NCBI RefSeq assembly: GCF_003018255.1
Contig: NZ_CP027440.1
Reading direction: 5' to 3' (one strand)
From: Escherichia coli
GTDB lineage: Bacteria; Pseudomonadota; Gammaproteobacteria; Enterobacterales; Enterobacteriaceae
DNA length: 64,000 bases
Shown: one piece after another, positions 1 to 64,000 of the stretch
Numbering within the stretch: position 1 is the first letter of the stretch
How the letters are laid out: the number at the start of each line of letters is the position of its first letter
The notes under the pieces: model-generated
What the model was told of the DNA's origin: nothing
Seen by the model: only the letters and a program-made list of their open reading frames with translations
Databases searched by the model: none
Translations under genes and position numbers: made by a program

Positions 1-14977: not shown

Positions 14978-16165
14978 TTATTGCGCCGCTGCGTACAGGC
15001 CGACAATCTGCTCCAGGCTGGCGGTACGCGGGTTACTGCGCAGACAAATATCTTCCAGCGCGGCCTGCGCCCATGCGCCGTAATGCGCAGATGTCGCACC
15101 AACATCGCCCAGTCGTTTACCAATCCCAACTTCCGCTATCAGCTCACTTACCGCATTAATAGCGTCACGATCGTCGGATTTTTTAGTTCGCAGCGCCCGA
15201 CCAACCAAGCTAAACCGATCACGACAAACCATCCGGTTAAATTCCATCACCGTTGGCAACAACATGGCGTTCGCCAGACCGTGCGGAATATGCAGCGCCG
15301 CCCCTGGCTGATGCGCCATCGCGTGGCACAACCCAAGTCCGGCACTGGAAAACGCCATTCCCGCCATACATGAAGCCAGCAACATGCTCTCGCGCGCGGC
15401 AAGGTCATGACCGTAGCCCACCGCTTTCGGCAGCGATTTGCCAATCATCGCAATGGCACCAATCGCCAGACTGTCGGTAAACGGTGTGGCGTTCAGCGCG
15501 CTGTACGCTTCAATGGCATGGGTTAACGCATCAATGCCAGTCATCGCCGTGACATGCGACGGCACACCTTCGGTCAATGCGGCGTCGAGAATCGCCACAT
15601 CCGGCATCAGCGAGGCATGGGCTAACACCTGCTTGCGCCCGCTCACCGCGTCGATAATCACCGTTACGTTGGTGGTTTCAGAGCCGGTTCCGGCGGTCGT
15701 TGGAATGGCAATCAACGGCAGGCGCGGTTGCAGAACGCTGGTTTCTGACATTTCTGCCAGCGTGCTATCGGGGTTCGTCACCAGCAACGCCACGGCTTTC
15801 GCCGCATCCAGCACCGAGCCGCCGCCAAACGCGATCACCCCGTCACAACCTGATTCACGCAACTGCGCCACGGCTGCACACACGTCGGTGATGCACGGTT
15901 CGCCCACCGGACATGGCCAGAGCGTCATGGCGATACCTTTAACGGCCAGGCTACGCGTCAGCCCGGCGGTCATCCCCGCCTGATGCAAAAAGCTGTCTGC
16001 CATCACGAACAGATGTTTCAGCCCACGCGTTTGCGCTTGCTGCCCACAACTGCTCACCGCGCCCGGACCGCAAAGCGTCACCGGTGGAACGCTAAATGTT
16101 TTCACCCGCTGCAGATTCAGGGTATCGAATGCCTGAAAAAGCGCCGTTTGCAATTCACTTTGCAT
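14978..16165 (-). CDS. eutG: iron-containing alcohol dehydrogenase EutG
   Basis: ORF 14978..16192; start taken at internal Met (MQSELQTALFQAF, 395 aa); Fe-ADH family motifs. Confidence 0.9.
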   Translation of the reverse strand: MQSELQTALFQAFDTLNLQRVKTFSVPPVTLCGPGAVSSCGQQAQTRGLKHLFVMADSFLHQAGMTAGLTRSLAVKGIAMTLWPCPVGEPCITDVCAAVAQLRESGCDGVIAFGGGSVLDAAKAVALLVTNPDSTLAEMSETSVLQPRLPLIAIPTTAGTGSETTNVTVIIDAVSGRKQVLAHASLMPDVAILDAALTEGVPSHVTAMTGIDALTHAIEAYSALNATPFTDSLAIGAIAMIGKSLPKAVGYGHDLAARESMLLASCMAGMAFSSAGLGLCHAMAHQPGAALHIPHGLANAMLLPTVMEFNRMVCRDRFSLVGRALRTKKSDDRDAINAVSELIAEVGIGKRLGDVGATSAHYGAWAQAALEDICLRSNPRTASLEQIVGLYAAAQ

Positions 16166-16991
16166 AGATCCCCTCCGTTTTCTCTCGCCCACTACTGGCG
16201 ATCGCCAGCGGGGTCATAAACAAACTGTGCTGCGGTAAATGCACCTGTAACGCCGGGAATTGTTTGCGAAACAGTTCCGCTACGCCCGGTTGCATACAGG
16301 AACCGCCCGCCAGCCATAAATCCGTAATGCCCTGCCCTTCAATATGCCGGGCCACAATGTCCGCCATTTTTTCGTACACCGGTTTCACCGCGGGCCAAAT
16401 CTCGTCACCGTGACCGCGTTTGTACTGCTCTGCCTCTTCCAGCGAAATACGGCGATTTCCGGCGAGAGTCAGAGAGATGTGATGTCCGCCGGTGGCTTCA
16501 TCCGCCGAGTACGTCACTTTGCCCTTTTTCACGATGGCAATGCCGGTAGTGCCGCCGCCGATATCCACTACACCGGCGTTGTCCAGTTGCAGCAGATCCG
16601 CAACTGCGGTTGGCTCATCCAGCACATGGCTCACTTCCAGTCCAGCAGACTCCAGCACGTTGATGGAAATACGCGGGTCCGTACCTGGAGGAAAAGAGGT
16701 CGCCGCATGGCTAAAACGGCGACCGAATTGCTGCTCGAGGGTGTCGAGATGGCGACGAACAATGGTGACCGCACCGAAGAAATCCCAGACGATGCCGTCG
16801 CGGACCACATCAGCCCAGTCGAGGCATACCGCCACCGGCTGACCGTCGCGGTCGACAACCATCGACACCACATCGCAGGTGCCCAGATCCACCCCCAGCC
16901 ACAGCGGAGATTCCGTCGCGGCGGGCGTCTGGTTACACAGCGTTGCCGCCGTTTGCAGACGTGGGGTGAGCCATTGTTCGTCGTGCGCCAT
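16155..16991 (-). CDS. eutJ: ethanolamine utilization chaperone-like protein EutJ (Hsp70/actin fold)
   Basis: 278-aa ORF; 11-nt overlap with eutG start. Confidence 0.92.
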   Translation of the reverse strand: MAHDEQWLTPRLQTAATLCNQTPAATESPLWLGVDLGTCDVVSMVVDRDGQPVAVCLDWADVVRDGIVWDFFGAVTIVRRHLDTLEQQFGRRFSHAATSFPPGTDPRISINVLESAGLEVSHVLDEPTAVADLLQLDNAGVVDIGGGTTGIAIVKKGKVTYSADEATGGHHISLTLAGNRRISLEEAEQYKRGHGDEIWPAVKPVYEKMADIVARHIEGQGITDLWLAGGSCMQPGVAELFRKQFPALQVHLPQHSLFMTPLAIASSGREKTEGIYAK

Positions 16992-17001
16992 CTGTTACTC
17001 C

Positions 17002-18405
17002 TTAAACAATGCGAAACGCATCGACTAATACACAGCGACGCAGACGGACAAACGTCCGCGCGCTGGTTACCCCTTCACCGGTTGGCGTGGTGATGGTCAT
17101 AGTGGTCCAGCCTTCCCCGCCCAGCCCCAGCCCGGCAATGCACGGTCCGTTCTTAACGAAAATGCTGGTATCAATGGCATTCGCCATCTGGTTCATGTTC
17201 TCGATATTGCGCGAGTGCATTGCCGCCGTGTGGTGGCAACCGCCTTCCAGTTTCACCGCCAGCGCAATGGCATCCGCCACGTTGGCGACGCGCACGACGG
17301 GCAGCACCGGCATCATCAGTTCAGTCACAGCAAACGGATGTTCTGCGGTGGTTTCTACAAACAGCAGTCGCGTTTGTTCCGGAACTTTAAGGCCGATTGC
17401 CGCCGCGATTTTCGCCGCATCGCGACCAACCCAGTCACGGCTGACGGTGCCTTTTCCGCGCTCGTCGATATTTTTCAGCAACACCGATTGCAGTTGCTGC
17501 GCCTGCTCTGCGGTCAGTTTCACCGCATGCTGGCCTTCCATCAGACGCATCAGTTCATCGGCTACGCTATCAACAACAATCAGTACCTTTTCGTCGGCAC
17601 AAATGATGTTGTTATCGAAAGAAGCACCTTTGACGATGGACTGAGCTGCACGGGCGAGGTCGGCGGTTTCATCCACCACTACCGGCGGGTTACCGGCACC
17701 TGCCGCAATCAGGCGTTTATTGGTGTGTTTGCGCGCCGCTTCCACTACCGCTTCGCCGCCGGTCACCACCAGCAGGCCGATACCCGGAAACTTGAACAAG
17801 CGTTGCGCGGTTTCGATATCCGGATTTGCTACGGTAACCAGTAAGTTTTCCGGCCCGCCTGCGGCAACAATCGCCTGGTTGAGCAGCGTAATCGCCCGCT
17901 GGGAGACTTTTTTCGCCGCCGGATGCGGGGCAAAAATGACGCTGTTGCCCGCGGCAATCAGGCTGATGGCGTTATTAATGACGGTTGCCGCCGGGTTAGT
18001 GGAAGGCGTCACCGAAGCCACTACGCCCCAGGGCGCGTTTTCAATTAAAGTCAGGCCGTTGTCGCCAGTCAGCACCTGTGGAGAGAGGCACTCAACGCCT
18101 GGTGTGCCGCGCGCCTGAGCGACGTTTTTGGCAAATTTATCTTCAACGCGCCCCATGCCGGTTTCACTGACGGCAAGTTCCGCTAAATCTCTGGCGTGTT
18201 TTTCGCCTGCTTCACGAATGGCAGCAATGGCTAACTGGCGCATTGCCACGCTTTTTAACCCTTGCTGGGCGACTTTGGCTGCCGCAACGGCGTCATCCAG
18301 GGACGCGAAAACGCCCATCTCATGAACGGCGGCGGGCGGCGTGTCACTGCTTTGCATTTTCAGCAGTACCGCTTTCACCACCTGTTCAATATCCTGTTGA
18401 TTCAT
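17002..18405 (-). CDS. eutE: CoA-acylating acetaldehyde dehydrogenase EutE
   Basis: 467-aa ORF; aldehyde dehydrogenase family; synteny. Confidence 0.93.
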   Translation of the reverse strand: MNQQDIEQVVKAVLLKMQSSDTPPAAVHEMGVFASLDDAVAAAKVAQQGLKSVAMRQLAIAAIREAGEKHARDLAELAVSETGMGRVEDKFAKNVAQARGTPGVECLSPQVLTGDNGLTLIENAPWGVVASVTPSTNPAATVINNAISLIAAGNSVIFAPHPAAKKVSQRAITLLNQAIVAAGGPENLLVTVANPDIETAQRLFKFPGIGLLVVTGGEAVVEAARKHTNKRLIAAGAGNPPVVVDETADLARAAQSIVKGASFDNNIICADEKVLIVVDSVADELMRLMEGQHAVKLTAEQAQQLQSVLLKNIDERGKGTVSRDWVGRDAAKIAAAIGLKVPEQTRLLFVETTAEHPFAVTELMMPVLPVVRVANVADAIALAVKLEGGCHHTAAMHSRNIENMNQMANAIDTSIFVKNGPCIAGLGLGGEGWTTMTITTPTGEGVTSARTFVRLRRCVLVDAFRIV

Positions 18406-18416
18406 GATGTTCTGCC

Positions 18417-18704
18417 TTATTTGTGGAAAATGACCTGACCGCCAGACACCACCTCATCGACGATGCCAATCACGCACAGATCGACCGGTGACGTTTCGCT
18501 TTTATGCGCCTGGCGGGCGGAACTGCCACTCACCAGCAACACCCACTCCCCGGTTCCCGCGCCAATATTGTCGATGGCGACGGCGCATTGCCCGTCAGGA
18601 TTACCTTGTGGATCAATCATTTCCACCATCAGCAATTTGTCATGCGCCAGTCCGTGATGGCGTACGGTACAAACAATTTGTCCAGTGACGACTGCCAGTT
18701 TCAT
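18417..18704 (-). CDS. eutN: microcompartment vertex protein EutN (CcmL/EutN family)
   Basis: 95-aa ORF; synteny eutM-eutN-eutE. Confidence 0.92.
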   Translation of the reverse strand: MKLAVVTGQIVCTVRHHGLAHDKLLMVEMIDPQGNPDGQCAVAIDNIGAGTGEWVLLVSGSSARQAHKSETSPVDLCVIGIVDEVVSGGQVIFHK

Positions 18705-18810
18705 ACCCGCCTCCGTGGCGTATTTCAGGTAAAAGCTCCCCCTACCCTCCGCAGAAGGTAAAATGAAAAAGGAGAGAGCGTGACGCCCGAATCGACGTCA
18801 CACAGGGTGA

Positions 18811-19104
18811 TTACAGGTTGCTGCTATCGCCTTTCAGGCCGATCGGGAAGACTTCTTCCAGGTCGCCGTGCGGACGCGGGATAACGTGTACAGATACCAG
18901 CTCGCCGATACGCTGTGCCGCTGCGGCACCTGCATCGGTCGCGGCTTTACAGGCTGCAACATCACCACGAACCATGGCAGTACACAGGCCGCCGCCAATC
19001 TGCTTAACACCAACCAGCTTGACGCGCGCAGCTTTAACCATCGCGTCAGAAGCCTCAATCAGTGCAACCAGGCCCCGGGTTTCGATCATTCCTAATGCTT
19101 CCAT
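18811..19104 (-). CDS. eutM: major microcompartment shell protein EutM (BMC domain)
   Basis: ORF 18811..19146; start taken at internal Met ([18 protein letters not shown], 97 aa) preceded by SD agagga. Confidence 0.92.
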
Positions 19105-19142
19105 TGTGCTTTCCTCTTTATCAGGGTCCAGAACGGGACCGT

Positions 19143-20159
19143 TCATTCAACCAGTGTTTGTAAACTGCTTTCGCGGTTCACTTCTGTCTGACGCTGCACA
19201 GCTGCCACCAGCGCCAGTTCGATAATTTCCTGCACGCTACAACCACGAGAGAGATCGTGCATCGGCGCGGCAAGTCCTTGTATCAATGGCCCGACGGCAC
19301 GATATCCGCCAAGTCGTTGTGCGATTTTGTAGCCAATATTTCCGGCTTCCAGCGACGGAAAAACCATCACATTAGCTTTGCCCTGTAACGGGCTGGCAGG
19401 CGCTTTTTGCGCCGCCACTTCCGGCACGAAGGCGGCGTCAAACTGCAACTCGCCATCGACAACCAGCTTTGGTGCGCGCTCACGGACGATTTCTGTCGCC
19501 TGCTGGACGTTGGCAACGCAGGGGTGACGGGCACTACCGTTGCTGGAAAACGACAACATCGCCACGCGCGGTTCTTCTCCGGTGATGGCGCGCCAGGTTT
19601 CGGCGCTGGCAAGCGCGATATCCGCCAGTTGCGCCGCCGTCGGCTGTGGCACTACGCTGCAATCGGCAAAGCCCAATGCGGGGCCACTGTACTGTGGCAG
19701 CATCAGGAAAATGGAGGAGAGCGTTTTACAGCCTGGCTGTAAGCCGATAATGCGTAATCCGGCACGCAGCACATTCGCCGTGGAAGAGAGATTGCCCGCG
19801 ATACAGACATCCGCTGTCCCGGCGCTGACCATTGCGGCAGCGAACATCAGCGGATCGGTGAGTTTATCCAGCGCATCCGGCGGCGTTTTTTCGCCCGCAC
19901 GGGCCAGCCAGCGGAGAGCAAATTCTTCCCGCATTGCGAGGTTGCCATGCGGATCAATCACCTGTAGCCCGTCCATCGCCACGCCGTGACTGAGCGCAAA
20001 CTGACGAAGTTCAAACGGATTGGCGACCAGAATGGGCGTTGCCAGACCTTGTTGATGTAAATATTGCGCCGCTTTCAGCACACGTTGATCTAACGCATCC
20101 GGAAAAACTACTCTGGCGGGCGCTCGCAACGCCAGTTTACGACAACGTTCAATAATCAT
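19143..20159 (-). CDS. eutD: phosphotransacetylase EutD
   Basis: 338-aa ORF; Pta family; 4-nt overlap with eutT. Confidence 0.93.
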
Positions 20160-20959
20160 TGCGTTTCCCCCAGTCGTTGTTGGATCTGCTTCACCGTTAG
20201 CGACTGCTTCGTTACGCTCAGGATCATCATCACGTAAACCGTGCTGGAAAGGCGGTTCAGCGCCTGCAAGATGTCCGGGCGTAATACTTCAAAGCTGCGG
20301 GTGATAAACACCTGCGCCGCTACAGTTTCGGTTTCCCGCACTTTGGTGCGTAGCAGATTGAGCAACGCCGCATCACGCCCGTGGCTGGCTTCCGGCACCA
20401 GATGATCGTGGTCGAGATAGCGCAGCGGCTGGTGAGAAAGCCGATGCAGATCTTCGTCAGAAAGCCCGACAATCGCTTGTTCGCCCAGCGGTTCCCCCAG
20501 CGCATCGGCGCGCATAATGTTGCCAAGACGCGAACGGATATCCGCCAGCCACGGCTGCCACGGTTCCGCCAGTTCAATTTGCAGCCACACTGCCAGCGCA
20601 ATGGTGCTGTCGAGAACAGCGCGAAAAGCCAGGCGCGGATCGCTTTTGGCAACCATTTTTTCCGCCGACAGGTGAGTCAGCGTATCCGGCTTTTTTGCCA
20701 CCGGCTGGCGGCACAGTTCGCAGCACGCCTGCGGATGTTCATCGCTACTGGTTAGCCCGTGAACGGGCTGCGGCTGCTGCTGTTCATCGTCAACAAACAG
20801 GCGGCCCTGCTCGTCAATAAACTTGATGCGCAGATGGCGGCTTTCCAGTAACTCCCGGGCAGAGGGCGTCAGGCGACTGTCCGCAGGGAGATGGATCTCT
20901 GCGCCTTCGCTGAGCGTATGATTCGCTCTTAGCCATGCTTCGGTGATGAAATCTTTCAT
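20156..20959 (-). CDS. eutT: cob(I)alamin adenosyltransferase EutT
   Basis: 267-aa ORF; cysteine-rich motif (HPQACCELC); synteny. Confidence 0.9.
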
Positions 20960-21657
20960 AAGGATTGCCAGTTAGCCGGCCAGGCGACATACAGGAATTT
21001 CACGCTGGATGTCGTACCAAATTCGATGCTGGAGCCTTTCGGGATAAACATCACATCGCCCGCTTTGGCGATCATAGTTTCGCCTTCGTGGCGAACATGC
21101 AGCTCCCCTTCCAGCACCATGTCGATTTCGTCGTAGTTCAGGGTCCACGGAAAGAAGGCGTTCTCCCACTGCATGAAACCAGCGGCCATACTGCTGCCGT
21201 CGTCTCCGGTCACGAGATCAGTCAAGCCTACGCAGTGCGGTTCCGCGCCATCGAAACGACCAAACTTGACGCTGCTGCCATCAATAACTTTGATGCCGCC
21301 TTTGCCGGTCACCGATTTAAAGCTCGGCTGCAGTGCACCCTGCTCCAGCGACTGTTTTTCCTTCATCACTTTTTCCATCAGCTGCGCGACCAGGCTTTCG
21401 GTAAACTGACCTTCCGGCAGTTGGGCGATAATGGTTTCACGGATGCGCTGGCTTTCGGTTTTATCGGCTGATGCGCTGGCGGGAACAGACGCCGTTACCG
21501 GGATCGATTCATCACATTCGGTGATGGTAAAACCCAACAGATCAGCCACTTCACGAGCTTCCGGGGTAATAATGCTGGCGCGCAGAACCACGGACATTGC
21601 CAGTTCGCCGCGCGCGTGTGCTTCACGAATATCATTCGCTGTGATGAGTTTTTTCAC
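20956..21657 (-). CDS. eutQ: cupin-fold acetate kinase-like protein EutQ
   Basis: 233-aa ORF; synteny. Confidence 0.9.
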   Translation of the reverse strand: MKKLITANDIREAHARGELAMSVVLRASIITPEAREVADLLGFTITECDESIPVTASVPASASADKTESQRIRETIIAQLPEGQFTESLVAQLMEKVMKEKQSLEQGALQPSFKSVTGKGGIKVIDGSSVKFGRFDGAEPHCVGLTDLVTGDDGSSMAAGFMQWENAFFPWTLNYDEIDMVLEGELHVRHEGETMIAKAGDVMFIPKGSSIEFGTTSSVKFLYVAWPANWQSL

Positions 21658-22111
21658 CTGCTTCCTCCTGTTTGGTGAGAGATGCCAGATAATCCACCAG
21701 TTGCTGCACGCTTTGCGGGTCGTGGCTGTTTAGCTCGAAAATCGGCTCTTCGAAGCCCGTCTCAAGCAATAACTTTCGCGTTGCGGCGACGTCAGCATCT
21801 GGCATGTCCGTTTTACTGATGACGGCGATTTGCCGTTTGCTGACGCCAATATCCAGCAACCCGGCAGGCAACCGACTTTCCGGGTCATTCGCGCCGTGGA
21901 CATAGATCAGCATGTCCACATCCTGTAGCGTGGTAATTAATGCGTGATACCAGCGGGGATGGCTAAAATATTCACCCGGCGTATCAATATCGCCATTATC
22001 ATTAAATTCCACGGCCTGCGTTTTTCTGGCGAGGGTATAATTCCCCTGCAACGCATTAAATAACGTTGTTTTTCCTGCCCCGACGGTACCCACAAACGCA
22101 ATTCGTTTCAT
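21632..22111 (-). CDS. eutP: P-loop NTPase (acetate kinase-like) EutP
   Basis: 159-aa ORF with Walker A motif (GTVGAGKTT); 26-nt overlap with eutQ start. Confidence 0.9.
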   Translation of the reverse strand: MKRIAFVGTVGAGKTTLFNALQGNYTLARKTQAVEFNDNGDIDTPGEYFSHPRWYHALITTLQDVDMLIYVHGANDPESRLPAGLLDIGVSKRQIAVISKTDMPDADVAATRKLLLETGFEEPIFELNSHDPQSVQQLVDYLASLTKQEEAGEKTHHSE

Positions 22112-22123
22112 GAATGCCTCATA

Positions 22124-22459
22124 TTAACTTTTGGTCATTTCACAAAGCGTATAATTTAATAAGCGTCCTAAACCACTGACGGTTTGTGATAACGCTTCTT
22201 CTACTGCGCCCACCGAACCATAAATCACCAGCGCGCCGCTAAAACGGTCGAGAAAACCGATATGCACATCGGCGGCTTTCAAAGCTAAATCACCGGCGAT
22301 CATCGCCGTTTCTCCGGGAGTTAGCGTCATAATGCCAATTGCGCCCGCATCCGGAACGCCGATTTTCTTCGCCAGTTCCTCGCCGGGATGCGCGATGAGA
22401 TGCGCCAGCGTGACCTGTTTGCCGGGCACAAATTCCTGAATGATGCGTTCTTTATCCAT
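22124..22459 (-). CDS. eutS: microcompartment shell protein EutS (permuted BMC domain)
   Basis: ORF 22124..22531; start taken at internal Met ([16 protein letters not shown], 111 aa); first gene of operon. Confidence 0.88.
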
Positions 22460-22560
22460 GAGTCGCCGCCTGTGAAAAACTTTCGTGTATCGTGACAATT
22501 TTTCGTCAGAGTAAATAACAAAATTCGGCAAGCGCGTTTAAAAGGTGAGGTAGATCACTA
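22460..22560 (-). promoter_or_regulatory. eut operon upstream promoter region (expected EutR-dependent promoter)
   Basis: Position immediately upstream of first operon gene eutS; no motif confirmed. Confidence 0.4.
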
Positions 22561-22707
22561 AGAATGGAGAGATATTTACTGTTATGAATAAACTTTCATA
22601 TGCGACGCATGAATATAAATAAAATAATATCGAGATATTTTATATACTGATTTTTTTATTATTCGTAAACTCAGTAATAAGCTTTACTAATATATTGCAG
22701 CTAAACT

Positions 22708-22733
22708 GCTTACCCTGAATATTCAGGGTAAGC
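22708..22733. other. 26-bp perfect palindrome (gcttaccctgaat|attcagggtaagc) in the AT-rich maeB-eutS spacer; hairpin or operator candidate
   Basis: Perfect dyad symmetry; lies about 20 nt past maeB stop on its transcribed strand, no canonical downstream U-tract. Confidence 0.5.
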
Positions 22734-22751
22734 GTGAGAGTTAAAAAAAAA

Positions 22752-25031
22752 TTACAGCGGTTGGGTTTGCGCTTCAACCACGGCCAGCGCCACCATATTG
22801 ACGATACGACGTACCGATGCGATCGGCGTTAACACGTGAACCGGTTTCGCCACACCCATCAGCACCGGACCGACAGTCACGCCTTCCGAGCTGGAAACGC
22901 GCAGTAAGTTGTAACTAATGCGGGCAGCTTCCATGTTCGGCATCACCAGAATATTAGCGGAACCTTTCAAAGGGCTGTCCGGCATACGGTCATTCCGAAT
23001 CGCTTCCACCAGCGCTGCATCGCCGTGCATTTCACCATCAATCATCAGTTCTGGTGCACGTTCCCTGACCAGTTCCAGCGCCTGACGCATTTTGCTCGAC
23101 GACGGGCAGTCAGAAGAACCAAAGTTGGAGTGCGACAACAGAGCCACACGCGGCTCAATACCAAAACGACGAACAGTTTCTGCCGCCATCAAGGTGATCT
23201 CCGCCAGCTCTTCTGCATCAGGCTCATCATTGACGTAGGTATCGGCAATAAAGGTGTTACCACTCGGCAACAGCAGCGCGTTCATTGCACCTGCGGTGTG
23301 AACGCCATCGCGATAACCAAAGACATTTTTCACCACGCTAAAGTGTTCATGATAATCGCCCACCGTACCGCAAATCATTGCATCGGCTTCGCCACGCTGA
23401 ACCATGATCGCGCCGATCACTGTCGGGTTACTGATCAGCGCACGCTGCGCCTGCTCCTGAGTGACACCGCGACGCTTCATGATCTGGAAGTATTCGGTCC
23501 AGTACTCTTTAAAGCGCGGATCGGATTCGTTATTGACGATCTCAAAATCAACGCCCGCCTTGATCTGCAAGCCCAGTTTCTGAATGCGCATTTCGATCAC
23601 GTTCGGACGACCAATAAGGATCGGTTTCGCCAGTCCCAGCGTTACCAGTTCCTGAGTGGCATGCAGAACGCGCGCCTCTTCCCCTTCCGGCAGAACTACG
23701 CGCTTCGGCGCTTTGCGAGCCTGGGAGAAAATCGGCTTCATAAACAGGTTAGTTTTGTAAACGAACTCCGTCAGCTTGTCGATGTAGACGTCGAAATCAG
23801 CAATCGGACGCGTCGCCACGCCCGACTCCATCGCCGCTTTCGCCACCGCAGGAGCGATCTTAACGATCAAGCGCGGATCAAACGGTTTTGGAATGATGTA
23901 TTCCGGACCAAAGCTCAGATCCTGATCGCCATACGCTGAAGCCACCACTTCACTCTGTTCCGCATGGGCCAGTTCTGCAATCGCGCGTACCGCCGCCAGT
24001 TTCATCTCTTCGTTGATGGCGGTTGCGCCAACGTCCAGCGCGCCACGGAAGATAAACGGGAAGCAAAGGACGTTGTTCACCTGGTTCGGGTAGTCGGAAC
24101 GGCCGGTACAGATGATGGCATCCGGACGCACTTCTTTCGCCAGCGGCGGCAGAATTTCCGGTTCCGGGTTCGCCAGCGCCAGGATCATTGGCGCACGGGC
24201 CATTTTCTTCACCATTTCCTGGGTCAGCACTTTCGGGCCGGAACAGCCGAGGAAAATATCCGCGCCTTCAATCACATCATCGAGGGTACGTTTACCGTCA
24301 TCCACCACCGCGTATGCGGCTTTGGTTTCCGCCATGTTTGGCTCACGGCCCCGATAGATAACGCCTTTTGAATCGCAAACCACGATGTTATGTTTTTGCA
24401 GACCCAGCGCTACCAGCAGGTTCATACAGGCGATTGCTGCGGCACCCGCGCCAGAAACCACCATCCGCACGTCGGAGATGTTTTTCTCCACCACGCGCAA
24501 ACCGTTGAGGATGGCGGCAGTGCTGATAATTGCCGTGCCGTGCTGATCGTCGTGGAATACCGGAATATTCATCCGCTCGCGCAGTTTCTGTTCAATATAG
24601 AAACATTCTGGCGCTTTAATGTCTTCGAGGTTGATGCCGCCAAAGGTCGGTTCGAGCGCAGCGACGACTTCAATAAATTTGTCCGGGTCGAGTTCATCAA
24701 CTTCTATGTCAAATACATCAATCCCGGCGAATTTCTTAAACAGAACGCCCTTGCCTTCCATCACCGGTTTGCCTGCCAGCGCGCCAATGTTGCCTAACCC
24801 CAGCACCGCCGTACCGTTAGAGATCACCGCTACCAGGTTACCGCGCGCGGTATATTTGTAGGCTTTTAACGGGTCTTTTTCGATTTCAAGACAAGGTGCG
24901 GCAACGCCTGGTGAGTAGGCCAGCGCCAGATCGCGCTGCGTTGCCAGAGGCTTGGTTGGAGAAACCTGGATTTTCCCTGGAACTGGAAATTCATGGAAAT
25001 CAAGTGCACTTTGTTTTAACTGGTCATCCAT
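22752..25031 (-). CDS. maeB: NADP-dependent malic enzyme (malic enzyme domain fused to PTA-like domain)
   Basis: 759-aa ORF; N-terminus [23 protein letters not shown]. Confidence 0.94.
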
Positions 25032-25319
25032 TTGGTTGTTCCTTTCACGTAACGTTCACAAATAAAGTGTGTGGGCAACAGCCCCTGCCCACAACGTGGC
25101 GCACATTATTACCTTGCCGGAGTCTACAGACTTTGAGCAAGTCCAAACTCTCACCATTAATATAATGTTTTGGTAATAATCCTATAACACTGATGTTACC
25201 TGCTTAATCCAGCAATACCATGCCTGTCTGCTATGCTTTTTTGATGCGTTTAGCGAAATTTCTCAGAAGTGTGAATTAACGCACTCATCTAACACTTTAC
25301 TTTTCAAGGAGTATTTCCT

Positions 25320-26270
25320 ATGAACGAGTTAGACGGCATCAAACAGTTCACCACTGTCGTGGCAGACAGCGGCGATATTGAGTCCATTCGCCATTATCAT
25401 CCCCAGGATGCCACCACCAATCCTTCGCTGTTACTCAAGGCTGCCGGATTATCACAATATGAGCATTTAATAGACGATGCTATCGCCTGGGGTAAAAAAA
25501 ATGGCAAGACCCAGGAGCAACAGGTGGTCGCAGCGTGTGACAAACTGGCGGTCAATTTCGGTGCTGAAATTCTCAAAATCGTACCCGGTCGCGTGTCAAC
25601 AGAAGTTGATGCACGCCTCTCTTTTGATAAAGAAAAGAGTATTGAGAAGGCGCGCCATCTGGTGGACTTGTATCAGCAACAAGGCGTTGAGAAATCACGC
25701 ATTCTGATCAAGCTGGCTTCGACCTGGGAAGGAATTCGCGCGGCAGAAGAGCTGGAAAAAGAAGGTATTAACTGCAACCTGACGCTGCTGTTTTCTTTTG
25801 CACAGGCGCGGGCCTGTGCAGAAGCAGGCGTTTTTCTGATTTCGCCGTTTGTCGGGCGTATTTATGACTGGTATCAGGCACGCAAGCCGATGGACCCGTA
25901 TGTGGTGGAAGAAGATCCAGGCGTTAAATCAGTACGCAATATCTACGACTACTATAAGCAACACCACTATGAAACCATTGTGATGGGCGCGAGCTTCCGT
26001 CGCACCGAACAAATCCTCGCCTTAACCGGCTGCGACCGACTGACTATCGCACCGAATTTGCTGAAGGAGCTACAGGAAAAAGTTTCGCCAGTGGTACGTA
26101 AATTAATCCCACCTTCTCAGACGTTCCCACGCCCAGCTCCCATGAGCGAAGCGGAATTCCGTTGGGAGCACAATCAGGATGCGATGGCGGTAGAAAAACT
26201 GTCTGAAGGCATTCGTCTGTTCGCCGTTGATCAACGCAAACTGGAAGATCTTCTTGCCGCCAAACTATAA
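25320..26270 (+). CDS. talA: transaldolase A
   Basis: 316-aa ORF; transaldolase family; followed by tktB. Confidence 0.93.
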
Positions 26271-26289
26271 ACCAGCCACGGAGTGTTAT

Positions 26290-28293
26290 ATGTCCCGAAA
26301 AGACCTTGCCAATGCGATTCGCGCACTCAGTATGGATGCGGTACAAAAAGCCAATTCTGGTCATCCCGGCGCGCCGATGGGCATGGCTGATATTGCCGAA
26401 GTGCTGTGGAACGATTTTCTTAAACATAATCCTACCGACCCAACCTGGTATGATCGCGACCGCTTTATTCTTTCCAACGGTCACGCGTCGATGCTGCTCT
26501 ACAGTTTGCTGCATCTGACCGGTTACGACCTGCCACTGGAAGAACTGAAGAACTTCCGTCAGTTGCATTCGAAAACCCCTGGTCACCCGGAAATCGGCTA
26601 TACGCCAGGTGTTGAAACCACCACCGGTCCTCTTGGACAAGGTTTGGCGAACGCCGTCGGGCTGGCGATAGCAGAGCGTACGCTGGCGGCGCAGTTTAAT
26701 CAGCCGGATCATGAAATTGTCGATCACTTCACCTATGTGTTTATGGGCGACGGCTGCCTGATGGAAGGTATCTCTCACGAAGTCTGTTCGCTGGCGGGCA
26801 CGCTGGGGCTGGGCAAGCTGATTGGTTTTTACGATCACAACGGTATTTCCATCGACGGTGAAACCGAAGGCTGGTTTACCGACGATACGGCAAAACGTTT
26901 TGAAGCCTATCACTGGCATGTGATCCACGAGATCGACGGTCACGATCCGCAGGCGGTGAAGGAAGCGATCCTTGAAGCGCAAAGCGTGAAAGATAAGCCG
27001 TCGCTGATTATCTGCCGTACGGTGATTGGCTTTGGATCGCCGAATAAAGCAGGTAAAGAAGAGGCGCACGGCGCACCGCTGGGTGAAGAAGAAGTGGCAT
27101 TGGCACGGCAAAAACTGGGCTGGCACCATCCGCCATTTGAGATCCCTAAAGAGATTTATCACGCCTGGGATGCCCGCGAAAAAGGCGAAAAAGCGCAGCA
27201 GAGCTGGAATGAGAAGTATGCAGCCTACAAAAAGGCCCATCCGCAACTGGCAGAAGAGTTTACCCGTCGGATGAGCGGTGGTTTACCGAAGGACTGGGAG
27301 AAAACGACTCAGAAATATATCAATGAATTACAGGCAAATCCGGCGAAAATCGCTACCCGTAAGGCTTCGCAAAATACGCTTAACGCTTACGGGCCAATGC
27401 TTCCTGAATTGCTCGGCGGTTCGGCGGATCTGGCTCCCAGCAACCTCACCATCTGGAAAGGTTCTGTGTCGCTGAAGGAGGATCCGGCGGGCAACTACAT
27501 TCACTACGGGGTGCGGGAATTTGGCATGACCGCTATCGCCAATGGCATTGCGCACCACGGCGGCTTCGTGCCGTATACCGCGACGTTCCTGATGTTTGTT
27601 GAATACGCTCGTAACGCCGCGCGGATGGCGGCACTGATGAAAGCGCGGCAGATTATGGTTTATACCCACGACTCAATTGGCTTAGGGGAAGATGGTCCGA
27701 CCCACCAGGCCGTTGAGCAACTGGCCAGTCTGCGCTTAACGCCAAATTTCAGCACCTGGCGACCGTGCGATCAGGTGGAAGCGGCGGTTGGCTGGAAGCT
27801 GGCGGTTGAGCGCCACAACGGACCGACGGCACTGATCCTCTCCAGGCAGAATCTGGCCCAGGTGGAACGTACGCCGGATCAGGTTAAAGAGATTGCTCGT
27901 GGCGGTTATGTACTGAAAGACAGCGGCGGTAAGCCAGATATTATTTTGATTGCCACCGGTTCAGAGATGGAAATCACCCTGCAAGCGGCAGAGAAATTAG
28001 CAGGAGAAGGTCGCAATGTACGCGTAGTTTCGCTGCCCTCGACCGATATTTTCGACGCCCAGGATGAGGAATATCGGGAGTCGGTGTTGCCTTCTAACGT
28101 TGCGGCTCGCGTGGCGGTGGAAGCAGGCATCGCCGATTACTGGTACAAATATGTTGGTCTGAAAGGGGCAATTGTCGGGATGACCGGCTATGGGGAATCT
28201 GCTCCGGCAGATAAGCTGTTCCCGTTCTTTGGCTTTACCGCCGAGAATATTGTGGCAAAAGCGCATAAGGTGCTGGGAGTGAAAGGTGCCTGA
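26290..28293 (+). CDS. tktB: transketolase 2
   Basis: ORF 26227..28293; start taken at internal Met ([27 protein letters not shown], 667 aa). Confidence 0.93.
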
Positions 28294-28309
28294 TGGTGAT
28301 CGCCGGATG

Positions 28310-28378
28310 CTATATGTTCCCCTCACCCTAACCCTCTCCCCAGAGGGGCGAGGGGACGGTCCGTGCGCTTTTTAGGGG
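28310..28378. repeat. GC-rich boxC-like intergenic repeat (cccctcaccctaaccctctcccc...gaggggcgagggga)
   Basis: Imperfect G/C-tract inverted symmetry between convergent tktB and ypfG; family assignment from memory. Confidence 0.4.
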
Positions 28379-28395
28379 CGCATCTGGGATTTTGT

Positions 28396-29439
28396 TTAAC
28401 GGGTGATCCACAACGTGGGCCAGGCGTCTGGCCCATGCCAGTTATCGCAGGTGGGTTCTGCGGCGTAACGCACCAGGCGAAAAAGCTGACCGTCAAAGCG
28501 CCAGCGCGCCTGAATGCCACAATCGCTTAATCCGCGCCCTTTCGCTAAGGTCACCAGTTCACGCGATTTTTCATCGAATGTTGCGTTCATCAGTTCCAGT
28601 TCATTCGTCTCCTGACCGCTGTTGAACGGCAAACGTAACCGAACCGGGCGCGAGGCCAGTGGCTTTTTACGCGACACAATCCATGCCAAATCAATGGTGT
28701 TATAGGCCCCTGCCTCACAGCTAATCATCATCAGCGCTTTATCATCGGTCAGCGCAGTGACATTCACCTCTCGACGCAATGGATCAAGCGAGCAGCGCAG
28801 ACCATTCATCCGCCAGTTTCCATAATCCAGCAAATCGTTGCGTTCTTCGAGTGAGAGTGGCGTCGGCGTTGGGTTAACCACCGCGACCTCTTTCAGCGCA
28901 GGCGCGGGCGGTACGCTGAGCGGCGGTTCATCCCCTTTCTTTATCCACGCGGTTTCACTGCCAACGCGCTTTTGCTGAGCATCTATAAACAACAACGCCG
29001 CTTTTAAGCCACTCAGAGAAATAGTCTGATTGCCGTCGCGTAAGGTGATCGCCCTCCCTTCCTGAATCATCTGCAAAAACGCGGTGATGGTTGCCGTATC
29101 ATCGGTTACTAATAACCATGGTGAAATCCGCCACTTGTCACCACTTAACGCCAACGGCTCACCATCTAACAGCAGCCGTGGCGCTATCTCCCCTTCAGAC
29201 GCATCCGGCGACTTCAACCCGCCGCGCTCAATACGTAAAACGGCATCGGTATGCGCCCCGGCGCTGCGGCTCAGGGTCATCACCAGTCCGTTATGATCGC
29301 CCGTATTACGCGCCACGCAGAAGTTTTGGTTATTACAGGTGACCTGCCAGTCGGAAAACGCCCGTTGCGCTGGTGCCGCCCACACCAAAGACGTCGGCAA
29401 CAAAGCGAAAAAAAAGAGAAGGAAAATGCGATAGCGCAT
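28396..29439 (-). CDS. ypfG: DUF1176 periplasmic protein YpfG
   Basis: 347-aa ORF with N-terminal signal peptide. Confidence 0.85.
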   Translation of the reverse strand: MRYRIFLLFFFALLPTSLVWAAPAQRAFSDWQVTCNNQNFCVARNTGDHNGLVMTLSRSAGAHTDAVLRIERGGLKSPDASEGEIAPRLLLDGEPLALSGDKWRISPWLLVTDDTATITAFLQMIQEGRAITLRDGNQTISLSGLKAALLFIDAQQKRVGSETAWIKKGDEPPLSVPPAPALKEVAVVNPTPTPLSLEERNDLLDYGNWRMNGLRCSLDPLRREVNVTALTDDKALMMISCEAGAYNTIDLAWIVSRKKPLASRPVRLRLPFNSGQETNELELMNATFDEKSRELVTLAKGRGLSDCGIQARWRFDGQLFRLVRYAAEPTCDNWHGPDAWPTLWITR

Positions 29440-29564
29440 GGACGGTACGACCCCAGAAGTTCAAACAAACAGCACAAGTCGTATCTTCGTTGCGCAGGTA
29501 GCGCGGCTCAATCGGATTTATCGGATTGAGCCAATAATAAACAACGAAATATTATTGTTATTTT

Positions 29565-30140
29565 TCAGTCCATTAAATGTGACATTTGCAAATAGTTAAG
29601 CAATAACACCGTCTTACCGTCACGTATCTCGCCAGTTTTGATCATCTCCAGCGCCTTGTTGAACGGCAGCTCGAGCACTTCAATATCTTCATCTTCGACA
29701 CCACCGCCGGCGTTAGCGCGCTGGCTGTCACTGTATTCGGCGATAAAGAAGTGGATTAGCTCAGTCACACCGCCTGGCGACATATACAGTTCAAATAATT
29801 TGCGCACTTCGCCAACTTCATAACCCGTCTCTTCAATCGCTTCTTTACGAATACACACTTCCGGTTCGTCGTTATCCAGCAGCCCGGCGCAGGTTTCAAT
29901 CAGTTGCCCGCTTTCATTGCCATTAACCCAGGTAGCGACGCGGAACTGGCGAATCAGAACCACGGTCTTTTTCTTCGCGTTGTACAGGAGGATCGTTGCA
30001 CCATTACCGCGATCGTAAACTTCACGTTTATGGCGGATAACTTCGCCATCTTTGCGCGTGAGATCGTAAGTAATGTTGTGCAGGGTGAAATAGTTATCGG
30101 AGAGAATTTTGTCTTTAATGAGGGTGATTTGTTGCGTCAT
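29565..30140 (-). CDS. nudK: GDP-mannose pyrophosphatase (Nudix hydrolase)
   Basis: ORF 29565..30167; start taken at internal Met ([13 protein letters not shown], 191 aa); Nudix box (REAIEETG). Confidence 0.9.
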
Positions 30141-30207
30141 ACCGACTCCACAGCGCGAAATGAACAATTATCTTACGCTGTGAAGCCGGGTTTGTCTGCG
30201 CAGGCTA

Positions 30208-32187
30208 TCAGTGAGATTTGACTGATTTTACCCCCAGCCAGTCAATAATCCCCTGTGCCGCATGACGTCCTTCTGCCATTGCGGTAACCACCAGATCCGC
30301 ACCACGCACGGCGTCACCACCGGCGAAGATTTTCGGATTGGTGGTCTGGTAACGGTACTGGCTTTCCACATCCGCGATGATGCGGCCCCATTTGTCTACC
30401 GTTACACCGTGCGACTCCAGCCACGGCATCCCGTGCGGATTGAAGCCAAACGCCATAATCACCGCATCGGCTGGCATGACAAATTCACTGCCTTCCACCG
30501 GCACTGGACGCCGACGCCCCTGGGCATCCGGCTCGCCAAGACGCGTGCGCAGGAAACGAATCCCGCAGACGTGACCTTGTTCATTCAGTTCAAGCGCCAC
30601 CGGCTGGACGTTAAATTCGAAGTTGGCCCCCTCTTCACGGGCGTTCTTCACCTCTTTCTTCGAGCCTGGCATGTTAGCTTCATCACGACGATAAGCGCAG
30701 GTGACGTTACTCGCGCCGTGGCGCAGCGCAGTACGCACACAGTCCATCGCGGTGTCGCCGCCGCCCAGTACCACGACGTTAAGTCCGGCAGTATTGATAA
30801 ACGGCTCTTCCGGTAGCTCTTCGAGTCCCATCACCTGTTTAGTATTGGCGATGAGGAACGGCAGCGCGTCATAAACGCCCGGCGCATCTTCATTGGGTAA
30901 ACCCGCTTTCATGGAGCGGTAAGTGCCTACGCCAACGAAGACCGCGTCGTATTGTTCCAAAAGCGAATTCAAAGAGACATCTTTACCCACTTCACAATTG
31001 AGTTCGAAGTGAATCCCCATCGCGCTGAAGATTTCCCGACGGCGTGCCAGCAGGGATTTATCCAGTTTGAAAGAAGGAATGCCGAAAGTGAGCAAGCCAC
31101 CGATTTCTGGATGGCGATCGTACACCGTCACCTCTACGCCATTGCGGGTCAAAACATCCGCACAGGCCAGCCCTGCCGGACCCGCACCGATAATCGCCAC
31201 CCGCTTGTCCACTTTGGTGACATGGCTTAAGTCAGGACGCCAACCTTTCGCCAACGCCTGATCTGAAATGTAGCGTTCAATGTTACCGATAGTTACTGCG
31301 CCGTGCTCATCGCGAATAGTACAGGCACCTTCACACAAACGGTCTTGCGGGCAAACGCGTCCGGTAATTTCCGGCAGGGTGTTGGTCTGGTGAGAAAGCT
31401 CGACGGCGGCGTCGATGTTTCCGGCTTTCACCAGTTCAATCCACTGCGGTATATGGTTATGCAGCGGGCAGGTCCATTCACAAACGCTGTGCTCGCCGCA
31501 CTTAAGGCAGCGCGAGGCTTCCCGTTGTACCTGATCGGCACGGAATGGCAGATAAATTTCATCAAAACCGGTTTTGCGCGCTTCAATCGCCAGTTTATCT
31601 GGCTCGCCACGCGCGGGCGTTGCCTGCATTTGCTCGACTTTACTCATTACCGGCATTTCTTGCGCCGCGGTACTGGCATGCCACGGTTGATGTTCCTGAC
31701 GTGCGGTACGCAAGCGGCGGGATTTCGCCATGCCTGAGAGTGCGGCGTCAGTGACCAGTTGCAGCGCGTCCGCTGGGCAATTCTCGACACAAGCAGGACC
31801 GTTTTCGCGCCCTGCACAAAGGTCGCATTTATGCGCCGTGGCTTTTACTTTTCCTGCCGCGACGGGGGTCAGGACGATTTGCATCGTACCAAATGGACAG
31901 GCCACCACGCAGGATTTACAGCCAATACACTTTTGCTGATTGACCTGAATGCTGTCATCAACGTGGCTGATTGCGCCATTAGGGCAGCTACGGGCGCAGG
32001 GCGCATCTTCACAATGGTGACAGGTCACGGCACTACGTTGCTGCTGATGTTTGATAACCGTAATTCGGGGATGAAAATGGTGTTGGCTCAGGACATGTTG
32101 CTCATCATTGTGAGCCATGACACAGGCGATTTCACAAGCATGACAACCCAGACATTGCTGACTGTTGGCCATAATAAAACGATTCAT
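30208..32187 (-). CDS. aegA: Fe-S cluster-containing oxidoreductase AegA (4Fe-4S ferredoxin domains + GltD-like FAD/NAD(P) domain)
   Basis: 659-aa ORF; multiple CxxCxxCxxxCP motifs; dinucleotide-binding GxGxxG. Confidence 0.92.
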   Translation of the reverse strand: MNRFIMANSQQCLGCHACEIACVMAHNDEQHVLSQHHFHPRITVIKHQQQRSAVTCHHCEDAPCARSCPNGAISHVDDSIQVNQQKCIGCKSCVVACPFGTMQIVLTPVAAGKVKATAHKCDLCAGRENGPACVENCPADALQLVTDAALSGMAKSRRLRTARQEHQPWHASTAAQEMPVMSKVEQMQATPARGEPDKLAIEARKTGFDEIYLPFRADQVQREASRCLKCGEHSVCEWTCPLHNHIPQWIELVKAGNIDAAVELSHQTNTLPEITGRVCPQDRLCEGACTIRDEHGAVTIGNIERYISDQALAKGWRPDLSHVTKVDKRVAIIGAGPAGLACADVLTRNGVEVTVYDRHPEIGGLLTFGIPSFKLDKSLLARRREIFSAMGIHFELNCEVGKDVSLNSLLEQYDAVFVGVGTYRSMKAGLPNEDAPGVYDALPFLIANTKQVMGLEELPEEPFINTAGLNVVVLGGGDTAMDCVRTALRHGASNVTCAYRRDEANMPGSKKEVKNAREEGANFEFNVQPVALELNEQGHVCGIRFLRTRLGEPDAQGRRRPVPVEGSEFVMPADAVIMAFGFNPHGMPWLESHGVTVDKWGRIIADVESQYRYQTTNPKIFAGGDAVRGADLVVTAMAEGRHAAQGIIDWLGVKSVKSH

Positions 32188-32392
32188 AACGACCTTCTTT
32201 TTTGGTTGTAAAAACCTTATTCTTTATATGAGTGTTGTTATTACCCGACTTACAGGGGAATCGGCAATGTTCATGTGCCCAGAATAAGTAACTATTTCGC
32301 TATAAACTGTGGCAGATCAAATAATCCCATCACTGACTAAATTGCGTTTCAGCGAATTGGAACATTAATGATTTTTTGTGGAGAAGACGCGT

Positions 32393-34093
32393 GTGATTGT
32401 TAAACGACCCGTCTCGGCCAGTCTGGCCCGGGCCTTTTTTTACATTGTGCTGCTGTCGATTCTTTCCACGGGTATCGCTCTGCTAACGCTGGCGAGCAGT
32501 TTACGCGACGCTGAGGCTATCAATATTGCCGGATCGCTGCGTATGCAGAGTTACCGCCTGGGCTACGACTTGCAAAGTGGCAGTCCACAACTCAATGCAC
32601 ATCGCCAGTTATTTCAGCAGGCACTGCATTCACCGGTATTAACCAATCTCAACGTCTGGTATGTGCCAGAGGCAGTAAAAACCCGCTATGCGCATCTGAA
32701 TGCCAACTGGCTGGAGATGAATAATCGGCTCAGCAAGGGCGACTTGCCGTGGTATCAGGCCAATATTAATAATTATGTTAATCAGATAGACCTGTTCGTG
32801 CTGGCTTTACAGCACTACGCCGAACGCAAAATGCTGCTGGTGGTGGCGATCTCCCTGGCTGGCGGCATCGGTATTTTCACGCTGGTCTTTTTTACTTTGC
32901 GCCGCATACGCCATCAGGTGGTTGCCCCGCTGAATCAGCTGGTTACCGCCAGTCAGCGTATTGAACACGGGCAGTTCGACTCGCCGCCGCTGGATACCAG
33001 CCTGCCGAATGAGCTTGGCCTGCTTGCAAAAACCTTTAACCAGATGTCGAGCGAGCTGCATAAATTGTACCGTTCGCTGGAGGCGTCAGTAGAAGAAAAG
33101 ACCCGCGATCTCCACGAGGCCAAGCGTCGTCTGGAGGTGTTGTATCAGTGTTCGCAGGCGCTAAACACCAGCCAGATTGATGTGCATTGTTTCCGCCATA
33201 TTTTGCAGATTGTTCGCGACAATGAAGCGGCTGAATATCTGGAGTTAAATGTCGGTGACAACTGGCGGATTAGCGAAGGGCAGCCAAACCCGGAATTGCC
33301 GATGCAGATTTTACCGGTGACAATGCAAGAGACGGTTTACGGCGAACTGCACTGGCAAAATAGTCACGTTTCATCATCAGAACCGCTGCTTAACAGTGTT
33401 TCGTCGATGCTGGGACGCGGTTTGTACTTTAATCAGGCGCAGAAGCATTTTCAGCAGTTATTGTTGATGGAAGAACGTGCGACCATCGCCCGCGAATTGC
33501 ACGACTCGCTGGCTCAGGTACTTTCTTACTTACGTATCCAGTTGACGTTACTGAAGCGTTCGATACCGGAAGATAACGCCACCGCACAAAGTATCATGGC
33601 CGATTTCTCCCAGGCGCTGAATGATGCTTATCGGCAGTTACGCGAGCTGTTAACTACTTTCCGCCTGACGCTGCAGCAGGCGGATCTCCCCTCCGCGTTG
33701 AGGGAAATGCTGGATACGTTACAAAATCAAACCAGCGCCAAACTGACCCTCGACTGCCGTCTGCCAACCCTGGCGCTGGATGCGCAAATGCAGGTGCATT
33801 TGTTGCAAATTATTCGCGAAGCGGTGCTGAATGCGATGAAGCACGCCAACGCCAGCGAAATCGCCGTTAGCTGCGTCACCGCGCCGGATGGCAATCACAC
33901 AGTCTATATTCGCGACAACGGGATTGGCATCGGTGAACCGAAAGAACCCGAAGGCCATTATGGTCTGAATATCATGCGCGAACGCGCGGAAAGATTGGGT
34001 GGGACGCTGACTTTTTCACAACCTTCCGGCGGCGGCACGTTAGTGAGTATTAGCTTTCGCTCTGCGGAGGGTGAGGAAAGTCAGCTGATGTAA
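32393..34093 (+). CDS. narQ: nitrate/nitrite sensor histidine kinase NarQ
   Basis: ORF 32378..34093; probable GTG start at 32393 (MIVKRPVSASLARAFFYIV..., 566 aa); HAMP and HisKA_3/HATPase domains. Confidence 0.9.
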   Translation: MIVKRPVSASLARAFFYIVLLSILSTGIALLTLASSLRDAEAINIAGSLRMQSYRLGYDLQSGSPQLNAHRQLFQQALHSPVLTNLNVWYVPEAVKTRYAHLNANWLEMNNRLSKGDLPWYQANINNYVNQIDLFVLALQHYAERKMLLVVAISLAGGIGIFTLVFFTLRRIRHQVVAPLNQLVTASQRIEHGQFDSPPLDTSLPNELGLLAKTFNQMSSELHKLYRSLEASVEEKTRDLHEAKRRLEVLYQCSQALNTSQIDVHCFRHILQIVRDNEAAEYLELNVGDNWRISEGQPNPELPMQILPVTMQETVYGELHWQNSHVSSSEPLLNSVSSMLGRGLYFNQAQKHFQQLLLMEERATIARELHDSLAQVLSYLRIQLTLLKRSIPEDNATAQSIMADFSQALNDAYRQLRELLTTFRLTLQQADLPSALREMLDTLQNQTSAKLTLDCRLPTLALDAQMQVHLLQIIREAVLNAMKHANASEIAVSCVTAPDGNHTVYIRDNGIGIGEPKEPEGHYGLNIMRERAERLGGTLTFSQPSGGGTLVSISFRSAEGEESQLM

Positions 34094-34256
34094 TGCCTCT
34101 TATTGACCAAAGAATAGTGGCACTTAAGGTTCAGTATAAAAGGGCATGATAATTTACATTAACTCCTTTTTTTCTCCACGATTGGCTCGTACCTTGCCGC
34201 TACAGTGAAGCAAGTCAAGCCTACAACGATACGCAGAAACACGAGGTCCTCTTTTA

Positions 34257-37200
34257 ATGGCGAATTTCTTTATTGATCGCCCCATTTTTGCCTGGGTGCT
34301 GGCAATCCTGTTGTGTCTGACAGGTACCCTGGCGATTTTTTCATTGCCCGTTGAACAATACCCCGATCTCGCGCCACCGAATGTGCGAGTGACCGCTAAC
34401 TATCCCGGCGCATCGGCCCAGACGCTGGAAAACACCGTGACCCAGGTTATCGAGCAAAATATGACCGGCCTCGATAATCTCATGTATATGTCGTCTCAGA
34501 GCAGTGGCACCGGCCAGGCATCTGTCACTTTAAGTTTTAAAGCAGGCACCGATCCGGACGAAGCCGTGCAGCAAGTACAAAACCAGCTGCAATCAGCCAT
34601 GCGAAAGTTACCGCAGGCGGTGCAAAATCAGGGCGTGACGGTGCGTAAAACCGGCGATACCAATATTCTGACCATTGCCTTCGTCTCTACCGATGGTTCG
34701 ATGGATAAACAGGATATTGCCGATTACGTTGCCAGTAATATTCAGGACCCGTTAAGCCGCGTGAATGGCGTCGGGGATATCGATGCCTATGGTTCGCAAT
34801 ATTCCATGCGTATCTGGCTGGACCCGGCGAAACTCAACAGTTTCCAGATGACGGCTAAAGATGTCACTGATGCCATTGAGTCACAGAACGCGCAGATTGC
34901 GGTTGGGCAACTTGGTGGTACGCCTTCCGTCGATAAGCAGGCGCTCAACGCCACCATTAACGCCCAGTCACTGCTGCAAACACCAGAACAGTTCCGCGAT
35001 ATCACCTTGCGGGTGAATCAGGACGGTTCAGAGGTAAGGCTGGGCGATGTCGCCACCGTCGAAATGGGGGCGGAAAAATACGATTATCTTAGCCGCTTCA
35101 ATGGTAAGCCAGCCTCCGGGCTGGGGGTAAAACTGGCCTCCGGCGCGAACGAAATGGCGACTGCGCAGCTGGTGCTCAATCGTCTCGACGAGCTGGCGCA
35201 GTATTTTCCACACGGACTGGAATACAAGGTGGCGTATGAAACCACCTCGTTTGTTAAAGCCTCCATTGAAGACGTGGTGAAAACGCTGCTGGAAGCTATC
35301 GCTCTGGTTTTCCTCGTTATGTATCTGTTCCTGCAAAACTTCCGCGCCACGCTGATACCCACTATCGCCGTGCCGGTGGTGTTGATGGGAACCTTCTCCG
35401 TACTTTATGCCTTCGGTTACAGCGTCAACACCTTAACCATGTTCGCGATGGTGCTGGCGATCGGTCTGCTGGTGGATGATGCCATCGTGGTGGTGGAAAA
35501 CGTCGAACGTATTATGAGTGAGGAAGGACTCACTCCTCGCGAAGCCACACGTAAATCGATGGGGCAGATCCAGGGGGCACTGGTCGGGATTGCGATGGTG
35601 CTTTCGGCGGTATTTGTGCCAATGGCCTTCTTCGGCGGCACCACCGGTGCCATCTATCGCCAGTTCTCTATTACCATTGTTGCGGCGATGGTGCTGTCAG
35701 TACTGGTAGCGATGATCCTCACTCCGGCTCTGTGTGCCACGCTACTTAAGCCACTGAAAAAAGGTGAGCATCACGGGCAAAAAGGCTTTTTTGCCTGGTT
35801 TAACCAGATGTTTAACCGCAACGCCGAACGCTACGAAAAAGGGGTGGCGAAAATTCTCCACCGTAGCCTGCGCTGGATTGTGATTTATGTCCTGCTGCTT
35901 GGCGGCATGGTGTTCCTGTTCCTGCGTTTGCCGACGTCGTTCTTGCCACTTGAAGACCGTGGCATGTTTACTACCTCGGTACAGTTGCCCAGCGGTTCAA
36001 CCCAACAACAGACCCTGAAAGTCGTTGAGCAAATCGAGAAATACTACTTCACCCATGAAAAAGACAACATCATGTCGGTGTTTGCCACTGTTGGTTCTGG
36101 CCCTGGGGGTAACGGGCAAAACGTGGCGAGAATGTTTATCCGCCTGAAAGACTGGAGCGAACGCGACAGTAAGACCGGCACCTCGTTTGCCATTATCGAG
36201 CGTGCAACGAAGGCGTTTAACAAGATTAAAGAAGCTCGCGTTATCGCCAGCAGCCCGCCAGCAATTAGCGGTCTTGGTAGTTCTGCAGGTTTTGATATGG
36301 AGTTGCAGGACCACGCTGGAGCGGGTCACGATGCGCTGATGGCAGCACGTAACCAGTTGCTGGCGCTGGCGGCGGAAAACCCGGAGCTAACCCGTGTGCG
36401 CCATAACGGCCTCGACGACAGTCCGCAGTTGCAGATTGATATCGACCAGCGTAAAGCTCAGGCGCTGGGCGTTGCTATCGACGATATTAACGACACACTG
36501 CAAACCGCCTGGGGTTCGAGCTATGTGAATGACTTTATGGATCGCGGTCGCGTGAAGAAAGTCTATGTGCAGGCAGCTGCGCCGTATCGCATGCTGCCAG
36601 ATGACATCAATCTCTGGTATGTCCGAAATAAAGATGGCGGCATGGTGCCCTTCTCTGCTTTCGCGACCTCACGCTGGGAGACAGGCTCGCCGCGTCTGGA
36701 ACGCTATAACGGTTATTCTGCGGTAGAGATTGTAGGGGAAGCCGCACCGGGGGTCAGTACCGGTACGGCGATGGATATTATGGAATCGTTAGTGAAGCAG
36801 TTGCCAAACGGCTTTGGTCTGGAGTGGACGGCGATGTCGTATCAGGAGCGGCTTTCCGGCGCGCAGGCTCCGGCGCTGTACGCCATTTCCTTGCTGGTGG
36901 TATTCCTGTGTCTTGCGGCGTTGTATGAAAGCTGGTCGGTGCCGTTCTCGGTAATGCTGGTCGTGCCGCTGGGGGTTATCGGCGCGCTGCTGGCAACCTG
37001 GATGCGCGGGCTGGAAAACGACGTTTACTTCCAGGTGGGCCTGTTAACGGTCATTGGTTTATCGGCGAAAAACGCCATCCTGATCGTCGAGTTTGCTAAC
37101 GAGATGAACCAAAAAGGCCACGACCTGTTTGAAGCGACGCTCCACGCCTGCCGTCAGCGTTTACGCCCGATTCTGATGACTTCGCTGGCATTTATCTTCG

Positions 37201-37370
37201 GCGTATTGCCAATGGCAACCAGCACGGGTGCCGGTTCCGGTGGTCAGCATGCGGTGGGTACTGGCGTAATGGGCGGGATGATTTCGGCCACTATTCTGGC
37301 TATTTACTTCGTGCCGCTGTTCTTTGTGCTGGTGCGCCGCCGCTTCCCGCTGAAGCCGCGCCCGGAATAA
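34257..37370 (+). CDS. acrD: RND-family aminoglycoside efflux pump AcrD
   Basis: 1037-aa ORF; RND transporter with 12 TM segments and two large periplasmic loops. Confidence 0.94.
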
Positions 37371-37374
37371 GCAA

Positions 37375-37408
37375 TAAAAAAGGCGACATGCTAATGTGTC
37401 GCCTTTTT
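37375..37408. terminator. bidirectional intrinsic terminator (acrD / ypfM)
   Basis: Stem ggcgaca...tgtcgcc flanked by A-run and T-run (aaaaaggcgacatgctaatgtgtcgccttttt). Confidence 0.7.
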
Positions 37409-37468
37409 CAACTTTCCGATTAAGAACCTGCTCAGCGGGTTCTTGCTGTTTGTACTTTGTCTCAGGAA

Positions 37469-37528
37469 TTACTTACGAAGCATAACTTCGATAAAGTCTT
37501 TCCAGTTCCCCAGTTCACGTTCAATCAT
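37469..37528 (-). CDS. ypfM: 19-aa small protein YpfM (MIERELGNWKDFIEVMLRK)
   Basis: Hand-translated minus-strand micro-ORF not in the ORF track; SD-like gagagg upstream; position between acrD and yffB as in K-12. Confidence 0.75.
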   Translation of the reverse strand: MIERELGNWKDFIEVMLRK

Positions 37529-37890
37529 AACAACCTCTCTTATAATTATGGGTATTCTACGGAAACAATATACCGTGGTGAAGCTAATTTACTCGATTGC
37601 TGCGATGACTACCTCCGGGGGACAAACCTTATGTAAATACTATGGTCCTGCGGTGATAATTTGTATGTGATACACAGCAACATTTCGAGATATTCATACG
37701 GCATCTAATACTGATTTAATTCTGGTTAAAATACAGACAGATAACAAGATGAATATTCTTAATGTTTACGTTAAAAATGTTTAATGTTATTTAATAGTTG
37801 TTAATTTGAATACTTCGATAATGTTATATTTCCTGATGATCATTTGCAGGCAAAATGTTTTCACCCTTAAATGAGTATTTATTCTCATAA

Positions 37891-38265
<375 letters not shown>

Positions 38266-38268
38266 TCT

Positions 38269-39396
38269 ATGTCGTGCCCGGTTATTGAGCTGACACAACA
38301 GCTTATTCGCCGCCCTTCCCTGAGTCCTGATGACGCAGGATGCCAGGCTTTGTTGATTGAACGTTTGCAGGCGATCGGTTTTACCGTTGAACGCATGGAC
38401 TTTGCCGATACGCAGAATTTTTGGGCATGGCGTGGGCAGGGTGAAACGTTAGCCTTTGCCGGGCATACCGACGTGGTGCCGCCTGGCGACGCCGACCGTT
38501 GGATCAATCCGCCGTTTGAACCCACCATTCGTGACGGCATGTTATTCGGGCGCGGTGCGGCAGATATGAAAGGCTCGCTGGCGGCGATGGTGGTAGCGGC
38601 AGAACGTTTTGTCGCACAACATCCCAACCATACGGGGCGACTGGCATTTCTGATCACCTCTGATGAAGAAGCTAGTGCCCACAACGGTACGGTAAAAGTC
38701 GTCGAAGCGTTAATGGCGCGTAATGAGCGTCTCGATTACTGTCTGGTTGGCGAACCGTCGAGTATCGAAGTGGTTGGTGATGTGGTGAAAAATGGTCGTC
38801 GCGGATCGTTAACCTGCAACCTCACCATTCATGGCGTGCAGGGGCATGTTGCCTACCCACATCTGGCTGACAATCCGGTACATCGCGCAGCACCTTTCCT
38901 TAATGAATTAGTGGCTATTGAGTGGGATCAGGGCAATGAATTCTTCCCGGCGACCAGTATGCAGATTGCCAATATTCAGGCGGGAACGGGCAGTAACAAC
39001 GTTATTCCGGGTGAACTGTTTGTGCAGTTTAACTTCCGCTTCAGCACCGAACTGACTGATGAGATGATCAAAGCGCAGGTACTTGCCCTGCTTGAAAAAC
39101 ATCAACTGCGCTATACGGTGGATTGGTGGCTTTCCGGGCAGCCATTTTTGACCGCGCGCGGTAAACTGGTGGATGCGGTCGTTAACGCGGTTGAGCACTA
39201 TAATGAAATTAAACCGCAGCTACTAACCACAGGCGGAACGTCCGACGGGCGCTTTATTGCCCGCATGGGGGCGCAGGTGGTGGAACTCGGGCCGGTCAAT
39301 GCCACTATTCATAAAATTAATGAATGTGTGAACGCTGCCGACCTGCAGCTACTTGCCCGTATGTATCAACGTATCATGGAACAGCTCGTCGCCTGA
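38269..39396 (+). CDS. dapE: succinyl-diaminopimelate desuccinylase
   Basis: 375-aa ORF; M20 peptidase family; 3 nt after yffB stop. Confidence 0.94.
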
Positions 39397-39423
39397 TGAG
39401 TGGTTCTGCAAGAGGAAATAAGC

Positions 39424-39624
39424 ATGGACTGGCTGGCTAAATATTGGTGGATTCTGGTGATTGTCTTTTTGGTAGGCGTCCTGCTGAACGTGATTAAAGA
39501 TCTCAAGCGCGTCAACCATAAGAAATTTCTCGCCAACAAGCCGGAGCTTCCCCCGCATCGTGATTTCAACGATAAGTGGGACGATGACGACGACTGGCCG
39601 AAAAAGGATCAACCGAAGAAGTAA
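39424..39624 (+). CDS. ypfN: small membrane protein YpfN (UPF0370)
   Basis: ORF 39400..39624; start taken at internal Met ([21 protein letters not shown], 66 aa). Confidence 0.85.
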
Positions 39625-39632
39625 GCTAAGTG

Positions 39633-39662
39633 GCCGGATAAGGCGTTAACGCCGCATCCGGC
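39633..39662. repeat. REP element (gccggataaggcgttaacgccgcatccggc)
   Basis: Canonical REP palindrome between convergent ypfN and ypfH. Confidence 0.8.
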
Positions 39663-39704
39663 CATGATGCCTGATACAGTCTTATCAGACCTACCCGGCT
39701 ATTA

Positions 39705-40403
39705 TTACATCATTTCAATCACATCATCATCGCCAGGCTTACCGCCGCTTAGCGCTTCGTCGAAATAATGTTTCGGAATGGTATAACGCAAGTGATCCAG
39801 AGCAAATTGCATACTGCGATTGTCGATCGCATGGCCTAAATCCTCCACGATATCCAGCGTCACGTCACCACCGGCACTGATTAACGCTTCCTGCGCCGCA
39901 ACCGCATGCGCCAGATCGATAACCGGATCTTCACCGCCATGAATCAGGTGAATTGTCGTGGCTGTAGACGCAGTTTCCGGCAGGCTCGCATAGCGTCCGT
40001 TAAAGGCAATGACGCGTGAGGCAAGGCCCGGTTCGGCTTTAATGCTCTCCAGCGCCATAATCGCGCCTTGAGAGAAACCGATTAACGCCGTGGCGGTAGC
40101 CCCTACTCCGCTCTGTTTCTGCCAGTAGCGCACCGTCTCAATAAACGTCGGCATGATGGCATCCACACGCGCCTGGCGATTATCTTCCGTAATACCCTGC
40201 ACCGAAAACCACTGACGCCCCGCCGGATTACCGCTCGGCTCCGCGCCTCCGACACTCACCACCAGCGCATCAGGAAATAGCGGCGCAAACCAGCTACCTA
40301 TTTCCCCCATTGCCACCGGGTTATCCCCGACACCGTGGAAAAGCAGTAACAACTGTTGCGCAGGTTTATCCGGGCTTTGAACAACAAAATGGTCATGTTT
40401 CAT
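39705..40403 (-). CDS. ypfH: alpha/beta-hydrolase esterase YpfH
   Basis: ORF 39705..40427; start taken at internal Met (MKHDHFVVQSPDK, 232 aa); GFSQG serine hydrolase motif. Confidence 0.85.
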   Translation of the reverse strand: MKHDHFVVQSPDKPAQQLLLLFHGVGDNPVAMGEIGSWFAPLFPDALVVSVGGAEPSGNPAGRQWFSVQGITEDNRQARVDAIMPTFIETVRYWQKQSGVGATATALIGFSQGAIMALESIKAEPGLASRVIAFNGRYASLPETASTATTIHLIHGGEDPVIDLAHAVAAQEALISAGGDVTLDIVEDLGHAIDNRSMQFALDHLRYTIPKHYFDEALSGGKPGDDDVIEMM

Positions 40404-40476
40404 GGCGAACTCCTTAACTGATGTCATTAATTTTACGCCGCTGACTCACAATGACCATGGGAGAAAATTGAAGGAG

Positions 40477-42492
40477 TCAGTGAAAAAATTGCCATTGCGT
40501 TATGCGATCGCGCAAACGCTCAGTGCGAACATCATCAAGTGCGTATAGCGCCTGCGCGGCCTCTTCCCGCTGACGGACCAGTAACAGCTTACGGCCTGAA
40601 AGTTTAAGTGTGGTACATAACTGCGCGTCGCTGGCGTTTTTCTGTAAACGCCCACGCAGCGCCGGTAATGCCATTTCGCTGGTTTGTAACAGACGCATTA
40701 AGCAACCTAACGACGTTAATAGCGGACGATGAGCGAAAGCAAAACCGGCCAGTTCAAGCCAGTCGTCGGCAGAAAGCACGATATCGTTTAGTGGATCAAC
40801 AGGGAGCGTTTCGCCATTCCACTTTGCGAGAGCTTGCGCATCGCGACGTAAACGGTAATGCTCACGTTCAGCCAGCTGTTTACCCGCATCACTCATCGGT
40901 AACAGCGCCATCGCCGTATAGCAACCGCTGCTGGCTTCACGATGATTACCCATTCGCACCAGCACAAAACCGCAGCGTTGCCAGAAACGCCATAATTCCC
41001 CGGTGTAACCAAAACTCACCGAAAGATAGTCGAGGTCATGCGTATATTGCAAAGCACCAGCAATCAGTTGCTGACCTGTGCCTTCCCGCTGACGAGCCGG
41101 ATGAACTGCTATCCGGCTAACCCGCCTTCCGCGCAATGTCGCCGCCAGTGGATTGCTGCCGTGCGCCGCCAGCGACTGGGCCACCAGATTACCCCGCGGG
41201 CGACGAAAACCTGCCCATACCGCCTGACTGAGTTCTTGAGATAATCCGCCCTCATCCACCAGCCACAGCGCCCCGGCAATCGCGTTTTCGCCAGCCGCCT
41301 GTAAAAAATGTTGCCCTGGTGCATCCATCATGCGGCGTAAATCCAGCGGCGAAGTCCGGTAGTGCGCACCAGACAATAATTGATAAACCTTTAACGGCGT
41401 TTGTGGCTCGCTTCGCCATAACGTCTGTTCAAATGCGGAAATGACGATATTGCCTTGTGGTGTGTGGGTGAAGTTTTCATCGTCAAAAACCAGTGCCTCA
41501 CTAACCATTTTTTCCAGCGGGCATCCCTGTGCCCAGCGGATCGGCTGTTGCAGTTCAAAACGGTGTAAATGCGGAAAGCGAGCGCAAAATTTCAGCAAAA
41601 AACCACGTCCCGTGCCTTCGTAGCCCTGCACCGTAGTGGTTAACAACGTTCGAGGAAAACGCGATACCAGTTGATGCAACAACGGCGCAGGTATGGCTGC
41701 GGCTTCATCGACCACCAGCCAGTCGGCTTGCTCATCGCTGGCTAACAAGGCATCCGGCGCAATAAAGCGAAACTTCTCGCCCGCAAATTGTGCCAGTACA
41801 TACGTTGCCGCTTTTGCGGGCGCGGTGACAATCGCACTACCCGCAATACGAGAAATGAGTTGCCCTGCCAGCGCCGATTTACCGCGCCCACGCGCAGCCG
41901 TTACCACCGCCACGCCCAATGGCATGGTCAGTAGCTGCTGTAAGAGTTGCTGTTGTTCTGGCTGTGGTGCGCCGGTCGCGGGGTGCCAGTCAGTACGGGG
42001 AGTAAAATGCGCCAACGTGAACGGCTGGTTCTGCCGCCAGAGGATAGCGTCGTTATTCGCCGTAAGTACGCGTTTGAGATGCTGGACAAAATGCGGCGTC
42101 GCAATAGGGTCAGGGCAATCACTCCATCGCAGCGAGTCGGCATCAGGTTGGTTTTCCCACTCTTCCCATACAGGGAGTAACAAAACCAGCCAGCTTCCCG
42201 CTTTCAACGTTCCGCTAAGTGCCGCAAAGGCAGCGGCATCAAAGCCGTGGCGGGCGTCGAATACCGCATGCCGGAACTCGCGCCCAAGTAAAGTTTGTAG
42301 CGCCGAGGGAGAACAGTGGTTTTCAGCATCTGGCTGCGGCGAAATCCACAGCCAGTCGCCAGGTAAGGCATCACGCAACTTAAGCGCATGATCAAAACAC
42401 CAACCCTCTTCCCCGCTCAACACCAGCAAGCGGCGGATCCCTTCACGTTTCATTTGCGCTGTTAATGTGTGAAGCGCAGTCAGTTCAGCCAT
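40477..42492 (-). CDS. tmcA: tRNA(Met) cytidine acetyltransferase TmcA
   Basis: 671-aa ORF; helicase-like P-loop (GRGKSALAG) plus GNAT domain. Confidence 0.92.
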   Translation of the reverse strand: MAELTALHTLTAQMKREGIRRLLVLSGEEGWCFDHALKLRDALPGDWLWISPQPDAENHCSPSALQTLLGREFRHAVFDARHGFDAAAFAALSGTLKAGSWLVLLLPVWEEWENQPDADSLRWSDCPDPIATPHFVQHLKRVLTANNDAILWRQNQPFTLAHFTPRTDWHPATGAPQPEQQQLLQQLLTMPLGVAVVTAARGRGKSALAGQLISRIAGSAIVTAPAKAATYVLAQFAGEKFRFIAPDALLASDEQADWLVVDEAAAIPAPLLHQLVSRFPRTLLTTTVQGYEGTGRGFLLKFCARFPHLHRFELQQPIRWAQGCPLEKMVSEALVFDDENFTHTPQGNIVISAFEQTLWRSEPQTPLKVYQLLSGAHYRTSPLDLRRMMDAPGQHFLQAAGENAIAGALWLVDEGGLSQELSQAVWAGFRRPRGNLVAQSLAAHGSNPLAATLRGRRVSRIAVHPARQREGTGQQLIAGALQYTHDLDYLSVSFGYTGELWRFWQRCGFVLVRMGNHREASSGCYTAMALLPMSDAGKQLAEREHYRLRRDAQALAKWNGETLPVDPLNDIVLSADDWLELAGFAFAHRPLLTSLGCLMRLLQTSEMALPALRGRLQKNASDAQLCTTLKLSGRKLLLVRQREEAAQALYALDDVRTERLRDRITQWQFFH

Positions 42493-42506
42493 CCCTGCCC
42501 CGGAAG

Positions 42507-43370
42507 TTAAATGCTTTTACCAAAAGTATTGCATTGTGCCGGATCGCCGCTGTCGAAACCACGTTTAAACCAGCTGTAGCGTTGCTGAGAAGTGCCATGA
42601 GTGAAACTGTCTGGTACTACTCGCCCCTGACTTTGCTGTTGTAAACGGTCATCGCCGATGGCCTGCGCCGCGTTCAGCGCCTCTTCCAGATCGCCGGTTT
42701 CCAGAACACCTTGCTGCTGCATACTATGCCCCCAGACACCGGCAAAACAGTCGGCCTGGAGTTCCATACGCACAGATAAGCGGTTCACTTCCGCCTGCGT
42801 CGCGTTTTGTTGCAGTTGACGAACTTTCGGCTCGATGCCTAACAGTTTCTGCACATGATGACCGACTTCATGGGCGATAACGTACCCCTGGGCAAAATCG
42901 CCATCCGCGCCAAGTTTGTCTTTCATGTCATCATAGAAGGAGAGATCGATATAAACCGTGCCATCCGCCGGGCAATAGAACGGTCCCATTATGGACTGGC
43001 CCGCCCCGCAGCCGGTGCGCGTCATTCCACGGTACATGACCAGCTTCGGTTGCTGATAGGTTTTACCCATCTTCTCGAATTGCTGTCCCCAGGTGTCTTC
43101 CGTGGTTGCCAGAATCACCGAAGTGAATTTTGCGGCTTCGTCTTCATTAGGACTAATTGACCGTGTTGATTGCTGTTGGGAAACCGGCTGTCCGGTCATC
43201 AACCCGGTTAAATCAACGCCATAGTAGCCTGCAACCAGCACGACTATCAGTAAAATCAGCCCGCCTTTACCGCTTGGCAGGCGAAAACCTGGACCGCCCA
43301 TTGACGGACCACCAGAGCTGTTGCGCCTGTCTTCAACATTGTCACTTTCACGTCGCCCTTGCCAACGCAT
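42507..43370 (-). CDS. ypfJ: predicted zinc metallopeptidase YpfJ (HExxH)
   Basis: 287-aa [11 protein letters not shown] motif; N-terminal TM segment. Confidence 0.88.
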
Positions 43371-43537
43371 AGATACCTCAACAATATATTCATTATAGAA
43401 ATGATCGTAGGTGGTTCAGAGGAAGATTACCACAGGAAAGCGGGATGAAATGGCGGAGGAATGAGCGTTCAATACTCATCTTATGAGAGCGGTTGTCTTG
43501 CCGTGCCAGCTGCACGGCAAGATGATGAACAGAAAAA

Positions 43538-44251
43538 TCAGTCCAGCTGTACACCCAGGCGGCGGGCGACGGCTTCATAGGCCTCGATCAGGCCACCGAG
43601 GCTCTGGCGGAAACGGTCTTTGTCCATTTTCTCCAGCGTTTCTTTGTCCCACAAGCGGCTGCCGTCCGGGGAGAACTCATCGCCCAGTACCACTTCACCT
43701 TTGTACAGACCAAACTCCAGCTTGAAGTCGACCAGAATGAGACCAGCATCATCGAACAGTTTTTTCAGCACGTCGTTCGCTTTGTAGGTCAGCTCTTTCA
43801 TGCGTGCCAGGTTCTCTTTGCTTACCCAGCCAAAGGTTTCGCAGTAAGATTCGTTGACCATCGGATCGTGCATGGCGTCGTTTTTCAGGAACAGATCGAA
43901 CAGTGGCGGGTTCAGCTCAATACCTTCTTCGATTCCAAGACGTTTCACCAGAGAGCCAGCAGCACGGTTACGCACGACACACTCAACCGGCACCATATCC
44001 AGCTTTTTCACCAGACATTCGGTATCGGAGAGCAGACGCTCCATTTGAGTCGGGATACCCGCTTCAGCCAGTTTGCTCATAATGAAGTAGTTGAACTTGT
44101 TGTTCACCATACCTTTGCGATCAAACTGCTCAATGCGCGCGCCATCCCCTGCTGACGTATCATTGCGGAATTCGAGCACCAACAGGTCCGGGTTTTCCGT
44201 GCTGTATACGGTTTTCGCTTTACCACGATACAACTCAGCTTGCTTTTGCAT
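43538..44251 (-). CDS. purC: phosphoribosylaminoimidazole-succinocarboxamide synthase
   Basis: ORF 43538..44260; start taken at internal Met ([24 protein letters not shown], 237 aa). Confidence 0.94.
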
Positions 44252-44305
44252 CTTTATCACTCCTGGGTGTGAATTAACGTTTTAAAATCTATTGCTGTCT
44301 GGTGT

Positions 44306-44353
<48 letters not shown>

Positions 44354-44404
44354 CCGACAAACAAATTTCGTGCGAATTACCGCTAAAATCGCGTTTTTCT
44401 GCCG

Positions 44405-44420
44405 ACGCACACGTTTGCGT
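44405..44420. promoter_or_regulatory. PurR operator (pur box) of purC
   Basis: acgcacacgtttgcgt, a near-palindromic match to the PurR box, upstream of purC. Confidence 0.7.
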
Positions 44421-44463
44421 ATCATATCAGAAAAAAGGGCCGGATGACTCCAGCCCTGTATTT

Positions 44464-45498
44464 TTACTTGCTAAACGCAGCCTGGAAGACAGCTACCAGC
44501 GCGTCGTTCTGACTCTGAGTCAGAGTATGACCTTTCGGATCGATGAACTGTAGGCTGCTGCGGTTATCTAAATCGCCAACCTGCAGTTTATAGTCACCGG
44601 ATGCCAGACCTGGATCGCTCGCGCCCAGTTCGTGCCATTCGCTGTCAGACAGCGGCTTGTAAGTTACGGCCATGTTGCCCTGCGAACGGGTGCTGTCGGT
44701 CACTTTCATGCCCACTTTTTCCAGCGCAGCTGGCAGACGTTGCCAAACCACATTAAACGGCCCGCGTACGACCAGCATTGGTAAACCGGTGTCATCAGCT
44801 GCACTTTGTACGTCCATAGTGGTGGAGGCACGATTTTGCGCAGCGTTCGCGGCGTCAGTGGCAGATTTATCCAGACCGGCGGAAATAACGTTCATCATCT
44901 CCGTGCTGTAACGCTGCATGGAAGCCGCGTCTGCAACCGGTTTGCCCGCCTGTTCCAGGTTCAGCAGTTTAACCGTAACCGCCTGCTGATAACCCTGCGG
45001 CTTAACAGAGATTTGATAACGACCACGATACTGCTCGTCTTCGTCCAGACGGTTCCATTGTACCCAATCGGTGGTCAGTGTCTGACCAGCATCATCACGT
45101 TGGGTGATGGTGTAGTTTTTCGCCTGCAGCACGCTAACCACCTGCGGCCACAGAGTATTGCCACGACCATTTTCCACCAGCAATGAAGCGGTATCGCCCG
45201 TGAACTGGGTACGCGCGCCAGAAACCAGTGCCAACGGCTGGGCTGGTGGACGAATGTCCAGCGCCTTACCGACAGCACCACTACCGTTGGTCACCGGGAT
45301 TGCATAATCGCCGGAGGTCACCGGCAAAATCATTCCAGCCGGGGCATGAAGCTCCGCAAGCGGTGCCGCTTCCAGGTAGGCTTCATCACCACTGACCTGA
45401 CGCTTATAGCGTGAGTCAGAACTACAGGCAGCGAGTAATAAAACAAGCGAAACACCCGCAACCTTTGCCAGGCGCGACTTTTGAACAGAGTAAGCCAT
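44464..45498 (-). CDS. bamC: outer membrane protein assembly factor BamC (lipoprotein)
   Basis: ORF 44464..45501; start taken at second Met (344 aa); lipobox LLAACSS. Confidence 0.92.
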
Positions 45499-45514
45499 CA
45501 AATCTCCCTAAACT

Positions 45515-46393
45515 TTACAGCAAACCGGCATGCTTAAGCGCCGCTCTGACCGTCTCACGACCACTGTCGGTGATTGGTGTCATTGGCAGGCGCAGCGTAT
45601 CGGTCGCCACAAGACCCAGTTCCTTACATGCCCATTTCACCGGGATTGGATTGGGTTCGACAAATAGTTTGTTGTGTAATGGCATCAGACGCTGATTAAT
45701 AACGCGTGCCTCGGCAAAATGCCCTTCTGCTGCCAGTTTGCACATCTGGGCCATATCACGCGCTGCGACGTTAGCCGTAACGGAAATAACCCCATGACCG
45801 CCTAATTGCATGAAGTCCAGCGCGCTCGCATCATCGCCGCTCAGCAGAACAAAATCATCTGAAACCAGCTCTTTGATCTGGTTTACACGCGTTAAGTTCC
45901 CTGTTGCCTCTTTGATTCCGATAATATTTTTTACTTTCGCCAGACGGCCCACCGTTTCCGGGAGCAGATCGCAGCCAGTACGGGACGGCACATTATACAG
46001 AATTTGCGGCAGGTCAGTATGTTCAGCGATGGCTTTGAAATGCTGATACAAACCTTCTTGCGACGGACGATTGTAGTAAGGGGTTACCGTCAGGCAGCCG
46101 ACGATACCGCTGTCATTGAAGCGCTGCGTCAGGCTAATGGCTTCCGCAGTAGCGTTAGCACCGGTCCCGGCAATCACCGGAATGCGCCCGTCAGCCAGCT
46201 CCAGCGTCATCATCACCACATCAGCATGTTCGTCATGATTTAAGGTAGCGGACTCGCCAGTGGTGCCAACAGAAACGATCGCCGAAGTACCGCTGGCGAC
46301 ATGATAATCAATCAGTTTTTTCATGCTAGCCCGACAGACATTACCTTTTTCATCCATCGGAGTAACAATCGCGACAATACTTCCCGTGAACAT
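45515..46393 (-). CDS. dapA: 4-hydroxy-tetrahydrodipicolinate synthase
   Basis: ORF 45515..46411; start taken at internal Met ([18 protein letters not shown], 292 aa). Confidence 0.94.
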
Positions 46394-46538
46394 GGGCCAT
46401 CCTCTGTGCAAACAAGTGTCTCAATGGTACGTTTGGTATGGCATTAAAAGCAAGCAGACAGAACCGTTCTGATTGTTGTATGCATGTTTTTTTTATGCTT
46501 TCCTTAAGAACAACTCACCCCTTGAAGGAATAACCAGT

Positions 46539-47111
46539 TTGACACTGTCATCGCAACATTATCTGGTGATCACTGCGTTGGGTGCCGATCGCCCTGGAAT
46601 TGTGAACACCATCACCCGTCATGTCAGTAGTTGCGGCTGTAATATTGAAGACAGTCGCCTGGCGATGCTGGGAGAAGAGTTCACGTTTATCATGCTGCTT
46701 TCCGGTTCATGGAATGCCATTACTCTGATTGAATCAACGTTACCGTTGAAAGGTGCCGAGCTGGATCTTTTAATCGTGATGAAGCGCACGACGGCGCGTC
46801 CGCGTCCGCCAATGCCAGCATCTGTCTGGGTTCAGGTCGATGTGGCAGACTCCCCGCATTTAATTGAACGCTTCACAGCACTTTTCGACGCGCATCATAT
46901 GAACATTGCGGAGCTGGTGTCGCGCACGCAACCTGCTGAAAATGAACGGGCTGCGCAGTTGCATATTCAGATAACCGCCCACAGCCCCGCATCTGCGGAC
47001 GCAGCAAATATTGAGCAAGCATTCAAAGCCCTATGTACAGAACTCAATGCACAAGGCAGTATTAACGTCGTCAATTATTCCCAACATGATGAACAGGATG
47101 GAGTTAAGTAA
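46539..47111 (+). CDS. gcvR: glycine cleavage system transcriptional repressor GcvR (tandem ACT domains)
   Basis: ORF 46473..47111; K-12-length product (190 aa, MTLSSQHYLVITALGADRPGIV) requires a TTG start at 46539; start uncertain. Confidence 0.8.
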   Translation: MTLSSQHYLVITALGADRPGIVNTITRHVSSCGCNIEDSRLAMLGEEFTFIMLLSGSWNAITLIESTLPLKGAELDLLIVMKRTTARPRPPMPASVWVQVDVADSPHLIERFTALFDAHHMNIAELVSRTQPAENERAAQLHIQITAHSPASADAANIEQAFKALCTELNAQGSINVVNYSQHDEQDGVK

Positions 47112-47581
47112 TGAATCCACTGAAAGCCGGTGATATCGCACCGAAATTTAGCTTGCCGGATCAAGACGGAGAACAAGTTAATTTGACCGACTTCCAGGGA
47201 CAGCGTGTTCTGGTTTATTTCTACCCGAAAGCCATGACCCCCGGCTGTACCGTACAGGCCTGCGGCTTACGCGATAACATGGATGAGTTGAAAAAAGCGG
47301 GCGTTGATGTGCTGGGTATCAGCACCGATAAACCCGAAAAACTCTCCCGTTTTGCGGAAAAAGAGCTGCTTAACTTTACGCTCCTGTCTGATGAGGACCA
47401 CCAGGTGTGCGAACAATTCGGCGTCTGGGGTGAAAAGTCCTTCATGGGCAAAACCTACGATGGTATTCATCGCATCAGCTTCCTGATTGACGCTGATGGC
47501 AAAATCGAACATGTCTTTGACGATTTCAAAACCAGCAATCACCACGACGTTGTGCTGAACTGGCTGAAAGAACACGCCTGA
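47111..47581 (+). CDS. bcp: thiol peroxidase / bacterioferritin comigratory protein (peroxiredoxin)
   Basis: 156-aa ORF; peroxiredoxin active site (TPGCT); start ATG shares one base with gcvR stop. Confidence 0.94.
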   Translation: MNPLKAGDIAPKFSLPDQDGEQVNLTDFQGQRVLVYFYPKAMTPGCTVQACGLRDNMDELKKAGVDVLGISTDKPEKLSRFAEKELLNFTLLSDEDHQVCEQFGVWGEKSFMGKTYDGIHRISFLIDADGKIEHVFDDFKTSNHHDVVLNWLKEHA

Positions 47582-47598
47582 TTACTTTGCTCCATTCC

Positions 47599-47625
47599 GT
47601 GCTGGCTGCGCTTGCGGCCAGCACA
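47599..47625. other. inverted repeat (gtgctggc-n10-gccagcac) in bcp-perM convergent spacer
   Basis: 8-bp GC-rich stem; no clear U-tract on either strand. Confidence 0.4.
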
Positions 47626-47679
47626 TCTCACATCTTCTCACTGCCCTGCAACACTCGTTTCAAATTTTTTCGCTGAAGG

Positions 47680-48741
47680 TCAGTCTTGCGCGATTTGCCC
47701 ATCGGGCCAGGCGTGAATCACGGCTTTGATCAGCGTCGCCAATGGAATGGCGAAGAATACGCCCCAGAATCCCCACAAACCACCGAAGATCACTACTGAT
47801 AAAATAATGACCAGCGGATGCAGGTTAACCGCTTCGGAGAACAACACAGGTACTAACAGGTTGCCGTCCAGCGCCTGAATGATCAGATACACCGCGAAGC
47901 AGCTCCAGAATTCCGTGCCAGCACCAAACTGGAATAGCGCCACGCCAACCACCGGAATGGTCACCACAAATGCACCAATGTACGGAATAAGTACCGAGAA
48001 GCCGACCAGCACCGCCAGCAGCAGCGAATAGTTCAGCCCGAAGAGTAAGAATCCCAGCCAGGTGGCAATCCCCACCACGATCATCTCCAGCACTTTGCCG
48101 CGGATATAGTTGGTGATTTGTTGATTCATCTCCTTCCACACCTGTCCTGCCAGTCCACGGTTACGCGGCAGCACCCGGCGAACGGCGTTCAGCATCTGCT
48201 CTTTGTCTTTCAGCAGGAAGAAGACCATCAATGGTACCAGCACCAGATAGACGGCAATGGTCAGCAAACCGACCAGCGAGGCGAGGGAAATTTTCACCAC
48301 CGAATCGCCCATGGTCAGCATCCGACTGCGCATATTTTCGGCCATTGCATCAATAATGCCCGCATCCATTAACGCCGGATAGCGGCGCGGCAACGTGGCG
48401 GCAAAGTCAGAAAGCTTATTGAGCATCCCCGGCATATCGCGGATTAAGTAGATGCCCTGCTGCCAGGCGATAGGCAGTACCACGAACGCCATCAGTAGCA
48501 ATATACCGACGAAAACCACCAATACAATCGACGTCGCCCAGCGGCGGGAGCAGCCAATAGATTGCAGGCGCACGGTTGGCCATTCCAGCAAATAGGCCAG
48601 CACAATAGCCACCAACAGCGGAGCAAGCAGGCCACTAAAGAAAAAGATAATGCCAAATCCGGCAACTAAAATAACCAGCAAGGCAATCGCTTCCGGGTCG
48701 CTAAAACGGCGGCGATACCATTGCATCAACATTTCGAGCAT
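47680..48741 (-). CDS. perM: AI-2E/PerM family permease
   Basis: 353-aa polytopic membrane ORF. Confidence 0.9.
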   Translation of the reverse strand: MLEMLMQWYRRRFSDPEAIALLVILVAGFGIIFFFSGLLAPLLVAIVLAYLLEWPTVRLQSIGCSRRWATSIVLVVFVGILLLMAFVVLPIAWQQGIYLIRDMPGMLNKLSDFAATLPRRYPALMDAGIIDAMAENMRSRMLTMGDSVVKISLASLVGLLTIAVYLVLVPLMVFFLLKDKEQMLNAVRRVLPRNRGLAGQVWKEMNQQITNYIRGKVLEMIVVGIATWLGFLLFGLNYSLLLAVLVGFSVLIPYIGAFVVTIPVVGVALFQFGAGTEFWSCFAVYLIIQALDGNLLVPVLFSEAVNLHPLVIILSVVIFGGLWGFWGVFFAIPLATLIKAVIHAWPDGQIAQD

Positions 48742-48953
48742 ACAGACCTTCCCTGAACCTCAAGAGCGGGATTGCGATCCGCAATTGTATCGAAATGCCA
48801 CAAAAAAGACTTCGCTTTTTATGACGGATTCAGGAAACTGAAAAGTCATTTGAGTGGGCTAATCTTCGCCGTTACACTCAAAGGCGGCGCGGTGGGAACG
48901 ATATTTCACAGTATCGGTCAAATGACTATCTCCAGAAATACAGGATAGAGGTT

Positions 48954-50417
48954 ATGTTCAGGCAGTTGAAAAAAAACCTGGTTGCAACCCTCATTGCTGC
49001 TATGACCATTGGTCAGGTAGCCCCGGCGTTTGCCGACAGCGCAGACACCTTGCCGGATATGGGAACCTCCGCAGGAAGCACACTTTCCATTGGTCAGGAA
49101 ATGCAGATGGGCGACTATTATGTCCGCCAGCTACGCGGCAGCGCGCCGTTAATTAATGATCCGCTGTTAACGCAATACATTAATTCGCTAGGAATGCGTC
49201 TGGTTTCGCATGCCAATTCGGTTAAGACACCGTTTCATTTCTTTCTGATCAACAACGATGAAATTAACGCCTTTGCTTTCTTTGGCGGCAACGTGGTGCT
49301 GCACTCTGCCCTGTTCCGTTATTCCGATAACGAAAGTCAACTGGCTTCAGTTATGGCGCACGAAATCTCCCACGTCACCCAACGTCACCTGGCGCGAGCG
49401 ATGGAAGATCAGCAGCGCAGCGCGCCGCTGACCTGGGTCGGCGCGTTAGGTTCTATTTTACTGGCGATGGCCAGTCCGCAGGCGGGGATGGCTGCGCTGA
49501 CCGGTACACTGGCGGGAACGCGCCAGGGGATGATCAGCTTCACCCAGCAAAATGAACAGGAAGCGGACCGCATTGGTATTCAGGTGCTGCAACGCTCAGG
49601 ATTCGATCCGCAGGCGATGCCGACCTTCCTCGAAAAATTACTCGATCAGGCGCGTTACTCCTCGCGTCCGCCGGAAATTTTATTGACTCACCCGTTGCCG
49701 GAAAGTCGTCTGGCAGATGCCCGCAACCGTGCTAATCAGATGCGCCCGATGGTGGTGCAGTCGTCGGAAGATTTCTATCTGGCGAAAGCGCGCACACTGG
49801 GGATGTATAATTCCGGACGTAACCAGCTCACCAGTGATTTGCTGGATGAATGGGCGAAAGGAAACGTTCGTCAGCAACGAGCGGCGCAATATGGTCGTGC
49901 TTTACAGGCGATGGAAGCCAATAAATACGACGAGGCGCGTAAAACGCTGCAACCGTTACTGGCGGCAGAACCTGGCAACGCATGGTATCTCGATCTGGCT
50001 ACTGATATCGATCTTGGGCAAAACAAAGCCAATGAGGCGATCAATCGTCTGAAAAATGCCCGCGATTTACGCACCAATCCGGTGTTGCAGCTCAACCTGG
50101 CGAACGCTTATCTGCAAGGCGGTCAACCACAAGAAGCGGCCAATATTCTGAATCGCTACACCTTTAATAATAAAGATGACAGCAACGGCTGGGATTTGCT
50201 GGCACAGGCGGAAGCCGCGCTAAATAACCGCGATCAGGAGCTGGCTGCGCGAGCAGAAGGTTATGCGCTCGCCGGACGACTCGATCAGGCCATTTCGCTG
50301 TTGAGTAGCGCCAGTTCGCAGGTGAAATTAGGCAGCCTGCAACAAGCGCGTTACGATGCGCGCATCGACCAGTTGCGCCAGCTGCAGGAACGCTTTAAGC
50401 CTTATACCAAGATGTAA
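48954..50417 (+). CDS. bepA: beta-barrel assembly-enhancing protease BepA (M48 peptidase + TPR)
   Basis: 487-aa ORF; signal peptide; HExxH ([10 protein letters not shown]). Confidence 0.93.
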
Positions 50418-50437
50418 TTCGCATTAAAGGAAGAACA

Positions 50438-50797
50438 ATGACCAAACAGGTAAAAATCTACCATAACCCACGCTGTTCAAAGAGCCGGGAAACGCTGAAC
50501 CTGCTGAAAGAAAACGGCGTGGAGCCAGAAGTGGTGCTCTACCTTGAGACACCCGCCGATGCGGCAACGCTGCGTGATTTGCTGAAAATGCTGGGGATGA
50601 ATAGCGCTCGTGAATTGATGCGCCAGAAAGAGGATCTTTATAAAGAACTGAACCTGGCTGACAGTTCGCTTAGCGAAGAGGCGCTGATTCAGGCAATGGT
50701 GGATAATCCGAAGCTAATGGAGCGCCCGATTGTGGTCGCGAATGGCAAAGCGCGGATTGGTCGTCCACCGGAGCAGGTACTGGAAATCGTGGGTTAA
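50438..50797 (+). CDS. yfgD: ArsC-family arsenate reductase-like protein YfgD
   Basis: 119-aa ORF; N-terminal Cys (YHNPRCSKSR). Confidence 0.9.
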   Translation: MTKQVKIYHNPRCSKSRETLNLLKENGVEPEVVLYLETPADAATLRDLLKMLGMNSARELMRQKEDLYKELNLADSSLSEEALIQAMVDNPKLMERPIVVANGKARIGRPPEQVLEIVG

Positions 50798-50827
50798 GAA
50801 GTGCTCCATCGCTAGTTGAAGCACATT

Positions 50828-50860
50828 GCCGGATGCGACGCTTGCCGCGTCTTATCCGGC
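50828..50860. repeat. REP element (gccggatgcgacgcttgccgcgtcttatccggc)
   Basis: Canonical REP palindrome between convergent yfgD and hda. Confidence 0.8.
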
Positions 50861-50902
50861 CGACGAATACTATGGGTGCATATCCGACAATAAACGTCTT
50901 GT

Positions 50903-51604
50903 CTACAGTTTCAGAATTTCTTTCACAAACGGAATGGTCAGCTTACGTTGCGCGGTAATCGACGCACGATCCAACTGATCCAACGTCATAAATAACGTGC
51001 GCATCTCTCTGTCGAGCCGCTTCAGCAAGAAACGCCCCACATCTTCCGGCAGTTCAAAACCACGCAAACGCGCGCGTAACTGTAGCGCCTGCAACTTATC
51101 TTCATCAGAAAGTGGCTGCAATTTGTAGATCTGCCCCCAGTCGAGACGCGACGCGAGATCCGGTAATCCAAGATTCAACTGCCGCGGTGGACGATCGCCG
51201 GTGATTAACAACCGTGTTTTGCCCGATTCCAGAATTCGATTGTAGAGATCGAAAATCGCCATCTCCCACAACTCATCGCCTGCAATACACTCAATGTTGT
51301 CGATACAGACCAGCGACAAATGCTCCATACCGTCGAGCACTTCCGGAACAAACCAGGTGCGTTTATCCAGCGGGACATAGCCCACCGCATCGCCACGCTG
51401 CGACAATTCCGCGCAAGCCGCGTGCAGCAGATGGCTGCGCCCCGCGCCTTCGCGTGCCCAGAGATAGATGTAACCGCTATGTTCCTGACGCAGCACGTTT
51501 TGCAGCGCGGCCAGTAAAGAGGAGTTATCCCCCGGCCAGAAACTTGCAAAGGTTTCGTCGTCAGGAAGATAAAGTGGCAAAGAGAGCTGTGCCGGTGTGT
51601 TCAG
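50903..51604 (-). CDS. hda: DnaA-inactivating protein Hda (RIDA)
   Basis: ORF 50903..51649; mature 233-aa protein ([18 protein letters not shown]...) recalled to initiate at a CTG, which falls at 51604; AAA+ box. Confidence 0.85.
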
Positions 51605-51698
51605 AGATACCTCAACCAGGATTTCACAAAATCGCGAGAAGTTTACCACAGAATCCCATGATGTTTGAACCGGGCAGCAACACTGCCCGGTCGGTACA

Positions 51699-52988
51699 TT
51701 ATTTGTCTGTTATATCCGCGTCTTCTGCGTCCAGCACCACTTCTTCAGGGCGCAGCATACTAATCAGTTTGAAGATCAAACTTAAGCCGATACCGACGAT
51801 GGTCGCCAGCGCCATACCTTTCAGCTCCGCCGCGCCAATGTTTACCTTCGCGCCACTGACGCCGATGATCAAAATAACGGAAGTCAGGATCAGGTTCTGT
51901 GCTTTGTTGTAATCCACTTTCGATTCGATCAACACACGAATACCGGAAGCACCGATGACACCGTAAAGCAGCAGCGAAACGCCGCCCATCACCGGCAATG
52001 GAATCATCTGGATAGCTGCAGCCAGTTTACCGACGCAGGAAAGCAGGATAGCGAAAATCGCCGCACCGCCGATAACCCAGGTACTGTAAACACGGGTGAT
52101 CGCCATCACGCCAATGTTTTCTCCGTAAGTGGTGTTTGGCGTGGAGCCAAAGAAGCCGGAGATCACGGTCGACAAGCCGTTAGCAAACATCGAACGGTGC
52201 AGACCTGGATCGCGCAGCAGATCTTTTTTGACGATATTAGCCGTTACGACCAGGTGCCCTACGTGTTCGGCAATAACCACTAACGCCGCTGGTAGAATAG
52301 TCAGAATGGCAAACCACTCGAAGCGCGGCGTATAGAGGGTCGGCAGCGCAAACCAGTGAGCATTAATAATCGGCGTGGTATCGACAATTCCCATTGCGAA
52401 AGAGAGCGCGTACCCCACCAGCACGCCAATTAAAATCGGGATAATTGCCAGGAAACCACGAAACAGCACGGAACCTAAAACCGTGACCGCCAGGGTGGTA
52501 ATAGAGATGATGATGGTTTTGGAGTCTGGCGTTTGCCCTTCAGCCGGGAGTAAACCCGCCATACCGGCAGCTACGCCCGCCAGCTCCAGACCGATGACGG
52601 CAACGATTGCGCCCATTGCCGCAGGTGGAAACAGCACGTCCAGCCAGCCGGTCCCCGCTTTCTTCACGATAAAAGAAACCAGGCAGAACAGCACGCCGCA
52701 CATAATAAAGCCGCCCAGCGCAACTTCATACCCCAACGGCAACAGTAACAATACCGGTGAAATAAAGGCAAAGCTGGAACCAAGATAAGCCGGAATTTTC
52801 CCTTTACAGATGAAGAGATACAGCAGTGTTCCTATACCGTTAAATAACAGTACAGTCGCCGGGTTAATATGAAATAAGACGGGCACCAGGACGGTTGCAC
52901 CAAACATGGCGAACAAATGTTGCAAACTAAGCGGGATTGTCTGTAAAAGTGGCGGTCTTTCACTCACCCCGATAGCACGGCGCGTCAT
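51699..52988 (-). CDS. uraA: uracil:proton symporter (NCS2 family)
   Basis: ORF 51699..53030; start taken at internal Met ([20 protein letters not shown], 429 aa). Confidence 0.93.
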
Positions 52989-53027
52989 AGTATTATCCTC
53001 TGTATTATGTGTTATAGGCGCTTTACT

Positions 53028-53060
53028 CAAAAAAAAGCCGACTCTTAAAGTCGGCTTTAA
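53028..53060 (-). terminator. intrinsic terminator/attenuator between upp and uraA
   Basis: Minus strand reads aaagccgactttaagagtcggc followed by a T8 tract. Confidence 0.7.
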
Positions 53061-53073
53061 TTATTTTTATTCT

Positions 53074-53700
53074 TTATTTCGTACCAAAGATTTTGTCACC
53101 GGCATCGCCGAGGCCCGGAATAATGTATCCGTGCTCGTTCAGTCCCTGGTCAATCGATGCAGTATACAGTTCGACGTCCGGGTGCGCTTTTTCCAGCGCA
53201 GCGATACCTTCTGGCGCAGCGACCAGCACCAGAACTTTGATGCTGCTGCAGCCCGCTTTTTTCAGCAGGTCGATGGTCGCGATAACGGAACCACCGGTTG
53301 CCAGCATTGGGTCAACGATCAGCGCCATACGCTCATCGATGTTAGAAACCAGTTTCTGGAAGTACGGTACCGGCTCCAGCGTTTCTTCATTACGGTACAT
53401 ACCGACGACACTGATGCGCGCACTCGGAACGTTTTCCAGCACACCGTCCATCATCCCAAGACCCGCACGCAGAATTGGCACAACGGTAATTTTCTTACCT
53501 TTGATCTGGTCGATTTCTACCGGGCCGTTCCAGCCTTCGATAGTGACTTTTTCCGTTTCGAGGTCGGCGGTCGCTTCGTAAGTCAGCAGGCTACCCACTT
53601 CGGAAGCGAGTTCGCGAAAGCGCTTGGTGCTGATATCTTGCTCACGCATCAGTCCCAGCTTGTGTTTGACGAGTGGGTGTTTGACTTCCACGATCTTCAT
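53074..53700 (-). CDS. upp: uracil phosphoribosyltransferase
   Basis: ORF 53074..53727; start taken at internal Met ([20 protein letters not shown], 208 aa). Confidence 0.94.
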
Positions 53701-53727
53701 ACTCTTTCTCCTTTGAGGGGCAGCCAC

Positions 53728-53750
53728 AAAAAAAATCGACGGATTATACC
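53728..53750 (-). promoter_or_regulatory. upp promoter initially transcribed region with T8 tract (UTP-sensitive reiterative transcription site) and adjacent -10 (tataat)
   Basis: Minus strand reads ggtataatccgtcgattttttttgtggctgcccctcaaaggagaaagagtATG. Confidence 0.75.
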
Positions 53751-53945
53751 TCCTTTCTTCAAGGCGGCAATATTATTTTCGTTGACTTTAGTCAAAATGA
53801 TAACGGTTTGAGATAAAGTTATTTTATATTCAAATGGTTATGGAAGAAGATTATTCCATCCGAAAACGATCCTTTGCCCTAGTACAAGTATTCTTTCGCC
53901 GCGCGCCTGGGGAAAAGACGTGCAAAAAGGTTGTGTAAAGCAGTC

Positions 53946-53961
53946 TCGCAAACGTTTGCTT
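53946..53961. promoter_or_regulatory. PurR operator (pur box) of purMN
   Basis: tcgcaaacgtttgctt about 65 nt upstream of purM start. Confidence 0.75.
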
Positions 53962-54006
53962 TCCCTGTTAGAATTGCGCCGAATTTTATTTTTCTACCGC
54001 AAGTAA

Positions 54007-55061
<1,055 letters not shown>

Positions 55062-55062
<1 letters not shown>

Positions 55063-55700
55063 TGAATATTGTGGTGCTTATTTCCGGCAACGGAAGTAAT
55101 TTGCAGGCAATTATTGACGCCTGCAAAACCAACAAAATTAAAGGCACCGTACGGGCAGTTTTCAGCAATAAGGCCGACGCGTTCGGCCTTGAACGCGCCC
55201 GCCAGGCGGGTATTGCAACGCATACGCTCATCACCAGCGCGTTTGACAGTCGTGAAGCCTATGACCGGGAGTTGATTCATGAAATCGACATGTACGCACC
55301 CGATGTGGTCGTGCTGGCTGGTTTTATGCGCATTCTCAGCCCGGCGTTTGTCTCCCACTATGCCGGGCGTTTGCTGAACATTCACCCTTCTCTGCTGCCG
55401 AAATATCCCGGATTACACACCCATCGTCAGGCGCTGGAAAATGGCGATGAGGAGCACGGTACATCGGTGCATTTCGTCACCGATGAACTGGACGGTGGCC
55501 CGGTTATTTTACAGGCGAAAGTCCCGGTATTTGCTGGTGATACGGAAGATGACATCACCGCCCGCGTGCAAACCCAGGAACACGCTATTTATCCACTGGT
55601 GATTAGCTGGTTTGCCGATGGTCGTCTGAAAATGCACGAAAACGCCGCGTGGCTGGATGGTCAACGTCTGCCGCCGCAGGGCTACGCTGCCGACGAGTAA
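55062..55700 (+). CDS. purN: phosphoribosylglycinamide formyltransferase 1
   Basis: 212-aa ORF; 1-nt overlap with purM stop. Confidence 0.94.
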
Positions 55701-55870
55701 TGCCCCGTAGTTAAAGCGCCAGCTCTGCCGCTGGCGTTTTTCAATTCACCTGTAAATCGCAAGCTCCAGCAGTTTTTTTCCCCCTTTTCTGGCATAGTTG
55801 GACATCTGCCAATATTGCTCGCCATAATATCCAGGCAGTGTCCCGTGAATAAAACGGAGTAAAAGTGGTA

Positions 55871-59483
<3,613 letters not shown>

Positions 59484-59488
59484 TGCTT

Positions 59489-59518
59489 TGCGGGCCGACG
59501 AGAAATGTCGGCCCGCAT
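59489..59518. terminator. bidirectional intrinsic terminator between ppx and pdeF
   Basis: Stem gcgggccgac-n9-gtcggcccgc in the convergent spacer. Confidence 0.65.
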
Positions 59519-59521
59519 TAT

Positions 59522-61765
59522 TCAGGCACTTTCGCGAATGGGTTCGATTTCATTCAGCGTATCAATTAACGGTTGCGGCTTACCAATAAGATAACCCTGC
59601 ATATAATCGATCCCCAAAGAGAGCACCGCCTCGCGGATCTCTTCGTTTTCAACGTACTCTGCCACTACCCGCATTTTCTTCATTCGCGCCAGGTGGCAAA
59701 TCGACGCCACTATCTGATAATCCAGACTATTTGACACAATATTGCGGATAAAACTGCCGTCAATTTTAAGCAGATCGGCATTCACATTTTTAAGCCGCGC
59801 ATAGCTGGCGTAGCCGGTGCCGAAATCATCAATCGCAATCTGGCAGCCTAATTCCTGAAGATGCTGCAAGGTGATTTGCGCCTGCTTAACATTGGTCAGA
59901 GCATTACTTTCGGTGACTTCAAAAATAAGTTGCCACGCTTCAATCTGATATTTAGCCAGCAGCTGACTGACTTCAACAGGAAAACGAGCCTGACATACCG
60001 AGGTTGGCGACAGATTAATCGCAAAACGGTGAGCGGGCATCTTCGCTCTGTTTTCAGCCATAAATTGCAGCGTATGCTCAATGACCCACATGTCGATACT
60101 CGACGATAAACCAAATTCGTGCGCGACCGGTAAGAAGCTATCGGGGCTGATCAGTTCATCATTCTCACCTTTCATGCGCAGAAGAATTTCATGGTAGACA
60201 TCACCACGCATACCGGTAATCGGCTGGGCCATCAGGAAAAAATGGTTGTGTTCCAGCGCCCGCTGTAGCCGATTCATCATCGCGACTTTATCTTTCAATT
60301 CGCGTTGCAAATACATTGCTCCGCGACGCTGCATATTTTCCGGGGCGTTGGTCACGATAGAAAGTTCGGCCACTGTATTTAGCTCTCCCAGCAGCAGGTA
60401 GATATGATTCACTGGCGAGCGCACATAGCAGTAACTGACGCCAATCTGCGGTTGCATCGGCATTCCATCCCAAAAGAAACGAAATTGCTTGAGATGGCTA
60501 TCCAGTGCGGTAATGCGCTCCTGGTGCGATTCTGTATTCAGCCGCAGCGCGAGATCGTTACCCGAAAGCTGATAAACATCTTCACCCGGTTCCAGCAATG
60601 GTGACAGCCAGTGAGAAAGTTTTTGCTTGTATTGAATCCGCAGCATGATGCCATAATTCTTAACCAGCATTTCCATGCCAGGGATGCGTAAATAACAAAG
60701 CGCAGACCAGGGGGCATCACGTAACGCGCGATTCAGGGCGCGAACATTTGGCAGATGAACCACCGGGTCCACATACGCAAGCCGCTGAATGCGTCTGACT
60801 ACCGCTCGCTGACGGGTTGCCAGTACAGCCATATAATTGACAATAAAAGAGAATACCAGATAACTGGAGGAGGTTATGGTCAGCTGCGTGGTATAGCCAG
60901 GATAAATGGGAATGTAATTTTGATAGCTGTGGATGCTGATCATCAACACGACCGCCCAGAGCAATGAAATCAGCTTATAACCATAGCGCATCGCTCCCCA
61001 CATCATCAGGGGCAGCAATAATGACAAGGTGTAATTGGTGCTAAAAATCGTGCTTTTTTCATTTAACGGCATGCATAACAGCAATAGTAAAGCACCTAAT
61101 GCCAGTAGCCAGATTGCGAACTCTTTTTTGGTAACTTTGGCATCAACCTGCTGTTTTAATTGCGAATAATAGCTACGTAAATAAAACGGATTTCGCACCA
61201 CCCGAATGATGAAGTAGCACAGCGGGACACCAATCAGATTACCCACCAGCAAGGCCTGATAATTGATTAAGGTCCCGAGGTTAAAGGGCATGACGCCGAC
61301 CAGATTTTCTCTGCTCGCCAGTAATCCAACAAACGCAGCAAACTGGAAAAGTATCAGAAACAGCGTTGCAGGAAACACAATCTGCCAGAATAGTCGCTGG
61401 GAAATTAAACGGCTATCACCATGTGAAACGTTGTTACGCCGGGGAGTAAAAACCCTGTAACCGCCCCAACAGAGAATGATAATGATAATAAAATTAGCCG
61501 TTAATGAGAGCGTTTCGTAAAAACCCAGCTCTGCATATTTGCGGACAAAAATCCCTAAGGCGATCCCTGGCAATGCCGCCCAGCTGAAAAACATCATCAT
61601 GCTGATCATCAGTGCCAGTGGCAGATAAAAGAGAAAAACTTCACCGGAAGAAATATGCGCGAAAGTATTAATGTGGGCGAAAATGGGCAAGATTAAAGAA
61701 GGCAGGAACAGCGGAAGCCCCCACCATTTATCACGTATTTTTATATAAGTTGCATTCAGTTTCAT
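59522..61765 (-). CDS. pdeF: c-di-GMP phosphodiesterase PdeF (MASE1 membrane sensor + degenerate GGDEF + EAL)
   Basis: 747-aa ORF; N-terminal polytopic domain; EAL motif region in C-terminal part. Confidence 0.9.
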   Translation of the reverse strand: MKLNATYIKIRDKWWGLPLFLPSLILPIFAHINTFAHISSGEVFLFYLPLALMISMMMFFSWAALPGIALGIFVRKYAELGFYETLSLTANFIIIIILCWGGYRVFTPRRNNVSHGDSRLISQRLFWQIVFPATLFLILFQFAAFVGLLASRENLVGVMPFNLGTLINYQALLVGNLIGVPLCYFIIRVVRNPFYLRSYYSQLKQQVDAKVTKKEFAIWLLALGALLLLLCMPLNEKSTIFSTNYTLSLLLPLMMWGAMRYGYKLISLLWAVVLMISIHSYQNYIPIYPGYTTQLTITSSSYLVFSFIVNYMAVLATRQRAVVRRIQRLAYVDPVVHLPNVRALNRALRDAPWSALCYLRIPGMEMLVKNYGIMLRIQYKQKLSHWLSPLLEPGEDVYQLSGNDLALRLNTESHQERITALDSHLKQFRFFWDGMPMQPQIGVSYCYVRSPVNHIYLLLGELNTVAELSIVTNAPENMQRRGAMYLQRELKDKVAMMNRLQRALEHNHFFLMAQPITGMRGDVYHEILLRMKGENDELISPDSFLPVAHEFGLSSSIDMWVIEHTLQFMAENRAKMPAHRFAINLSPTSVCQARFPVEVSQLLAKYQIEAWQLIFEVTESNALTNVKQAQITLQHLQELGCQIAIDDFGTGYASYARLKNVNADLLKIDGSFIRNIVSNSLDYQIVASICHLARMKKMRVVAEYVENEEIREAVLSLGIDYMQGYLIGKPQPLIDTLNEIEPIRESA

Positions 61766-62116
61766 AGATGCTCAGCAGAATCCCCCACATCCTGAAGGAG
61801 GTGTATTCAGACAGGCATCCCACCTGACTTCGAATGATGATTATTCATCACTATAGAGAGCAATGATTCTAAGTGTCATATGAAAGTTCCAATTGATATA
61901 TATCAAACAAAATAACCCTGATTAATGAATTATTACGTTTATCATGTTAACTCATCATTATTACATAATCATTGTAAATAATTAAATTAACTTCCATAAC
62001 ATTAAAATATGTATCCACTGACGCTTTTTTACATAACGAAGAATTGACCATTTTGTCCTGTTGTGCCTTAATGTAAGTACCGTCCACGGCGTGGGACATA
62101 CTTCAAGGAACCTTTT

Positions 62117-62308
62117 GTGAGTCAGGCAACCAGTATGCGAAAACGACACCGATTTAACAGTCGCATGACCCGTATCGTACTGCTCATCAGCTTTATCTTC
62201 TTCTTTGGCCGTTTTATCTACTCGTCCGTCGGTGCCTGGCAGCACCATCAGAGCAAAAAAGAAGCTCAGCAATCCACACTCTCCGTCGAATCACCGGTAC
62301 AACGTTAG
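62117..62308 (+). CDS. yfgG: small membrane protein YfgG
   Basis: 63-aa ORF with one TM segment (IVLLISFIFFFGRFIY). Confidence 0.8.
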   Translation: MSQATSMRKRHRFNSRMTRIVLLISFIFFFGRFIYSSVGAWQHHQSKKEAQQSTLSVESPVQR

Positions 62309-62618
62309 CGGTTACCTTCTCCACTCTCACAGAACATAACGGCACCTCGCTGTCGGATGCTTTTGCTCTTTGGGATTATCAAAGCGGCAGATATTTTTTC
62401 ATCTTAAATTTTACGTTTTTGTCCTGACTGATGTTTATCCTGTTCGACTGCGAAATAAATACATCATTAATACATATGTTGTGATGATGTATTTTTATAA
62501 ATTATTTCCCGCATGAATTTTAATAAATTTAATCTATTCCTTTATACGCAATACATTTACTTTCCTCTTTTGATGATCTTAAATGTCTTATTTTTCGTAA
62601 TGTGTATAACAAGGAATA

Positions 62619-63137
62619 GTGATGAAATTTAAAAAATGTCTTCTGCCTGTGGCAATGTTAGCGTCATTCACTCTGGCAGGATGCCAGTCAAATGCTGATG
62701 ATCATGCCGCCGATGTTTATCAAACCGATCAACTGAATACCAAACAAGAAACTAAAACCGTTAATATTATTTCCATTCTTCCCGCAAAAGTTGCCGTAGA
62801 CAACGCCCAAAATAAACGGAACGCACAAGCCTTCGGCGCGCTTATTGGCGCTGTCGCTGGCGGTGTTATCGGCCACAACGTCGGGTCTGGCAGCAATTCC
62901 GGAACGACGGCAGGTGCAGTTGGCGGCGGAGCTGTAGGCGCGGCAGCGGGTTCTATGGTGAATGATAAAACCTTAGTGGAAGGTGTTTCTTTAACATATA
63001 AGGAAGGCACCAAAGTGTATACCTCCACCCAGGTGGGTAAAGAGTGCCAGTTTACGACAGGTTTAGCCGTTGTTATTACCACGACGTATAACGAAACACG
63101 TATTCAGCCAAATACCAAATGTCCTGAAAAGAGCTAA
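62619..63137 (+). CDS. yfgH: outer membrane lipoprotein YfgH (glycine-zipper)
   Basis: 172-aa ORF; lipobox LAGCQS; Gly-rich segment. Confidence 0.88.
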   Translation: MMKFKKCLLPVAMLASFTLAGCQSNADDHAADVYQTDQLNTKQETKTVNIISILPAKVAVDNAQNKRNAQAFGALIGAVAGGVIGHNVGSGSNSGTTAGAVGGGAVGAAAGSMVNDKTLVEGVSLTYKEGTKVYTSTQVGKECQFTTGLAVVITTTYNETRIQPNTKCPEKS

Positions 63138-63152
63138 TAATCAGGAGGAGTC

Positions 63153-63692
63153 ATGAAGAAAGTTTTTCTTTGCGCCATCTTAGCCTCCTTAAGCTATCCG
63201 GCTATCGCCTCATCATTGCAGGATCAACTCTCGGCTGTCGCAGAAGCGGAACAGCAAGGTAAAAATGAAGAGCAAAGGCAGCATGACGAATGGGTCGCGG
63301 AGCGCAACAGGGAAATCCAGCAAGAGAAGCAACGTCGCGCAAACGCCCAGGCCGCGGCTAATAAAAGAGCGGCAACGGCAGCGGCGAATAAGAAAGCTCG
63401 TCAGGATAAACTGGACGCCGAAGCCACTGCGGACAAAAAACGCGATCAAAGTTATGAAGATGAGCTACGCAGCTTAGAGATTCAGAAACAAAAACTGGCG
63501 CTGGCGAAAGAAGAAGCCCGCGTTAAGCGAGAAAACGAATTTATCGATCAGGAACTGAAGCACAAAGCTGCGCAAACCGATGTGGTGCAATCTGAAGCTG
63601 ACGCAAACAGGAATATGACTGAAGGCGGTCGCGATCTGATGAAAAGCGTGGGCAAAGCAGAAGAGAATAAATCAGATAGCTGGTTTAACTAA
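63153..63692 (+). CDS. yfgI: periplasmic/coiled-coil protein YfgI
   Basis: 179-aa ORF; signal peptide; charged coiled-coil-like body. Confidence 0.85.
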   Translation: MKKVFLCAILASLSYPAIASSLQDQLSAVAEAEQQGKNEEQRQHDEWVAERNREIQQEKQRRANAQAAANKRAATAAANKKARQDKLDAEATADKKRDQSYEDELRSLEIQKQKLALAKEEARVKRENEFIDQELKHKAAQTDVVQSEADANRNMTEGGRDLMKSVGKAEENKSDSWFN

Positions 63693-63730
63693 ACGATGTT
63701 AGTAACTTCAAACCTATAATTCTTTAGGAT

Positions 63731-63763
63731 AAAAAACCCTCTGTAGTAACAGAGGGTTTTGTT
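63731..63763. terminator. bidirectional intrinsic terminator between yfgI and guaA
   Basis: aaaaaaccctctgtagtaacagagggttttgtt: 8-bp stem with flanking A- and T-runs. Confidence 0.8.
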
Positions 63764-63784
63764 CATTCATAGTGCAGGGTCAAA

Positions 63785-64000
63785 TCATTCCCACTCAATA
63801 GTTGCTGGTGGCTTGCCGCTGATGTCATACACCACGCGGGAAATACCATTCACTTCATTGATAATGCGGTTGGAAACGCGACCGAGGAAATCGTACGGCA
63901 GATGTGCCCAGTGTGCGGTCATAAAGTCGATGGTTTCGACAGCACGCAGAGAGACAACCCAGTCATACTTACGACCATCGCCCATTACGCCAACGGAACG
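63785..64000 (-). CDS. guaA: GMP synthase, 3' partial (5' part lies beyond window end)
   Basis: ORF open to the window edge; C-terminus ...[11 protein letters not shown] matches GuaA. Confidence 0.9.

Follow-up and report, generated by a model that had tools for sequence, protein, structure and literature searches.

The 26-bp palindrome GCTTACCCTGAATATTCAGGGTAAGC between maeB and eutS in E. coli most probably forms the stem-loop of the maeB terminator or 3' end, acting as RNA on the minus strand and not as double-stranded DNA. Comparison of sequences across genomes leads us to assign this reading a probability of about 0.8. The initial annotation had offered an atypical maeB terminator and an insulator between maeB and the eut promoter as possible roles, which are effectively one idea. 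That idea gained support from several directions: other genera share the offset of the hairpin from the maeB stop, sister Escherichia lineages have a T-run after it, G·U changes in the stem appear on the sense strand only, and the hairpin stays with maeB across a genomic island.

The palindrome was confirmed as real and far above chance. It is present at 22708-22733, as first described, with two arms of 13 nt each that are 100% complementary and have 0 nt between them. Within the window, the 64-kb stretch of DNA that was analysed, it is the only perfect palindrome with no spacer and with arms longer than 8 nt. The longest palindrome in 200 shuffled windows had arms of 11 nt, arms of 13 nt were seen in 0/200, and the analytic expectation for a palindrome with 13-nt arms is about 1e-3 per 64-kb window. 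The spacer around it is larger than the roughly 190 bp first given, as the maeB-eutS intergenic region covers 292 bp (22460-22751). The very high AT content attributed to this spacer was found for about 22561-22700 (22-29% GC) and not for the rest. RefSeq shows maeB and eutS flanking the spacer in tandem with nothing annotated between them. The 290-bp spacer is 100% identical to that of NZ_AP025214.2 and is present in 5408/5426 complete E. coli genomes. The hairpin is the sole candidate terminator between the two genes (Table 1).

Table 1. Features of the maeB-eutS region, listed by position in the window.
Feature	Position	Strand	Basis
eutS, first gene of the eut operon	22124..22459	-	ORF list, RefSeq, orthologous loci
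Conserved eut P1 promoter and leader block, up to the eutS ATG (22457-22459)	22460..22543	-	Sequence conservation
CRP-like site AGTGATCTACCTCACC (putative)	22544..22559	-	Direct reading; upstream edge of the conserved eut promoter block
AT-rich spacer, Escherichia-specific (22-29% GC)	22561..22696	-	Missing from the 153-160-bp spacers of Citrobacter, Klebsiella and Yokenella
Tail AGUUUAGCUGC, degenerate U-tract	22697..22707	-	4 U in the best 8-nt window; TransTermHP-style tail score -2.27
Palindrome, probable stem-loop of the maeB terminator or 3' end	22708..22733	-	Folding, conservation, shared offset
Stop-to-hairpin linker, 18 nt, UUUUUUUUUAACUCUCAC	22734..22751	-	Sequence; orthologue comparison
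maeB CDS (NADP-dependent malic enzyme, 759 aa); stop codon TAA at 22752-22754	22752..25031	-	ORF list; RefSeq annotation of NZ_AP025214.2

Read as RNA on the maeB strand, the palindrome gives an 11-bp stem with 6 G-C pairs and an AUAU loop, with a predicted dG of about -18 kcal/mol. The hairpin starts 18 nt past the TAA stop of maeB, and folding of the 81-nt region gave -23.8 kcal/mol (z = -4.3 versus shuffles). A stable, G+C-containing stem-loop soon after the stop codon on the sense strand is a feature of intrinsic terminators, and the palindrome has it. A U-rich tract of about 5 or more U in 8 nt is another such feature, and here the palindrome fails: the hairpin is followed on the maeB strand by AGTTTAGCTGC with no T-run, and the tail AGUUUAGC contains 4 U in its best 8-nt window. 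A consensus terminator scan of the window made no call at the palindrome, since T accounts for just 4 of the 8 bases in the best stretch after it. Since it lacks the U-tract, the window's palindrome is classed as a derivative of an intrinsic terminator and not as a canonical one. The earlier wording, "not a textbook intrinsic terminator", is thus correct for E. coli. The T-run was also rightly placed before and not after the hairpin on the maeB strand: the linker reads T9-AACTCTCAC, with the T9 run at 22743-22751 between the stop codon and the hairpin. This upstream run, which had prompted the wording, is a polymorphic homopolymer outside the element, reading TTCTTTTTT in most sampled E. coli and T7, T8 or T9 in others. 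The linker as a whole is homologous to TTTCACTTTAATTAATTC in Citrobacter and Klebsiella, and the two align. A bidirectional terminator was considered and rejected, because the maeB strand has a T-run rather than an A-run ahead of the hairpin and GUGAGAGUUAAAAAAAAA follows on the plus strand. It is also disfavoured by gene order, as such elements usually lie between convergent genes and maeB and eutS are in tandem.

The hairpin is strongly conserved within E. coli. Using a 36-nt query (the hairpin with 5-nt flanks), matches with at most one mismatch were found in at least 5397 of 5409 E. coli genomes, and the one-mismatch class comprised 4197 genomes. This class fits a variant with G after the hairpin; in every variant genome that was read, the mismatch was the first base past the stem. 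That base is A in the window and in K-12-like genomes and G in every other sampled E. coli genome, and the G extends the palindrome to 28 bp in most sampled E. coli genomes. The query returned a median of two "places" per genome, which we infer to be the self-complementary query matching both strands of one site. Across the 5409 genomes the palindrome occupies one locus per genome, with no second site at BLAST sensitivity.

Among 12 distinct E. coli intergenic sequences, 0/26 hairpin sites were variable, compared with 25/159 sites in the adjacent non-promoter spacer (p = 0.017). When the divergent L005 was added, the figures were 0/26 for the hairpin and 34/102 for the spacer (p = 1e-4). The most variable patch is the tail of 7-8 nt after the stem, which reads AGTTTAG, GGTTTAG, GGTTTGG, GATTTAG or, in one genome, GGTCCAG; this variation is somewhat over-sampled, since two variant sequences were chosen by a query that contained the tail. 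The combination of an invariant stem and a variable tail suggests that selection holds the stem, and apparently not a U-tract, in E. coli. Because the tail is the most variable patch and even includes GGTCCAG, classical intrinsic termination is unlikely to be efficient or selected in E. coli.

An eroded U-tract and a freely variable tail would also be expected of a decaying relic, that is, the hairpin of a former terminator with no present function in E. coli, kept by recent common descent; the invariance of the stem has limited weight here because all E. coli are closely related. However, a relic does not readily account for a stem with 0/26 variable sites amid spacer of which 16-33% of sites vary, nor for a hairpin retained in deeper Escherichia lineages with only pairing-compatible changes, and we regard it as quite unlikely.

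These deeper lineages include SCPM-O-B-8794, E. whittamii and MOD1-EC7003, which have kept the hairpin with pairing-compatible changes only, between strongly diverged flanks. The hairpin and tail are GCTTACCCTGAGTAATTCGGGGTAAGC and GATTTTTAT in E. whittamii, GCTTACTCTGGATTATTCGGGGTAAGC and GGTTTTATTG in Escherichia sp. MOD1-EC7003, and GCTTACCCTGTTTATTCGGGGTAAGC and GGTTTTGCTG in the SCU-172 type of E. coli; E. coli ST2747 has the canonical hairpin with the tail GGTTTTCC. The tails of all four carry GATTTTT or GGTTTTA/G/C and have 5 or more T in 8 nt. Three kinds of stem substitution were found, each of which makes a G·U pair on the maeB sense strand and an A·C mismatch on the opposite strand. 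Sense and antisense hairpins differ in dG (-13.9 vs -5.1, -17.2 vs -13.2 and -16.2 vs -11.7 kcal/mol), and 97.9% of cells in the Escherichia alignment pair on the sense strand. This strand bias is suggestive of an RNA role on the maeB strand (about p = 0.1); it is not decisive, because there were only 3-4 independent events, the Escherichia stem showing 3 one-sided G·U changes and 0 double compensatory changes. The exact E. whittamii and MOD1-EC7003 hairpin variants had no match in complete E. coli genomes, and an exact EutS protein search for further Escherichia returned ten places, all of them E. coli-like. The lineage sample contained no named genomes of E. albertii, E. fergusonii, E. marmotae or E. 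ruysiae.

The loop varies in these lineages (AUAU, GUAAU, UUA and UUUAUU, with lengths of 4, 5 or 3, 3, and 6 nt), while the stem is kept. Since both the length and the sequence of the loop vary, pairing alone is conserved, and not the perfect dyad seen in E. coli DNA. The dyad arises incidentally, because the stem is fully paired and its loop, AUAU, is by coincidence self-complementary.

The same slot was compared in other genera by reading the DNA past the stop codon in 80 loci with relatives of the MaeB C-terminus. A hairpin with a T-run was found 14-20 nt past the maeB stop in 25 loci from Citrobacter, Klebsiella, Salmonella, Yokenella, Pseudocitrobacter and Pluralibacter. Such a textbook terminator is present in all loci of Citrobacter, the Klebsiella oxytoca group, Yokenella and Pseudocitrobacter in which eutS follows at 153-160 bp; it also occurs in Salmonella, Klebsiella indica and a Pluralibacter MAG, where maeB is not next to eutS. 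The sequence of these terminators is GGCGCGGG-loop-CCCGCGCC/T-TTTTTAT, with a dG of -14 to -21 kcal/mol and 6-7 T in 8 nt. Their offset from the stop codon is 17-20 nt except in Yokenella, compared with 18 for the E. coli hairpin. When 21 of the other-genus terminators were aligned, 100% of cells paired, and two pairs showed compensatory double changes, from G-C to A-U in Salmonella and in Pseudocitrobacter. Structure has thus been kept by pairing, as expected of an intrinsic terminator, both in Escherichia (97.9% paired) and in the other genera (100%).

The terminators of Citrobacter, Klebsiella and Salmonella resemble the E. coli hairpin in lying in the same slot, after a homologous T/A-rich linker and ahead of the same conserved eut block, and in the stable stem-loop that the maeB sense strand forms. 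In contrast, the E. coli stem is unrelated in sequence and longer, with 11-13 bp and 55% GC, whereas the stems elsewhere have 8-9 bp, nearly all of them GC. The U-tract also differs, being AGUUUAG in the window, unconserved within E. coli, and TTTTTAT in Citrobacter, Klebsiella and Salmonella. The locus offers a clear example of a terminator that holds its position across Enterobacteriaceae even though the hairpin sequence is exchanged and, in E. coli, the U-tract is eroding.

Insertions reveal to which of the two neighbouring genes the hairpin is tied. In a few E. coli genomes (e.g., SCU-172) and in three metagenome contigs, maeB and eutS are separated by a 1.8-kb insert, which encodes a convergent family-4 glycosyltransferase. 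The hairpin and tail in these loci still lie 18 nt past the maeB stop, and the promoter-proximal 180 nt stay with eutS. The SCU-172-type island replaces the first 78 nt of the AT-rich spacer past the tail (~22619-22696), and its breakpoint is therefore past the tail and not at the hairpin. Because the hairpin stays with maeB across the insert, it belongs to maeB and not to the eut promoter.

The eut promoter block itself is nearly invariant in Escherichia and has about 81% identity to Salmonella and Intestinirhabdus over ~120 nt. The CRP-like sequence at its upstream edge, AGTGATCTACCTCACC, is kept in Citrobacter, Klebsiella, Yokenella and Escherichia; we take it to be a putative CRP site on the basis of the consensus TGTGA-N6-TCACA. 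A sigma-54 promoter around the tail was checked by eye and rejected, as the GG/GC spacing does not fit. For the spacer as a whole, the protein-binding data that we found consist of one RpoS-RNA polymerase genomic SELEX peak, which is not resolved to the palindrome (PMC5493296). A review (PMC5821096) reports an EutR footprint immediately ahead of the -35 of eut P1, and we place the EutR site in the conserved eut block, ~150 bp or more from the palindrome.

The initial annotation had also proposed that the palindrome is the operator of a dimeric DNA-binding regulator, which would act on the eut promoter or on maeB. Dyad-symmetric DNA is certainly present: the dyad spans 26 bp, or 28 bp in most of the E. 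coli genomes sampled, with perfect symmetry and does not vary within the species. Its centre, CTGAAT|ATTCAG, resembles what we take to be LacI-family half-sites, such as the Cra box GCTGAATCGATTCAGC, a resemblance that provides a lead and not a test. However, neither the half-site nor the spacing is conserved, since the relatives break the dyad: its length goes from 26 to 27 nt, its centres read GAGTAATTC, GGATTATTC and GTTTATTC, and the SCU-172 type no longer has a TGAAT core. The one-strand G·U-compatible changes (C/T, A/G) make the DNA half-sites unequal in three lineages. The position is equally unfavourable, as the palindrome is separated by ~150 bp or more from the conserved eut promoter block downstream of it, stays with maeB across the 1.8-kb island, and is at a distance from the EutR footprint, which is reported at the -35 of P1 instead (PMC5821096). 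Further sites are lacking as well. The palindrome is single-copy in the 5409 E. coli genomes, which leaves no sites for a regulon, and the search for other half-site copies that had been suggested gave only a chance-level result in the window, where the one other exact half-site lies inside the eutG CDS and has no partner. The operator proposal did not hold up against these observations, in which dyad, centre and arm spacing are not kept in relatives and no other copy occurs in E. coli genomes, and we consider it very unlikely.

A Cra/LacI-type operator was rejected specifically. Like the LacI-family boxes, including that of Cra, the palindrome is a perfect dyad with a TGAAT/ATTCA motif. The Cra box presumably has a central CG that is missing from the palindrome, making the half-site spacing 2 bp too short, and TGAAT is lost in a natural variant. 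The palindrome thus differs from LacI-family operators in its spacing, in having no conserved dyad or motif in relatives and no further copies, and in not lying at a promoter.

Read at the DNA level, the palindrome might instead belong to a repeated extragenic palindrome family, mark where a mobile element ends, or serve as a cruciform or recombination site. In favour are its perfect symmetry, its setting in AT-rich DNA within an insertion hotspot, and two independent IS1 insertions found at it or no more than 13 nt from it. IS1 favours AT-rich targets, which would account for these insertions. Arguing against a DNA-level element, the palindrome is single-copy in every E. coli genome, the breakpoint of the island lies past the tail and not at the hairpin, and a viral contig collection gave 0 matches. 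A relaxed pattern that left out the canonical form had 22 matches in a metagenome scan, of which 3 were the SCU-172-type maeB locus and the rest were unrelated sequences; no new Escherichia hairpin variants were among the 22. An element of this kind seems exceedingly unlikely. REP/BIME or MITE sequences were rejected because they need many dispersed copies, and the palindrome has one locus per genome. It shares with REP/BIME an intergenic position at the 3' end of a gene and the potential to stabilise the upstream mRNA, but it differs in its single copy, its higher AT content and the absence of a REP consensus. Repeated CCCTCTCCC...GGGAGAGGG units do occur past maeB in several loci of Enterobacter, Leclercia and Lelliottia.

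For the stem-loop of the maeB terminator or 3' end, we propose the following scheme. RNA polymerase passing the maeB stop would transcribe the 18-nt linker and then GCUUACCCUGA-AUAU-UCAGGGUAAGC, and the nascent RNA would fold into an 11-12-bp hairpin of about -18 kcal/mol that sets the maeB 3' end. In the Escherichia ancestor, a U-run after the hairpin would have made it an ordinary Rho-independent terminator, the positional equivalent of GGCGCGGG...CCCGCGCC-TTTTTAT in Citrobacter, Klebsiella and Salmonella. This U-run persists in E. whittamii, MOD1-EC7003 and some E. coli lineages, and has decayed to A/G-G-UUU-A/G-G in nearly all E. coli, including the window. Given this decay, release driven by the hairpin is probably only partial. 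Weak, partial intrinsic termination with the GUUUAG tail is therefore one route to the 3' end, to which we tentatively give slightly less than even odds. In another route, Rho would halt read-through polymerases within the untranslated spacer of 290 nt, which is C-rich and G-poor 80-200 nt on, and 3'-5' exonucleases would trim the RNA back to the hairpin, which would shield the 3' end of the maeB mRNA. Such Rho-assisted termination with trimming to a protective hairpin is possible, though we hold it with some doubt. Either route would yield a defined, stable maeB 3' end and would insulate the eut promoter, which is EutR-dependent and, we assume, also CRP-dependent, from maeB transcription. MaeB abundance does not track eut induction in proteomics (PMC11334477), which is consistent with separate regulation.

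Position, structure, pattern of conservation and strand bias of the hairpin were observed, whereas termination at it, its efficiency and any role of Rho are what we infer. The U-less case has a counterpart in a described class of E. coli 3' ends. In E. coli, Rho-dependent transcripts are reported to end precisely past stable stem-loops of reduced U content; these shield the RNA from 3'-5' exonucleases and are followed by a mild enrichment of C over G downstream (Dar & Sorek 2018, PMC6061677). The maeB hairpin resembles these U-less protective stem-loops in having no U-rich sequence after it and no A-tract before it, in lying directly past the gene, and in its terminator-like stem and loop size; C exceeds G as well, but only further downstream. 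The C/G ratio past the hairpin is 0.8-1.1 in the first 80 nt, which are AT-rich, and 1.6-2.4 from 80 to 200 nt. The fit to the class is only partial, however: the excess of C over G starts ~80 nt downstream and not immediately adjacent, as it does for rut sites, and the hairpin shows clear descent from an intrinsic terminator, with Rho dependence and trimming here being only presumed. The window's copy probably works like the U-less protective stem-loops (PMC6061677), as a derivative of an intrinsic terminator.

A stem under selection beside a tail that is not, in the only candidate terminator between maeB and eutS, could also point to a regulatory element of the 3'-UTR, namely a leaky or conditional terminator that couples maeB to eut, a hairpin to which an RNA chaperone (e.g., ProQ) binds, or the end of an sRNA derived from the 3'-UTR. 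If the terminator were leaky, maeB transcription under acetate or gluconeogenic conditions would prime the eut operon. Against such an element, comparison with Rfam families gave no match (best 25.8 bits against a gathering threshold of 49, E = 0.81), and maeB was not linked to ProQ or a small RNA in the literature searched. The weak U-tail argues against Hfq binding, and the 18 nt before the hairpin are too short for the seed region of an sRNA. We judge a regulatory 3'-UTR element highly improbable. Taken more broadly, it is unlikely that the hairpin has been kept for some role other than classical termination, be it as a leaky or conditional terminator, a ProQ-type RNA-binding site or the site of a DNA-binding dimer. 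The literature searched held nothing relevant on maeB with terminator, transcription unit or ProQ, and the palindrome sequence was not found printed in the text searched. Likewise, no maeB/eutS entry was found in the searchable supplements of Term-seq, 3'-end and terminator-prediction studies.

As the stem-loop of the maeB terminator or 3' end, the palindrome would give the likely 3' boundary of the maeB transcription unit and an insulator before the ethanolamine-utilisation operon. Its significance beyond annotation is slight, and it would be an ordinary 3'-end or terminator hairpin with one small twist. The natural tails GGTCCAG, GGTTTAG, GGTTTTC and GATTTTT form a convenient test of whether a strong hairpin can terminate with GUUUAG or Rho takes over. 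Possible read-through from maeB should be expected when the eut microcompartment operon is engineered in E. coli. As a separate observation, insertions recur in the maeB-eutS region: some E. coli carry the GT4 island, and Salmonella has an insert of 2.1 kb.

The T-run that the initial annotation had noticed beside the maeB hairpin is a slippage-prone tract. Its length after the maeB stop codon varies within E. coli, with TTCTTTTTT present in most of the sampled genomes and T7, T8 or T9 in the rest. Elsewhere in the window, several perfect-stem hairpins have the A-run/stem/T-run form that is typical of bidirectional terminators, and the maeB hairpin contrasts with them. Several loci of Enterobacter, Leclercia, Lelliottia and their relatives (L032, L033, L045, L048, L051, L061, L065, L073, L079 and L080) have no simple terminator in the first 100 nt after maeB; what is found there is a palindromic unit, ACCCTAACCCTCTCCC...GGGGAGAGGG, in repeated form, which appears to belong to a dispersed repeat family.

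Features of the maeB-eutS region and of the loci compared with it
Feature	Location	Remarks
T9 homopolymer	window 22743-22751	maeB strand; directly 3' of the maeB stop
Escherichia-specific AT-rich segment	window 22561-22696	22-29% GC; separates the hairpin from the CRP-like site
CRP-like site AGTGATCTACCTCACC	window 22544-22559	conserved across Escherichia, Citrobacter, Klebsiella and Salmonella
Promoter and leader block up to eutS	window 22460-22543	conserved in the same four genera as the CRP-like site
Perfect-stem hairpins of A-run/stem/T-run form, e.g., AAAAAGGCGACATGCTAATGTGTCGCCTTTTT	window 37377-37408, 53034-58, 63733-60	
1.8-kb insert, maeB-eutS	L101 8992-11027	E. coli SCU-172; also in L112, L114 and L118
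2.1-kb stretch, maeB-eutS	L036 3754-5865	Salmonella enterica subsp. diarizonae

Citrobacter, Klebsiella and Yokenella have a maeB-eutS spacer of 153-160 bp, compared with 236-292 bp in Escherichia. A genomic SELEX peak of RpoS-RNA polymerase has been published for the spacer (PMC5493296). The divergent E. coli lineage represented by SCPM-O-B-8794 lacks about 55 nt of the AT-rich segment, aligned to window positions ~22565-22620, and retains the canonical hairpin, with GGTTAAG as its tail. No promoter was called by a simple sigma-70 scan within the conserved block before eutS (window 22460-22559), which is what an activator-dependent promoter would be expected to give.

Two independent IS1 insertions were found at or close to the hairpin, in NZ_CP136018.1 and NZ_CM136153.1, at about window positions 22695 and 22708. 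The element lies 13 nt past the hairpin in one case and replaces the last hairpin base in the other. In NZ_CP136018.1, the IS1 insertion is accompanied by the absence of eutS through part of eutE.

Larger inserts between maeB and eutS were found in other genomes. The 1.8-kb insert encodes a convergent family-4 glycosyltransferase gene, and E. coli SCU-172 carries an additional IS1 between eutS and eutP. The PGAP annotation of the SCU-172 locus also includes a probably spurious hypothetical protein of 69 aa that runs antisense over the hairpin. The 2.1-kb stretch in S. enterica subsp. diarizonae contains a convergent 413-aa ORF with a CNLNCAYC motif (radical-SAM-like), and the canonical maeB terminator is retained at offset 19 despite the 2.1 kb before eutS.

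Follow-up and report, generated by a model that had tools for sequence, protein, structure and literature searches.

The window analyzed here is a stretch of 64,000 nucleotides of Escherichia coli chromosome that covers the eut–maeB–talA–tktB–ypfG–nudK–aegA–narQ–acrD region; strain JNE23-011 is 99.9% identical to it across 2.1 kb. Genes were annotated by mapping a 99.9%-identical genome (NZ_AP045067.1) onto the window and by use of the list of open reading frames (Table 1). The stop codon of tktB (TGA) occupies positions 28291–28293 and that of ypfG (TAA, read as TTA on the plus strand) occupies positions 28396–28398, and therefore positions 28294–28395 are the exact 102-nt spacer between the two convergent genes. 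Three mechanically called open reading frames overlap the spacer (27997–28326, 28323–28520, and 28363–28530); these lie mostly within tktB or ypfG and were rejected as genes.

Table 1. Features of the tktB–ypfG spacer and its borders, in window coordinates.
Feature	Coordinates	Strand	Remarks
tktB (annotated 'tkt', transketolase), CDS	26290–28293	+	ORF list and NZ_AP045067.1 annotation
Left junction copy AAGGTGCCTGATGGTGATC	28283–28301	+	Putative ancestral form AAGGTGCTTAACGGGTGATC; supplies the present tktB stop codon
REP-like half-site GCCGGATGC	28302–28310	+	5′ arm of outer inverted repeat; alignment and folds
Full BoxC unit, ~59 nt	28315–28373	−	19-nt 5′ flank AAAAAGCGCACGGACCGTC, core, and 3′ GAACA
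BoxC/PIT/TMECO core, 'type A mm'	28319–28354	−	Exact consensus match; four identical MG1655 copies
Canonical G-quadruplex motif GGGGAGAGGGTTAGGGTGAGGGG	28319–28341	−	G4 regular expression; contains the HPG1 sequence
Core block GGGTGAGGG	28320–28328	−	Plus G at 28319
Core loop TTA	28329–28331	−	
Core block GGGAGAGGG	28332–28340	−	
Core loop CTCTG	28341–28345	−	
Core block CCCTCGCCC	28346–28354	−	
Allele-specific segment AGGGGCGCATCTGGG	28374–28388	+	Outside the BoxC unit
Right junction copy ATTTTGTTTAACGGGTGATC	28389–28408	+	Contains the ypfG stop codon
ypfG (DUF1176 domain-containing protein), CDS	28396–29439	−	Convergent with tktB

Judged by consensus match and by identity to known copies, the GC-rich stretch in this spacer is one ordinary copy of BoxC, a known dispersed intergenic repeat of Enterobacteria. 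The minus strand from 28354 to 28319 reads CCCTCGCCCCTCTGGGGAGAGGGTTAGGGTGAGGGG. The published TMECO consensus is 5′-CCCTCNCCC-N3-6-GGGNGAGGG-N3-GGGNGAGGG-3′ (Holder et al., 2015, NAR 43:10126; PMC4666352), and the corresponding regular expression has a single match in the window, at 28320–28354 on the minus strand with no mismatch, followed by a G at 28319. The resulting 36-nt core is identical at 36/36 positions to MG1655 copies 9 (fabI–ycjD), 16 (zntA–tusA), 19 (pstB–pstA), and 22 (yjdP–phnP), as confirmed at the four loci fetched from NC_000913.3; all four are of subtype 'A mm' among the 23 MG1655 copies in Table 1 of PMC4666352. Two overlapping sub-patterns of 23–24 nt each occur once in the window when up to three mismatches are allowed, and the same search of 100 dinucleotide-preserving shuffles of the window returned no match. 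The original prediction had assigned the element to the boxC family, and the comparison with the published consensus bears this out.

BoxC, PIT, TMECO, and HPG1 are one element under several published names. TMECO is the element named earlier BoxC (Bergler, 1992) and PIT (Hoyne, 2000) (PMC4666352). The founding BoxC copy lies downstream of fabI (envM) (Bergler et al., 1992, J Gen Microbiol 138:2093, as cited in PMC4666352 and PMC2267715), and MG1655 copy 9, identical to the window core, is this same fabI/envM copy; the element is also covered by Bachellier et al. (1999, Res Microbiol 150:627, as cited in PMC4666352 and PMC2267715). Compared with BoxC as described in these two papers, the window copy is alike in core, flanks, and intergenic habit, with no sequence difference. 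In the terms used for PIT (Hoyne et al., 2000, J Mol Biol 302:797) and TMECO, it belongs to subtype A (its second loop is TTA) and has one mismatched triplet; this combination is the most frequent subtype in K-12 (13 of 23 copies; PMC4666352). It is a lone copy, whereas five K-12 TMECO loci are inverted pairs of type A and type B. It also contains the HPG1 sequence GGGAGAGGGTTAGGGTGAGGG exactly, and shares with HPG1 the conserved C-rich 5′ flank and the position between convergent genes (Kaplan et al., 2016, NAR 44:9083; PMC5100583). The element is thus already known: the label 'BoxC (PIT/TMECO/HPG1) repeat, type A' suffices for the spacer, no new element is needed, and the gain for annotation is small.

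The boundaries of the unit were set from column conservation among 12 copies (11 from K-12 and that of the window) anchored on the core. The upstream flank is conserved over ~19 nt (aaaaaGCGCACnnaCnGTC; …GCGCACnnaCnGTC) and the downstream flank over ~5 nt (GAACA), and the window copy has both. The resulting length agrees with the published 50–56 nt (PMC2267715). The repeat had been said to fill the spacer; it does lie within the spacer, but the full unit accounts for 59 of the 102 nt (58%), so the claim was overstated, and the 39-nt string originally quoted corresponds to 28319–28357. Outside the unit, the spacer comprises a REP-like half-site, a 15-mer specific to this allele, and short flanks that are shared. 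The half-site is common to the REP alleles of this spacer described below. Within the 15-mer, GCATCTGG forms the 3′ arm of an outer inverted repeat with 28303–28310. This 15-mer is found only in genomes with the BoxC allele and in Escherichia sp. E1V33, and may be a decayed 3′ arm of a REP.

The element is multi-copy in E. coli, as the original prediction would require. With a 51-nt query, complete E. coli genomes contain a median of 19 places (range, 2–34), amounting to 96,040 places on chromosomes and 70 on plasmids; with a 901-nt query spanning the locus, the median is 17 (range, 3–28). The window itself contains one copy, which is intergenic. The two closest genomes (NZ_AP045067.1 and NZ_AP045072.1) have only five places each with the 901-nt query, compared with the median of 17, and therefore the source lineage probably has few BoxC copies, yet keeps the tktB–ypfG copy.

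Beyond E. coli chromosomes, matches were found in 524 of 72,556 records of the plasmid collection, although several of the top Escherichia records are of chromosome size (4.8–4.9 Mb). Plasmid p2 (819 kb) of Azospirillum brasilense Sp7 has 22 places, with a core 97.5% identical over 40 nt, and in the Alphaproteobacteria (Azospirillum p2 and Sinorhizobium meliloti pSymB) the core including GGGTTAGGGTGAGGGG is nearly unchanged. These plasmid-replicon matches fit the 3,610 TMECO copies reported in 262 proteobacterial genomes (Holder et al., 2015). The IncP/IncU plasmid pWW14A-KPC2 of Klebsiella quasipneumoniae carries a strict-consensus BoxC/TMECO at 1501–1548, between the ISApu2 and ISApu1 transposase genes, and other plasmids of Klebsiella, Aeromonas, and Citrobacter have matches of equal span and identity. 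The TMECO motif has been described as having no association with plasmids or transposons (PMC4666352). BoxC is essentially absent from the phage collection, with three odd records only. Campylobacter phages A18a and A11a (MG065686.1 and MG065691.1) have three places each, 93% identical over 57 nt to the BoxC unit, and contamination or mis-assembly may account for BoxC in these records.

Comparison of strains indicates that BoxC is optional at tktB–ypfG. The tktB-side junction of the BoxC allele (61-nt query, coverage of at least 80%) is present in 818 of 5,426 complete E. coli genomes (15%), and the remaining ~85% of strains, among them K-12, O157, and O104, have in its place REP elements, which come in three lengths. 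Because K-12 has REP there, tktB–ypfG is missing from the K-12 list: this insertion site is absent among the K-12 BoxC copies, and none of the 23 published copies lies near 2.58 Mb (PMC4666352 Table 1). Consistently, the text and supplements of Holder et al. (2015) do not mention tktB or ypfG.

An alignment of the tktB–ypfG spacer from seven genomes including the window (alignment A1) contains at least four length alleles among E. coli. K-12-like, O157, and ET979 genomes have a REP plus a partial REP duplication, with a spacer of 94 or 109 nt, the 109-nt allele being the 94-nt allele plus an extra GCCGGATGCTGATT repeat. 14EC020 and p4A have a single REP and a 76-nt spacer, and the window and TL20 have the BoxC allele of 102 nt. 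Because the REP alleles vary too, the variability of the site does not come from BoxC alone. The flanks …TGATGGTGAT(C/T)GCCGGATGCT and ATTTTGTTTAACGGG are common to all seven. Neither a clean empty site nor a target-site duplication of BoxC is seen among the compared alleles, in which REP and BoxC are exchanged as a replacement of 46 nt by 72 nt. REP or BoxC at one site on near-identical flanks constitutes a natural experiment, and an isogenic comparison of this allele pair could test for effects on transcript ends, mRNA stability, and local recombination.

The BoxC allele at this site is probably old. Escherichia sp. E1V33 has the orthologous allele in the same position and orientation, including the 15-mer outside the BoxC unit, even though the coding sequence on its flanks matches that of the window at only 93% identity (the window and K-12-like E. 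coli are 97–98% identical); the allele is therefore probably older than the split between the species or else an ancient polymorphism that both share. Between E. coli and E1V33, the core differs at 1 of 37 positions, a loop base, and the unit at 2–3 of 59 positions, whereas the rest of the spacer differs at at least 6 of ~43 positions plus a 3-nt indel, by our count. The slower change of the core suggests constraint or homogenization by gene conversion, although the numbers are small. The predicted outer stem of E1V33 has an A–T pair where E. coli has C–G, which amounts to one compensatory change. Another genome, 'Escherichia coli' SCPM-O-B-8794, is only 89–91% identical to the window at the 3′ ends of tktB and ypfG, and its TktB ends with …GVKSA*; it probably belongs to a different Escherichia species.

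As to the origin of the spacer, among 80 loci of Enterobacteriaceae encoding YpfG, at which tkt ends were placed by tblastn anchoring, 65 have a convergent tkt within reach, and in 15 of these 65 the stop codons of tkt and ypfG overlap without any spacer, tkt ending with …KVLNG* inside the ypfG stop region. The overlapping junction 20-mer AAGGTGCTTAACGGGTGATC, which is present in Citrobacter, Kosakonia, and Superficieibacter, has two copies in the window, each with four edits (fuzzy match), whereas none of 500 shuffles contained two such matches. The two junction copies bracket an 87-nt repeat-bearing segment (28302–28388). The left copy contains the last six codons of tktB and thereby gives TktB an extra C-terminus (GVKGA*), where Citrobacter and Kosakonia end with KVLNG*. 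The right copy is invariant in all E. coli alleles of alignment A1, and its four substitutions are all to T, producing a T-rich tract directly after the outer stem.

These features can be ordered as follows. The ancestral state would have been overlapping tkt and ypfG stop codons, as in many Enterobacteriaceae. In Escherichia, a repeat-bearing insertion (28302–28388) would then have split the genes and duplicated the ~20-bp overlap, so that both frames kept their ends. Today the interior of the insertion is found in alternative forms, the REP type in ~85% of E. coli and the BoxC type in ~15% and in E1V33. Because GCCGGATGC starts the insert in every allele, the REP-type insert is more likely to be the original, with BoxC replacing its interior, although the evidence does not fix this order. 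The duplicated junction indicates that repeat insertion can pull apart overlapping convergent genes with neither reading frame damaged.

The spacers of relatives contain diverse structured elements. REPs are found between tkt and ypfG in Citrobacter, Salmonella, and E. whittamii, and plain terminator hairpins in Kosakonia. In Leclercia and Silvania, two-block BoxC-like hairpins lie beside a canonical bidirectional terminator hairpin. In Phytobacter diazotrophicus, the same spacer contains a full BoxC that is oriented the opposite way and represents an independent arrival.

BoxC is absent from this site in 85% of strains and many relatives have no spacer at all; therefore, the best-supported reading is a dispensable passenger that does nothing particular for tktB or ypfG. 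Very probably, the GC-rich stretch is a known BoxC copy that rides as such a passenger, prone to form structures, within an older insertion that split the overlapping tkt and ypfG. Certain observations do not sit easily with this reading. The core has changed at only 1 of 37 positions relative to E1V33, whereas a pure passenger needs neither constraint nor gene conversion. The near-identical core in Azospirillum and Sinorhizobium is not explained by neutral drift. In addition, BoxC lies inside a well-supported predicted outer stem followed by a T-rich tract, and this composite might terminate transcription. What remains of interest at the locus is the REP/BoxC allelic pair, the duplicated junction by which an overlap of two genes was resolved, and the fact that the core is conserved between bacterial classes.

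A role of the insert as a terminator is rather unlikely. In this reading, the whole insert would be the intrinsic terminator of the talA–tktB transcript, and BoxC would be only cargo in a large loop. In the predicted outer stem, 28298–28311 pairs with 28380–28392, and the stem runs straight into the T-rich tract ATTTTGTTT. In the minimum-free-energy fold, GAUC.GCCGGAUGC is paired with GCAUCUGG.GAUU, and UUGUUUA comes immediately afterwards. The expected number of closing pairs is 9.4, compared with 1.75 in shuffles, and none of 300 shuffles reaches the observed value. A closing stem, of other sequence, is also predicted beside the same conserved tail in the REP alleles and in E1V33; however, the stem is not significant in the K-12-like, 14EC020, and E1V33 alleles (p = 0.10–0.20). 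The outer stem beyond shuffle expectation and the all-T substitutions of the right junction copy thus suggest that the insert may be a non-canonical tktB terminator, and a canonical bidirectional terminator occupies the tkt–ypfG spacer in other genera. Against this, a scan of 27900–28800 for canonical terminators (GC-rich stem of at least 5 bp, loop of 3–8 nt, and U-tract at most 2 nt off the stem) returned none on either strand, the enclosed loop of ~68 nt is far from canonical, and the ypfG side has no U-tract. PIT elements alone reportedly lack terminator activity (Hoyne and Maher, 2002, J Mol Biol 318:373, as summarized in PMC4666352); promoter activity and an effect on replication in vivo were likewise not seen for PIT elements (PMC4666352).

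Scans for other functional signals were likewise unproductive. The promoter scan returned no relevant site, with one promoter-like match inside tktB at shuffle expectation. The Rfam scan of 27800–28900 with permissive E-value filters gave chance-level matches only; the best of these, to the eukaryotic antizyme frameshift element (22.3 bits versus a gathering score of 40; E = 0.05), is taken as chance.

In another reading, which is unlikely, BoxC is an active or recently active non-autonomous element; an enzyme with affinity for hairpins or for the BoxC sequence would insert it into repeat-rich convergent spacers or REP hairpins. Several of the features described above would be expected of such an element: it is multi-copy with conserved flanks, its copy number varies widely among strains with both queries (2–34 and 3–28), its core is almost unchanged in Alphaproteobacteria, the window copy is flanked by the two arms of a REP-like stem, the same spacer of Phytobacter contains an independent full copy of opposite orientation, and the copy on the one KPC plasmid examined lies between ISApu2 and ISApu1. 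However, terminal inverted repeats are absent from the unit, it lacks a target-site duplication of its own, and no transposase is associated with it (PMC4666352). In addition, the tktB–ypfG copy has been in place since the split of E. coli and E1V33, and the change from REP to BoxC is a replacement rather than a clean insertion.

A related idea draws on the REP system, in which RAYT transposases act on REPs. By analogy, BoxC might still be propagated or homogenized by an enzyme that recognizes its sequence or structure and targets hairpin-rich convergent spacers. The near-invariant core, the independent landings in Escherichia and Phytobacter, and the REP-like stem position give rise to this idea, which we consider quite improbable; BoxC is not known to have a RAYT-like mobilizing enzyme.

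The passenger reading does include a propensity for unusual structure. The alternating C-tracts and G-tracts originally noticed are present as three blocks on the plus strand (two C-blocks and one G-block). The dyad character noticed with them is real but imperfect, and does not amount to a simple palindrome: the arms (28318–28328 and 28346–28356) are 11 nt long and 91% complementary. Fold energies of the spacer and core are not exceptional relative to dinucleotide shuffles (z = −0.7 to −2.0), as expected for a sequence of C-tracts and G-tracts, and therefore thermodynamic stability alone is no evidence of function. When single-stranded, the one C-block and two G-blocks of the element can fold into either of two hairpins, into an intrastrand purine triplex, or into a G-quadruplex. 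Likely effects would be a stable stem-loop in transcripts entering the spacer and a greater propensity for local rearrangement. Sequence variability has been reported to be higher around TMECO loci than at control intergenic sites (PMC4666352). An intrastrand purine-motif triplex has been demonstrated in vitro by CD and NMR with oligonucleotides of types A and B, whether or not they contained the mismatch (PMC4666352); the window copy has the same 36-nt sequence as the K-12 type A mm copies.

It is highly improbable that BoxC acts here as a regulatory switch between G-quadruplex, hairpin, and duplex, either on the DNA or on the ypfG 3′-UTR RNA, which carries the G-rich strand. The regular expression for canonical G-quadruplexes (G3+ N1-7 G3+ N1-7 G3+ N1-7 G3+) has only three matches in the 64-kb window, and the minus-strand BoxC motif is one of them; the other two are at 17115–17133 and 7470–7486, both on the minus strand. 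The motif contains the HPG1 sequence, for which ion-dependent transitions between G-quadruplex and hairpin were seen by CD in vitro, and six HPG1 members lie between convergent genes (PMC5100583). However, counts of imino protons by NMR favor the triplex over the G-quadruplex when the full element is considered, and DMS footprinting in vivo gave no support for a stable triplex or other non-B structure (PMC4666352). Moreover, 85% of E. coli lack the element at tktB–ypfG, and the genes flanking TMECO copies show no functional theme.

That the stretch is a REP/BIME variant or a chance GC-rich palindrome can be dismissed: the REP-like GCCGGATGC does lie 5 nt from the BoxC unit, and most strains have a REP at this site, but the unit has no GCCGGATG...CATCCGGC palindrome, the shuffles contained no match, and the stretch matches the consensus of another published family exactly and is identical to MG1655 copies. 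REP/BIME (PU) and BoxC are both short, structured, multi-copy intergenic repeats that gather in 3′ spacers; they differ in that BoxC is made of three C/G blocks and REP is a palindrome. The REP palindrome GCC(G/T)GATG…(C/T)ATC(C/A)GGC is absent from 28315–28373, the nearby sequence containing only the lone half-site at 28302–28310, so the stretch is indeed unlike the REP elements elsewhere in the window, as the original prediction had it. Canonical REP palindromes of the window lie at 14943–14975 (minus strand), 39633–39662 (minus strand), and 50828–50860 (plus strand), and those at 14943–14975 and 50828–50860 are identical 33-mers on opposite strands.

Follow-up and report, generated by a model that had tools for sequence, protein, structure and literature searches.

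The 19-codon reading frame at positions 37469-37528 on the minus strand of the window (the whole 64,000-nucleotide stretch of Escherichia coli DNA analysed here) is the already known, annotated and experimentally detected small-protein gene ypfM, and we are almost certain that it is a real, translated and selected protein-coding gene. Translation of the minus strand between these positions gives exactly MIERELGNWKDFIEVMLRK followed by TAA. The neighbouring genes are acrD (plus strand, end at 37370) and yffB (start at 37909). The first-pass annotation, made from the letters of the sequence, had proposed a 19-codon micro-ORF here, named it ypfM and placed an SD-like gagagg upstream of it. The identification was confirmed by the exact translation, by the RefSeq annotation at the same coordinates and by the comparative coding signature. 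The gagagg belongs to a conserved Shine-Dalgarno (SD) region, AAGAGAGG, which can be read from the sequence at 37541-37534 (minus strand) and is separated from the ATG (37528) by 5 nt (ttgtt).

The frame had also been described as falling below the cut-off of the ORF track, which is correct: the minimum length in that list is 20 amino acids, and the 19-codon frame is therefore missing from it, whereas a 75-aa plus-strand ORF (37443-37670) is present. As the list contains 38 ORFs of at least 20 amino acids in the approximately 2.3 kb around ypfM, the length of the ypfM ORF alone is within chance. It is the comparative evidence, rather than ORF length, that puts the gene beyond chance.

A 651-nt stretch around ypfM was found in 5425 of 5426 complete E. 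coli genomes, and its best matches are annotated, in this order, as acrD, 'ypfM: protein YpfM' and yffB. E. coli SMS-3-5 has identical DNA, and its ypfM CDS, WP_001386977.1, coincides with 37469-37528 (minus strand) of the window. The YpfM of E. coli K-12 (WP_001386977.1, NF033843) is this very gene, with an identical peptide, on the same strand and at the same position between acrD and yffB, and no difference was found. A segment of 80 nt, which comprises the SD and the ORF, occurs in 5424 complete E. coli genomes and is at least 99% identical in 4784 records. The matching places in E. coli number approximately 5430-5445; one of them belongs to a plasmid record, and two places occur in some genomes. 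The gene was predicted in 2001.

YpfM is represented by a curated equivalog model, NCBIfam NF033843 (small_YpfM), which has 19 positions and a cut-off of 33 bits. The 19-aa peptide of the window is under the 20-aa minimum for scanning, and the model was scored on a natural orthologue from Lelliottia nimipressuralis (locus L028, approximately 2022-2111, minus strand), in which a K19N replacement accompanied by loss of the stop codon creates a 30-aa read-through product, MIERELGNWKDFIEDMLRNDLQEELQEHLI. The orthologue scored 50.2 bits (E = 1.5e-13), with 17 of the 18 aligned positions identical to the window peptide. This score and the 100%-identical RefSeq CDS place the window peptide in the family, for which a match above 33 bits is required. 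With the same read-through orthologue as query, no match was found in Pfam.

The peptide has been observed directly. In a proteomics study from 2025 untagged YpfM was detected intact by top-down mass spectrometry (MS), with 100% coverage and with the N-formyl-Met retained, and it was detected too by DIA and PRM (data-independent and targeted MS); the same paper, in which YpfM was quantified in M63 with low Mn2+, notes an earlier detection by Schmidt et al. (PMC12529367). The ribosome profiling or epitope tagging that the first-pass annotation had proposed as a check on ypfM is superseded by this direct detection.

Conservation was studied in 80 Enterobacterales loci, one genome per species, with the adjacent yffB as anchor, so that the presence of the ypfM ORF itself was no criterion of selection. 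The window gene is in the orthologous position, convergent with acrD and divergent from yffB-dapE. A ypfM homologue was present on the expected strand in 72 of the 80 loci, 70 of them with an intact 19-codon ORF (the other two being the Lelliottia read-through copy and a Yersinia copy), and the range among these loci reaches Dickeya, [Erwinia] mediterraneensis and Yersinia. The Yersinia nurmii homologue (locus L072, 901-960, minus strand) is a diverged peptide of 20 amino acids, MVDVELNTWKEFIESMLRKA, whose ORF is preceded by the same AGAGAGG SD. The acrD-like match ends approximately 450 nt away from it, and yffB is at a distance of approximately 1.5 kb, so other DNA lies between this copy and yffB. 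This copy falls outside the scan of 1500 nt upstream of yffB and was found on a wider search; it extends the YpfM family to Yersiniaceae.

The nucleotide changes in ypfM follow the codon structure. Among the 54 distinct nucleotide sequences the ATG was invariant, the stop at codon 20 was TAA in 35, TGA in 15 and TAG in 3, and Leu and Arg codons were swapped synonymously. Mean pairwise differences at codon positions 1, 2 and 3 were 0.068, 0.075 and 0.274, the third-position variation being approximately fourfold that of the other two. The pN/pS ratio was 0.154 in the ypfM frame, compared with 1.5-2.1 in four of the five other frames. Counted as Fitch minimum numbers on a neighbour-joining tree of yffB-dapE, the changes at the three codon positions were 25, 28 and 124, respectively; 15 of the position-1 changes occurred at the two Leu codons, where CTN/TTR exchanges are synonymous, and residues 4 and 15 accounted for 26 of those at position 2. 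Columns were variable at 15 of 18 third positions, as against 11 of 36 first and second positions (Fisher p = 2.8e-4). In a subset of 39 species the ORF had zero indels, whereas 23 different lengths were found for the 3′UTR. Judged from these alignments, ypfM bears the marks of strong purifying selection on a protein across Enterobacterales, rather than those of a conserved RNA.

The distinction bears on how the transcript is classified. Sittka et al. (2008) described a Salmonella transcript, STnc250, from the acrD/yffB spacer, which includes the ORF that had been predicted as ypfM in E. coli. In Northern blots it appeared as a stable short mRNA of approximately 220 nt with growth-phase dependent expression, in Hfq co-immunoprecipitation it was enriched 4-fold (24 reads vs 6), and the authors concluded that STnc250 is a 'small mRNA gene' (PMC2515195). 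STnc250 is the orthologous transcript of ypfM; in Rfam it is classed as an Hfq-binding sRNA, but the evidence identifies it as an mRNA. The name of the Rfam family and the Hfq co-immunoprecipitation would fit a purely non-coding sRNA, in which the 19-codon ORF is incidental and what is conserved is RNA sequence or structure. Such an RNA is contradicted by the uneven distribution of changes over the codon positions and the low pN/pS, by the synonymous Leu and Arg swaps, by the three spellings of the stop at one fixed position and by the physical detection of the peptide with its fMet. The MS detection and the codon pattern refute the purely non-coding interpretation, to which we assign practically no probability.

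The second reading frame to be considered is the 75-aa ORF (37443-37670, plus strand), which is antisense to ypfM and its promoter, and which had been called almost certainly spurious from the start. If it were a real gene, the conservation of ypfM would be its shadow, and in all 71 loci the frame does remain open where it overlaps ypfM, with a pN/pS of 0.295. Stops expected in this frame from synonymous Leu changes (TTA/CTA) were found in none of the 71 loci, the frame not being the exact reverse-complement frame of ypfM. Its third positions coincide with the wobble positions of ypfM, which accounts for both the openness and the low ratio, and the ratio of the ypfM frame is lower. Relative to the ypfM stop, the left end of the 75-aa frame varies from -2 to -368 nt and the right end from +75 to +333 nt across species. 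Neither its start nor its stop is conserved, and the ends differ already between E. coli and E. albertii (+201 and +168, respectively). Two thirds of the frame extend over the ypfM promoter and over upstream DNA that is poorly conserved and rich in indels. The 75-aa product has no match in Pfam or NCBIfam and no CDS in RefSeq, and the peptide detected by MS is the product of the minus strand. Because its ends are not conserved, its wobble positions are shared with ypfM and it matches no family, we consider the 75-aa ORF to be spurious, as the first-pass annotation did, and the chance that it is the true gene is negligible.

The features surrounding the ypfM ORF make it very probable that ypfM is an independently transcribed, monocistronic small-protein gene with a complete unit of its own. 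In the alignment of 39 species the conserved blocks were the -35 and -10 elements, an A/U-rich leader, the SD, the ORF and the terminator. The promoter scan yielded a sole promoter-like site, with TTCACC as -35 (37577-37582, minus strand) and TAGAAT as -10 (37554-37559, minus strand), spaced by 17 nt. The CTTCAC block at the -35 and the GTAGAAT/GTATAAT block at the -10 are conserved in the alignment, and T120, A121, A123 and T125 of the alignment reference, in the -10 region, are at least 90% conserved. The same arrangement, TTCACC-17-TAGAAT, was assigned to ypfM by sigma-70 genomic SELEX (Shimada 2014; PMC3946193). From the position of these elements we infer a transcription start site near 37547. 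Further downstream, the GAGG of the SD is invariant or nearly so across the 39 species.

At its other end the unit is closed by a bidirectional Rho-independent terminator (37369-37410, both strands), which consists of an A-run, a GC-rich stem and a T-run and was recognized by terminator scan, folding and covariation. In the stem (37375-37410) 94.5% of the alignment cells were paired, and compensatory changes were found in 7 of 11 pairs. None of 500 shuffles reached a covariation as high, and in slid controls 35-64% of the cells were paired. The A-run and the T-run, on opposite sides of the stem, make the terminator bidirectional, and it serves both convergent genes, acrD on the plus and ypfM on the minus strand. 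The earlier placement of ypfM just past the acrD terminator is thus correct in that a hairpin with a T-run at 37375-37410 separates the two genes, but the hairpin does not belong to acrD only, because it ends the ypfM transcript too.

Between the ORF and the terminator lies the 3′UTR (37411-37468, minus strand), which is variable both in sequence and in length and in E. coli contains a hairpin at 37445-37421. A hairpin upstream of the terminator recurs with unrelated sequences, GTGTGAA...CACAC in Enterobacter, Lelliottia and Leclercia and AAGAACC...GGTTCTT in Escherichia. The majority-base identity of the 3′UTR was 0.24-0.54 in the 39-species alignment, and its length ranged from 27 to 91 nt across species, multiples of three not being favoured. 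The mean z-score of folding was -1.5, with 16 of the 39 species below -1.64. For the 3′UTR hairpin, structure seems to be conserved without conservation of sequence.

According to this arrangement, the sigma-70 promoter TTCACC-17-TAGAAT would drive the synthesis of a short ypfM mRNA of approximately 175-180 nt, composed of a leader of approximately 20 nt with a strong conserved SD, the 19-codon ORF and the variable 3′UTR. The transcript ends at the Rho-independent terminator common to the convergent acrD, and translation of the ORF yields a 19-residue peptide that accumulates in the cells. The E. coli transcript predicted in this way (approximately 176 nt) is shorter than the approximately 220 nt observed in Salmonella, so a second, upstream start is possible. 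The 39-species alignment contains a conserved upstream block (aTCACATacAAAT ... CATAGT; 37639-37671, minus strand), approximately 60-90 nt upstream of the -35 and between the promoters of ypfM and yffB, in which the A and the final T of CATAGT are at least 90% conserved. As a sigma-70 promoter the block was rejected, its spacing of approximately 20 nt being ill-fitting. It could be a regulator site or the second start of a longer transcript, and may be relevant to the greater transcript length in Salmonella.

Published data place several regulators in this neighbourhood. In Salmonella a ChIP peak of MarA, accompanied by a weak marbox, was described for the orthologous ypfM-yffB spacer (PMC10268841), H-NS is noted for the E. 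coli ypfM-yffB spacer (approximately 37583-37908 of the window) in a genomic SELEX table (PMC3946193), and a SELEX peak of the RpoS holoenzyme was found within acrD, beside ypfM (PMC5493296).

The gene order is highly conserved. In 69 of 71 loci acrD converges on ypfM, the two stop codons lying 71-254 nt apart; yffB is followed by dapE in 79 of 80. In Yersinia ypfM adjoins acrD, away from yffB; in Dickeya it adjoins yffB, and no acrD-like match was found within the fetched locus. The tight linkage to convergent acrD, beside which the Yersinia copy has stayed, and the spacer shared with the divergent yffB-dapE promoter would suit a role in cis, in which ypfM acts as a leader peptide or attenuator or interferes with acrD by convergent transcription. 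On the ypfM strand, however, the ORF is followed not by a gene that a leader could control but by the 3′UTR, the terminator and the 3′ end of acrD. The terminator downstream of the ORF is strong and its own, and as it is bidirectional, it insulates acrD and ypfM from each other. Moreover, a leader would need neither 11 invariant residues nor a stable peptide. We regard a cis-regulatory function as very improbable.

A more serious alternative to a gene that makes only a peptide is a dual-function RNA, a transcript that encodes YpfM and in addition acts as an Hfq-associated regulator, which pairs with mRNAs or titrates an RNA-binding protein. The Rfam model RF01409 (STnc250, 'Hfq binding RNA') matches 37370-37489 (minus strand) end to end (full model 1-94) with 37.1 bits and E = 3.3e-5. 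The score does not reach the gathering score of 42, probably because the 3′UTR covered by the model is the least conserved part of the unit. Further Rfam matches, to CsrC, Ysr186 and STnc320, involved the terminator only, were far below the gathering scores and were rejected. The layout of the transcript is sRNA-like, for it is short and combines a 3′ hairpin with an A/U-rich stretch and a U-tailed terminator, and the 3′UTRs tend to fold in many species. The 4-fold Hfq enrichment in Salmonella is compatible with such a role, but it is modest, and Sittka et al. regarded the transcript as a small mRNA.

Substitutions at synonymous sites also bear on this point. At synonymous third positions of conserved degenerate codons 6.5 events were counted in ypfM and 14.9 in yffB on the same tree (Mann-Whitney p = 1.4e-4), a rate less than half of that of yffB; dapE was dropped as a control, since only two of its codons passed the filter. 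Codons 5 (GAA), 8 (AAC) and 10 (AAA) of ypfM hardly change, and codon 7, a rare GGG for Gly, was kept in 49 of the 54 distinct sequences. A model in which selection acts on the peptide only does not fully explain this constraint. The slow synonymous sites may reflect either codon bias or a constraint at the RNA level, and the former, as in a well-expressed gene, or the requirements of initiation over so short an ORF would likewise lower the synonymous rate.

The non-coding parts of the transcript are not conserved except for the SD and the terminator (24-54% identity in the 3′UTR), therefore the ORF is the only candidate for a seed. The slow synonymous sites and the kept GGG codon, taken with the Hfq signal of the Salmonella orthologue, leave a small chance that a regulatory segment of a dual-function RNA lies inside the 19 codons. 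Known dual-function RNAs of E. coli, AzuCR with AzuC (164 nt, 28 aa), Spot 42 with SpfP (15 aa) and SgrS with SgrT (227 nt, 43 aa), resemble ypfM: each is a short independent transcript that has a promoter and a terminator of its own, associates to some extent with Hfq and encodes a very small peptide. Unlike these, ypfM has no known base-pairing target and no conserved non-coding seed, and it is absent from a 2025 review of dual-function RNAs. The supplementary files of Adams 2021 and of the Salmonella small-protein census do not mention ypfM. Overall, we consider a dual function of the transcript unlikely, and prefer the view of ypfM as a small mRNA that encodes a peptide.

A paper from 2025 refers to ypfM as 'of unknown function' (PMC12093975). 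The peptide has a GRAVY of -0.43 and no net charge, with 4 acidic and 4 basic residues (8 of 19 charged). Its helical hydrophobic moment is 0.546, a value reached by 3% of shuffles. Across 20 YpfM variants 11 of the 19 residues were invariant: M1, I2, E5, W9, K10, F12, I13, M16, L17, R18 and K19. On a helical wheel I2, L6, W9, I13 and M16, with their 4-3-4-3 spacing, form one hydrophobic face flanked by F12 and L17, and all seven of these residues are invariant or nearly so, whereas the freely varying residues 4 and 15 are side by side on the polar face. From these properties YpfM is predicted to be hydrophilic and to form a single amphipathic alpha-helix. With a profile of the variants as query, no relative of YpfM was found in the PDB; the PDB and PHROGs matches obtained were discarded as chance (E ≥ 0.27).

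The small size, the orphan promoter-terminator unit and the Hfq association are reminiscent of some type I toxin loci, which raises the question whether YpfM is a type I toxin or a small membrane protein. A hydrophilic peptide in which 8 of 19 residues are charged offers no membrane-spanning stretch, and neither the promoter scan nor the Rfam search revealed a conserved antisense promoter or RNA. The probability of a toxin or membrane protein is minimal.

Bacterial small proteins usually act by docking on a larger partner protein, and an amphipathic helix with a conserved hydrophobic face makes such docking the most likely mode of action for YpfM. The hydrophobic face would dock onto a larger protein and modulate the activity of this partner. 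We put the chance that YpfM acts by partner binding through its helix, as the pattern of conserved residues suggests, at about even. The partner might conceivably be a conserved neighbour, e.g. the resistance-nodulation-division (RND) pump AcrD. A parallel is offered by AcrZ, an enterobacterial small protein that binds the RND pump AcrB and is a transmembrane helix. YpfM is likewise an enterobacterial small protein, and its gene adjoins the RND pump gene acrD in nearly all loci. In contrast to AcrZ, YpfM is hydrophilic, and its link to AcrD consists of synteny, which is confounded by phylogeny. The synteny is strong, yet it does not settle what the partner of YpfM is.

One E. coli strain carries a natural knock-out. 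In E. coli Res13-Sevr-PER06-05-b-A (NZ_CP062815.1; locus L082, 1692-2547) ypfM is interrupted after codon 9 by an IS1A element with a target duplication (GGAACTGG). The split gene is one of two incomplete ORF matches among the twelve records listed. The insertion indicates that ypfM is dispensable in at least that strain. The 'protein YpfM' annotated by PGAP at the split locus (WP_195686594.1, ISWSHYRNWKDFIEVMLRK) has no proper start and was dismissed as an annotation artefact.

ypfM is no discovery: practically all E. coli genomes carry the annotation, NCBIfam has a model for the protein and the peptide has been seen by MS. It is a positive control, a genuine gene of 19 codons that was picked from raw sequence while the longer antisense shadow ORF was rejected. 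A comparison anchored on yffB, with one genome per species, was enough to validate an ORF far below the cut-offs of ORF callers. If there is a regulatory segment within the ypfM ORF, the transcript would be an unrecognised dual-function RNA. With more than half of its residues invariant across the sampled Enterobacterales, YpfM is among the shortest conserved bacterial proteins.

Follow-up and report, generated by a model that had tools for sequence, protein, structure and literature searches.

PurR, the purine repressor of E. coli, is a dimer of the LacI/GalR family whose gene lies elsewhere on the E. coli chromosome. Structures of the protein are available in the PDB (e.g. 1pnr and 1bdi), several of which include operator DNA. 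In complex with hypoxanthine, PurR represses the biosynthetic genes of the IMP pathway, purC and purMN included, and the repression of its target genes in this pathway is stated to be complete (PMC3159470). For the purC and purMN operators of the K-12 pur regulon, the same paper cites He et al. 1990 and Meng et al. 1990. The motif instances at purC and purM-purN both lie under PurR ChIP-chip peaks in K-12 (Cho et al. 2011, PMC3159470), with a peak log2 ratio of 2.08 in the presence of adenine versus 1.52 (purC) and 0.98 (purMN) in its absence (Table 1 of that study).

The same 16-mers are present in the 64-kb stretch of E. coli chromosome analysed here (the window), which has the gene order tmcA-ypfJ-purC-bamC-dapA ... 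upp / purMN-ppk. A preliminary description had placed them near 44405..44420 and 53946..53961, and both were found at exactly these coordinates (Table 1). We consider these 16-base near-palindromes to be the known PurR operators at the purC and purMN promoters, with a probability of about 0.97; nothing that was found contradicts this reading, and the operators are already known, textbook elements. The preliminary description had covered them by the single range 44405-53961, of which the sites themselves stand, but not the idea of one feature, as these are two 16-bp sites 9.5 kb apart.

Table 1 Features of the purC and purMN control regions, with positions in the window. TSS: transcription start site.
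Feature	Position	Strand	Remarks
purC PurR operator (pur box)	44405..44420	-	ACGCACACGTTTGCGT / acgcacacgtttgcgt; -6..+10 of purC TSS
purC promoter, probable -10 hexamer TATGAT	44421..44426	-	-12..-7; abuts the operator directly
purC transcription start (+1)	44414..44414	-	7th base of the pur box; 5' UTR of 163 nt
REP element in purC 5' UTR	44318..44351	+	2 mismatches to REP consensus, 0 expected by chance
purC (SAICAR synthetase), regulated gene	43538-44251	-	Assigned from annotated E. coli genomes at 100% identity
purMN PurR operator (pur box)	53946..53961	+	TCGCAAACGTTTGCTT / tcgcaaacgtttgctt; -35..-20 of purM TSS
purM promoter, -10 hexamer TAGAAT	53969..53974	+	-12..-7; spacing to the TSS of Kim et al. 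2012 (PMC3415461) fits
purM transcription start (+1)	53981..53981	+	44-nt 5' UTR
purM-purN operon (AIR synthetase, GAR transformylase), regulated genes	54025-55700	+	K-12 annotation

The purC box, which reads ACGCAAACGTGTGCGT in the sense of purC, is identical to positions 2597772-2597787 of K-12, and the purMN box to positions 2621118-2621133. Both had been described as intact, which agrees with their identity to the K-12 MG1655 sequence and with the divergent E. coli strains sampled, where variation adjoins the boxes and none falls inside them. The near-palindromy claimed for them is also borne out: of the 8 half-site pairs, 7 are complementary at purC and 6 at purMN. Each site is a 16-bp imperfect palindrome that matches ACGNAAACGTTTGCNT and has a central CpG. 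Compared with the consensus ACGCAAACGTTTGCGT, the purC box carries one mismatch and the purMN box two, the central CG being kept in both. The regulated genes are equally close to those of K-12: the PurC protein encoded in the window is identical, while PurM differs by one residue and PurN by two. The start codon of purM is a GTG, at 54025.

A simple promoter scan detected sigma-70-like sites neither close to the purC box nor for purM, so that published transcription start data were used to place the promoters. For purC, the K-12 start at 2595803(-), known from a single high-throughput dataset with 24 reads and a 5' UTR of 163 nt (Kim et al. 2012, PMC3415461 Table S1), was transferred to the window. 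The 51-mer reported for this start ends in ...CTGATATGATACGCAAA, and the spacing to the mapped start suggests that TATGAT is the purC -10 hexamer. GGTAAT/CAGAAA, which lies downstream of the box, was first considered as the -10 and then dropped, given the +1 inside the box according to Kim et al. 2012 and TATGAT as the -10. The purC-bamC intergenic region aligns with that of K-12 over its full 212 bp without gaps, and the five positions that differ all flank the box. For purM, the same table gives a K-12 start at 2619175(+) (40 reads, 5' UTR of 44 nt). Mendoza-Vargas 2009 puts the start 4 nt further downstream (-40 relative to the start codon); that study gives the -10 as 'ccctGTTAGAATtgcg' and scored the purMN box at 17.04 as a PurR site. 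The purMN promoter region is identical to that of K-12, and the box covers the -35 hexamer and the spacer, with 64 bp from the box to the GTG. According to the published starts, both boxes overlap core promoters, where one would expect repression by occlusion, and the preliminary description had likewise called their positions the expected ones for PurR repression.

Scanning with a PurR matrix, which had been put forward as the check, gave high scores for both sites. The matrix was built from 25 published PurR motif instances, without those of the window itself (purC, purMN and yfgO). The purC box scored 18.5 bits (i.i.d. p = 3.4e-7) and ranked first of 128,000 strand-positions, while the purMN box scored 17.0 bits (p = 8.7e-7) and ranked third in the window. 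Under leave-one-out scoring, the 28 published sites span 7.4-25.3 bits, and both values fall inside these limits. Three matches of at least 16.9 bits were observed, compared with 0.28 per 64 kb in simulated first-order Markov windows, and three matches to the consensus with at most three mismatches were found versus 0.49 expected from shuffles. For a window of 64 kb, these sequence statistics by themselves carry only moderate weight.

Other matches were also seen in the window. The one at 52597-52612 (17.9 bits) is internal to uraA and is probably due to chance; a role as a roadblock operator was rejected, as there is no ChIP peak at this place and the synonymous positions are unconserved in a related contig. 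Such an equal-scoring probable false positive indicates that a score is insufficient without promoter context and conservation. A weaker match inside hda (51062-51077, three mismatches, 12.0 bits on the better strand) was put down to chance and rejected, about 1.8 matches of this kind being expected per window. Within the range that it covered, the preliminary description rightly listed the two sites at purC and purMN, but missed a third published PurR motif, located at 48681-48696 inside the 5' end of perM.

It could be argued that the two 16-mers are near-palindromic by chance, or that they serve as operators for another LacI/GalR regulator (Cra, GalR/GalS, CytR or similar) that shares the central AAACGTTT-type core. 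The 0.28 matches expected at this score and the apparently fortuitous match in uraA are in line with this, as is the likeness of LacI-family operators to one another, a structure-based study having found GalR/GalS and PurR sites hard to separate energetically (PMC2577325). However, both matches lie in the promoter regions, of about 200 bp, of two pur genes, and both are identical to K-12 sites under adenine-responsive PurR ChIP-chip peaks (PMC3159470), which together make chance untenable. The outer GC/GC positions fit the PurR consensus, and comparison between genera shows conserved boxes in diverging flanks. We therefore regard this explanation as very improbable.

The conservation of the purC box was followed in 34 close enterobacterial purC loci, of which 27 contain it and 7 do not. 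In the 27 loci, which were anchored on the box itself and represent 24 distinct sequences, the box is 0.99 identical to the consensus, versus 0.70 and 0.57 for the 25-nt flanks. The exact 16-mer is kept in Escherichia, Enterobacter, Citrobacter, Kluyvera, Pluralibacter and other genera. For purMN, 5400 of 5424 E. coli genomes have the same 40-mer around the box. A scan of metagenome contigs for purM was informative for 6 of 80 (most of the others being non-enterobacterial and without pur boxes), and the box was exact or different at one position in four contigs with divergent flanks, whose PurM is about 91-94% identical. The motif CTGTTAGAAT and its spacing to the purMN box are kept in contigs L137, L104, L110 and L126. 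For both boxes, this footprint points to purifying selection acting on the site as compared with its flanks.

The idea that the palindromes act as RNA hairpins (attenuator or stability elements) and not as DNA operators can be set aside as the least credible. In its favour, the boxes are inverted repeats, the one at purC being situated a short way downstream of the bamC terminator hairpin. However, the purMN box is located entirely upstream of the start, outside the transcript made from the purM promoter. The purC mRNA begins at box position 7, so that it includes no more than the 3' part of the palindrome and the hairpin cannot form. The conservation is of exact sequence, and neither box region matches any Rfam family.

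The reading of the two boxes as PurR operators presupposes that the repressor is present. The purR gene lies outside the 64-kb window, but 5424 of 5426 complete E. coli genomes carry it, and two of the complete genomes match part of the window at 100% identity, which makes its presence in this genome very likely. Judging from the identity to the K-12 sites, PurR would be expected to occupy both boxes in this strain; for in vivo occupancy and repression at the two operators we rely on the literature. The corepressor, hypoxanthine or guanine, would bind PurR, upon which the dimer would recognise the pur box, with each monomer taking one half-site around the central CpG step. Since the boxes overlap the core promoters (-6..+10 and -35..-20), bound PurR would block the binding of RNA polymerase or initiation. 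At purMN, it would sit on the -35 hexamer and the spacer and exclude the polymerase. At purC, it would lie over the start site, abutting TATGAT, and could block polymerase binding, open-complex formation or initiation. Steric occlusion is presumably the exact step that is blocked.

The leader between the purC operator and the start codon contains an Escherichia-specific insertion of about 100 nt, of which the REP element is a part. In E. coli and E. albertii, 168-169 nt separate the box from the ATG, versus about 65-76 nt in most other genera. In the Enterobacter group, a -10-like hexamer (CATAAT/TAATAT) is found just downstream of the purC box, compared with TATGAT just upstream of it, and the box is inverted in two lineages. 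It is conceivable, though rather doubtful, that the purC control region evolved around a fixed operator, with promoter turnover and, in Escherichia, a lengthened leader containing the REP. If these changes are real, promoter turnover would have left one and the same PurR site acting at a promoter position that varies from genus to genus, and the REP-containing leader might add an Escherichia-specific post-transcriptional control.

With regard to the known systems, de novo purine synthesis is still under its standard feedback control in this strain; the result has no discovery value, and its main use is as a positive control for motif-based annotation. Compared with the purC and purMN operators of K-12, the 16-bp sequences show no difference at all, and the promoter elements (TATGAT for purC, CTGTTAGAAT for purM), the regulated genes and the distances to the start codons are the same. 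What differs is the spacing of the two operators, which are 9.5 kb apart in this strain, without the hyf-focB block, and 23.3 kb apart in K-12. The hyf operon is absent. The purF, purL, purHD, purEK and purT operators share with the two boxes the consensus ACGNAAACGTTTGCNT, the central CG and the overlap with the core promoter, but are located between the -35 and -10 hexamers, whereas the purC box lies over the start site according to the transcription start data. Relative to the pur-regulon consensus, the purC box has a C at position 6 of one half-site, while the purMN box departs at outer positions (T1 and T15). The intragenic operators of purB and purR, which are of the roadblock type, involve the same repressor and the same motif; they are however situated inside a transcribed or coding region, where elongation is blocked, while the purC and purMN boxes overlap promoters.

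PurR operators (pur boxes) had been proposed upstream of purC and purMN, and 16-mers matching such operators are located at exactly the coordinates claimed (see table). The range 44405-53961 under which they had been entered holds in that both 16-bp sites are real, but not as a single feature, since the sites stand 9.5 kb apart. As purC is on the minus strand, its box reads ACGCAAACGTGTGCGT in the gene sense. Compared with the palindromic consensus ACGCAAACGTTTGCGT, the purC box has one mismatch and the purMN box two, and 3 matches with at most 3 mismatches are found in the window versus 0.49 expected from shuffles. The PurR motifs tabulated by Cho et al. 2011 (PMC3159470, Table 1) served to build a PurR matrix; the three of them located in the window were excluded, giving a training set of 25 sites. 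With this matrix, the purC box ranks first of ~128,000 strand-positions (i.i.d. p = 3.4e-7) and the purMN box third in the window (p = 8.7e-7), with 3 matches of at least 16.9 bits observed versus 0.28 in first-order Markov simulations. The matrix score by itself is suggestive, but short of overwhelming; what settles the assignment is the context: two transcription units for purine biosynthesis each have one of the boxes in their short promoter region.

Window coordinates of the pur boxes, promoter elements and neighbouring features
Feature	Position	Strand	Sequence	Remark
purC box	44405-44420		ACGCACACGTTTGCGT	18.5 bits
purMN box	53946-53961		TCGCAAACGTTTGCTT	17.0 bits
perM motif	48681-48696	minus	CCGGAAGCGATTGCCT	13.8 bits
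uraA motif	52597-52612		ACGGCAACGATTGCGC	17.9 bits, rank 2; codons 126-131 (GAIVAV)
purC -10	44426-44421		TATGAT	
purC +1	44414			
purC leader	44252-44404			
REP element	44318-44351			inside purC leader
purC start codon	44251	minus	ATG	
purM -10	53969-53974		TAGAAT	
purM +1	53981			
purM start codon	54025		GTG	
bcp-perM junction	47582-47679			hyf block missing
Tandem REP copies	14693-14926			three, 100-bp spacing

The uraA motif scores as high as the true operators, and its sequence is identical in K-12. No published PurR ChIP-chip peak lies over it, and in a related contig with 87% identical UraA (L126) synonymous changes remove its central CG. Most likely the hit is a false positive, a chance match arising from the GAIVAV coding sequence. 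The perM motif, which was unlisted in the preliminary description though inside its range, falls within the coding sequence of perM (yfgO), at nt 46-61, and not between genes; it is exactly the motif reported for a new PurR ChIP-chip peak with the label 'yfgO/yfgC' (Cho et al. 2011, PMC3159470).

Start sites were taken from the K-12 genome-wide data of Kim et al. 2012 (PMC3415461, Table S1), the columns of which were checked. The purC start is at 2595803(-), with a leader of 163 nt and an upstream 51-mer ending in ...CTGATATGATACGCAAA, and the purM start at 2619175(+), with a leader of 44 nt and a 51-mer ending in ...GTTAGAATTGCGCCG (PMC3415461). These data place the purC +1 at the seventh base of the box, which therefore covers -6 to +10, and also define the purM +1 and both -10 hexamers; the purMN box spans -35 to -20, that is, the -35 hexamer and most of the spacer. 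The purM start is 4 nt farther downstream, with an unchanged -10, in Mendoza-Vargas et al. 2009 (PMC2760140). That the boxes act as RNA hairpins is excluded, since the purMN box is untranscribed from its own promoter and the purC transcript covers only the 3' part of its box. Both placements are consistent with PurR repressing initiation by occluding RNA polymerase, which bears out the earlier view that the boxes occupy the expected positions for PurR repression; judging from these positions, the blocked step would be either the binding of polymerase or the formation of the open complex. PurR, a dimeric member of the LacI family, requires hypoxanthine or guanine for binding. The PDB contains PurR structures (1pnr is one example), some of which include operator DNA.

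The REP element in the purC leader is part of a ~100-nt insertion between the operator/start site and the start codon, which accounts for the leader length. E. coli and E. albertii have this insertion and other genera lack it, the distance from box to ATG being about 65-76 nt in Enterobacter, Citrobacter and most other genera. Three Enterobacter and Leclercia purC loci (L008, L009 and L019) retain the exact box next to changed promoter-like hexamers; the Enterobacter group has no TATGAT upstream of it and CATAAT/TAATAT just downstream. Two other loci (L025 and L068) have the exact box in inverted orientation, with TTGACG in front of it. These differences may reflect promoter turnover, with the operator remaining fixed.

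Of the 34 genomes whose PurC is at least about 89% identical, 27 have the purC box, almost always as the exact 16-mer (Escherichia, Enterobacter, Citrobacter, Pseudocitrobacter, Phytobacter, Leclercia, Kluyvera, Pluralibacter, Siccibacter and others). At purC loci, the box is 0.99 identical to the consensus, and the two 25-nt flanks reach 0.70 and 0.57. Other good pur boxes are found upstream of purC in the more distant Erwinia, Serratia, Providencia, Morganella, Tatumella and Rosenbergiella, all Enterobacterales. No strong pur box was found within 450 nt upstream of purC in Yersinia, Photorhabdus, Pectobacterium, Cedecea neteri, Mangrovibacter, Brenneria, Rahnella or Proteus (loci without one: L023, L026, L027, L031, L032, L036, L039, L042, L044-L047, L067); some such loci have a common GCGTTAAAT-like stretch in its place. 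A metagenome scan for purM returned mostly unrelated bacteria, without a box. The purMN box, as TCGCAAACGTTTGC(T/C)T, and its spacing to CTGTTAGAAT are preserved amid otherwise divergent flanks in four contigs encoding a PurM about 91-94% identical. Among E. coli genomes, 5400/5424 have an identical 40-mer around the purMN box. The 40-mer spanning the purC box occurs in 5425/5426 and commonly varies (identical in just 1132), the changes sitting immediately outside the box in all sampled variants. The purR gene lies outside the window; 5424 of 5426 complete E. coli genomes have it.

The window belongs to the E. coli chromosome: a 3.1-kb stretch spanning the purC site matches complete E. coli genomes at 100% identity and is annotated there as purC, bamC and dapA. 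By comparison with K-12 MG1655, the gene order is tmcA-ypfJ-purC-bamC-dapA / gcvR-bcp / perM(yfgO) / bepA-yfgD / hda-uraA-upp / purM-purN-ppk. This strain lacks the 13.6-kb hyfABCDEFGHIJR-focB block, which separates bcp from yfgO/perM in K-12; its hyf-less junction is also seen in 1126/5426 complete E. coli genomes. Two minus-strand Rfam naRNA4 (CssrE) matches (75.5 bits each) overlap the tandem REP copies.

The description of both boxes as intact is accurate, as neither differs from K-12 (U00096.3, 2597772-2597787 for purC and 2621118-2621133 for purMN). The purM promoter region is identical to K-12 from 53909 to the start codon, and all 212 bp of the purC-bamC intergenic region give a gap-free alignment, with 5 differing positions, none of them in the box. 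Both boxes show all testable defining features of a PurR operator. Their sequences are the motifs under the purC and purM-purN ChIP-chip peaks of Cho et al. 2011 (PMC3159470). When adenine is added, both peaks reach the scale maximum, a log2 ratio of 2.08; without it they stand at 1.52 (purC) and 0.98 (purMN). The authors singled out the strongly adenine-dependent occupancy at both, and include purC and purMN in the IMP-pathway genes repressed by PurR-hypoxanthine (PMC3159470). The purM site was also scored as a PurR site (17.04) by Mendoza-Vargas et al. 2009 (PMC2760140). The boxes are the unchanged purC and purMN operators of the K-12 pur regulon, and PurR binding to them is documented for the identical K-12 sequence.

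What the first reader, a model, noticed from the sequence alone, without database searches (positions are those of the whole stretch)
46473..51649. Probable non-ATG initiation at gcvR (TTG) and hda (CTG)
The ORF track gives longer N-terminally extended products for both genes. For gcvR, the 190-aa product I recall (MTLSSQ...) requires a TTG start at 46539. For hda, the mature 233-aa protein (NTPAQ...) has been reported to start at a CTG, which would be at 51604. Automated callers will usually pick the wrong starts here.
Basis: partly seen in the sequence, partly recalled or inferred. Interest (0 to 1): 0.18.

Follow-up and report, generated by a model that had tools for sequence, protein, structure and literature searches.

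The report
Known non-ATG starts of gcvR, hda

Summary
The window is E. coli chromosome (dapA-gcvR-bcp-perM-bepA-arsC-hda-uraA).

**Observation.** The coordinates are exact. The maximal ORFs run from TTG 46473 (212 aa) and GTG 51649 on the minus strand (248 aa). The proposed in-frame starts are TTG 46539 (190 aa, MTLSSQ…) and CTG 51604 (233 aa, MNTPAQ…).

**Annotation and literature.** RefSeq/PGAP and K-12 MG1655 annotate exactly these starts. [quoted passage not shown] Tetracycline ribosome profiling puts the initiation signal at that site.

**My own evidence agrees.**
- CTG is invariant in 81 of 81 Enterobacteriaceae loci. In 46 of them an upstream in-frame stop leaves no ATG/GTG/TTG option.
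- TTG is present in 43 of 44 gcvR loci, and 10 of 41 have no alternative.
- Codon periodicity starts exactly at both codons, upstream indels break the frame, and the best Shine-Dalgarno match sits before each proposed start.

The upstream extensions start with TTG and GTG, not ATG. The claim that callers get it wrong holds for hda with ab initio callers (the 248- and 225-aa forms are widespread), but not for PGAP and hardly for gcvR.

**Verdict:** correct, already known, low interest.

The parts
46539..47111 (+). gcvR coding sequence (190 aa plus stop), glycine cleavage system transcriptional repressor
   Evidence: RefSeq CDS of 573 nt maps to window 46539, and the K-12 gene b2479 has the same length. 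NCBIfam equivalog NF008612 aligns model positions 1-189 to residues 23-211 of the 212-aa ORF, so the model begins exactly at this TTG.
46539..46541 (+). TTG initiation codon of gcvR
   Evidence: TTG is at the aligned position in 43 of 44 loci; the one exception is a 1-nt frameshift in one assembly. In 10 of 41 non-redundant loci an in-frame stop lies upstream with no ATG/GTG/TTG in between. Codon-position entropy is 0.31/0.13/1.10 downstream against 0.71/0.76/0.79 upstream.
46525..46529 (+). Shine-Dalgarno element AAGGA of gcvR, 9 nt before the TTG
   Evidence: The anti-SD duplex is -5.7 kcal/mol here, against -1.6, +0.2 and +1.5 for the other candidate starts. AGGAA is invariant in the 14-genus alignment.
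46473..46538 (+). Non-coding 5' region of gcvR that the ORF track reads as a 22-codon N-terminal extension; it lies in the divergent dapA-gcvR promoter region
   Evidence: There is no codon periodicity. The distance from the conserved TATGCTTTCC motif to the TTG varies (34, 35, 36 and 39 nt), which breaks the frame. The stretch is not covered by the family model or by the V. cholerae GcvR structure 1U8S.
50903..51604 (-). hda coding sequence (233 aa plus stop), DnaA inactivator Hda
   Evidence: RefSeq CDS of 702 nt maps to window 51604, and K-12 b2496 has the same length. The PDB 5X06 construct is a tag followed by MNTPAQ…. Pfam Bac_DnaA and Hda_lid both match.
51602..51604 (-). CTG initiation codon of hda
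   Evidence: [quoted passage not shown] The tetracycline ribosome-profiling signal is at this site. CTG is present in 83 of 83 loci. In 46 of 81 loci no canonical start is possible upstream. The 36 nt around it are identical in 5415 of 5422 E. coli records.
51609..51614 (-). Shine-Dalgarno element TGAGGT of hda; GAGG is followed by a 5-nt spacer and then the CTG
   Evidence: The anti-SD duplex is -6.9 kcal/mol, against -4.0 for GTG 51649 and -1.7 for the downstream TTG; only about 3-7% of random 20-mers from the window do as well. GAGGT is invariant in 16 genera and is retained in other Enterobacterales families.
51605..51649 (-). Non-coding leader of hda that older annotation (U00096.2) and ab initio callers read as a 15-codon extension from GTG 51649
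   Evidence: Upstream entropy is flat at 1.23/1.32/1.21, against 0.16/0.06/0.72 downstream. The distance from the conserved upstream motif to the CTG ranges from 33 to 39 nt and falls in all three phases. The K-12 annotation moved the start by 45 nt between 2006 and 2014.
51640..51650 (-). Conserved TGTGGTAAACT, an extended -10-like motif and possible hda promoter; the former GTG 'start' (51649-51647) lies inside it
   Evidence: The pattern TG.TA.ACT (or TG.TA.A.T) was found in 81 of 81 loci, 33-39 nt before the CTG, and is nearly invariant in the 16-genus alignment. Promoter function is an inference: the consensus scan, which requires a -35 element, called nothing here.

Best explanation
Both genes are ordinary, well-known E. 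coli genes whose translation starts at a non-AUG codon read by initiator tRNA. The gcvR gene starts at UUG (46539), which sits 9 nt after an AAGGA Shine-Dalgarno element. The hda gene starts at the near-cognate CUG (51604, minus strand), which sits 5 nt after a GAGG Shine-Dalgarno core (UGAGGU). The longer ORFs (from TTG 46473 and GTG 51649) are accidents of open reading frame running into the 5' untranslated and promoter regions. What is shown here: the position of the coding boundary, the Shine-Dalgarno geometry, and the lack of any canonical alternative start in many species. What comes from the literature: the hda CUG start was demonstrated experimentally by Su'etsugu et al. 2008, as cited by EcoGene 3.0, and initiation-site ribosome profiling supports it. 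What is inferred: the weak start codons serve to keep these low-abundance regulators scarce. Hda in particular would be held down this way, since CUG initiates far less efficiently than AUG and is discriminated against by IF3. The strong, strictly conserved Shine-Dalgarno element and the unstructured initiation region would then make the weak codon usable.
For: Annotation:
- RefSeq/PGAP and K-12 MG1655 place the CDS starts exactly at 46539 and 51604.

Literature:
- Nakahigashi 2016 (PMC4909307) Table S3 lists hda as shifted by 45 nt between the 2006 and 2014 annotations, with confirmation code '3. 2014', meaning the signal is at the new site.
- The Hda-clamp crystal structure uses 233-residue numbering with the clamp-binding motif at 6-QLSLPL-11, and its construct begins MNTPAQ after a tag.

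Comparative evidence:
- CTG is present in 83 of 83 hda loci and TTG in 43 of 44 gcvR loci.
- 46 of 81 hda loci and 10 of 41 gcvR loci have an in-frame stop upstream with no ATG/GTG/TTG before the proposed start.
- The next canonical start in hda is codon 9 (TTG, in 43 loci), which lies inside the clamp-binding motif, or codon 11 or later in the rest (most often GTG at codon 37).
- Third-position periodicity begins exactly at the proposed starts, and upstream length variation is not in multiples of 3.
- In Serratia aquatilis and S. symbiotica a 2-nt insertion leaves CTG as the only possible start, with a stop 4 codons upstream.

Initiation signals:
- The Shine-Dalgarno duplex energies are best at the proposed starts.
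- Family models begin at or within two residues of these starts.
- The initiation regions are not more structured than shuffled controls, with z-scores of +0.67 and +1.09.
Against: I could not read either primary experimental paper: Su'etsugu 2008 (PMC2662290) and Ghrist & Stauffer 1998 (PMC107093) are not held. For gcvR, therefore, the experimental basis rests only on my memory that N-terminal sequencing of a GcvR-LacZ fusion identified a UUG start. Some species do have in-frame canonical codons upstream: ATG at -8 in Salmonella and Citrobacter hda, and TTG at -21/-22 in many gcvR loci. Minor longer isoforms in those species, or on read-through transcripts, are therefore not excluded by sequence alone. 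The idea that the weak start codon keeps the protein scarce is inference and was not tested here.
Confidence: 0.95

Rival explanations
1. The long ORFs are the real products: gcvR starts at TTG 46473 (212 aa) and hda starts at GTG 51649 (248 aa).
For: Both are the maximal ORFs. These forms exist in public databases: the 248-aa Hda is on at least 1000 contigs, and the 212-aa GcvR is present in O157:H7 EDL933, UTI89 and Salmonella records. The 2006 K-12 annotation used the hda GTG.
Against: Shine-Dalgarno matches are poor at these codons: -1.6 kcal/mol for TTG 46473 and -4.0 for GTG 51649. The extensions are not conserved as protein: entropy is flat across codon positions, indels shift the frame, and in many species there is an in-frame stop with no start codon after it. 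Family models and solved structures of orthologues do not cover the extensions. The ribosome-profiling signal for hda is at the CTG site. GTG 51649 lies inside a conserved promoter-like motif.
Confidence: 0.02
2. Dual initiation: the annotated starts are the main ones, but a minor longer isoform is also made from the upstream codon. For hda this could occur on uraA read-through transcripts that contain GTG 51649.
For: Nakahigashi et al. report that many E. coli genes show signals at two start sites. GTG 51649 has a modest Shine-Dalgarno-like match of -4.0 kcal/mol. The uraA-hda hairpin has no U-tract and was not called as an intrinsic terminator, so read-through is conceivable.
Against: hda is coded '3. 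2014' (signal at the 2014 site), not '4. multiple'. The extension is not conserved even within Escherichia: one E. coli-labelled genome (L006) has a 1-nt indel that moves the in-frame GTG from -15 to -8.
Confidence: 0.04
3. hda starts at the first canonical codon downstream (TTG at codon 9 of the 233-aa form, giving 225 aa, MPLYLPDD…), as some gene callers output.
For: The 225-aa form is on at least 1000 contigs in public collections.
Against: It would delete most of the QLSLPL clamp-binding motif, which the crystal structure shows bound to the beta clamp. That codon is CTG rather than TTG in many species. There is no Shine-Dalgarno match, with a duplex energy of only -1.7 kcal/mol. The eight codons before it show strong purifying selection with third-position variation.
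Confidence: 0.01

Closest known systems
E. coli K-12 hda (b2496, NP_416991.2; UniProt HDA_ECOLI), the CTG-initiated DnaA inactivator
   Same: The protein is identical over all 233 residues apart from how the initiator codon is translated (tblastn 99.57%, the single difference being L versus M at residue 1). The start codon, the Shine-Dalgarno element and the upstream 60 nt are the same. The CDS length of 702 nt is the same.
   Different: Nothing of substance differs. This is simply the same gene in another E. coli strain.
E. coli K-12 gcvR (b2479, NP_416974.4), the TTG-initiated repressor of the glycine cleavage operon
   Same: The 190-aa protein is identical. The TTG start and the 573-nt CDS are the same.
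   Different: There is one base difference just 5' of the Shine-Dalgarno element: G at 46524 in the window, A in K-12. A 36-nt probe across the site is identical in 1299 E. coli records and has one mismatch in 4125, which is consistent with the window carrying the minority allele.
Other E. coli genes with rare start codons: yfjD (CTG), infC and pcnB (AUU)
   Same: They use a near-cognate initiation codon. yfjD was confirmed by start-codon mutagenesis as the second CTG case. That infC uses AUU for IF3 autoregulation is from my own knowledge.
   Different: No autoregulatory loop through IF3 is known or shown for hda, and none was tested here.

Membership tests
Hda (DnaA-related AAA+ protein of regulatory inactivation of DnaA) | Equivalog-level match to the Hda family models, and the Bac_DnaA ATPase plus Hda_lid domains | tested here: met
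   NF005982 scores 476.6 bits (cutoff 268) and TIGR03420 scores 281.4 bits (cutoff 194.8). PF00308 and PF22688 both match. The sequence is identical to the PDB 5X06 Hda chain.
Hda (DnaA-related AAA+ protein of regulatory inactivation of DnaA) | N-terminal beta-clamp-binding motif QL[SD]LPL close to the N-terminus | tested here: met
   QLSLPL occupies residues 6-11 when counted from the CTG. The motif is described. It is conserved in all 81 loci.
Genes with an experimentally established non-AUG/GUG/UUG (CUG) start | Direct protein or mutational evidence for the start codon | not testable with these tools
   This is reported in the literature: EcoGene 3.0 cites Su'etsugu 2008, and the TetRP signal is at the site. 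The primary paper is not held.
Genes with an experimentally established non-AUG/GUG/UUG (CUG) start | No canonical alternative start, a Shine-Dalgarno element at functional spacing, and the coding signature beginning at the codon | tested here: met
   46 of 81 species have no upstream canonical start. GAGG lies 5 nt upstream with a duplex energy of -6.9 kcal/mol. Periodicity begins at the CTG.
GcvR (tandem ACT-domain repressor of the gcv operon) | Equivalog-level match over the full length, and ACT domains | tested here: met
   NF008612 scores 397 bits (cutoff 267), with model positions 1-189 aligned to residues 23-211 of the long ORF. ACT_6 and ACT match. The V. cholerae GcvR structure 1U8S aligns from its residue 4 to residue 28 of the long ORF.
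GcvR (tandem ACT-domain repressor of the gcv operon) | UUG start shown experimentally | not testable with these tools
   My recollection is that Ghrist & Stauffer 1998 determined this by N-terminal sequencing of a GcvR-LacZ fusion. The paper is not held, so this remains a recollection.

The most novel reading that the evidence does not exclude
The CUG start of hda may not be an E. coli peculiarity. It may be ancestral and fixed across the order Enterobacterales, always 5 nt (7 nt in Serratia) after a GAGG(U/UG) Shine-Dalgarno core. If so, the 235-aa 'MLLNTPAQ' forms that databases give for Yersinia, Erwinia/Pantoea, Hafnia, Dickeya, Xenorhabdus and Proteus would be mis-called. Those forms start at a GTG that is itself part of the GAGGTG Shine-Dalgarno element. 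The NCBIfam model NF005982 has 235 positions, so it includes the two extra residues of those forms. On this reading the near-cognate codon is a selected device that keeps Hda scarce. In support, the codon after GAG in Enterobacteriaceae is GTA, GTC or GTT wherever I could read it in the listing, and I saw no GTG; part of that output was cut and I made no formal count.
Probability: 0.45. Interest if true: 0.3.

Novelty: already known. Interest (0 to 1): 0.08.

Why it matters
It matters little beyond annotation hygiene. The hda CTG start is a textbook-level curiosity, the first chromosomal CTG start shown in E. coli, and both starts are already in RefSeq. The practical point is that ab initio gene callers restricted to ATG/GTG/TTG cannot call hda correctly. 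As a result they have populated databases with 248-aa and 225-aa forms. The 248-aa form adds a spurious N-terminal extension, and the 225-aa form removes most of the clamp-binding motif that Hda needs to work.

Tried and rejected
- I tried to read the primary papers: Su'etsugu 2008 (by DOI and as PMC2662290), Ghrist & Stauffer 1998 (PMC107093), Baxter & Sutton 2012 (PMC3418461), Hecht 2017 and Weaver 2019. None is held.
- Full-text searches for gcvR with UUG, TTG or 'start codon' found nothing relevant. Searches for hda with CUG, or with infC and pcnB, also found nothing useful.
- The consensus promoter and terminator scan found no site in either start region. The promoter readings (TATGCT for gcvR, TGTGGTAAACT for hda) therefore remain inferences from conservation.
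- RNA folding of both initiation regions showed no structure beyond shuffled controls, so a structural switch is not indicated.
- Rfam found nothing in or near 46473-51649.
- Three of twelve contig look-ups failed, for Edwardsiella, Erwinia piriflorinigrans and Izhakiella. Sampling outside Enterobacteriaceae is therefore thin, at 9 loci.
Full report
**What is there.** The window is E. coli chromosome. The ORF list and the sequence show the gene order bamC, dapA (-), gcvR (+), bcp (+), perM/yfgO (-), bepA (+), arsC/yfgD (+), hda (-), uraA (-). A megablast of either gene region hits 5425 of 5426 complete E. coli genomes.

The mechanical ORFs are 46473..47111 (+, 212 aa, TTG start) and 50903..51649 (-, 248 aa, GTG start). 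The in-frame TTG at 46539 gives the 190-aa MTLSSQHYLVITALG… product. The in-frame CTG at 51604 (minus strand) gives the 233-aa [19 protein letters not shown]… product.

Neither extension holds an in-frame ATG.

**What public annotation and the literature say.** In a 100%-identical RefSeq genome, PGAP annotates gcvR as a 573-nt CDS whose first base maps to window 46539. PGAP annotates hda as a 702-nt CDS whose first base maps to window 51604. K-12 MG1655 has the same CDS lengths: b2479 (NP_416974.4) and b2496 (NP_416991.2).

[quoted passage not shown] 2008. It adds that yfjD was the second case.

Nakahigashi et al. 2016 (PMC4909307) list hda among the genes whose start moved between the 2006 and 2014 K-12 annotations. 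The shift is 45 nt, from 747 nt to 702 nt. Their manual inspection of tetracycline-inhibited ribosome profiling is coded '3. 2014', meaning the signal is at the new (CTG) site. [quoted passage not shown]

The Hda-clamp crystal structure paper numbers Hda 1-233, with the clamp-binding motif at 6-QLSLPL-11. The deposited chain (5X06) is a 20-residue tag followed by MNTPAQ….

gcvR does not appear in the Nakahigashi tables of changed or alternative starts. That fits an unchanged, unproblematic TTG start but is weak evidence. I recall that Ghrist & Stauffer 1998 fixed the UUG start by N-terminal sequencing of a GcvR-LacZ fusion. I could not read the paper, so that remains a recollection.

**Independent comparative test.** I fetched 80 hda loci, one per species, all from Enterobacteriaceae and 92-100% identical in protein. 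Wide flanks also captured gcvR in about 40 of them.
- The codon aligned to the hda CTG is CTG in 83 of 83 loci, counting the window and two E. coli RefSeq loci.
- The codon aligned to the gcvR TTG is TTG in 43 of 44 loci. The one exception is a 1-nt frameshift in a Leclercia assembly (L032), and the TTG is still present there.
- Among non-redundant loci, 46 of 81 for hda and 10 of 41 for gcvR have an in-frame stop upstream with no ATG, GTG or TTG between it and the proposed start. In those species no canonical upstream start is possible.
- Downstream, the first canonical in-frame codon of hda is TTG at codon 9 in 43 loci, which lies inside the QLSLPL clamp motif. In the other loci it falls at codon 11 or later, most often GTG at codon 37, which would delete the motif.
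- Mean column entropy by codon position over codons 2-20 is 0.16/0.06/0.72 bits for hda and 0.31/0.13/1.10 for gcvR, a clear third-position signature. The 20 'codons' upstream give 1.23/1.32/1.21 and 0.71/0.76/0.79, with no periodicity.
- The distance from a conserved upstream motif to the start codon varies from 33 to 39 nt for hda and takes the values 34, 35, 36 and 39 nt for gcvR. All three phases occur, so the upstream stretch cannot be coding.
- Within E. coli, the 36 nt spanning the Shine-Dalgarno element, the CTG and four codons are identical in 5415 of 5422 records.

**Initiation signals.** Hybridisation to the 16S 3' end is best at the proposed starts.
- For hda, the CTG 51604 scores -6.9 kcal/mol (UGAGGU, with GAGG 5 nt before the CTG). 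GTG 51649 scores -4.0 and the downstream TTG 51580 scores -1.7. The fourth position scored (51622) turned out to be an ATC, not a start codon.
- For gcvR, TTG 46539 scores -5.7 kcal/mol (AAGGA, 9 nt before the TTG). The alternatives score -1.6, +0.2 and +1.5.
- Random 20-mers from the window average -2.3 kcal/mol. About 7% reach -6 and about 3% reach -7.
- GAGGT and AGGAA are invariant in the multi-genus alignments.
- Neither initiation region folds better than shuffled controls, with z-scores of +0.67 and +1.09. They are open sites, as expected for real starts.

The NCBIfam equivalog for GcvR aligns model position 1 to residue 23 of the long ORF, which is the TTG. The Hda equivalog has 235 positions and aligns from residue 14 of the long ORF, two residues before the CTG. 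The V. cholerae GcvR structure and the Shewanella Hda structure likewise do not cover the extensions.

**How it most likely works.** Initiator tRNA reads UUG and CUG as near-cognate start codons, with much reduced efficiency for CUG. This is established knowledge and was not tested here. A strong, correctly spaced Shine-Dalgarno element in an unstructured leader makes the site usable.

Both products are regulators, and I infer that the weak codons help to keep them scarce. For Hda this inference fits the complete fixation of CTG across about 80 species and 5415 E. coli records, but I did not test it.

A nearly invariant TGTGGTAAACT (window 51650-51640) has the form of an extended -10 element. 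It lies 33-39 nt before the CTG in all 81 loci. The former GTG 'start' (51649-51647) is part of this motif. That would explain why a GTG is so often found there regardless of frame. If the motif is the hda promoter, the GTG would be upstream of the transcript's 5' end. This is inference: the consensus scanner, which requires a -35 element, called nothing.

**The claim about automated callers.** These are the 248-aa form (GTG), the 233-aa form (CTG) and the 225-aa form (downstream TTG). Callers limited to ATG/GTG/TTG do mis-call hda, while PGAP gets it right.

For gcvR, the correct 190-aa form is on at least 1000 contigs. The two 212-aa variants are on 18 and 8 contigs, the 211-aa form on 1, and a 181-aa form on 24.

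**Beyond the finding.** In six loci from four other Enterobacterales families the sequence is GAGGTGCTT-CTG. These are Yersinia, Pantoea, Hafnia, Dickeya, Xenorhabdus and Proteus. Callers there take the in-frame GTG two codons upstream, giving the 235-aa 'MLLNTPAQ' form. That GTG is itself part of the GAGGTG Shine-Dalgarno match and has no Shine-Dalgarno element of its own.

In Serratia aquatilis and S. symbiotica a 2-nt insertion (GAGGTGCTTTT-CTG) puts the GTG out of frame and creates a stop four codons upstream, leaving only the CTG. In Rouxiella the codon is GTA, and the called start is an ATG five codons before the CTG.

The CTG start may thus be order-wide and the 235-aa forms mis-called. 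This is the most novel reading that the data allow. It rests on only nine loci and has no experimental support.

**Verdict.** Both facts are already in the reference annotation and, for hda, explicitly in the literature. Novelty is 'already known' and interest is low.

Noticed in passing
window 47635-47672 (between bcp and perM/yfgO): The 13.8-kb hyfABCDEFGHIJR-focB region that K-12 carries here (record positions 2601002-2614812) is absent from the window. bcp and perM are only about 100 nt apart. The loci from other Enterobacteriaceae genera that held both genes show the same compact gcvR-to-hda spacing of about 5 kb.
   Followed up: partly
window 51640-51650 (-): TGTGGTAAACT, an extended -10-like motif, is conserved in 81 of 81 Enterobacteriaceae loci, 33-39 nt upstream of the hda CTG. 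The formerly annotated GTG start (51649) lies inside it. It is a possible hda-specific promoter directly after uraA. The consensus promoter scan did not call it.
   Followed up: partly
window 51670-51690 (-): A hairpin (CCGGGCAG-TGTTG-CTGCCCGG) lies just after the uraA stop. It is conserved across genera with compensatory changes (CAG/CTG versus CGG/CCG). It is followed by only two T residues, so it is not a canonical intrinsic terminator, and the scan did not call one.
   Followed up: no
L085-L093 (hda loci of Yersinia, Pantoea, Hafnia, Dickeya, Xenorhabdus, Proteus, Rouxiella, Serratia), around locus position 401: Outside Enterobacteriaceae the motif is GAGGTGCTT-CTG, and annotation starts at the GTG that is embedded in the Shine-Dalgarno element (235 aa, MLLNTPAQ). 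Two Serratia species have a 2-nt insertion that leaves CTG as the only possible start. The NCBIfam Hda model NF005982 has 235 positions, so it includes the two extra residues.
   Followed up: partly
window 46524 (+): There is a G/A difference immediately 5' of the gcvR Shine-Dalgarno element: tGAAGGA in the window, tAAAGGA in K-12. A 36-nt probe is identical in 1299 E. coli records and has one mismatch in 4125, which is consistent with the window carrying the minority allele.
   Followed up: partly
window 46486-46504 (+), dapA-gcvR intergenic region: The 19-nt stretch GTTTTTTTTATGCTTTCCT is invariant in 14 genera and lies inside the spurious gcvR 'extension'. It could be the gcvR -10 element (TATGCT) with a T-tract, or an A-tract UP element for the divergent dapA promoter. 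CAATGGTACGTTTGG and AAAAGCAAG further upstream are also (nearly) invariant.
   Followed up: no
window 47109-47113 (+): The gcvR stop codon and the bcp start codon overlap by one base (TAATG), which suggests translational coupling or co-transcription of gcvR and bcp.
   Followed up: no
window 14742-14823 and 14842-14923 (-): Two tandem Rfam naRNA4 (RF02564) matches of 75.5 bits each were the only Rfam gathering-level hits in the 64-kb window.
   Followed up: no
L032 (Leclercia adecarboxylata NCTC13032), gcvR near locus positions 12990-13010: A one-base insertion (ggttattcact versus ggttatcact) shifts the gcvR frame after codon 10. It is probably an assembly error and explains the single non-TTG call in the survey.
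   Followed up: no

Follow-up and report, generated by a model that had tools for sequence, protein, structure and literature searches.

How do two genes that are almost 14 kb apart in Escherichia coli K-12 come to lie side by side in another strain of the species? In K-12 (MC4100) the arrangement is bcp-hyfABCDEFGHIJR-focB-yfgO, and the stop codons of bcp and yfgO (perM) are separated by 13,871 bp. The intervening hyf locus specifies hydrogenase 4 (FHL-2) and depends on sigma-54 and HyfR/FhlA. In the 64-kb stretch of DNA analysed here (the window), only 98 bp (47582-47679) separate the two stops. An earlier note on this DNA, which put that distance at about 98 bp and gave the K-12 order correctly, proposed that the cluster was either ancestrally absent or precisely deleted. 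The absence at this locus is confirmed, and the choice can be refined to a probable old deletion by an apparent relic of hyf DNA in the spacer, a direct repeat at its end and a corresponding scar in E. albertii.

The bcp-perM junction and its distribution

Gene order in the window is gcvR, bcp, the 98-bp spacer, perM/yfgO, bepA, arsC/yfgD and hda. The left flank of the spacer is bcp (47111-47581, + strand; thioredoxin-dependent thiol peroxidase), whose upstream neighbour is gcvR (46539-47111), and the right flank is perM (47680-48741, - strand; AI-2E family transporter). The two genes are convergent, tail to tail, with no hyf or focB gene in between. Their limits, taken from ORF calls, are identical in the RefSeq annotation of E. 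coli JNE23-011 (NZ_AP045067.1), which is 100% identical over the stretch. The Bcp protein is the same as that of K-12 (WP_001068682.1), and PerM shows 99% amino-acid identity to its K-12 counterpart. No coding remnant of hyf or focB was found by tblastn or by DNA and protein similarity anywhere in the 64-kb window, the sole tblastn match being to the ferredoxin domain of aegA (31714-32187).

The junction is contiguous in 1,126 of 5,426 complete E. coli genomes (21%), and bcp and perM are split in about 4,298. Within the same set, DNA of hyfD-hyfF, which encode subunits without hyc counterparts, is present in 4,296 genomes, always on the chromosome and mostly in single copy; none of these positive genomes has it on a plasmid. 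Since the counts of split loci and of hyfDEF are complementary, relocation of hyf is unsupported. It is scarcely credible that the cluster was assembled elsewhere, or that it moved to another chromosomal site or a plasmid: nothing in the 64 kb of this genome supports it, no hyf similarity at the DNA or protein level being found there, and the same junction recurs in the 1,126 genomes, in one of them with 100% identity. The population counts and the window thus support the conclusion that the cluster is missing at the bcp-perM locus and has probably not moved elsewhere. A search of plasmids for the junction itself returned only mislabelled chromosomal pieces. One of the records classed as E. 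coli plasmids, NZ_CP019906.1 (29 kb), has the junction at 5920-6060 with 100% identity, and is probably a misassigned chromosomal contig.

The absence of hyf is an already known, published lineage polymorphism of E. coli. The genes hyfABCDEFGHIJ were listed as specifically absent in phylogroup B2 (Touchon et al., 2009, PMC2617782, Table 5), and the hyf operon was later described as lost in the FGB2 lineage (Gonzalez-Alba et al., 2019, PMC6896753), in a study where gains and losses were scored against phylogroup D with no outgroup. IAI39, a strain of phylogroup F, has the whole hyf-focB block (L103 5926-19555; hyfR is annotated there as a pseudogene with an internal stop), and the statement of loss in FGB2 thus fails for at least this F strain.

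The perM-hda flank of the window is 97.6% identical to K-12 and 95.7% to CFT073, and the flanks do not cluster with this B2 reference, which suggests a strain outside phylogroup B2. The nearest genomes are JNE23-011 and JNE112863 at 99.9%; next come strains associated with poultry, APEC O78:H4 among them, at 99.1%, which we take to be ST117 of phylogroup G. At the junction, CFT073 nevertheless has the same gene order, a spacer identical at 97 of 98 nt, the same breakpoint and no hyf or focB; it differs in that the flanks of the window are not B2-like, the ST117-like strains being nearer. Judged from its sequence, the window carries the hyf-negative bcp-perM allele as found in B2 (CFT073) and in ST117-like strains. 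When positions 36000-60000 of the window are compared with the ST117-like relatives (hits H63-H120), the alignment falls into two pieces. These cover about 24,763 bp in the relatives and 24,001 bp in the query, so that some 760 bp of the relatives are without counterpart in the window.

A hairpin and a probable relic of hyf DNA in the spacer

The GC-rich inverted repeat that the earlier note had seen in the junction is real. It forms a hairpin at 47599-47624 with an 11-bp stem (arms 47599-47609 and 47614-47624) and a 4-nt loop (GCTT), with a folding energy of -22.9 kcal/mol and z = -5.7 relative to shuffled sequences. The hairpin is 100% identical in hyf-positive K-12, and in E. albertii its pairing is kept by a double change from T-A to C-G. 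In the 64-kb window it occurs once, even with up to 3 mismatches allowed, and so does not behave as a dispersed repeat of the REP/BIME type; an Rfam scan of 47000-49000 gave no match. As to a Rho-independent terminator, the GC-rich stem-loop is present and the U-tract is not: 3' of the stem ATCTCACA follows on the + strand and GGAATGGA on the - strand, and a terminator scan did not call the hairpin an intrinsic terminator. It is probably the 3'-end stem-loop shared by the convergent bcp and perM transcripts.

The first 44 bp 3' of bcp, hairpin included, are those of K-12 save for two differences just 3' of the stem. A segment of about 50 bp (47628-47677, + strand) is homologous to K-12 DNA upstream of hyfA (L002:3202-3255, L002 being the K-12 locus), with a local alignment score of 22, where shuffled sequences give 8.2 +/- 1.3 and none of 2,000 reaches 22. 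The segment maps inside the K-12 bcp-hyfA intergenic region, and the homology ends at GCTGAA. The description of the junction as clean and without gene remnants therefore holds for coding sequence only; it fails for non-coding DNA, the 3' half of the spacer being homologous to hyf upstream DNA.

Within this relic lies a decayed palindrome (47649-47663, + strand), which reads CAACAC-TCG-TTTCAA where the hyf palindrome reads CGACAC-GGG-TGTCG; the aligned sequences are CGACACGGGTGTCG in K-12 and CAACACTCGTTTCAA in the window. The K-12 palindrome (L002:3224) is about 109 bp upstream of a sigma-54-type element, TGGCA-N7-TGCA, at 3333. Such a distance from a -24/-12 element is the usual position of an enhancer, so that the palindrome, which is conserved in six non-Escherichia loci, lies where an upstream activating sequence for the hyf sigma-54 promoter would be placed. 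Motifs of the GTGTCGA type are repeated in the hycA-hypA intergenic region (taken from MG1655), which contains the FhlA enhancer sites. By this resemblance the hyf palindrome is a candidate HyfR/FhlA enhancer site; the FhlA preprint gives no binding-site consensus. In the window the sigma-54 promoter is gone and the palindrome decayed.

That this upstream DNA belongs to hyf rather than to bcp is indicated by comparison with other genera. In Kosakonia (L009, L031, L033), Enterobacter sp. Bisph1, a soil MAG and Citrobacter sp. R56 the hyf genes likewise come after bcp at this site, with Hyf proteins 60-89% identical to those of K-12. In K-12 and these loci the bcp-hyfA region shares a fixed architecture that comprises ATCACATT, the palindrome CGACAC-N3-GTGNCGA, TTTTTCGCT, TGACCATCA(C/T)TTTTGT, the sigma-54-type promoter TGGCA-N7-TGCA and CAAGGAGCC-ATG; palindrome, TGACCATCA box, promoter and ribosome-binding site are thus conserved beside hyfA in Kosakonia, Citrobacter sp. 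R56 and relatives. An nhmmer profile built from six non-Escherichia bcp-hyfA regions aligned with the K-12 region over its full length (E = 4e-17), and the posterior probability was high across the palindrome. The same profile gave no match to the spacers of the window and of E. albertii, that of the window yielding none at E <= 10, so the homology of the relic to hyf is transitive, through K-12 as the intermediate. In more than 50 hyf-less spacers of Enterobacterales, 35-150 bp long and holding simple bidirectional terminator hairpins, neither inspection nor the nhmmer profile found the hyf upstream segment. Being next to hyfA in hyf-positive genera and absent from hyf-less ones, the segment travels with hyf and not with bcp, and its decayed form in the window is best explained by descent from a hyf-positive ancestor. 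One other origin for DNA at the left junction in K-12 was considered, namely that GTTAAT...GACCATC is a duplicated fragment from the 3' end of perM (a target duplication). It was rejected because TGACCATCA(C/T)TTTTGT is conserved in the hyf upstream region of all hyf-positive genera.

Breakpoint, age and competing explanations

Set against the K-12 locus, with which it shares orthologous bcp, hairpin and perM, the whole spacer of the window corresponds to the first ~120 bp of the bcp-hyfA intergenic region. What the window lacks is 13,751 bp comprising the sigma-54 promoter, 11 hyf genes and focB; in addition, the palindrome is decayed and a 19-bp GTGATCAAGATCAC stretch is absent. The point at which the homology stops, GCTGAA (47672-47677, + strand), is one copy of a direct repeat that flanks hyf-focB in K-12. 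The K-12 copies lie at L002:3250 and, just before the perM stop, at 17001, a distance of 13,751 bp. In IAI39 and H8, where hyfG is 48 nt longer, this distance is 13,799 bp, and the left copy in H8 is ACTGAA, with 5 bp shared. The 48 nt correspond to a HyfG of 555 aa in K-12 (L002 10676-12343) and of 571 aa in H8 (L099 9129-10844), IAI39 and L090.

A single GCTGAA retained in the window is the pattern expected of a deletion between short direct repeats. A repeat of 6 bp (5 bp in H8) would by itself be weak evidence of deletion; it is the hyf regulatory relic, combined with an end at a short direct repeat, that argues for one. The blocks of K-12, H8 and IAI39 contain only hyf and focB genes, with no integrase, transposase or IS element, tRNA, att site or long terminal repeats. 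With GCTGAA as the sole repeat, the block does not have the make-up of an excised island or mobile element, and its GC content is 53.8%, that of the flanks being 52%. The locus resembles microhomology-mediated (illegitimate) deletions in having a direct repeat of 5-7 bp at both ends, one copy of which is kept, and in the lack of mobility genes; it differs in that the repeat, besides being short, is not perfect in every hyf-positive strain (H8 has ACTGAA), and the mechanism is a candidate only.

We consider it likely that the 98-bp spacer is the scar of an old deletion of about 13.8 kb between short direct repeats, and that the deletion predates the radiation of E. coli. The ancestral allele would have been hyf-positive, its block flanked by copies of GCTGAA. 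As the anatomy and the comparison suggest, some 13.8 kb would have been deleted between the repeats, with loss of the sigma-54 promoter, hyfA-J, hyfR and focB. Left behind would be the hairpin next to bcp, present in hyf-positive strains as well, some 50 bp of now decayed hyf regulatory DNA, and the GCTGAA breakpoint before the perM stop. The old deletion allele would then segregate in E. coli beside the hyf-positive allele, with its flanks homogenised by recombination, although this step is less certain. The spacer would now have no role beyond that of a 3' end for the convergent bcp and perM.

The age of the event is suggested by E. albertii. The type strain NBRC 107761 has a 99-bp spacer that is collinear over its whole length with that of the window. 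The two have the same architecture and the same breakpoint (..TTTTCGCTRAAGG|TCA), the 19-bp GTGATCAAGATCAC stretch is missing from both relics, and the right arm of the palindrome has decayed alike, to a derived GTTTCAA where all hyf-positive taxa have GTGTCGA or GTGCCGA. They differ in the left arm, which E. albertii has preserved as CGACAC, and in sequence, the spacers being 82-85% and the flanking genes 90-96% identical. Divergence of this order is ordinary between species and argues against recent transfer. The presence of the same scar in B2 E. coli and in E. albertii implies an old event, and points to what is probably a single deletion allele, older than or contemporaneous with the split of E. 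coli and E. albertii. Divergence within E. coli was compared as well: the relic of the window and the hyf-positive segment of K-12 and H8 have diverged by about 28%, whereas for bcp, hairpin and perM the figure is about 1%. Between K-12 and H8 the hyf block itself shows a difference of about 2%, and this implies long residence in E. coli. The lineage of the window has probably been without hyf throughout the E. coli timescale.

The hyf-negative allele might be one ancient haplotype, identical by descent in E. albertii and in B2/G-like E. coli, that either was maintained as a polymorphism over a long time or entered the B2+G ancestor by introgression from a divergent Escherichia, a proposal that we hold with somewhat less than even confidence. 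In CFT073, a 300-bp segment of perM (window ~48272-48571) is 92.7% identical to E. albertii and 87-88% to the window and K-12. The segment lies 600-900 bp from the hyf-less junction, which makes the locus a mosaic, and may be a surviving trace in B2 of introgression or of an old haplotype.

Two other histories need to be weighed against an old deletion. The ancestor of Escherichia may already have had bcp beside perM, hyf-focB being inserted later in the ancestor of phylogroups A/B1/C/D/E/F, in which case the window never received the block. The adjacency of bcp and perM in E. albertii, which is also the majority state in Enterobacterales, would if taken alone favour such a view, and outside E. 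coli-like contexts there is no FocB homologue between about 88% and 59% identity. The behaviour of the gap as an insertion hotspot across genera, with unrelated metabolic cassettes, points the same way. It is a recurrent, cross-genus site of gene-cassette turnover in Enterobacterales (L010 10469-14470, L012 10469-12995, L026, L046, L056, L064 and L070 10469-18561). Salmonella enterica arizonae and Pluralibacter carry a glycerate kinase, a GntP permease and a CdaR-type regulator there, the Citrobacter freundii complex an amidohydrolase with a Gate-domain transporter, and Klebsiella sp. BIGb0407 a dha cluster (glycerol facilitator, Fe-ADH, Dak1). Against original absence, the hyf-less spacer holds hyf-linked regulatory DNA that is missing in hyf-less genera, Kosakonia and Citrobacter sp. 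R56 have hyf at exactly this site, its upstream region built in the same way, and the block is without integrase, IS element, tRNA or att-like ends and near its flanks in GC content. We consider original absence unlikely on these grounds.

The other history is a recent, precise deletion confined to one lineage of E. coli, placed either at the base of B2+G or later in the strain of the window, the E. albertii junction being then an independent recurrence at the same microhomology. Its appeal comes from the distribution: among E. coli only B2 and G-like strains were seen to be hyf-negative, the F strain IAI39 is hyf-positive, and hyf has been described as lost in the FGB2 lineage (Gonzalez-Alba et al., 2019, PMC6896753). 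The different and shorter junctions of L004 and L008 also suggest that deletions recur here. The published call of loss, however, took phylogroup D as its reference and was not an outgroup analysis. Moreover, derived substitutions and indels are common to E. albertii and to the relic of the window and CFT073, and the divergence of this relic by ~28%, beside flanks that are ~99% identical, represents too great a decay for an event inside E. coli. A recent deletion is thus quite improbable, even though confinement to B2/G-like strains and a hyf-positive F would alone suggest loss inside E. coli. For this reason an old deletion needs to be supplemented by introgression, retained polymorphism or recurrent deletion at the same repeat, any of which is a possible explanation of the confinement.

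L004 and L008, GTDB species representatives labelled E. coli and only ~93% identical to E. coli, have spacers of 62 and 75 bp (L004 6643-6704, L008 10015-10089) without the relic, ending in ...CACTTCCGCTGAAGATTA. Tentatively, these junctions may represent a second, independent hyf deletion allele. The Escherichia comparison took in E. albertii, L004 and L008, and left out E. fergusonii, E. marmotae, E. ruysiae, E. whittamii and the named cryptic clades. Some FocB homologues had appeared as candidates for hyf in non-coli Escherichia, and were rejected: P0002, P0005 and P0011 come from frameshifted or error-rich E. coli-like loci, and P0123 (Escherichia sp. MOD1-EC4550 in one source) is uninformative as an outgroup because its flanks are 97.3% identical to the window.

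Meaning of the hyf-less state and other differences from K-12

The strain would be unable to make hydrogenase 4 (FHL-2) or FocB, a condition found in roughly one in five sequenced E. coli, among them the major B2 lineages of extraintestinal pathogens. Its formate-dependent H2 production would presumably proceed via hydrogenase 3. As a published lineage marker, the absence of hyf adds no new biology, and its practical meaning is small. The modest additions here are that part of the putative hyf enhancer region survives in the probable scar, which E. albertii appears to share, and that the gap turns over across Enterobacterales. The scar bears on the question of whether hyf was lost in B2 or an old allele without it was inherited there. 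If the allele is indeed an ancient haplotype, the published FGB2 'loss' would represent no new loss inside E. coli, and the presence or absence of hyf would mark an old haplotype bounded by recombination.

Two further differences were observed in the window. The eut operon is uninterrupted (7400-22460, eutR to eutS), with eutB (10662-12023) and eutA (12035-13438) 11 bp apart. In K-12 the operon is interrupted by the CPZ-55 prophage, so eut would be a second site where a K-12-specific insertion is absent from the window. The spacer between arsC/yfgD and hda (50798-50902) is 105 bp long, about 32 bp shorter than the 137 bp of K-12 and CFT073, and the short form is also present in hyf-positive H8 and IAI39.

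Follow-up and report, generated by a model that had tools for sequence, protein, structure and literature searches.

The region described here contains, with a probability that we put at about 0.85, the two cis-acting control elements of the upp-uraA pyrimidine-salvage operon: a UTP-sensitive promoter in front of upp, and an intercistronic terminator with read-through to uraA. It lies in a stretch of 64,000 nucleotides of Escherichia coli DNA, referred to below as the window. The locus is the textbook E. coli uracil-salvage operon and thus represents known biology suited to a positive control, as an earlier note on this DNA had proposed when it called the control elements recognisable and intact. 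The comparative gain is modest: the UTP-sensing start region (G-A-T7–9) is universal in Enterobacterales, and current understanding is unchanged. The analysis also illustrates that a classic repressor-free regulatory element is recognisable from raw sequence.

Identity and organization of the locus

Reading of positions 51400..54400, together with the list of open reading frames, places hda, uraA and upp on the minus strand and purM, purN and ppk, divergently, on the plus strand, so that the earlier annotation of the window (hda-uraA-upp / purMN-ppk) is right. The gene arrangement is the same in MG1655, K-12 coordinates being obtained as window position x + 2,567,172. A 1.1-kb stretch spanning upp found a match in 5,425 of 5,426 complete E. 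coli genomes and is 100% identical to several E. coli chromosomes, which carry upp, uraA and purM as annotated features. The order of the two salvage genes extends beyond the species, uraA lying 3' of upp in all 79 Enterobacterales loci with sufficient downstream DNA. A 301-residue open reading frame antisense to upp (52906..53811, plus strand) was dismissed as a mechanical shadow ORF, unannotated in K-12. The features of the locus, in the direction of upp transcription, are as follows.

53765..53770, minus strand: upp −35 hexamer, TTGCCG (from a consensus scan; the same in PMC3946193 and in K-12).
53743..53748, minus strand: upp −10 hexamer, TATAAT (from a consensus scan; invariant in 81 of 81 Enterobacterales sequences).
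53738..53742, minus strand: G+C-rich segment CCGTC, which separates the −10 hexamer from the start sites (from reading of the sequence).
53737 and 53736, minus strand: alternative start sites, G at 53737 (‘G6’, reportedly productive) and A at 53736 (‘A7’, reportedly leading into reiterative transcription); GA opens the published region.
53728..53735, minus strand: T8 tract within the initially transcribed region, on which U residues are added reiteratively depending on UTP (PMC7039003 and sequence).
53701..53727, minus strand: remainder of the upp 5' leader, starting with GTGGC (53727..53723) and containing the Shine-Dalgarno sequence AGGAG (53712..53708); identical to K-12.
53074..53700, minus strand: upp coding sequence, uracil phosphoribosyltransferase, 208 amino acids, ATG at 53700..53698 and stop codon TAA at 53076..53074 (RefSeq annotation of matching genomes; the position of b2498 in K-12).
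53034..53058, minus strand: intercistronic RNA hairpin, AAAGCCGACUU-UAA-GAGUCGGCUUU, with 11 pairs, five of them G-C, a UAA loop and the conserved core GCCGAC/GUCGGC.
53029..53036, minus strand: T8 (U8) run of the intrinsic terminator, in which the three leading T form the end of the hairpin 3' arm and pair with the upstream AAA.
52989..53028, minus strand: spacer of 40 nt between terminator and uraA, with the Shine-Dalgarno sequence GAGG (53000..52997).
51699..52988, minus strand: uraA coding sequence, uracil:H+ symporter, 429 amino acids, ATG at 52988.

The upp promoter and its initially transcribed region

The promoter scan identified TTGCCG-16-TATAAT, with 10 of 12 consensus matches, as one of only two promoter-like matches in 2.7 kb, and promoter and leader together read TTGCCG-16-TATAAT-CCGTC-G-A-T8-G. 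The leader described in the earlier note, with TATAAT, CCGTCGA and GTGGC on the minus strand, is present between 53748..53743 and 53727..53723. The G and the A lie six and seven bases past the −10 hexamer, and positions 53737..53727 of the window read GATTTTTTTTG. A T8 tract is in itself unremarkable, with eight in the window against 5.8 expected; the composite TATAAT-N6-ATTTTTT occurs once, against 0.08 expected. The region thus combines the features of an upp-type UTP-sensitive reiterative-transcription promoter: sigma-70 hexamers at sigma-70 spacing, GATTTTTTTTG, a long T tract and a pyrimidine-salvage gene downstream. Folding of the upp leader revealed no significant structure (z = −0.11), and a leader attenuator at upp was rejected on this ground.

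The comparison proposed by the earlier note, that of this sequence with the characterised upp initially transcribed region, yielded no mismatch. The initially transcribed region is printed as 5'-GATTTTTTTTG in PMC7039003 and the promoter is listed as TTGCCG-16-TATAAT in PMC3946193; the window is identical to both. It is also identical to the knockout primers designed for K-12 BW25113 (PMC11200800), which cover the 50 nt 5' of the upp ATG as well as the hairpin region. In the alignment with MG1655, promoter and leader, from the −35 hexamer as far as the upp start codon, and the whole 85-nt upp-uraA spacer are free of differences; the closest is one T/G polymorphism, located 4 nt 5' of the −35 hexamer. 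‘Intact’ is therefore an apt description, as both the promoter-leader and the spacer match K-12 base for base.

In PMC12709180 the mechanism at this promoter is summarized as a start-site switch that UTP stimulates and that leads into non-productive reiterative initiation, and at such promoters slippage, once begun, does not give way again to normal transcription (PMC7039003). Regulation of upp is a UTP-sensitive choice between two starts that is coupled to non-productive reiterative U addition, and the T tract alone is not the sensor. The earlier note was right to assign the tract a role in UTP-sensitive reiterative transcription, but omitted the start-site switch, which is the actual sensor. 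In the 1997 work of Tu and Turnbough, high UTP is said to favour the A7 start and hence slippage, and low UTP the G6 start and hence escape. Cheng et al. in 2001 reportedly saw the regulation weaken progressively as the T tract was shortened below 8. At high UTP, polymerase would start mainly at the A, slip on the T tract and release AUUUU(n), and little upp mRNA would be made; at low UTP it would start at the G, one base upstream, and most transcripts would escape slippage and be elongated. This promoter step is experimentally established for the identical K-12 sequence and is carried over to the window by sequence identity; on the strength of that identity to the characterised promoter, we accept that the UTP-dependent shift in start site and the release of AUUU(n) transcripts would occur here as well.

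The intercistronic hairpin

The strong hairpin followed by a T8 tract that the earlier note placed between upp and uraA is present, the stem occupying 53058..53034 and the T8 tract 53036..53029. It begins 15 nt past the upp stop codon, the stretch between the two being A-rich, and its T run ends 40 nt before the uraA ATG. The predicted RNA fold has a free energy of −15.1 kcal/mol, compared with −6.4 ± 2.2 for shuffled sequences (z = −4.1), only one of 200 shuffles folding as well. By sequence the element has the make-up of a Rho-independent terminator, in which a stable G+C-rich stem-loop is followed directly by a U tract, and the sequence scan scored it as terminator-like on its 11 pairs and T8. 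No Rfam family was matched at the gathering threshold, the best scores being those of STnc240 (28.1 bits against 55) and Trp_leader (26.8 against 41). Family membership was rejected, as these sub-threshold alignments involve nothing beyond the terminator hairpin and U tract. A search of the literature with the hairpin sequence returned the knockout primers only.

Conservation across Enterobacterales

With the Upp protein as query, 80 Enterobacterales loci, ranging from Escherichia to Yersinia, Pantoea, Dickeya, Hafnia and Edwardsiella, were collected from a set of species-representative genomes, giving 81 sequences with the window. TATAAT-N6-A-T(7–9) stands 5' of upp in all 81. The A is invariant (81/81) and is preceded by G in 80 of them, while the T run comprises eight T in 47 sequences, seven in 25 and nine in nine. 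The segment after the −10 hexamer, counted with the G that follows it, is CCGTCG in the window and occurs elsewhere in the order as CCGGCG, CCCGCG or CTCGCG.

The hairpin is similarly constrained. Its core, GCCG[A/G]C-N6–7-GTCGG[C/T], followed by a T run, was found in 80 of the 81 sequences, and in the remaining one, from Erwinia persicina, it reads ACCGAC/GTCGGT with a compensated A-U pair, so that core pairing is kept in all 81. The T run is exactly T8 in 77. All seven core pairs are standard ones in each of the 58 distinct sequences. Four of them are constant, the rest vary solely towards G-U or a compensated A-U, and nine of the 12 core positions are invariant. The symmetric form is replaced by GCCGGC/GTCGGC in six sequences and by GCCGAC/GTCGGT in two, and the arms are spaced 7 nt apart in 53 sequences and 6 nt apart in 27. 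Read from the opposite strand, most of the substitutions would give C-A mismatches, which indicates that the constraint acts on the upp-sense RNA and not on a DNA palindrome. Outside the stem, the loop and flanks diverge and some genera carry insertions of 100–500 nt on either side. The 40-nt spacer before uraA is poorly conserved except in the ribosome-binding region and takes insertions in other genera; in some, the 100–500 nt between the hairpin and uraA at times include extra hairpin and T-run elements. Simple read-through may therefore not be universal across genera.

Two benchmarks put this conservation in context. In the same genomes, 78 four-fold-degenerate sites of upp had a mean pairwise identity of 48%, with 1.3% invariant, and the hairpin distal to uraA retained the E. 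coli arms in just 5 of 76 loci, a CCGGG...CCCGG core being found in only 46 of the 76 with many versions of the arms. Set against near-saturated synonymous sites and the turnover of the uraA-distal hairpin, the conservation of the promoter element and of the intercistronic hairpin indicates that both are under strong purifying selection. The intercistronic stem is unusually frozen, and the terminator is among those non-coding elements of the locus whose sequence is most constrained.

Variation within E. coli and E. albertii

The 81-nt promoter-leader with T8 occurs exactly in 4,736 of 5,424 E. coli genomes. A version that differs only in having T7 is found in 439 genomes (8%), including the type strain ATCC 11775, and one with T9 in 19, mostly O157:H7, where homopolymer assembly error is possible. 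A 91-nt spacer sequence is exact in 5,249 of 5,426 E. coli records, and in about eight records the upp-uraA spacer is interrupted or partly covered. In strain B19695 (L082:2550-3300) an IS200/IS605-family tnpA gene, oriented as upp and uraA are, lies between the two directly after the terminator T run.

E. albertii NBRC 107761 (L002:2440-2500) reads TATAATCCGTC-T-ATTTTTTTTG, in which T replaces the G of the productive start (53737 in the window). This is the sole non-G among the 81 Enterobacterales sequences and is absent from the 5,424 E. coli genomes. The variant may alter upp regulation in that species.

Probable transcript termination and the expression of uraA

The hairpin and its U8 tract would act as a Rho-independent terminator at which most transcripts end, and would thereby yield a monocistronic upp mRNA. 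Those transcripts that continue past it would supply uraA, which begins 40 nt further on and lacks a convincing promoter of its own. With both genes under the UTP-sensitive promoter, the terminator would fix a high ratio of Upp to UraA. The locus is designated the upp-uraA operon in three papers (PMC7039003, PMC3946193 and PMC2634741), from which partial read-through into uraA, as suggested in the earlier note, can reasonably be inferred; that a leaky terminator sets the Upp:UraA ratio we infer from this designation together with the anatomy and conservation of the element. The two genes also change together in arrays of an HU mutant (PMC2634741), and AZT induces both (PMC11228462). Literature searches on uraA and upp returned no 3'-end, read-through or uraA start-site values, and the supplements of Adams 2021 and of the SMRT-Cappable-seq study of 2018 make no mention of upp or uraA.

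How much transcription passes the hairpin bears on the principal alternative, according to which the hairpin and T8 tract stop essentially all transcripts, leaving upp monocistronic, and uraA is transcribed mainly from a weak promoter of its own in or near the 40-nt spacer. The element displays every feature of an efficient terminator: given its perfect U8, G+C-rich stem and upstream A tract it looks strong, read-through may be small, possibly very low, and uraA might then need another source of transcripts. By eye, a weak TTGAGT-15-CATAAT can be made out just 5' of the uraA ribosome-binding site, its 15-nt spacing being outside the range of the scan, and an AATAAC-like block recurs 10–15 nt 5' of the Shine-Dalgarno sequence in several genera. 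The long insertions that part the hairpin from uraA in some genera would also be in keeping with a separate promoter. However, the scan, which considered spacers of 16–18 nt only, found no match between the T run and uraA, and the spacer is poorly conserved. The consistent designation of the locus as an operon and the co-variation of upp and uraA point the same way, as does the 1995 work of Andersen et al., in which uraA is reportedly the second gene of a bicistronic operon. We therefore consider an independent uraA promoter unlikely as the main source of uraA transcripts.

The extreme conservation of the stem raises the question of whether it does more than terminate. A conditional, sequence-specific attenuator, at which a protein, an sRNA or UTP modulates termination or processing and thereby sets uraA expression, would explain why the stem and the U8 of exact length have stayed frozen throughout Enterobacterales (nine of 12 core positions; T8 in 77 of 81) while loop and flanks diverge and the hairpin after uraA undergoes free turnover, its arms accumulating compensatory changes (E. 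coli arms in 5 of 76). Termination at a long U tract is, moreover, kinetically UTP-sensitive. Nevertheless, the Rfam comparison gave only sub-threshold terminator look-alikes, the variable sequence and length of the loop argue against a specific loop-binding factor, and no candidate factor was found; a short stem selected for a precise termination efficiency can, in addition, stay invariant without a trans-acting factor. Regulated attenuation is thus improbable, slightly more so than a separate uraA promoter. Far less credible than either is the proposal that the inverted repeat is a DNA operator, bound by a dimeric transcription factor that acts on uraA or on antisense transcription, and is not an RNA structure. 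GCCGAC-N7-GTCGGC is indeed a perfect, strongly conserved palindrome that the scan flags on the plus strand too. The six GCCGGC/GTCGGC and two GCCGAC/GTCGGT sequences, however, break the DNA symmetry while retaining a G-U pair in the sense RNA, the spacing of the half-sites varies (7 nt in 53 sequences, 6 nt in 27), and conservation of the neighbouring T8 is confined to the sense side. The operator was rejected on the variable half-site spacing and the G-U-only substitutions, and a terminator with partial read-through is the preferred reading of the intercistronic element.

Neighbouring elements in the window

A near-perfect palindrome resembling a PurR operator, CGCAAACGTTTGCT, lies at 53947..53960 on the plus strand, about 65 nt 5' of the annotated purM start (54025), and is identical in K-12. 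The PurR operator consensus is ACGCAAACGTTTTC, and the site is positioned as expected for the PurR-regulated purMN operon. At 53850..53873, six substitutions relative to MG1655 fall in a cluster of about 25 nt between upp and purM, the rest of this intergenic region being nearly identical.

The window contains a second GCCGAC-N7-GTCGGC at 59494..59512, inside a longer hairpin, TGCGGGCCGAC-GAGAAAT-GTCGGCCCGCA (59487..59519). This hairpin is located between a convergent ppx-like open reading frame, which ends at 59483, and a minus-strand open reading frame at 59522..61765, and is probably a shared terminator that lacks a long T run. Being part of the longer hairpin on the ppx side, the second motif was discounted as a relative of the upp hairpin; the two are unrelated and the likeness looks coincidental. 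Past the uraA stop codon, at 51660..51695, the uraA-distal hairpin reads CCGGGCAG-TGTTG-CTGCCCGG and is followed by TTC, not by a T run. It is kept in Enterobacteriaceae with compensatory changes and is absent or different in Yersinia, Pantoea, Dickeya and Serratia.

Comparison with known systems

The closest known system is the K-12 upp promoter itself (Tu & Turnbough 1997, Cheng et al. 2001), with which the window agrees at every base from the −35 hexamer through the upp ATG, GATTTTTTTTG included. The codBA and pyrBI promoters, the other UTP-dependent reiterative-transcription promoters of E. coli, resemble upp in that a purine start precedes a T run, slippage occurs at high UTP and the slipped transcripts are released. 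The length of the T run and the arrangement of the starts differ, however, the published regions being AATTTG for pyrBI, ATTTTTTG for codBA and GATTTTTTTTG for upp (PMC7039003), and pyrBI, unlike upp, operates without start-site switching (PMC12709180).

The intercistronic element resembles canonical Rho-independent terminators, including those that act partially within operons, in its G+C-rich stem-loop, the U8 that follows immediately, the upstream A tract and its position just past a stop codon. It differs from them in that it sits inside a designated operon, so that some read-through is required, and its stem is far more conserved than the hairpin distal to uraA.

Follow-up and report, generated by a model that had tools for sequence, protein, structure and literature searches.

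The region examined is a segment of the Escherichia coli chromosome with the gene order ppk-ppx-pdeF(yfgF)<>yfgG-yfgH-yfgI-guaA, contained in a window of 64 kb (the whole stretch of DNA that was analysed). Positions 61766-62618 extend exactly from the start of pdeF to the start of yfgH and comprise two spacers, one on either side of yfgG (Table 1). The coordinates of pdeF, yfgG and yfgH match the RefSeq annotation of both strain 104 and K-12 MG1655. The title of an earlier note on this DNA wrongly placed yfgG downstream of pdeF; the gene lies upstream and is divergent, as the text of that note itself says.

Table 1. Positions of genes, promoters and other sequence features at the pdeF-yfgI locus, counted from the first letter of the window.
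Feature	Position	Strand	Description
pdeF (yfgF)	59522-61765	-	
Spacer 1	61766-62116		pdeF-yfgG
pdeF 5′ leader	61766..61858	-	~93 nt; two small conserved GGA-loop hairpins
HP2	~61803..61784	-	pdeF leader; CCUCC-UUCAGGAUGU-GGGGG
Leader block	61808-61826		CAGACAGGCATCCNACCTG
HP1	~61827..61813	-	pdeF leader; CAGG-UGGGAUG-CCUG
pdeF -10 hexamer	61871..61866	-	TAGAAT
FNR box	61893..61906		TTGATATATATCAA; perfect consensus, class II pdeF promoter
Spacer-1 AT core	61907..62043		137 bp, 23% GC, TpA 3.4x background; FNR box to yfgG -35; part of H-NS-bound region
50-aa ORF WP_000017555.1	61947..62099	-	PGAP 'hypothetical protein', annotated in strain 104 and many genomes
yfgG promoter	62044..62072	+	TTGACC-17-CTTAAT; -35 62044-49, -10 62067-72, TG at -15/-14, C at -13
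yfgG leader	62077..62116	+	TSS ~62080 (±3), GC hairpin 62083-62098, SD AAGGA, GTG start
yfgG	62117-62308	+	
Spacer 2	62309-62618		yfgG-yfgH
Candidate yfgG intrinsic terminator	62362..62400	+	~12 bp hairpin (62362-62391), then UAUUUUUUC; tail also given as UAUUUUUU
Spacer-2 AT-rich middle	62431..62550		fast-evolving
Palindrome	62457-62494		lineage-specific; within spacer-2 middle
AT block	62514..62537	+	TGAATTTTAATAAATTTAATCTAT; upstream of predicted yfgH promoter
H-NS motif match	62520-62529		TTAATAAATT; within the AT block
Predicted yfgHI core promoter	62556-62584	+	TTTACT-17-TTAAAT; plus leader ~30 nt, SD AAGGAA, to 62618
yfgH	62619-63137	+	
yfgI	63153-63692	+	

In Escherichia, Citrobacter, Pseudocitrobacter and many metagenomic Enterobacteriaceae, pdeF, spacer 1 and yfgG remain syntenic and strongly constrained, with a fixed architecture. 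The neighbourhood of yfgHI differs in Kluyvera and Pantoea, some Citrobacter carry an additional MscS-like gene inserted in the yfgG-yfgH gap, and yfgHI has been reported as absent in S. Typhimurium and present in Typhi (PMC11619404). This patchy, mobile pattern would suit an origin by horizontal transfer, in which either all of the pdeF-yfgGHI block or only yfgHI and the DNA upstream of it is foreign and the spacers are xenogeneic leftovers that H-NS targets by default. The composition of the 4.2-kb block (45.1% GC vs 53.2% in the rest of the window), its almost exact match with an H-NS-enriched region and the evolution of the spacer-2 middle at a rate that equals or exceeds neutrality point the same way. 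Set against this are the constraint and conserved architecture of pdeF, spacer 1 and yfgG across the Enterobacteriaceae, and the presence of the locus in nearly all E. coli: a 1.4-kb query around 61766-62618 matched 5,424 of 5,426 complete genomes, always on the chromosome and never on a plasmid, with pdeF, yfgG, yfgH and a 'hypothetical protein' as the RefSeq genes at the matched loci. Moreover, mobile-element genes, tRNA and repeats were looked for at the borders of the pdeF-yfgI block and none was found. We consider a foreign origin of the spacers very unlikely.

Base composition and H-NS occupancy

The earlier note had described two AT-rich spacers of about 350 and 310 bp, and this is borne out by exact values of 351 bp at 34.5% GC for spacer 1 and 310 bp at 31.9% GC for spacer 2, compared with 52.6% for the whole window and 41.5% for all of its ORF-free sequence. 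The two lowest-GC 150-bp stretches of the 64 kb fall within spacer 1 (21.3% at 61865) and spacer 2 (22.0% at 62454); at 100 bp, spacer 1 ranks first (18% at 61891) and spacer 2 joint second (20% at 62453). Elsewhere in the window, comparable AT-richness is seen in just two intergenic regions, eutS-maeB (~22570) and ypfM-yffB (~37700). The window has 18 gaps of 80 bp or more that contain no ORF; the spacers are third and fourth lowest among them in GC, and four of the 18 lie below 35%. Both spacers occupy the extreme tail of the window's composition, yet they are not unique and belong to a common class.

While the spacers are strongly AT-rich overall, as had been claimed, they are not uniformly so. 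The AT sits in two cores, 61859-62043 (23-27% GC) and 62392-62618 (25% GC), and the remainder is of ordinary composition (46% in the pdeF leader, 45% across the yfgG promoter and leader at 62044-62116, 51% in the first 83 bp of spacer 2). TpA steps make up 11-13.5% of the cores, with the highest value in the spacer-1 core, against a background of ~4%. The cores are both AT-rich and TpA-rich, as is H-NS-bound DNA.

H-NS occupancy at this locus has been mapped in K-12 by ChIP-chip, with enriched regions at 2626274-2628408 under anaerobic and 2624400-2628963 under aerobic conditions (U00096.2; Myers et al. 2013, PMC3688515, Table S3). Conversion to window positions was anchored on the FNR site, with an uncertainty of a few bp, and places the anaerobic region at ~61080-63210 (2.1 kb, from the pdeF 5′ end through yfgH) and the aerobic region at ~59205-63770 (4.6 kb, the whole pdeF-yfgI block). 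Both fall in the 'extended' (>1 kb) class and both contain the two spacers; the aerobic one coincides almost exactly with the low-GC block. The experimental data all come from K-12 rather than the strain of the window, and the K-12 sequence is 98.6% identical in spacer 1 and 94.2% identical in spacer 2. Genomic SELEX further showed that H-NS and the RpoD holoenzyme both bind the yfgF/yfgG spacer (Shimada et al. 2014, PMC3946193). A genomic SELEX list for PgrR also includes the yfgF/yfgG spacer.

Removal of H-NS and StpA changes the behaviour of pdeF. The average FNR ChIP-chip peak at yfgF/yfgG rises from 0.35 in wild type to 1.68 in Δhns/ΔstpA, a significant, roughly five-fold increase (PMC3688515, Table S7), and expression of yfgF depends on O2 in Δhns/ΔstpA only (+O2/-O2 = 0.23; Table S11). 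In wild-type cells grown in glucose minimal medium, deletion of fnr left yfgF expression unchanged, with yfgF listed as an FNR-bound operon (Table S9). Table S6 of the same study gives the overlap of the FNR site with nucleoid-associated proteins (H-NS, IHF, Fis) as 'None', which sits awkwardly with the regions in Table S3. Because published H-NS occupancy, SELEX and the Δhns/ΔstpA effects agree, the suggestion of nucleoid-protein control made earlier from the DNA is supported. The data on the effect of H-NS concern pdeF alone, and the specific regulator of pdeF is FNR, not a nucleoid protein. The contrary expectation named in the earlier note, constitutive and unregulated expression, disagrees with what is known of all three genes: pdeF is activated by FNR, yfgG is bound by σS and expressed 2.2-fold more strongly under anaerobic conditions (PMC4447067, PMC3688515), and yfgH is induced by stress.

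The low GC content might instead be generic promoter composition, with UP elements, -10 boxes and terminator tails supplying the AT, and H-NS occupancy incidental and without a regulatory role. Spacers of this kind are not rare in the window, given the GC content of its non-coding DNA and the four gaps below 35%. A σ70 consensus scan returned 4 sites, against 4.3 expected from shuffles; it missed the pdeF, yfgG and predicted yfgH promoters because its rule demands A at -10 position 2. The H-NS high-affinity motif (tCGATAAATT-like) is not enriched, with 75 matches in the window against 58 expected by chance. Spacer 1 holds no copy with two or fewer mismatches, spacer 2 holds two matches with two mismatches each, and the sole exact copy lies inside yfgI. 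Moreover, σ70 RNA polymerase shows high occupancy at the yfgG promoter within the H-NS region, and therefore 'silencing' is not uniform. Against an incidental role stand the significant changes in FNR occupancy and in O2 regulation of yfgF in Δhns/ΔstpA, the fact that no other part of the 64 kb is as extreme in AT content as the cores, and the 'extended' class of the H-NS regions. On balance, generic composition is an unlikely explanation. A sequence resembling an ArcA box was seen by eye in the spacer-1 core and was set aside, as the ArcA ChIP supplements contain no entry for yfgF, yfgG or yfgH.

The divergent pdeF-yfgG promoter region

To compare spacer 1 among relatives, ten related genome loci (retrieved with YfgH) and 88 metagenome loci (retrieved with the invariant leader block) were assembled. 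An FNR box together with a yfgG promoter was present in 72 of the retrieved loci, giving 73 sequences with the window; 34 representatives below 95% identity plus the window define the 35 lineages referred to below.

The FNR box TTGATATATATCAA is the only exact match to TTGAT-N4-ATCAA in the 64-kb window. The pdeF promoter is known as a class II, FNR-activated promoter with the FNR box at -41.5 (PMC3718329), and the -10 hexamer located here equals the published one. From the published box position, the pdeF TSS was placed near 61858 on the minus strand. An FNR ChIP peak with a PatSer score of 16.08 is recorded at yfgF/yfgG (PMC3688515, Tables S5 and S6), and pdeF expression has been described as anaerobic and FNR-dependent (Lacey 2010, as cited in PMC3718329). 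Both FNR half-sites are kept in 35 of 35 lineages and the -10, written as ATT[CT]TA, is conserved across genera. The distance from the -10 to the centre of the FNR box is a constant 28 nt in 30 of the 35 lineages (those with a matching -10), which fits a box at -41.5. In a population evolved under gallium, an IS5 element inserted inside the pdeF -10, at the equivalent of ~61869, rose to a frequency of 0.5.

Downstream of this promoter, the pdeF leader contains two small hairpins that present GGA in their loops. The first alignment, of seven genome-derived sequences, shows no variation in the leader block CAGACAGGCATCCNACCTG; this pattern was also the one used to retrieve the metagenome loci, which therefore provide no test of its conservation. 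The HP1 and loop columns that adjoin the block are invariant in 30 of 30 leader variants. For HP2, the minimum free energy fold places GGA in the hairpin loop in 29 of 30 variants, with variation in the sequence of the C-rich/G-rich stem. RNAalifold applied to the 30 leaders recovered only the invariant HP1, with zero covariation, and missed HP2 because the alignment register shifts, so that support for HP2 comes from the folds of individual sequences. Fold energies of the leaders are modest (mean z = -1.0), and neither hairpin clearly overlaps the Shine-Dalgarno sequence. In an alternative structure, which would occlude the start codon, the invariant GGAUGC of HP1 could pair with the GCAUCU that immediately precedes the AUG.

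The two divergent promoters are separated by the spacer-1 AT core. Spacer 1 as a whole is 89-96% identical, and the AT core 91-94% identical, to other Escherichia species, compared with 85% for pdeF coding DNA and 65-68% for its third-codon positions. Because these identities exceed those of both coding measures, the whole of spacer 1, including the AT core, is under constraint. Core length is 135-137 bp in 31 of the 35 lineages, where GC ranges from 20 to 35%; the other four have a 99-bp core with up to 48% GC. Over the same lineages the overall identity to the window falls to about 50%, and the conserved blocks of the core lie at ~61975-62007 and 62019-62035 (TGtAAATA…ATTA…ATAACAT and cTGAcGc.tTTTTACAT). 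The strong conservation of the core argues for sites of specific factors, beyond generic H-NS binding.

On the plus strand, the yfgG promoter combines TTGACC and a 17-nt spacing with an extended -10, TGcCTTAAT (62064-72), and the identical sequence had been predicted previously (Shimada et al., PMC3946193). Neither hexamer varies among the seven genome-derived sequences; the 35-lineage set was selected for TTGACC-N15-19-CTTAAT, so hexamer identity within it arises by construction. The promoter lies in a σS-RNAP ChIP-seq region with a TSS ~36 nt upstream of the GTG (PMC4447067), whose published coordinate, once converted, agrees with the position of the -10. It also carries an anaerobic σ70 ChIP-seq peak at 2627279 with a height of 11,933 (PMC3688515). 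The arms of the hairpin at the 5′ end of the yfgG transcript vary by genus yet remain complementary (GUCCAC/GUGGGAC, GCCCA/UGGGU, GCCC/GGGC), and the fold of the single leader sequence is unexceptional (z = +1.6). yfgG is needed for Ni/Co tolerance.

A further reading of the spacers is that they are long because they hide an unannotated small protein or sRNA. PGAP does annotate a 50-aa ORF in many genomes, which overlaps the yfgG promoter, and a palindrome in spacer 2 folds well (z = -3.9). The ORF frame is broken by stops or indels in four of four non-Escherichia sequences, and its variable sites show no codon-position bias (12/10/9 at positions 1/2/3, against 3/4/61 in yfgH). The ORF was accordingly rejected as a gene and the PGAP call is spurious. 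The palindrome is lineage-specific, an Rfam scan of 59000-64000 gave no match in either spacer at E <= 1, and, of the 5,418 matching genomes, those whose records were listed have no feature annotated in spacer 2. A hidden gene is thus an extremely improbable explanation. The Rfam scan also returned one sub-threshold match, to the trpB motif, in the yfgI-guaA gap.

The yfgG-yfgH spacer

Spacer 2 contains a hairpin and tail that form a candidate terminator of yfgG (Table 1), as suggested by the predicted fold. The hairpin is the centroid structure, and its stem is kept and its loop variable within Escherichia; it is not conserved outside the genus. The stem is rich in G·U pairs, the z-score of the whole segment is 0, and a rule-based scan chose a weaker site at 62340-62355 instead.

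The AT-rich middle of the spacer evolves rapidly. Identity is 60-74% between Escherichia species and 90% to K-12, compared with 80-91% at neighbouring third-codon positions, and over spacer 2 as a whole identity to the window is only 90-95% in 76% of E. coli genomes. The palindrome within this middle has perfect 11-bp arms in the window, is degraded in K-12 and is lost in other lineages; being lineage-specific, it was rejected as an operator or terminator. The AT block TGAATTTTAATAAATTTAATCTAT is nearly invariant in six Escherichia sequences and is not conserved outside Escherichia. Within it, TTAATAAATT agrees with the H-NS high-affinity motif at 8 of 10 positions. FlhDC SELEX produced a weak peak that maps to spacer 2.

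Only the last ~70 bp of spacer 2 are conserved across genera, with 62556-62618 showing 93-100% identity within Escherichia. This segment contains TTTACT-17-TTAAAT, which its sequence and conservation suggest is the yfgHI promoter; no TSS was found for it, and the predicted start would lie near 62591 on the plus strand. The predicted promoter is kept in Kluyvera, where the context differs, and in Citrobacter, where it lies behind the inserted MscS-like gene. AT-rich DNA (24-32% GC) precedes yfgH even in Kluyvera and Pantoea. The part of Table S1 of PMC3688515 that was available lists no σ70 ChIP-seq peak in spacer 2, which fits the near-absence of YfgH in LB. yfgH is nearly silent in this medium and is strongly induced upon depletion of LpxC, LptD or BamA (bioRxiv 10.64898/2025.12.22.696046). 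Its product is a stress-induced outer-membrane stabiliser. SdiA controls the S. Typhi orthologues srgIL, and an E. coli fusion was SdiA-independent (PMC11619404). Sites for RcsB, CpxR, PhoP, σE and NarL, sought in spacer 2 and the core by visual comparison with the consensus sequences, gave weak partial matches only.

Proposed regulatory model and related systems

Taken together, the spacers probably serve to regulate three transcription units (pdeF, yfgG and yfgHI) within an H-NS-coated, low-GC block. FNR binding, H-NS occupancy, the Δhns/ΔstpA effects, σ70 and σS at yfgG and stress induction of yfgH are known from published experiments; spacer composition, motif positions, the conservation pattern and the fixed spacing were observed in this analysis. 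In the proposed model, spacer 1 acts as a compact back-to-back promoter region. Its minus strand carries the class II FNR-activated pdeF promoter followed by the structured 93-nt leader. On its plus strand lies the strong promoter of yfgG, whose -35 is close to consensus and whose -10 is extended; both σ70 and σS use it. The TpA-rich AT core of fixed length separates the two divergent promoters and, together with flanking AT-rich coding DNA, would nucleate H-NS/StpA and allow it to spread. As shown by others in K-12, FNR occupancy is thereby lowered and pdeF stays almost off unless H-NS is displaced.

Spacer 2 would consist of the probable yfgG terminator, a diverging AT-rich stretch that may serve mainly as H-NS-binding filler, and a conserved AT-rich upstream element with the weak yfgHI core promoter. 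This promoter would be near-silent in standard medium, and under outer-membrane stress an activator would induce it. We infer that H-NS silences yfgHI, and any role of the pdeF leader hairpins is likewise a suggestion from the predicted structures.

The pdeF promoter resembles the H-NS-dampened class II FNR promoters of Myers et al. 2013 (categories 5 and 7, e.g. hlyE). The resemblance covers the FNR box at -41.5, a weak -10, an H-NS-enriched AT-rich region, and the increase in both FNR occupancy and anaerobic induction upon deletion of hns and stpA. It differs from these in that its FNR site is a perfect consensus and is bound in wild type, such that H-NS lowers occupancy rather than masking the site fully, and in that a divergent promoter of high activity lies in the same spacer. 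Spacer 1 also resembles the H-NS-bound divergent 'type-A' spacers (Shimada et al. 2014), of which ypfM/yffB and upp/purM lie in the window: all are AT-rich and bind RpoD holoenzyme and H-NS in vitro. Unlike these, the yfgF/yfgG spacer has a core whose length (135-137 bp) and internal blocks are conserved across genera, beyond what generic H-NS binding needs.

A general class is formed by envelope genes that H-NS silences, that stress can induce and that are preceded by long AT-rich DNA. yfgHI shares with it a very low basal expression, AT-rich upstream DNA in an H-NS ChIP region and strong induction by envelope stress; it differs in having no assigned anti-silencing activator or stress regulon, whereas S. 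Typhi srgIL is SdiA-dependent.

Leaders bound by CsrA through two GGA-loop hairpins are found in glgC and in the GGDEF genes dgcT/ycdT and dgcZ/ydeH. The pdeF leader is similar, with two conserved GGA-loop hairpins ~25 nt apart near the start codon of a c-di-GMP gene, and differs in that HP2 has no obvious overlap with the Shine-Dalgarno sequence and in that yfgF/pdeF is absent from CsrA supplements. The available supplements of an E. coli CLIP-seq and RNA-seq study contained no entry for yfgF/pdeF, those available from a Salmonella study contained none for yfgF, pdeF or STM2503, and our literature search found no paper linking CsrA with pdeF. This absence may simply reflect low aerobic expression of pdeF. 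A broader reading, possible but doubtful, joins these observations: the spacer-1 core would be an architectural module that positions a factor or an H-NS bridge and co-regulates pdeF and yfgG, and the leader hairpins would make pdeF translation CsrA-dependent. If true, a CsrA-dependent pdeF leader would be a new post-transcriptional link from Csr to c-di-GMP signalling.

Much of the biology of the locus is already known, namely class II activation by FNR dampened by H-NS/StpA, the σ70/σS yfgG promoter and the stress-inducible yfgHI. What is new is that the AT core is conserved at a near-fixed length across Enterobacteriaceae and that the pdeF leader is structured. With FNR as a specific activator acting against an H-NS coating, the locus is a textbook-style example; the key experiments are published, and the result matters little beyond annotation. 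It is useful for annotation in that the AT-rich spacers are regulatory and the 50-aa PGAP ORF is not a real gene, and the conserved blocks and fixed spacing show where regulators of yfgG and yfgH could be sought. Direct repeats between the two spacers (D1-D9) are short, two-copy AT-rich matches and were treated as chance.

Length and conserved elements of the pdeF-yfgG spacer

The AT-rich core separating the FNR box of the pdeF promoter from the -35 element of yfgG (61907-62043 in the window) is 135-137 bp long in 31 of 35 diverse lineages, comprising the window and representatives among the retrieved loci L005-L102. The same core measures 99 bp in the remaining four. A scan of the whole window for exact copies of the high-affinity H-NS motif TCGATAAATT found none in the AT-rich spacers on either side of yfgG.

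Features of the pdeF-yfgI region
Feature	Coordinates	Strand	Remarks
pdeF 5′ leader	61766-61858	-	hairpins HP1 and HP2, both conserved and small, with GGA in the loop
Conserved blocks within the AT-rich core	~61975-62007 and 62019-62035
50-aa hypothetical protein WP_000017555.1	61947-62099	-	RefSeq/PGAP annotation; spans yfgG promoter
Small GC hairpin	62083-62098		apparent start of yfgG mRNA; arms vary between genera, complementarity retained
H-NS high-affinity motif TCGATAAATT	63538-63547	-	only exact copy in window; within yfgI coding sequence

The annotated 50-aa protein is probably a spurious gene call, because its open reading frame is disrupted outside Escherichia and lacks codon-position bias. 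The GC hairpin of yfgG may act as a 5′-end stabiliser or, alternatively, may be a palindromic operator at +1.

The pdeF leader and promoter

Across 30 variants of the pdeF leader HP1 showed no sequence variation, while the stem of HP2 changed in sequence with complementarity maintained. This pair of hairpins presenting GGA loops resembles the architecture of CsrA sites. The sequence GCAUCU beside the pdeF AUG could serve as an alternative pairing partner for the invariant GGAUGC of the leader. Within the -10 element of pdeF, an IS5 insertion at ~61869 was reported from a gallium-resistance evolution experiment, where it reached a frequency of 0.5 in one population (PMC6928379).

Divergence and gene content around yfgG and yfgH

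The block at 59522-63692 has a GC content of 45%, compared to 53% in the remainder of the 64 kb. Between Escherichia species, third-codon identity is only 65-68% for pdeF, whereas it reaches 78-91% for the adjacent yfgG, yfgH and yfgI; this disparity in coding sequence suggests that parts of the block have differing evolutionary histories or have undergone internal recombination. Whether strains of E. coli or different Escherichia species are compared, the middle of the yfgG-yfgH spacer (62431-62550) evolves faster than the synonymous sites around it. In this stretch the window has a minority allele, which includes a perfect palindrome with 11-bp arms (62457-62494).

A gene for a 292-aa MscS-like mechanosensitive channel has been inserted between yfgG and yfgH in two retrieved loci (L009, at 2842-3720, and L010; Citrobacter sp. 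/ Enterobacteriaceae MGYG). In Kluyvera (L013) and Pantoea (L014) yfgHI is separate from pdeF/yfgG but is likewise preceded by AT-rich DNA.

The closest complete genome, strain 104 (L003/L004), showed three differences from the window (compared at 28396-29439 and 43371-43537). Unlike in the window, its DUF1176 gene is interrupted by IS66 and its yfgI is frameshifted; a vapBC toxin-antitoxin pair adjoins purC in strain 104 but is absent from the window.
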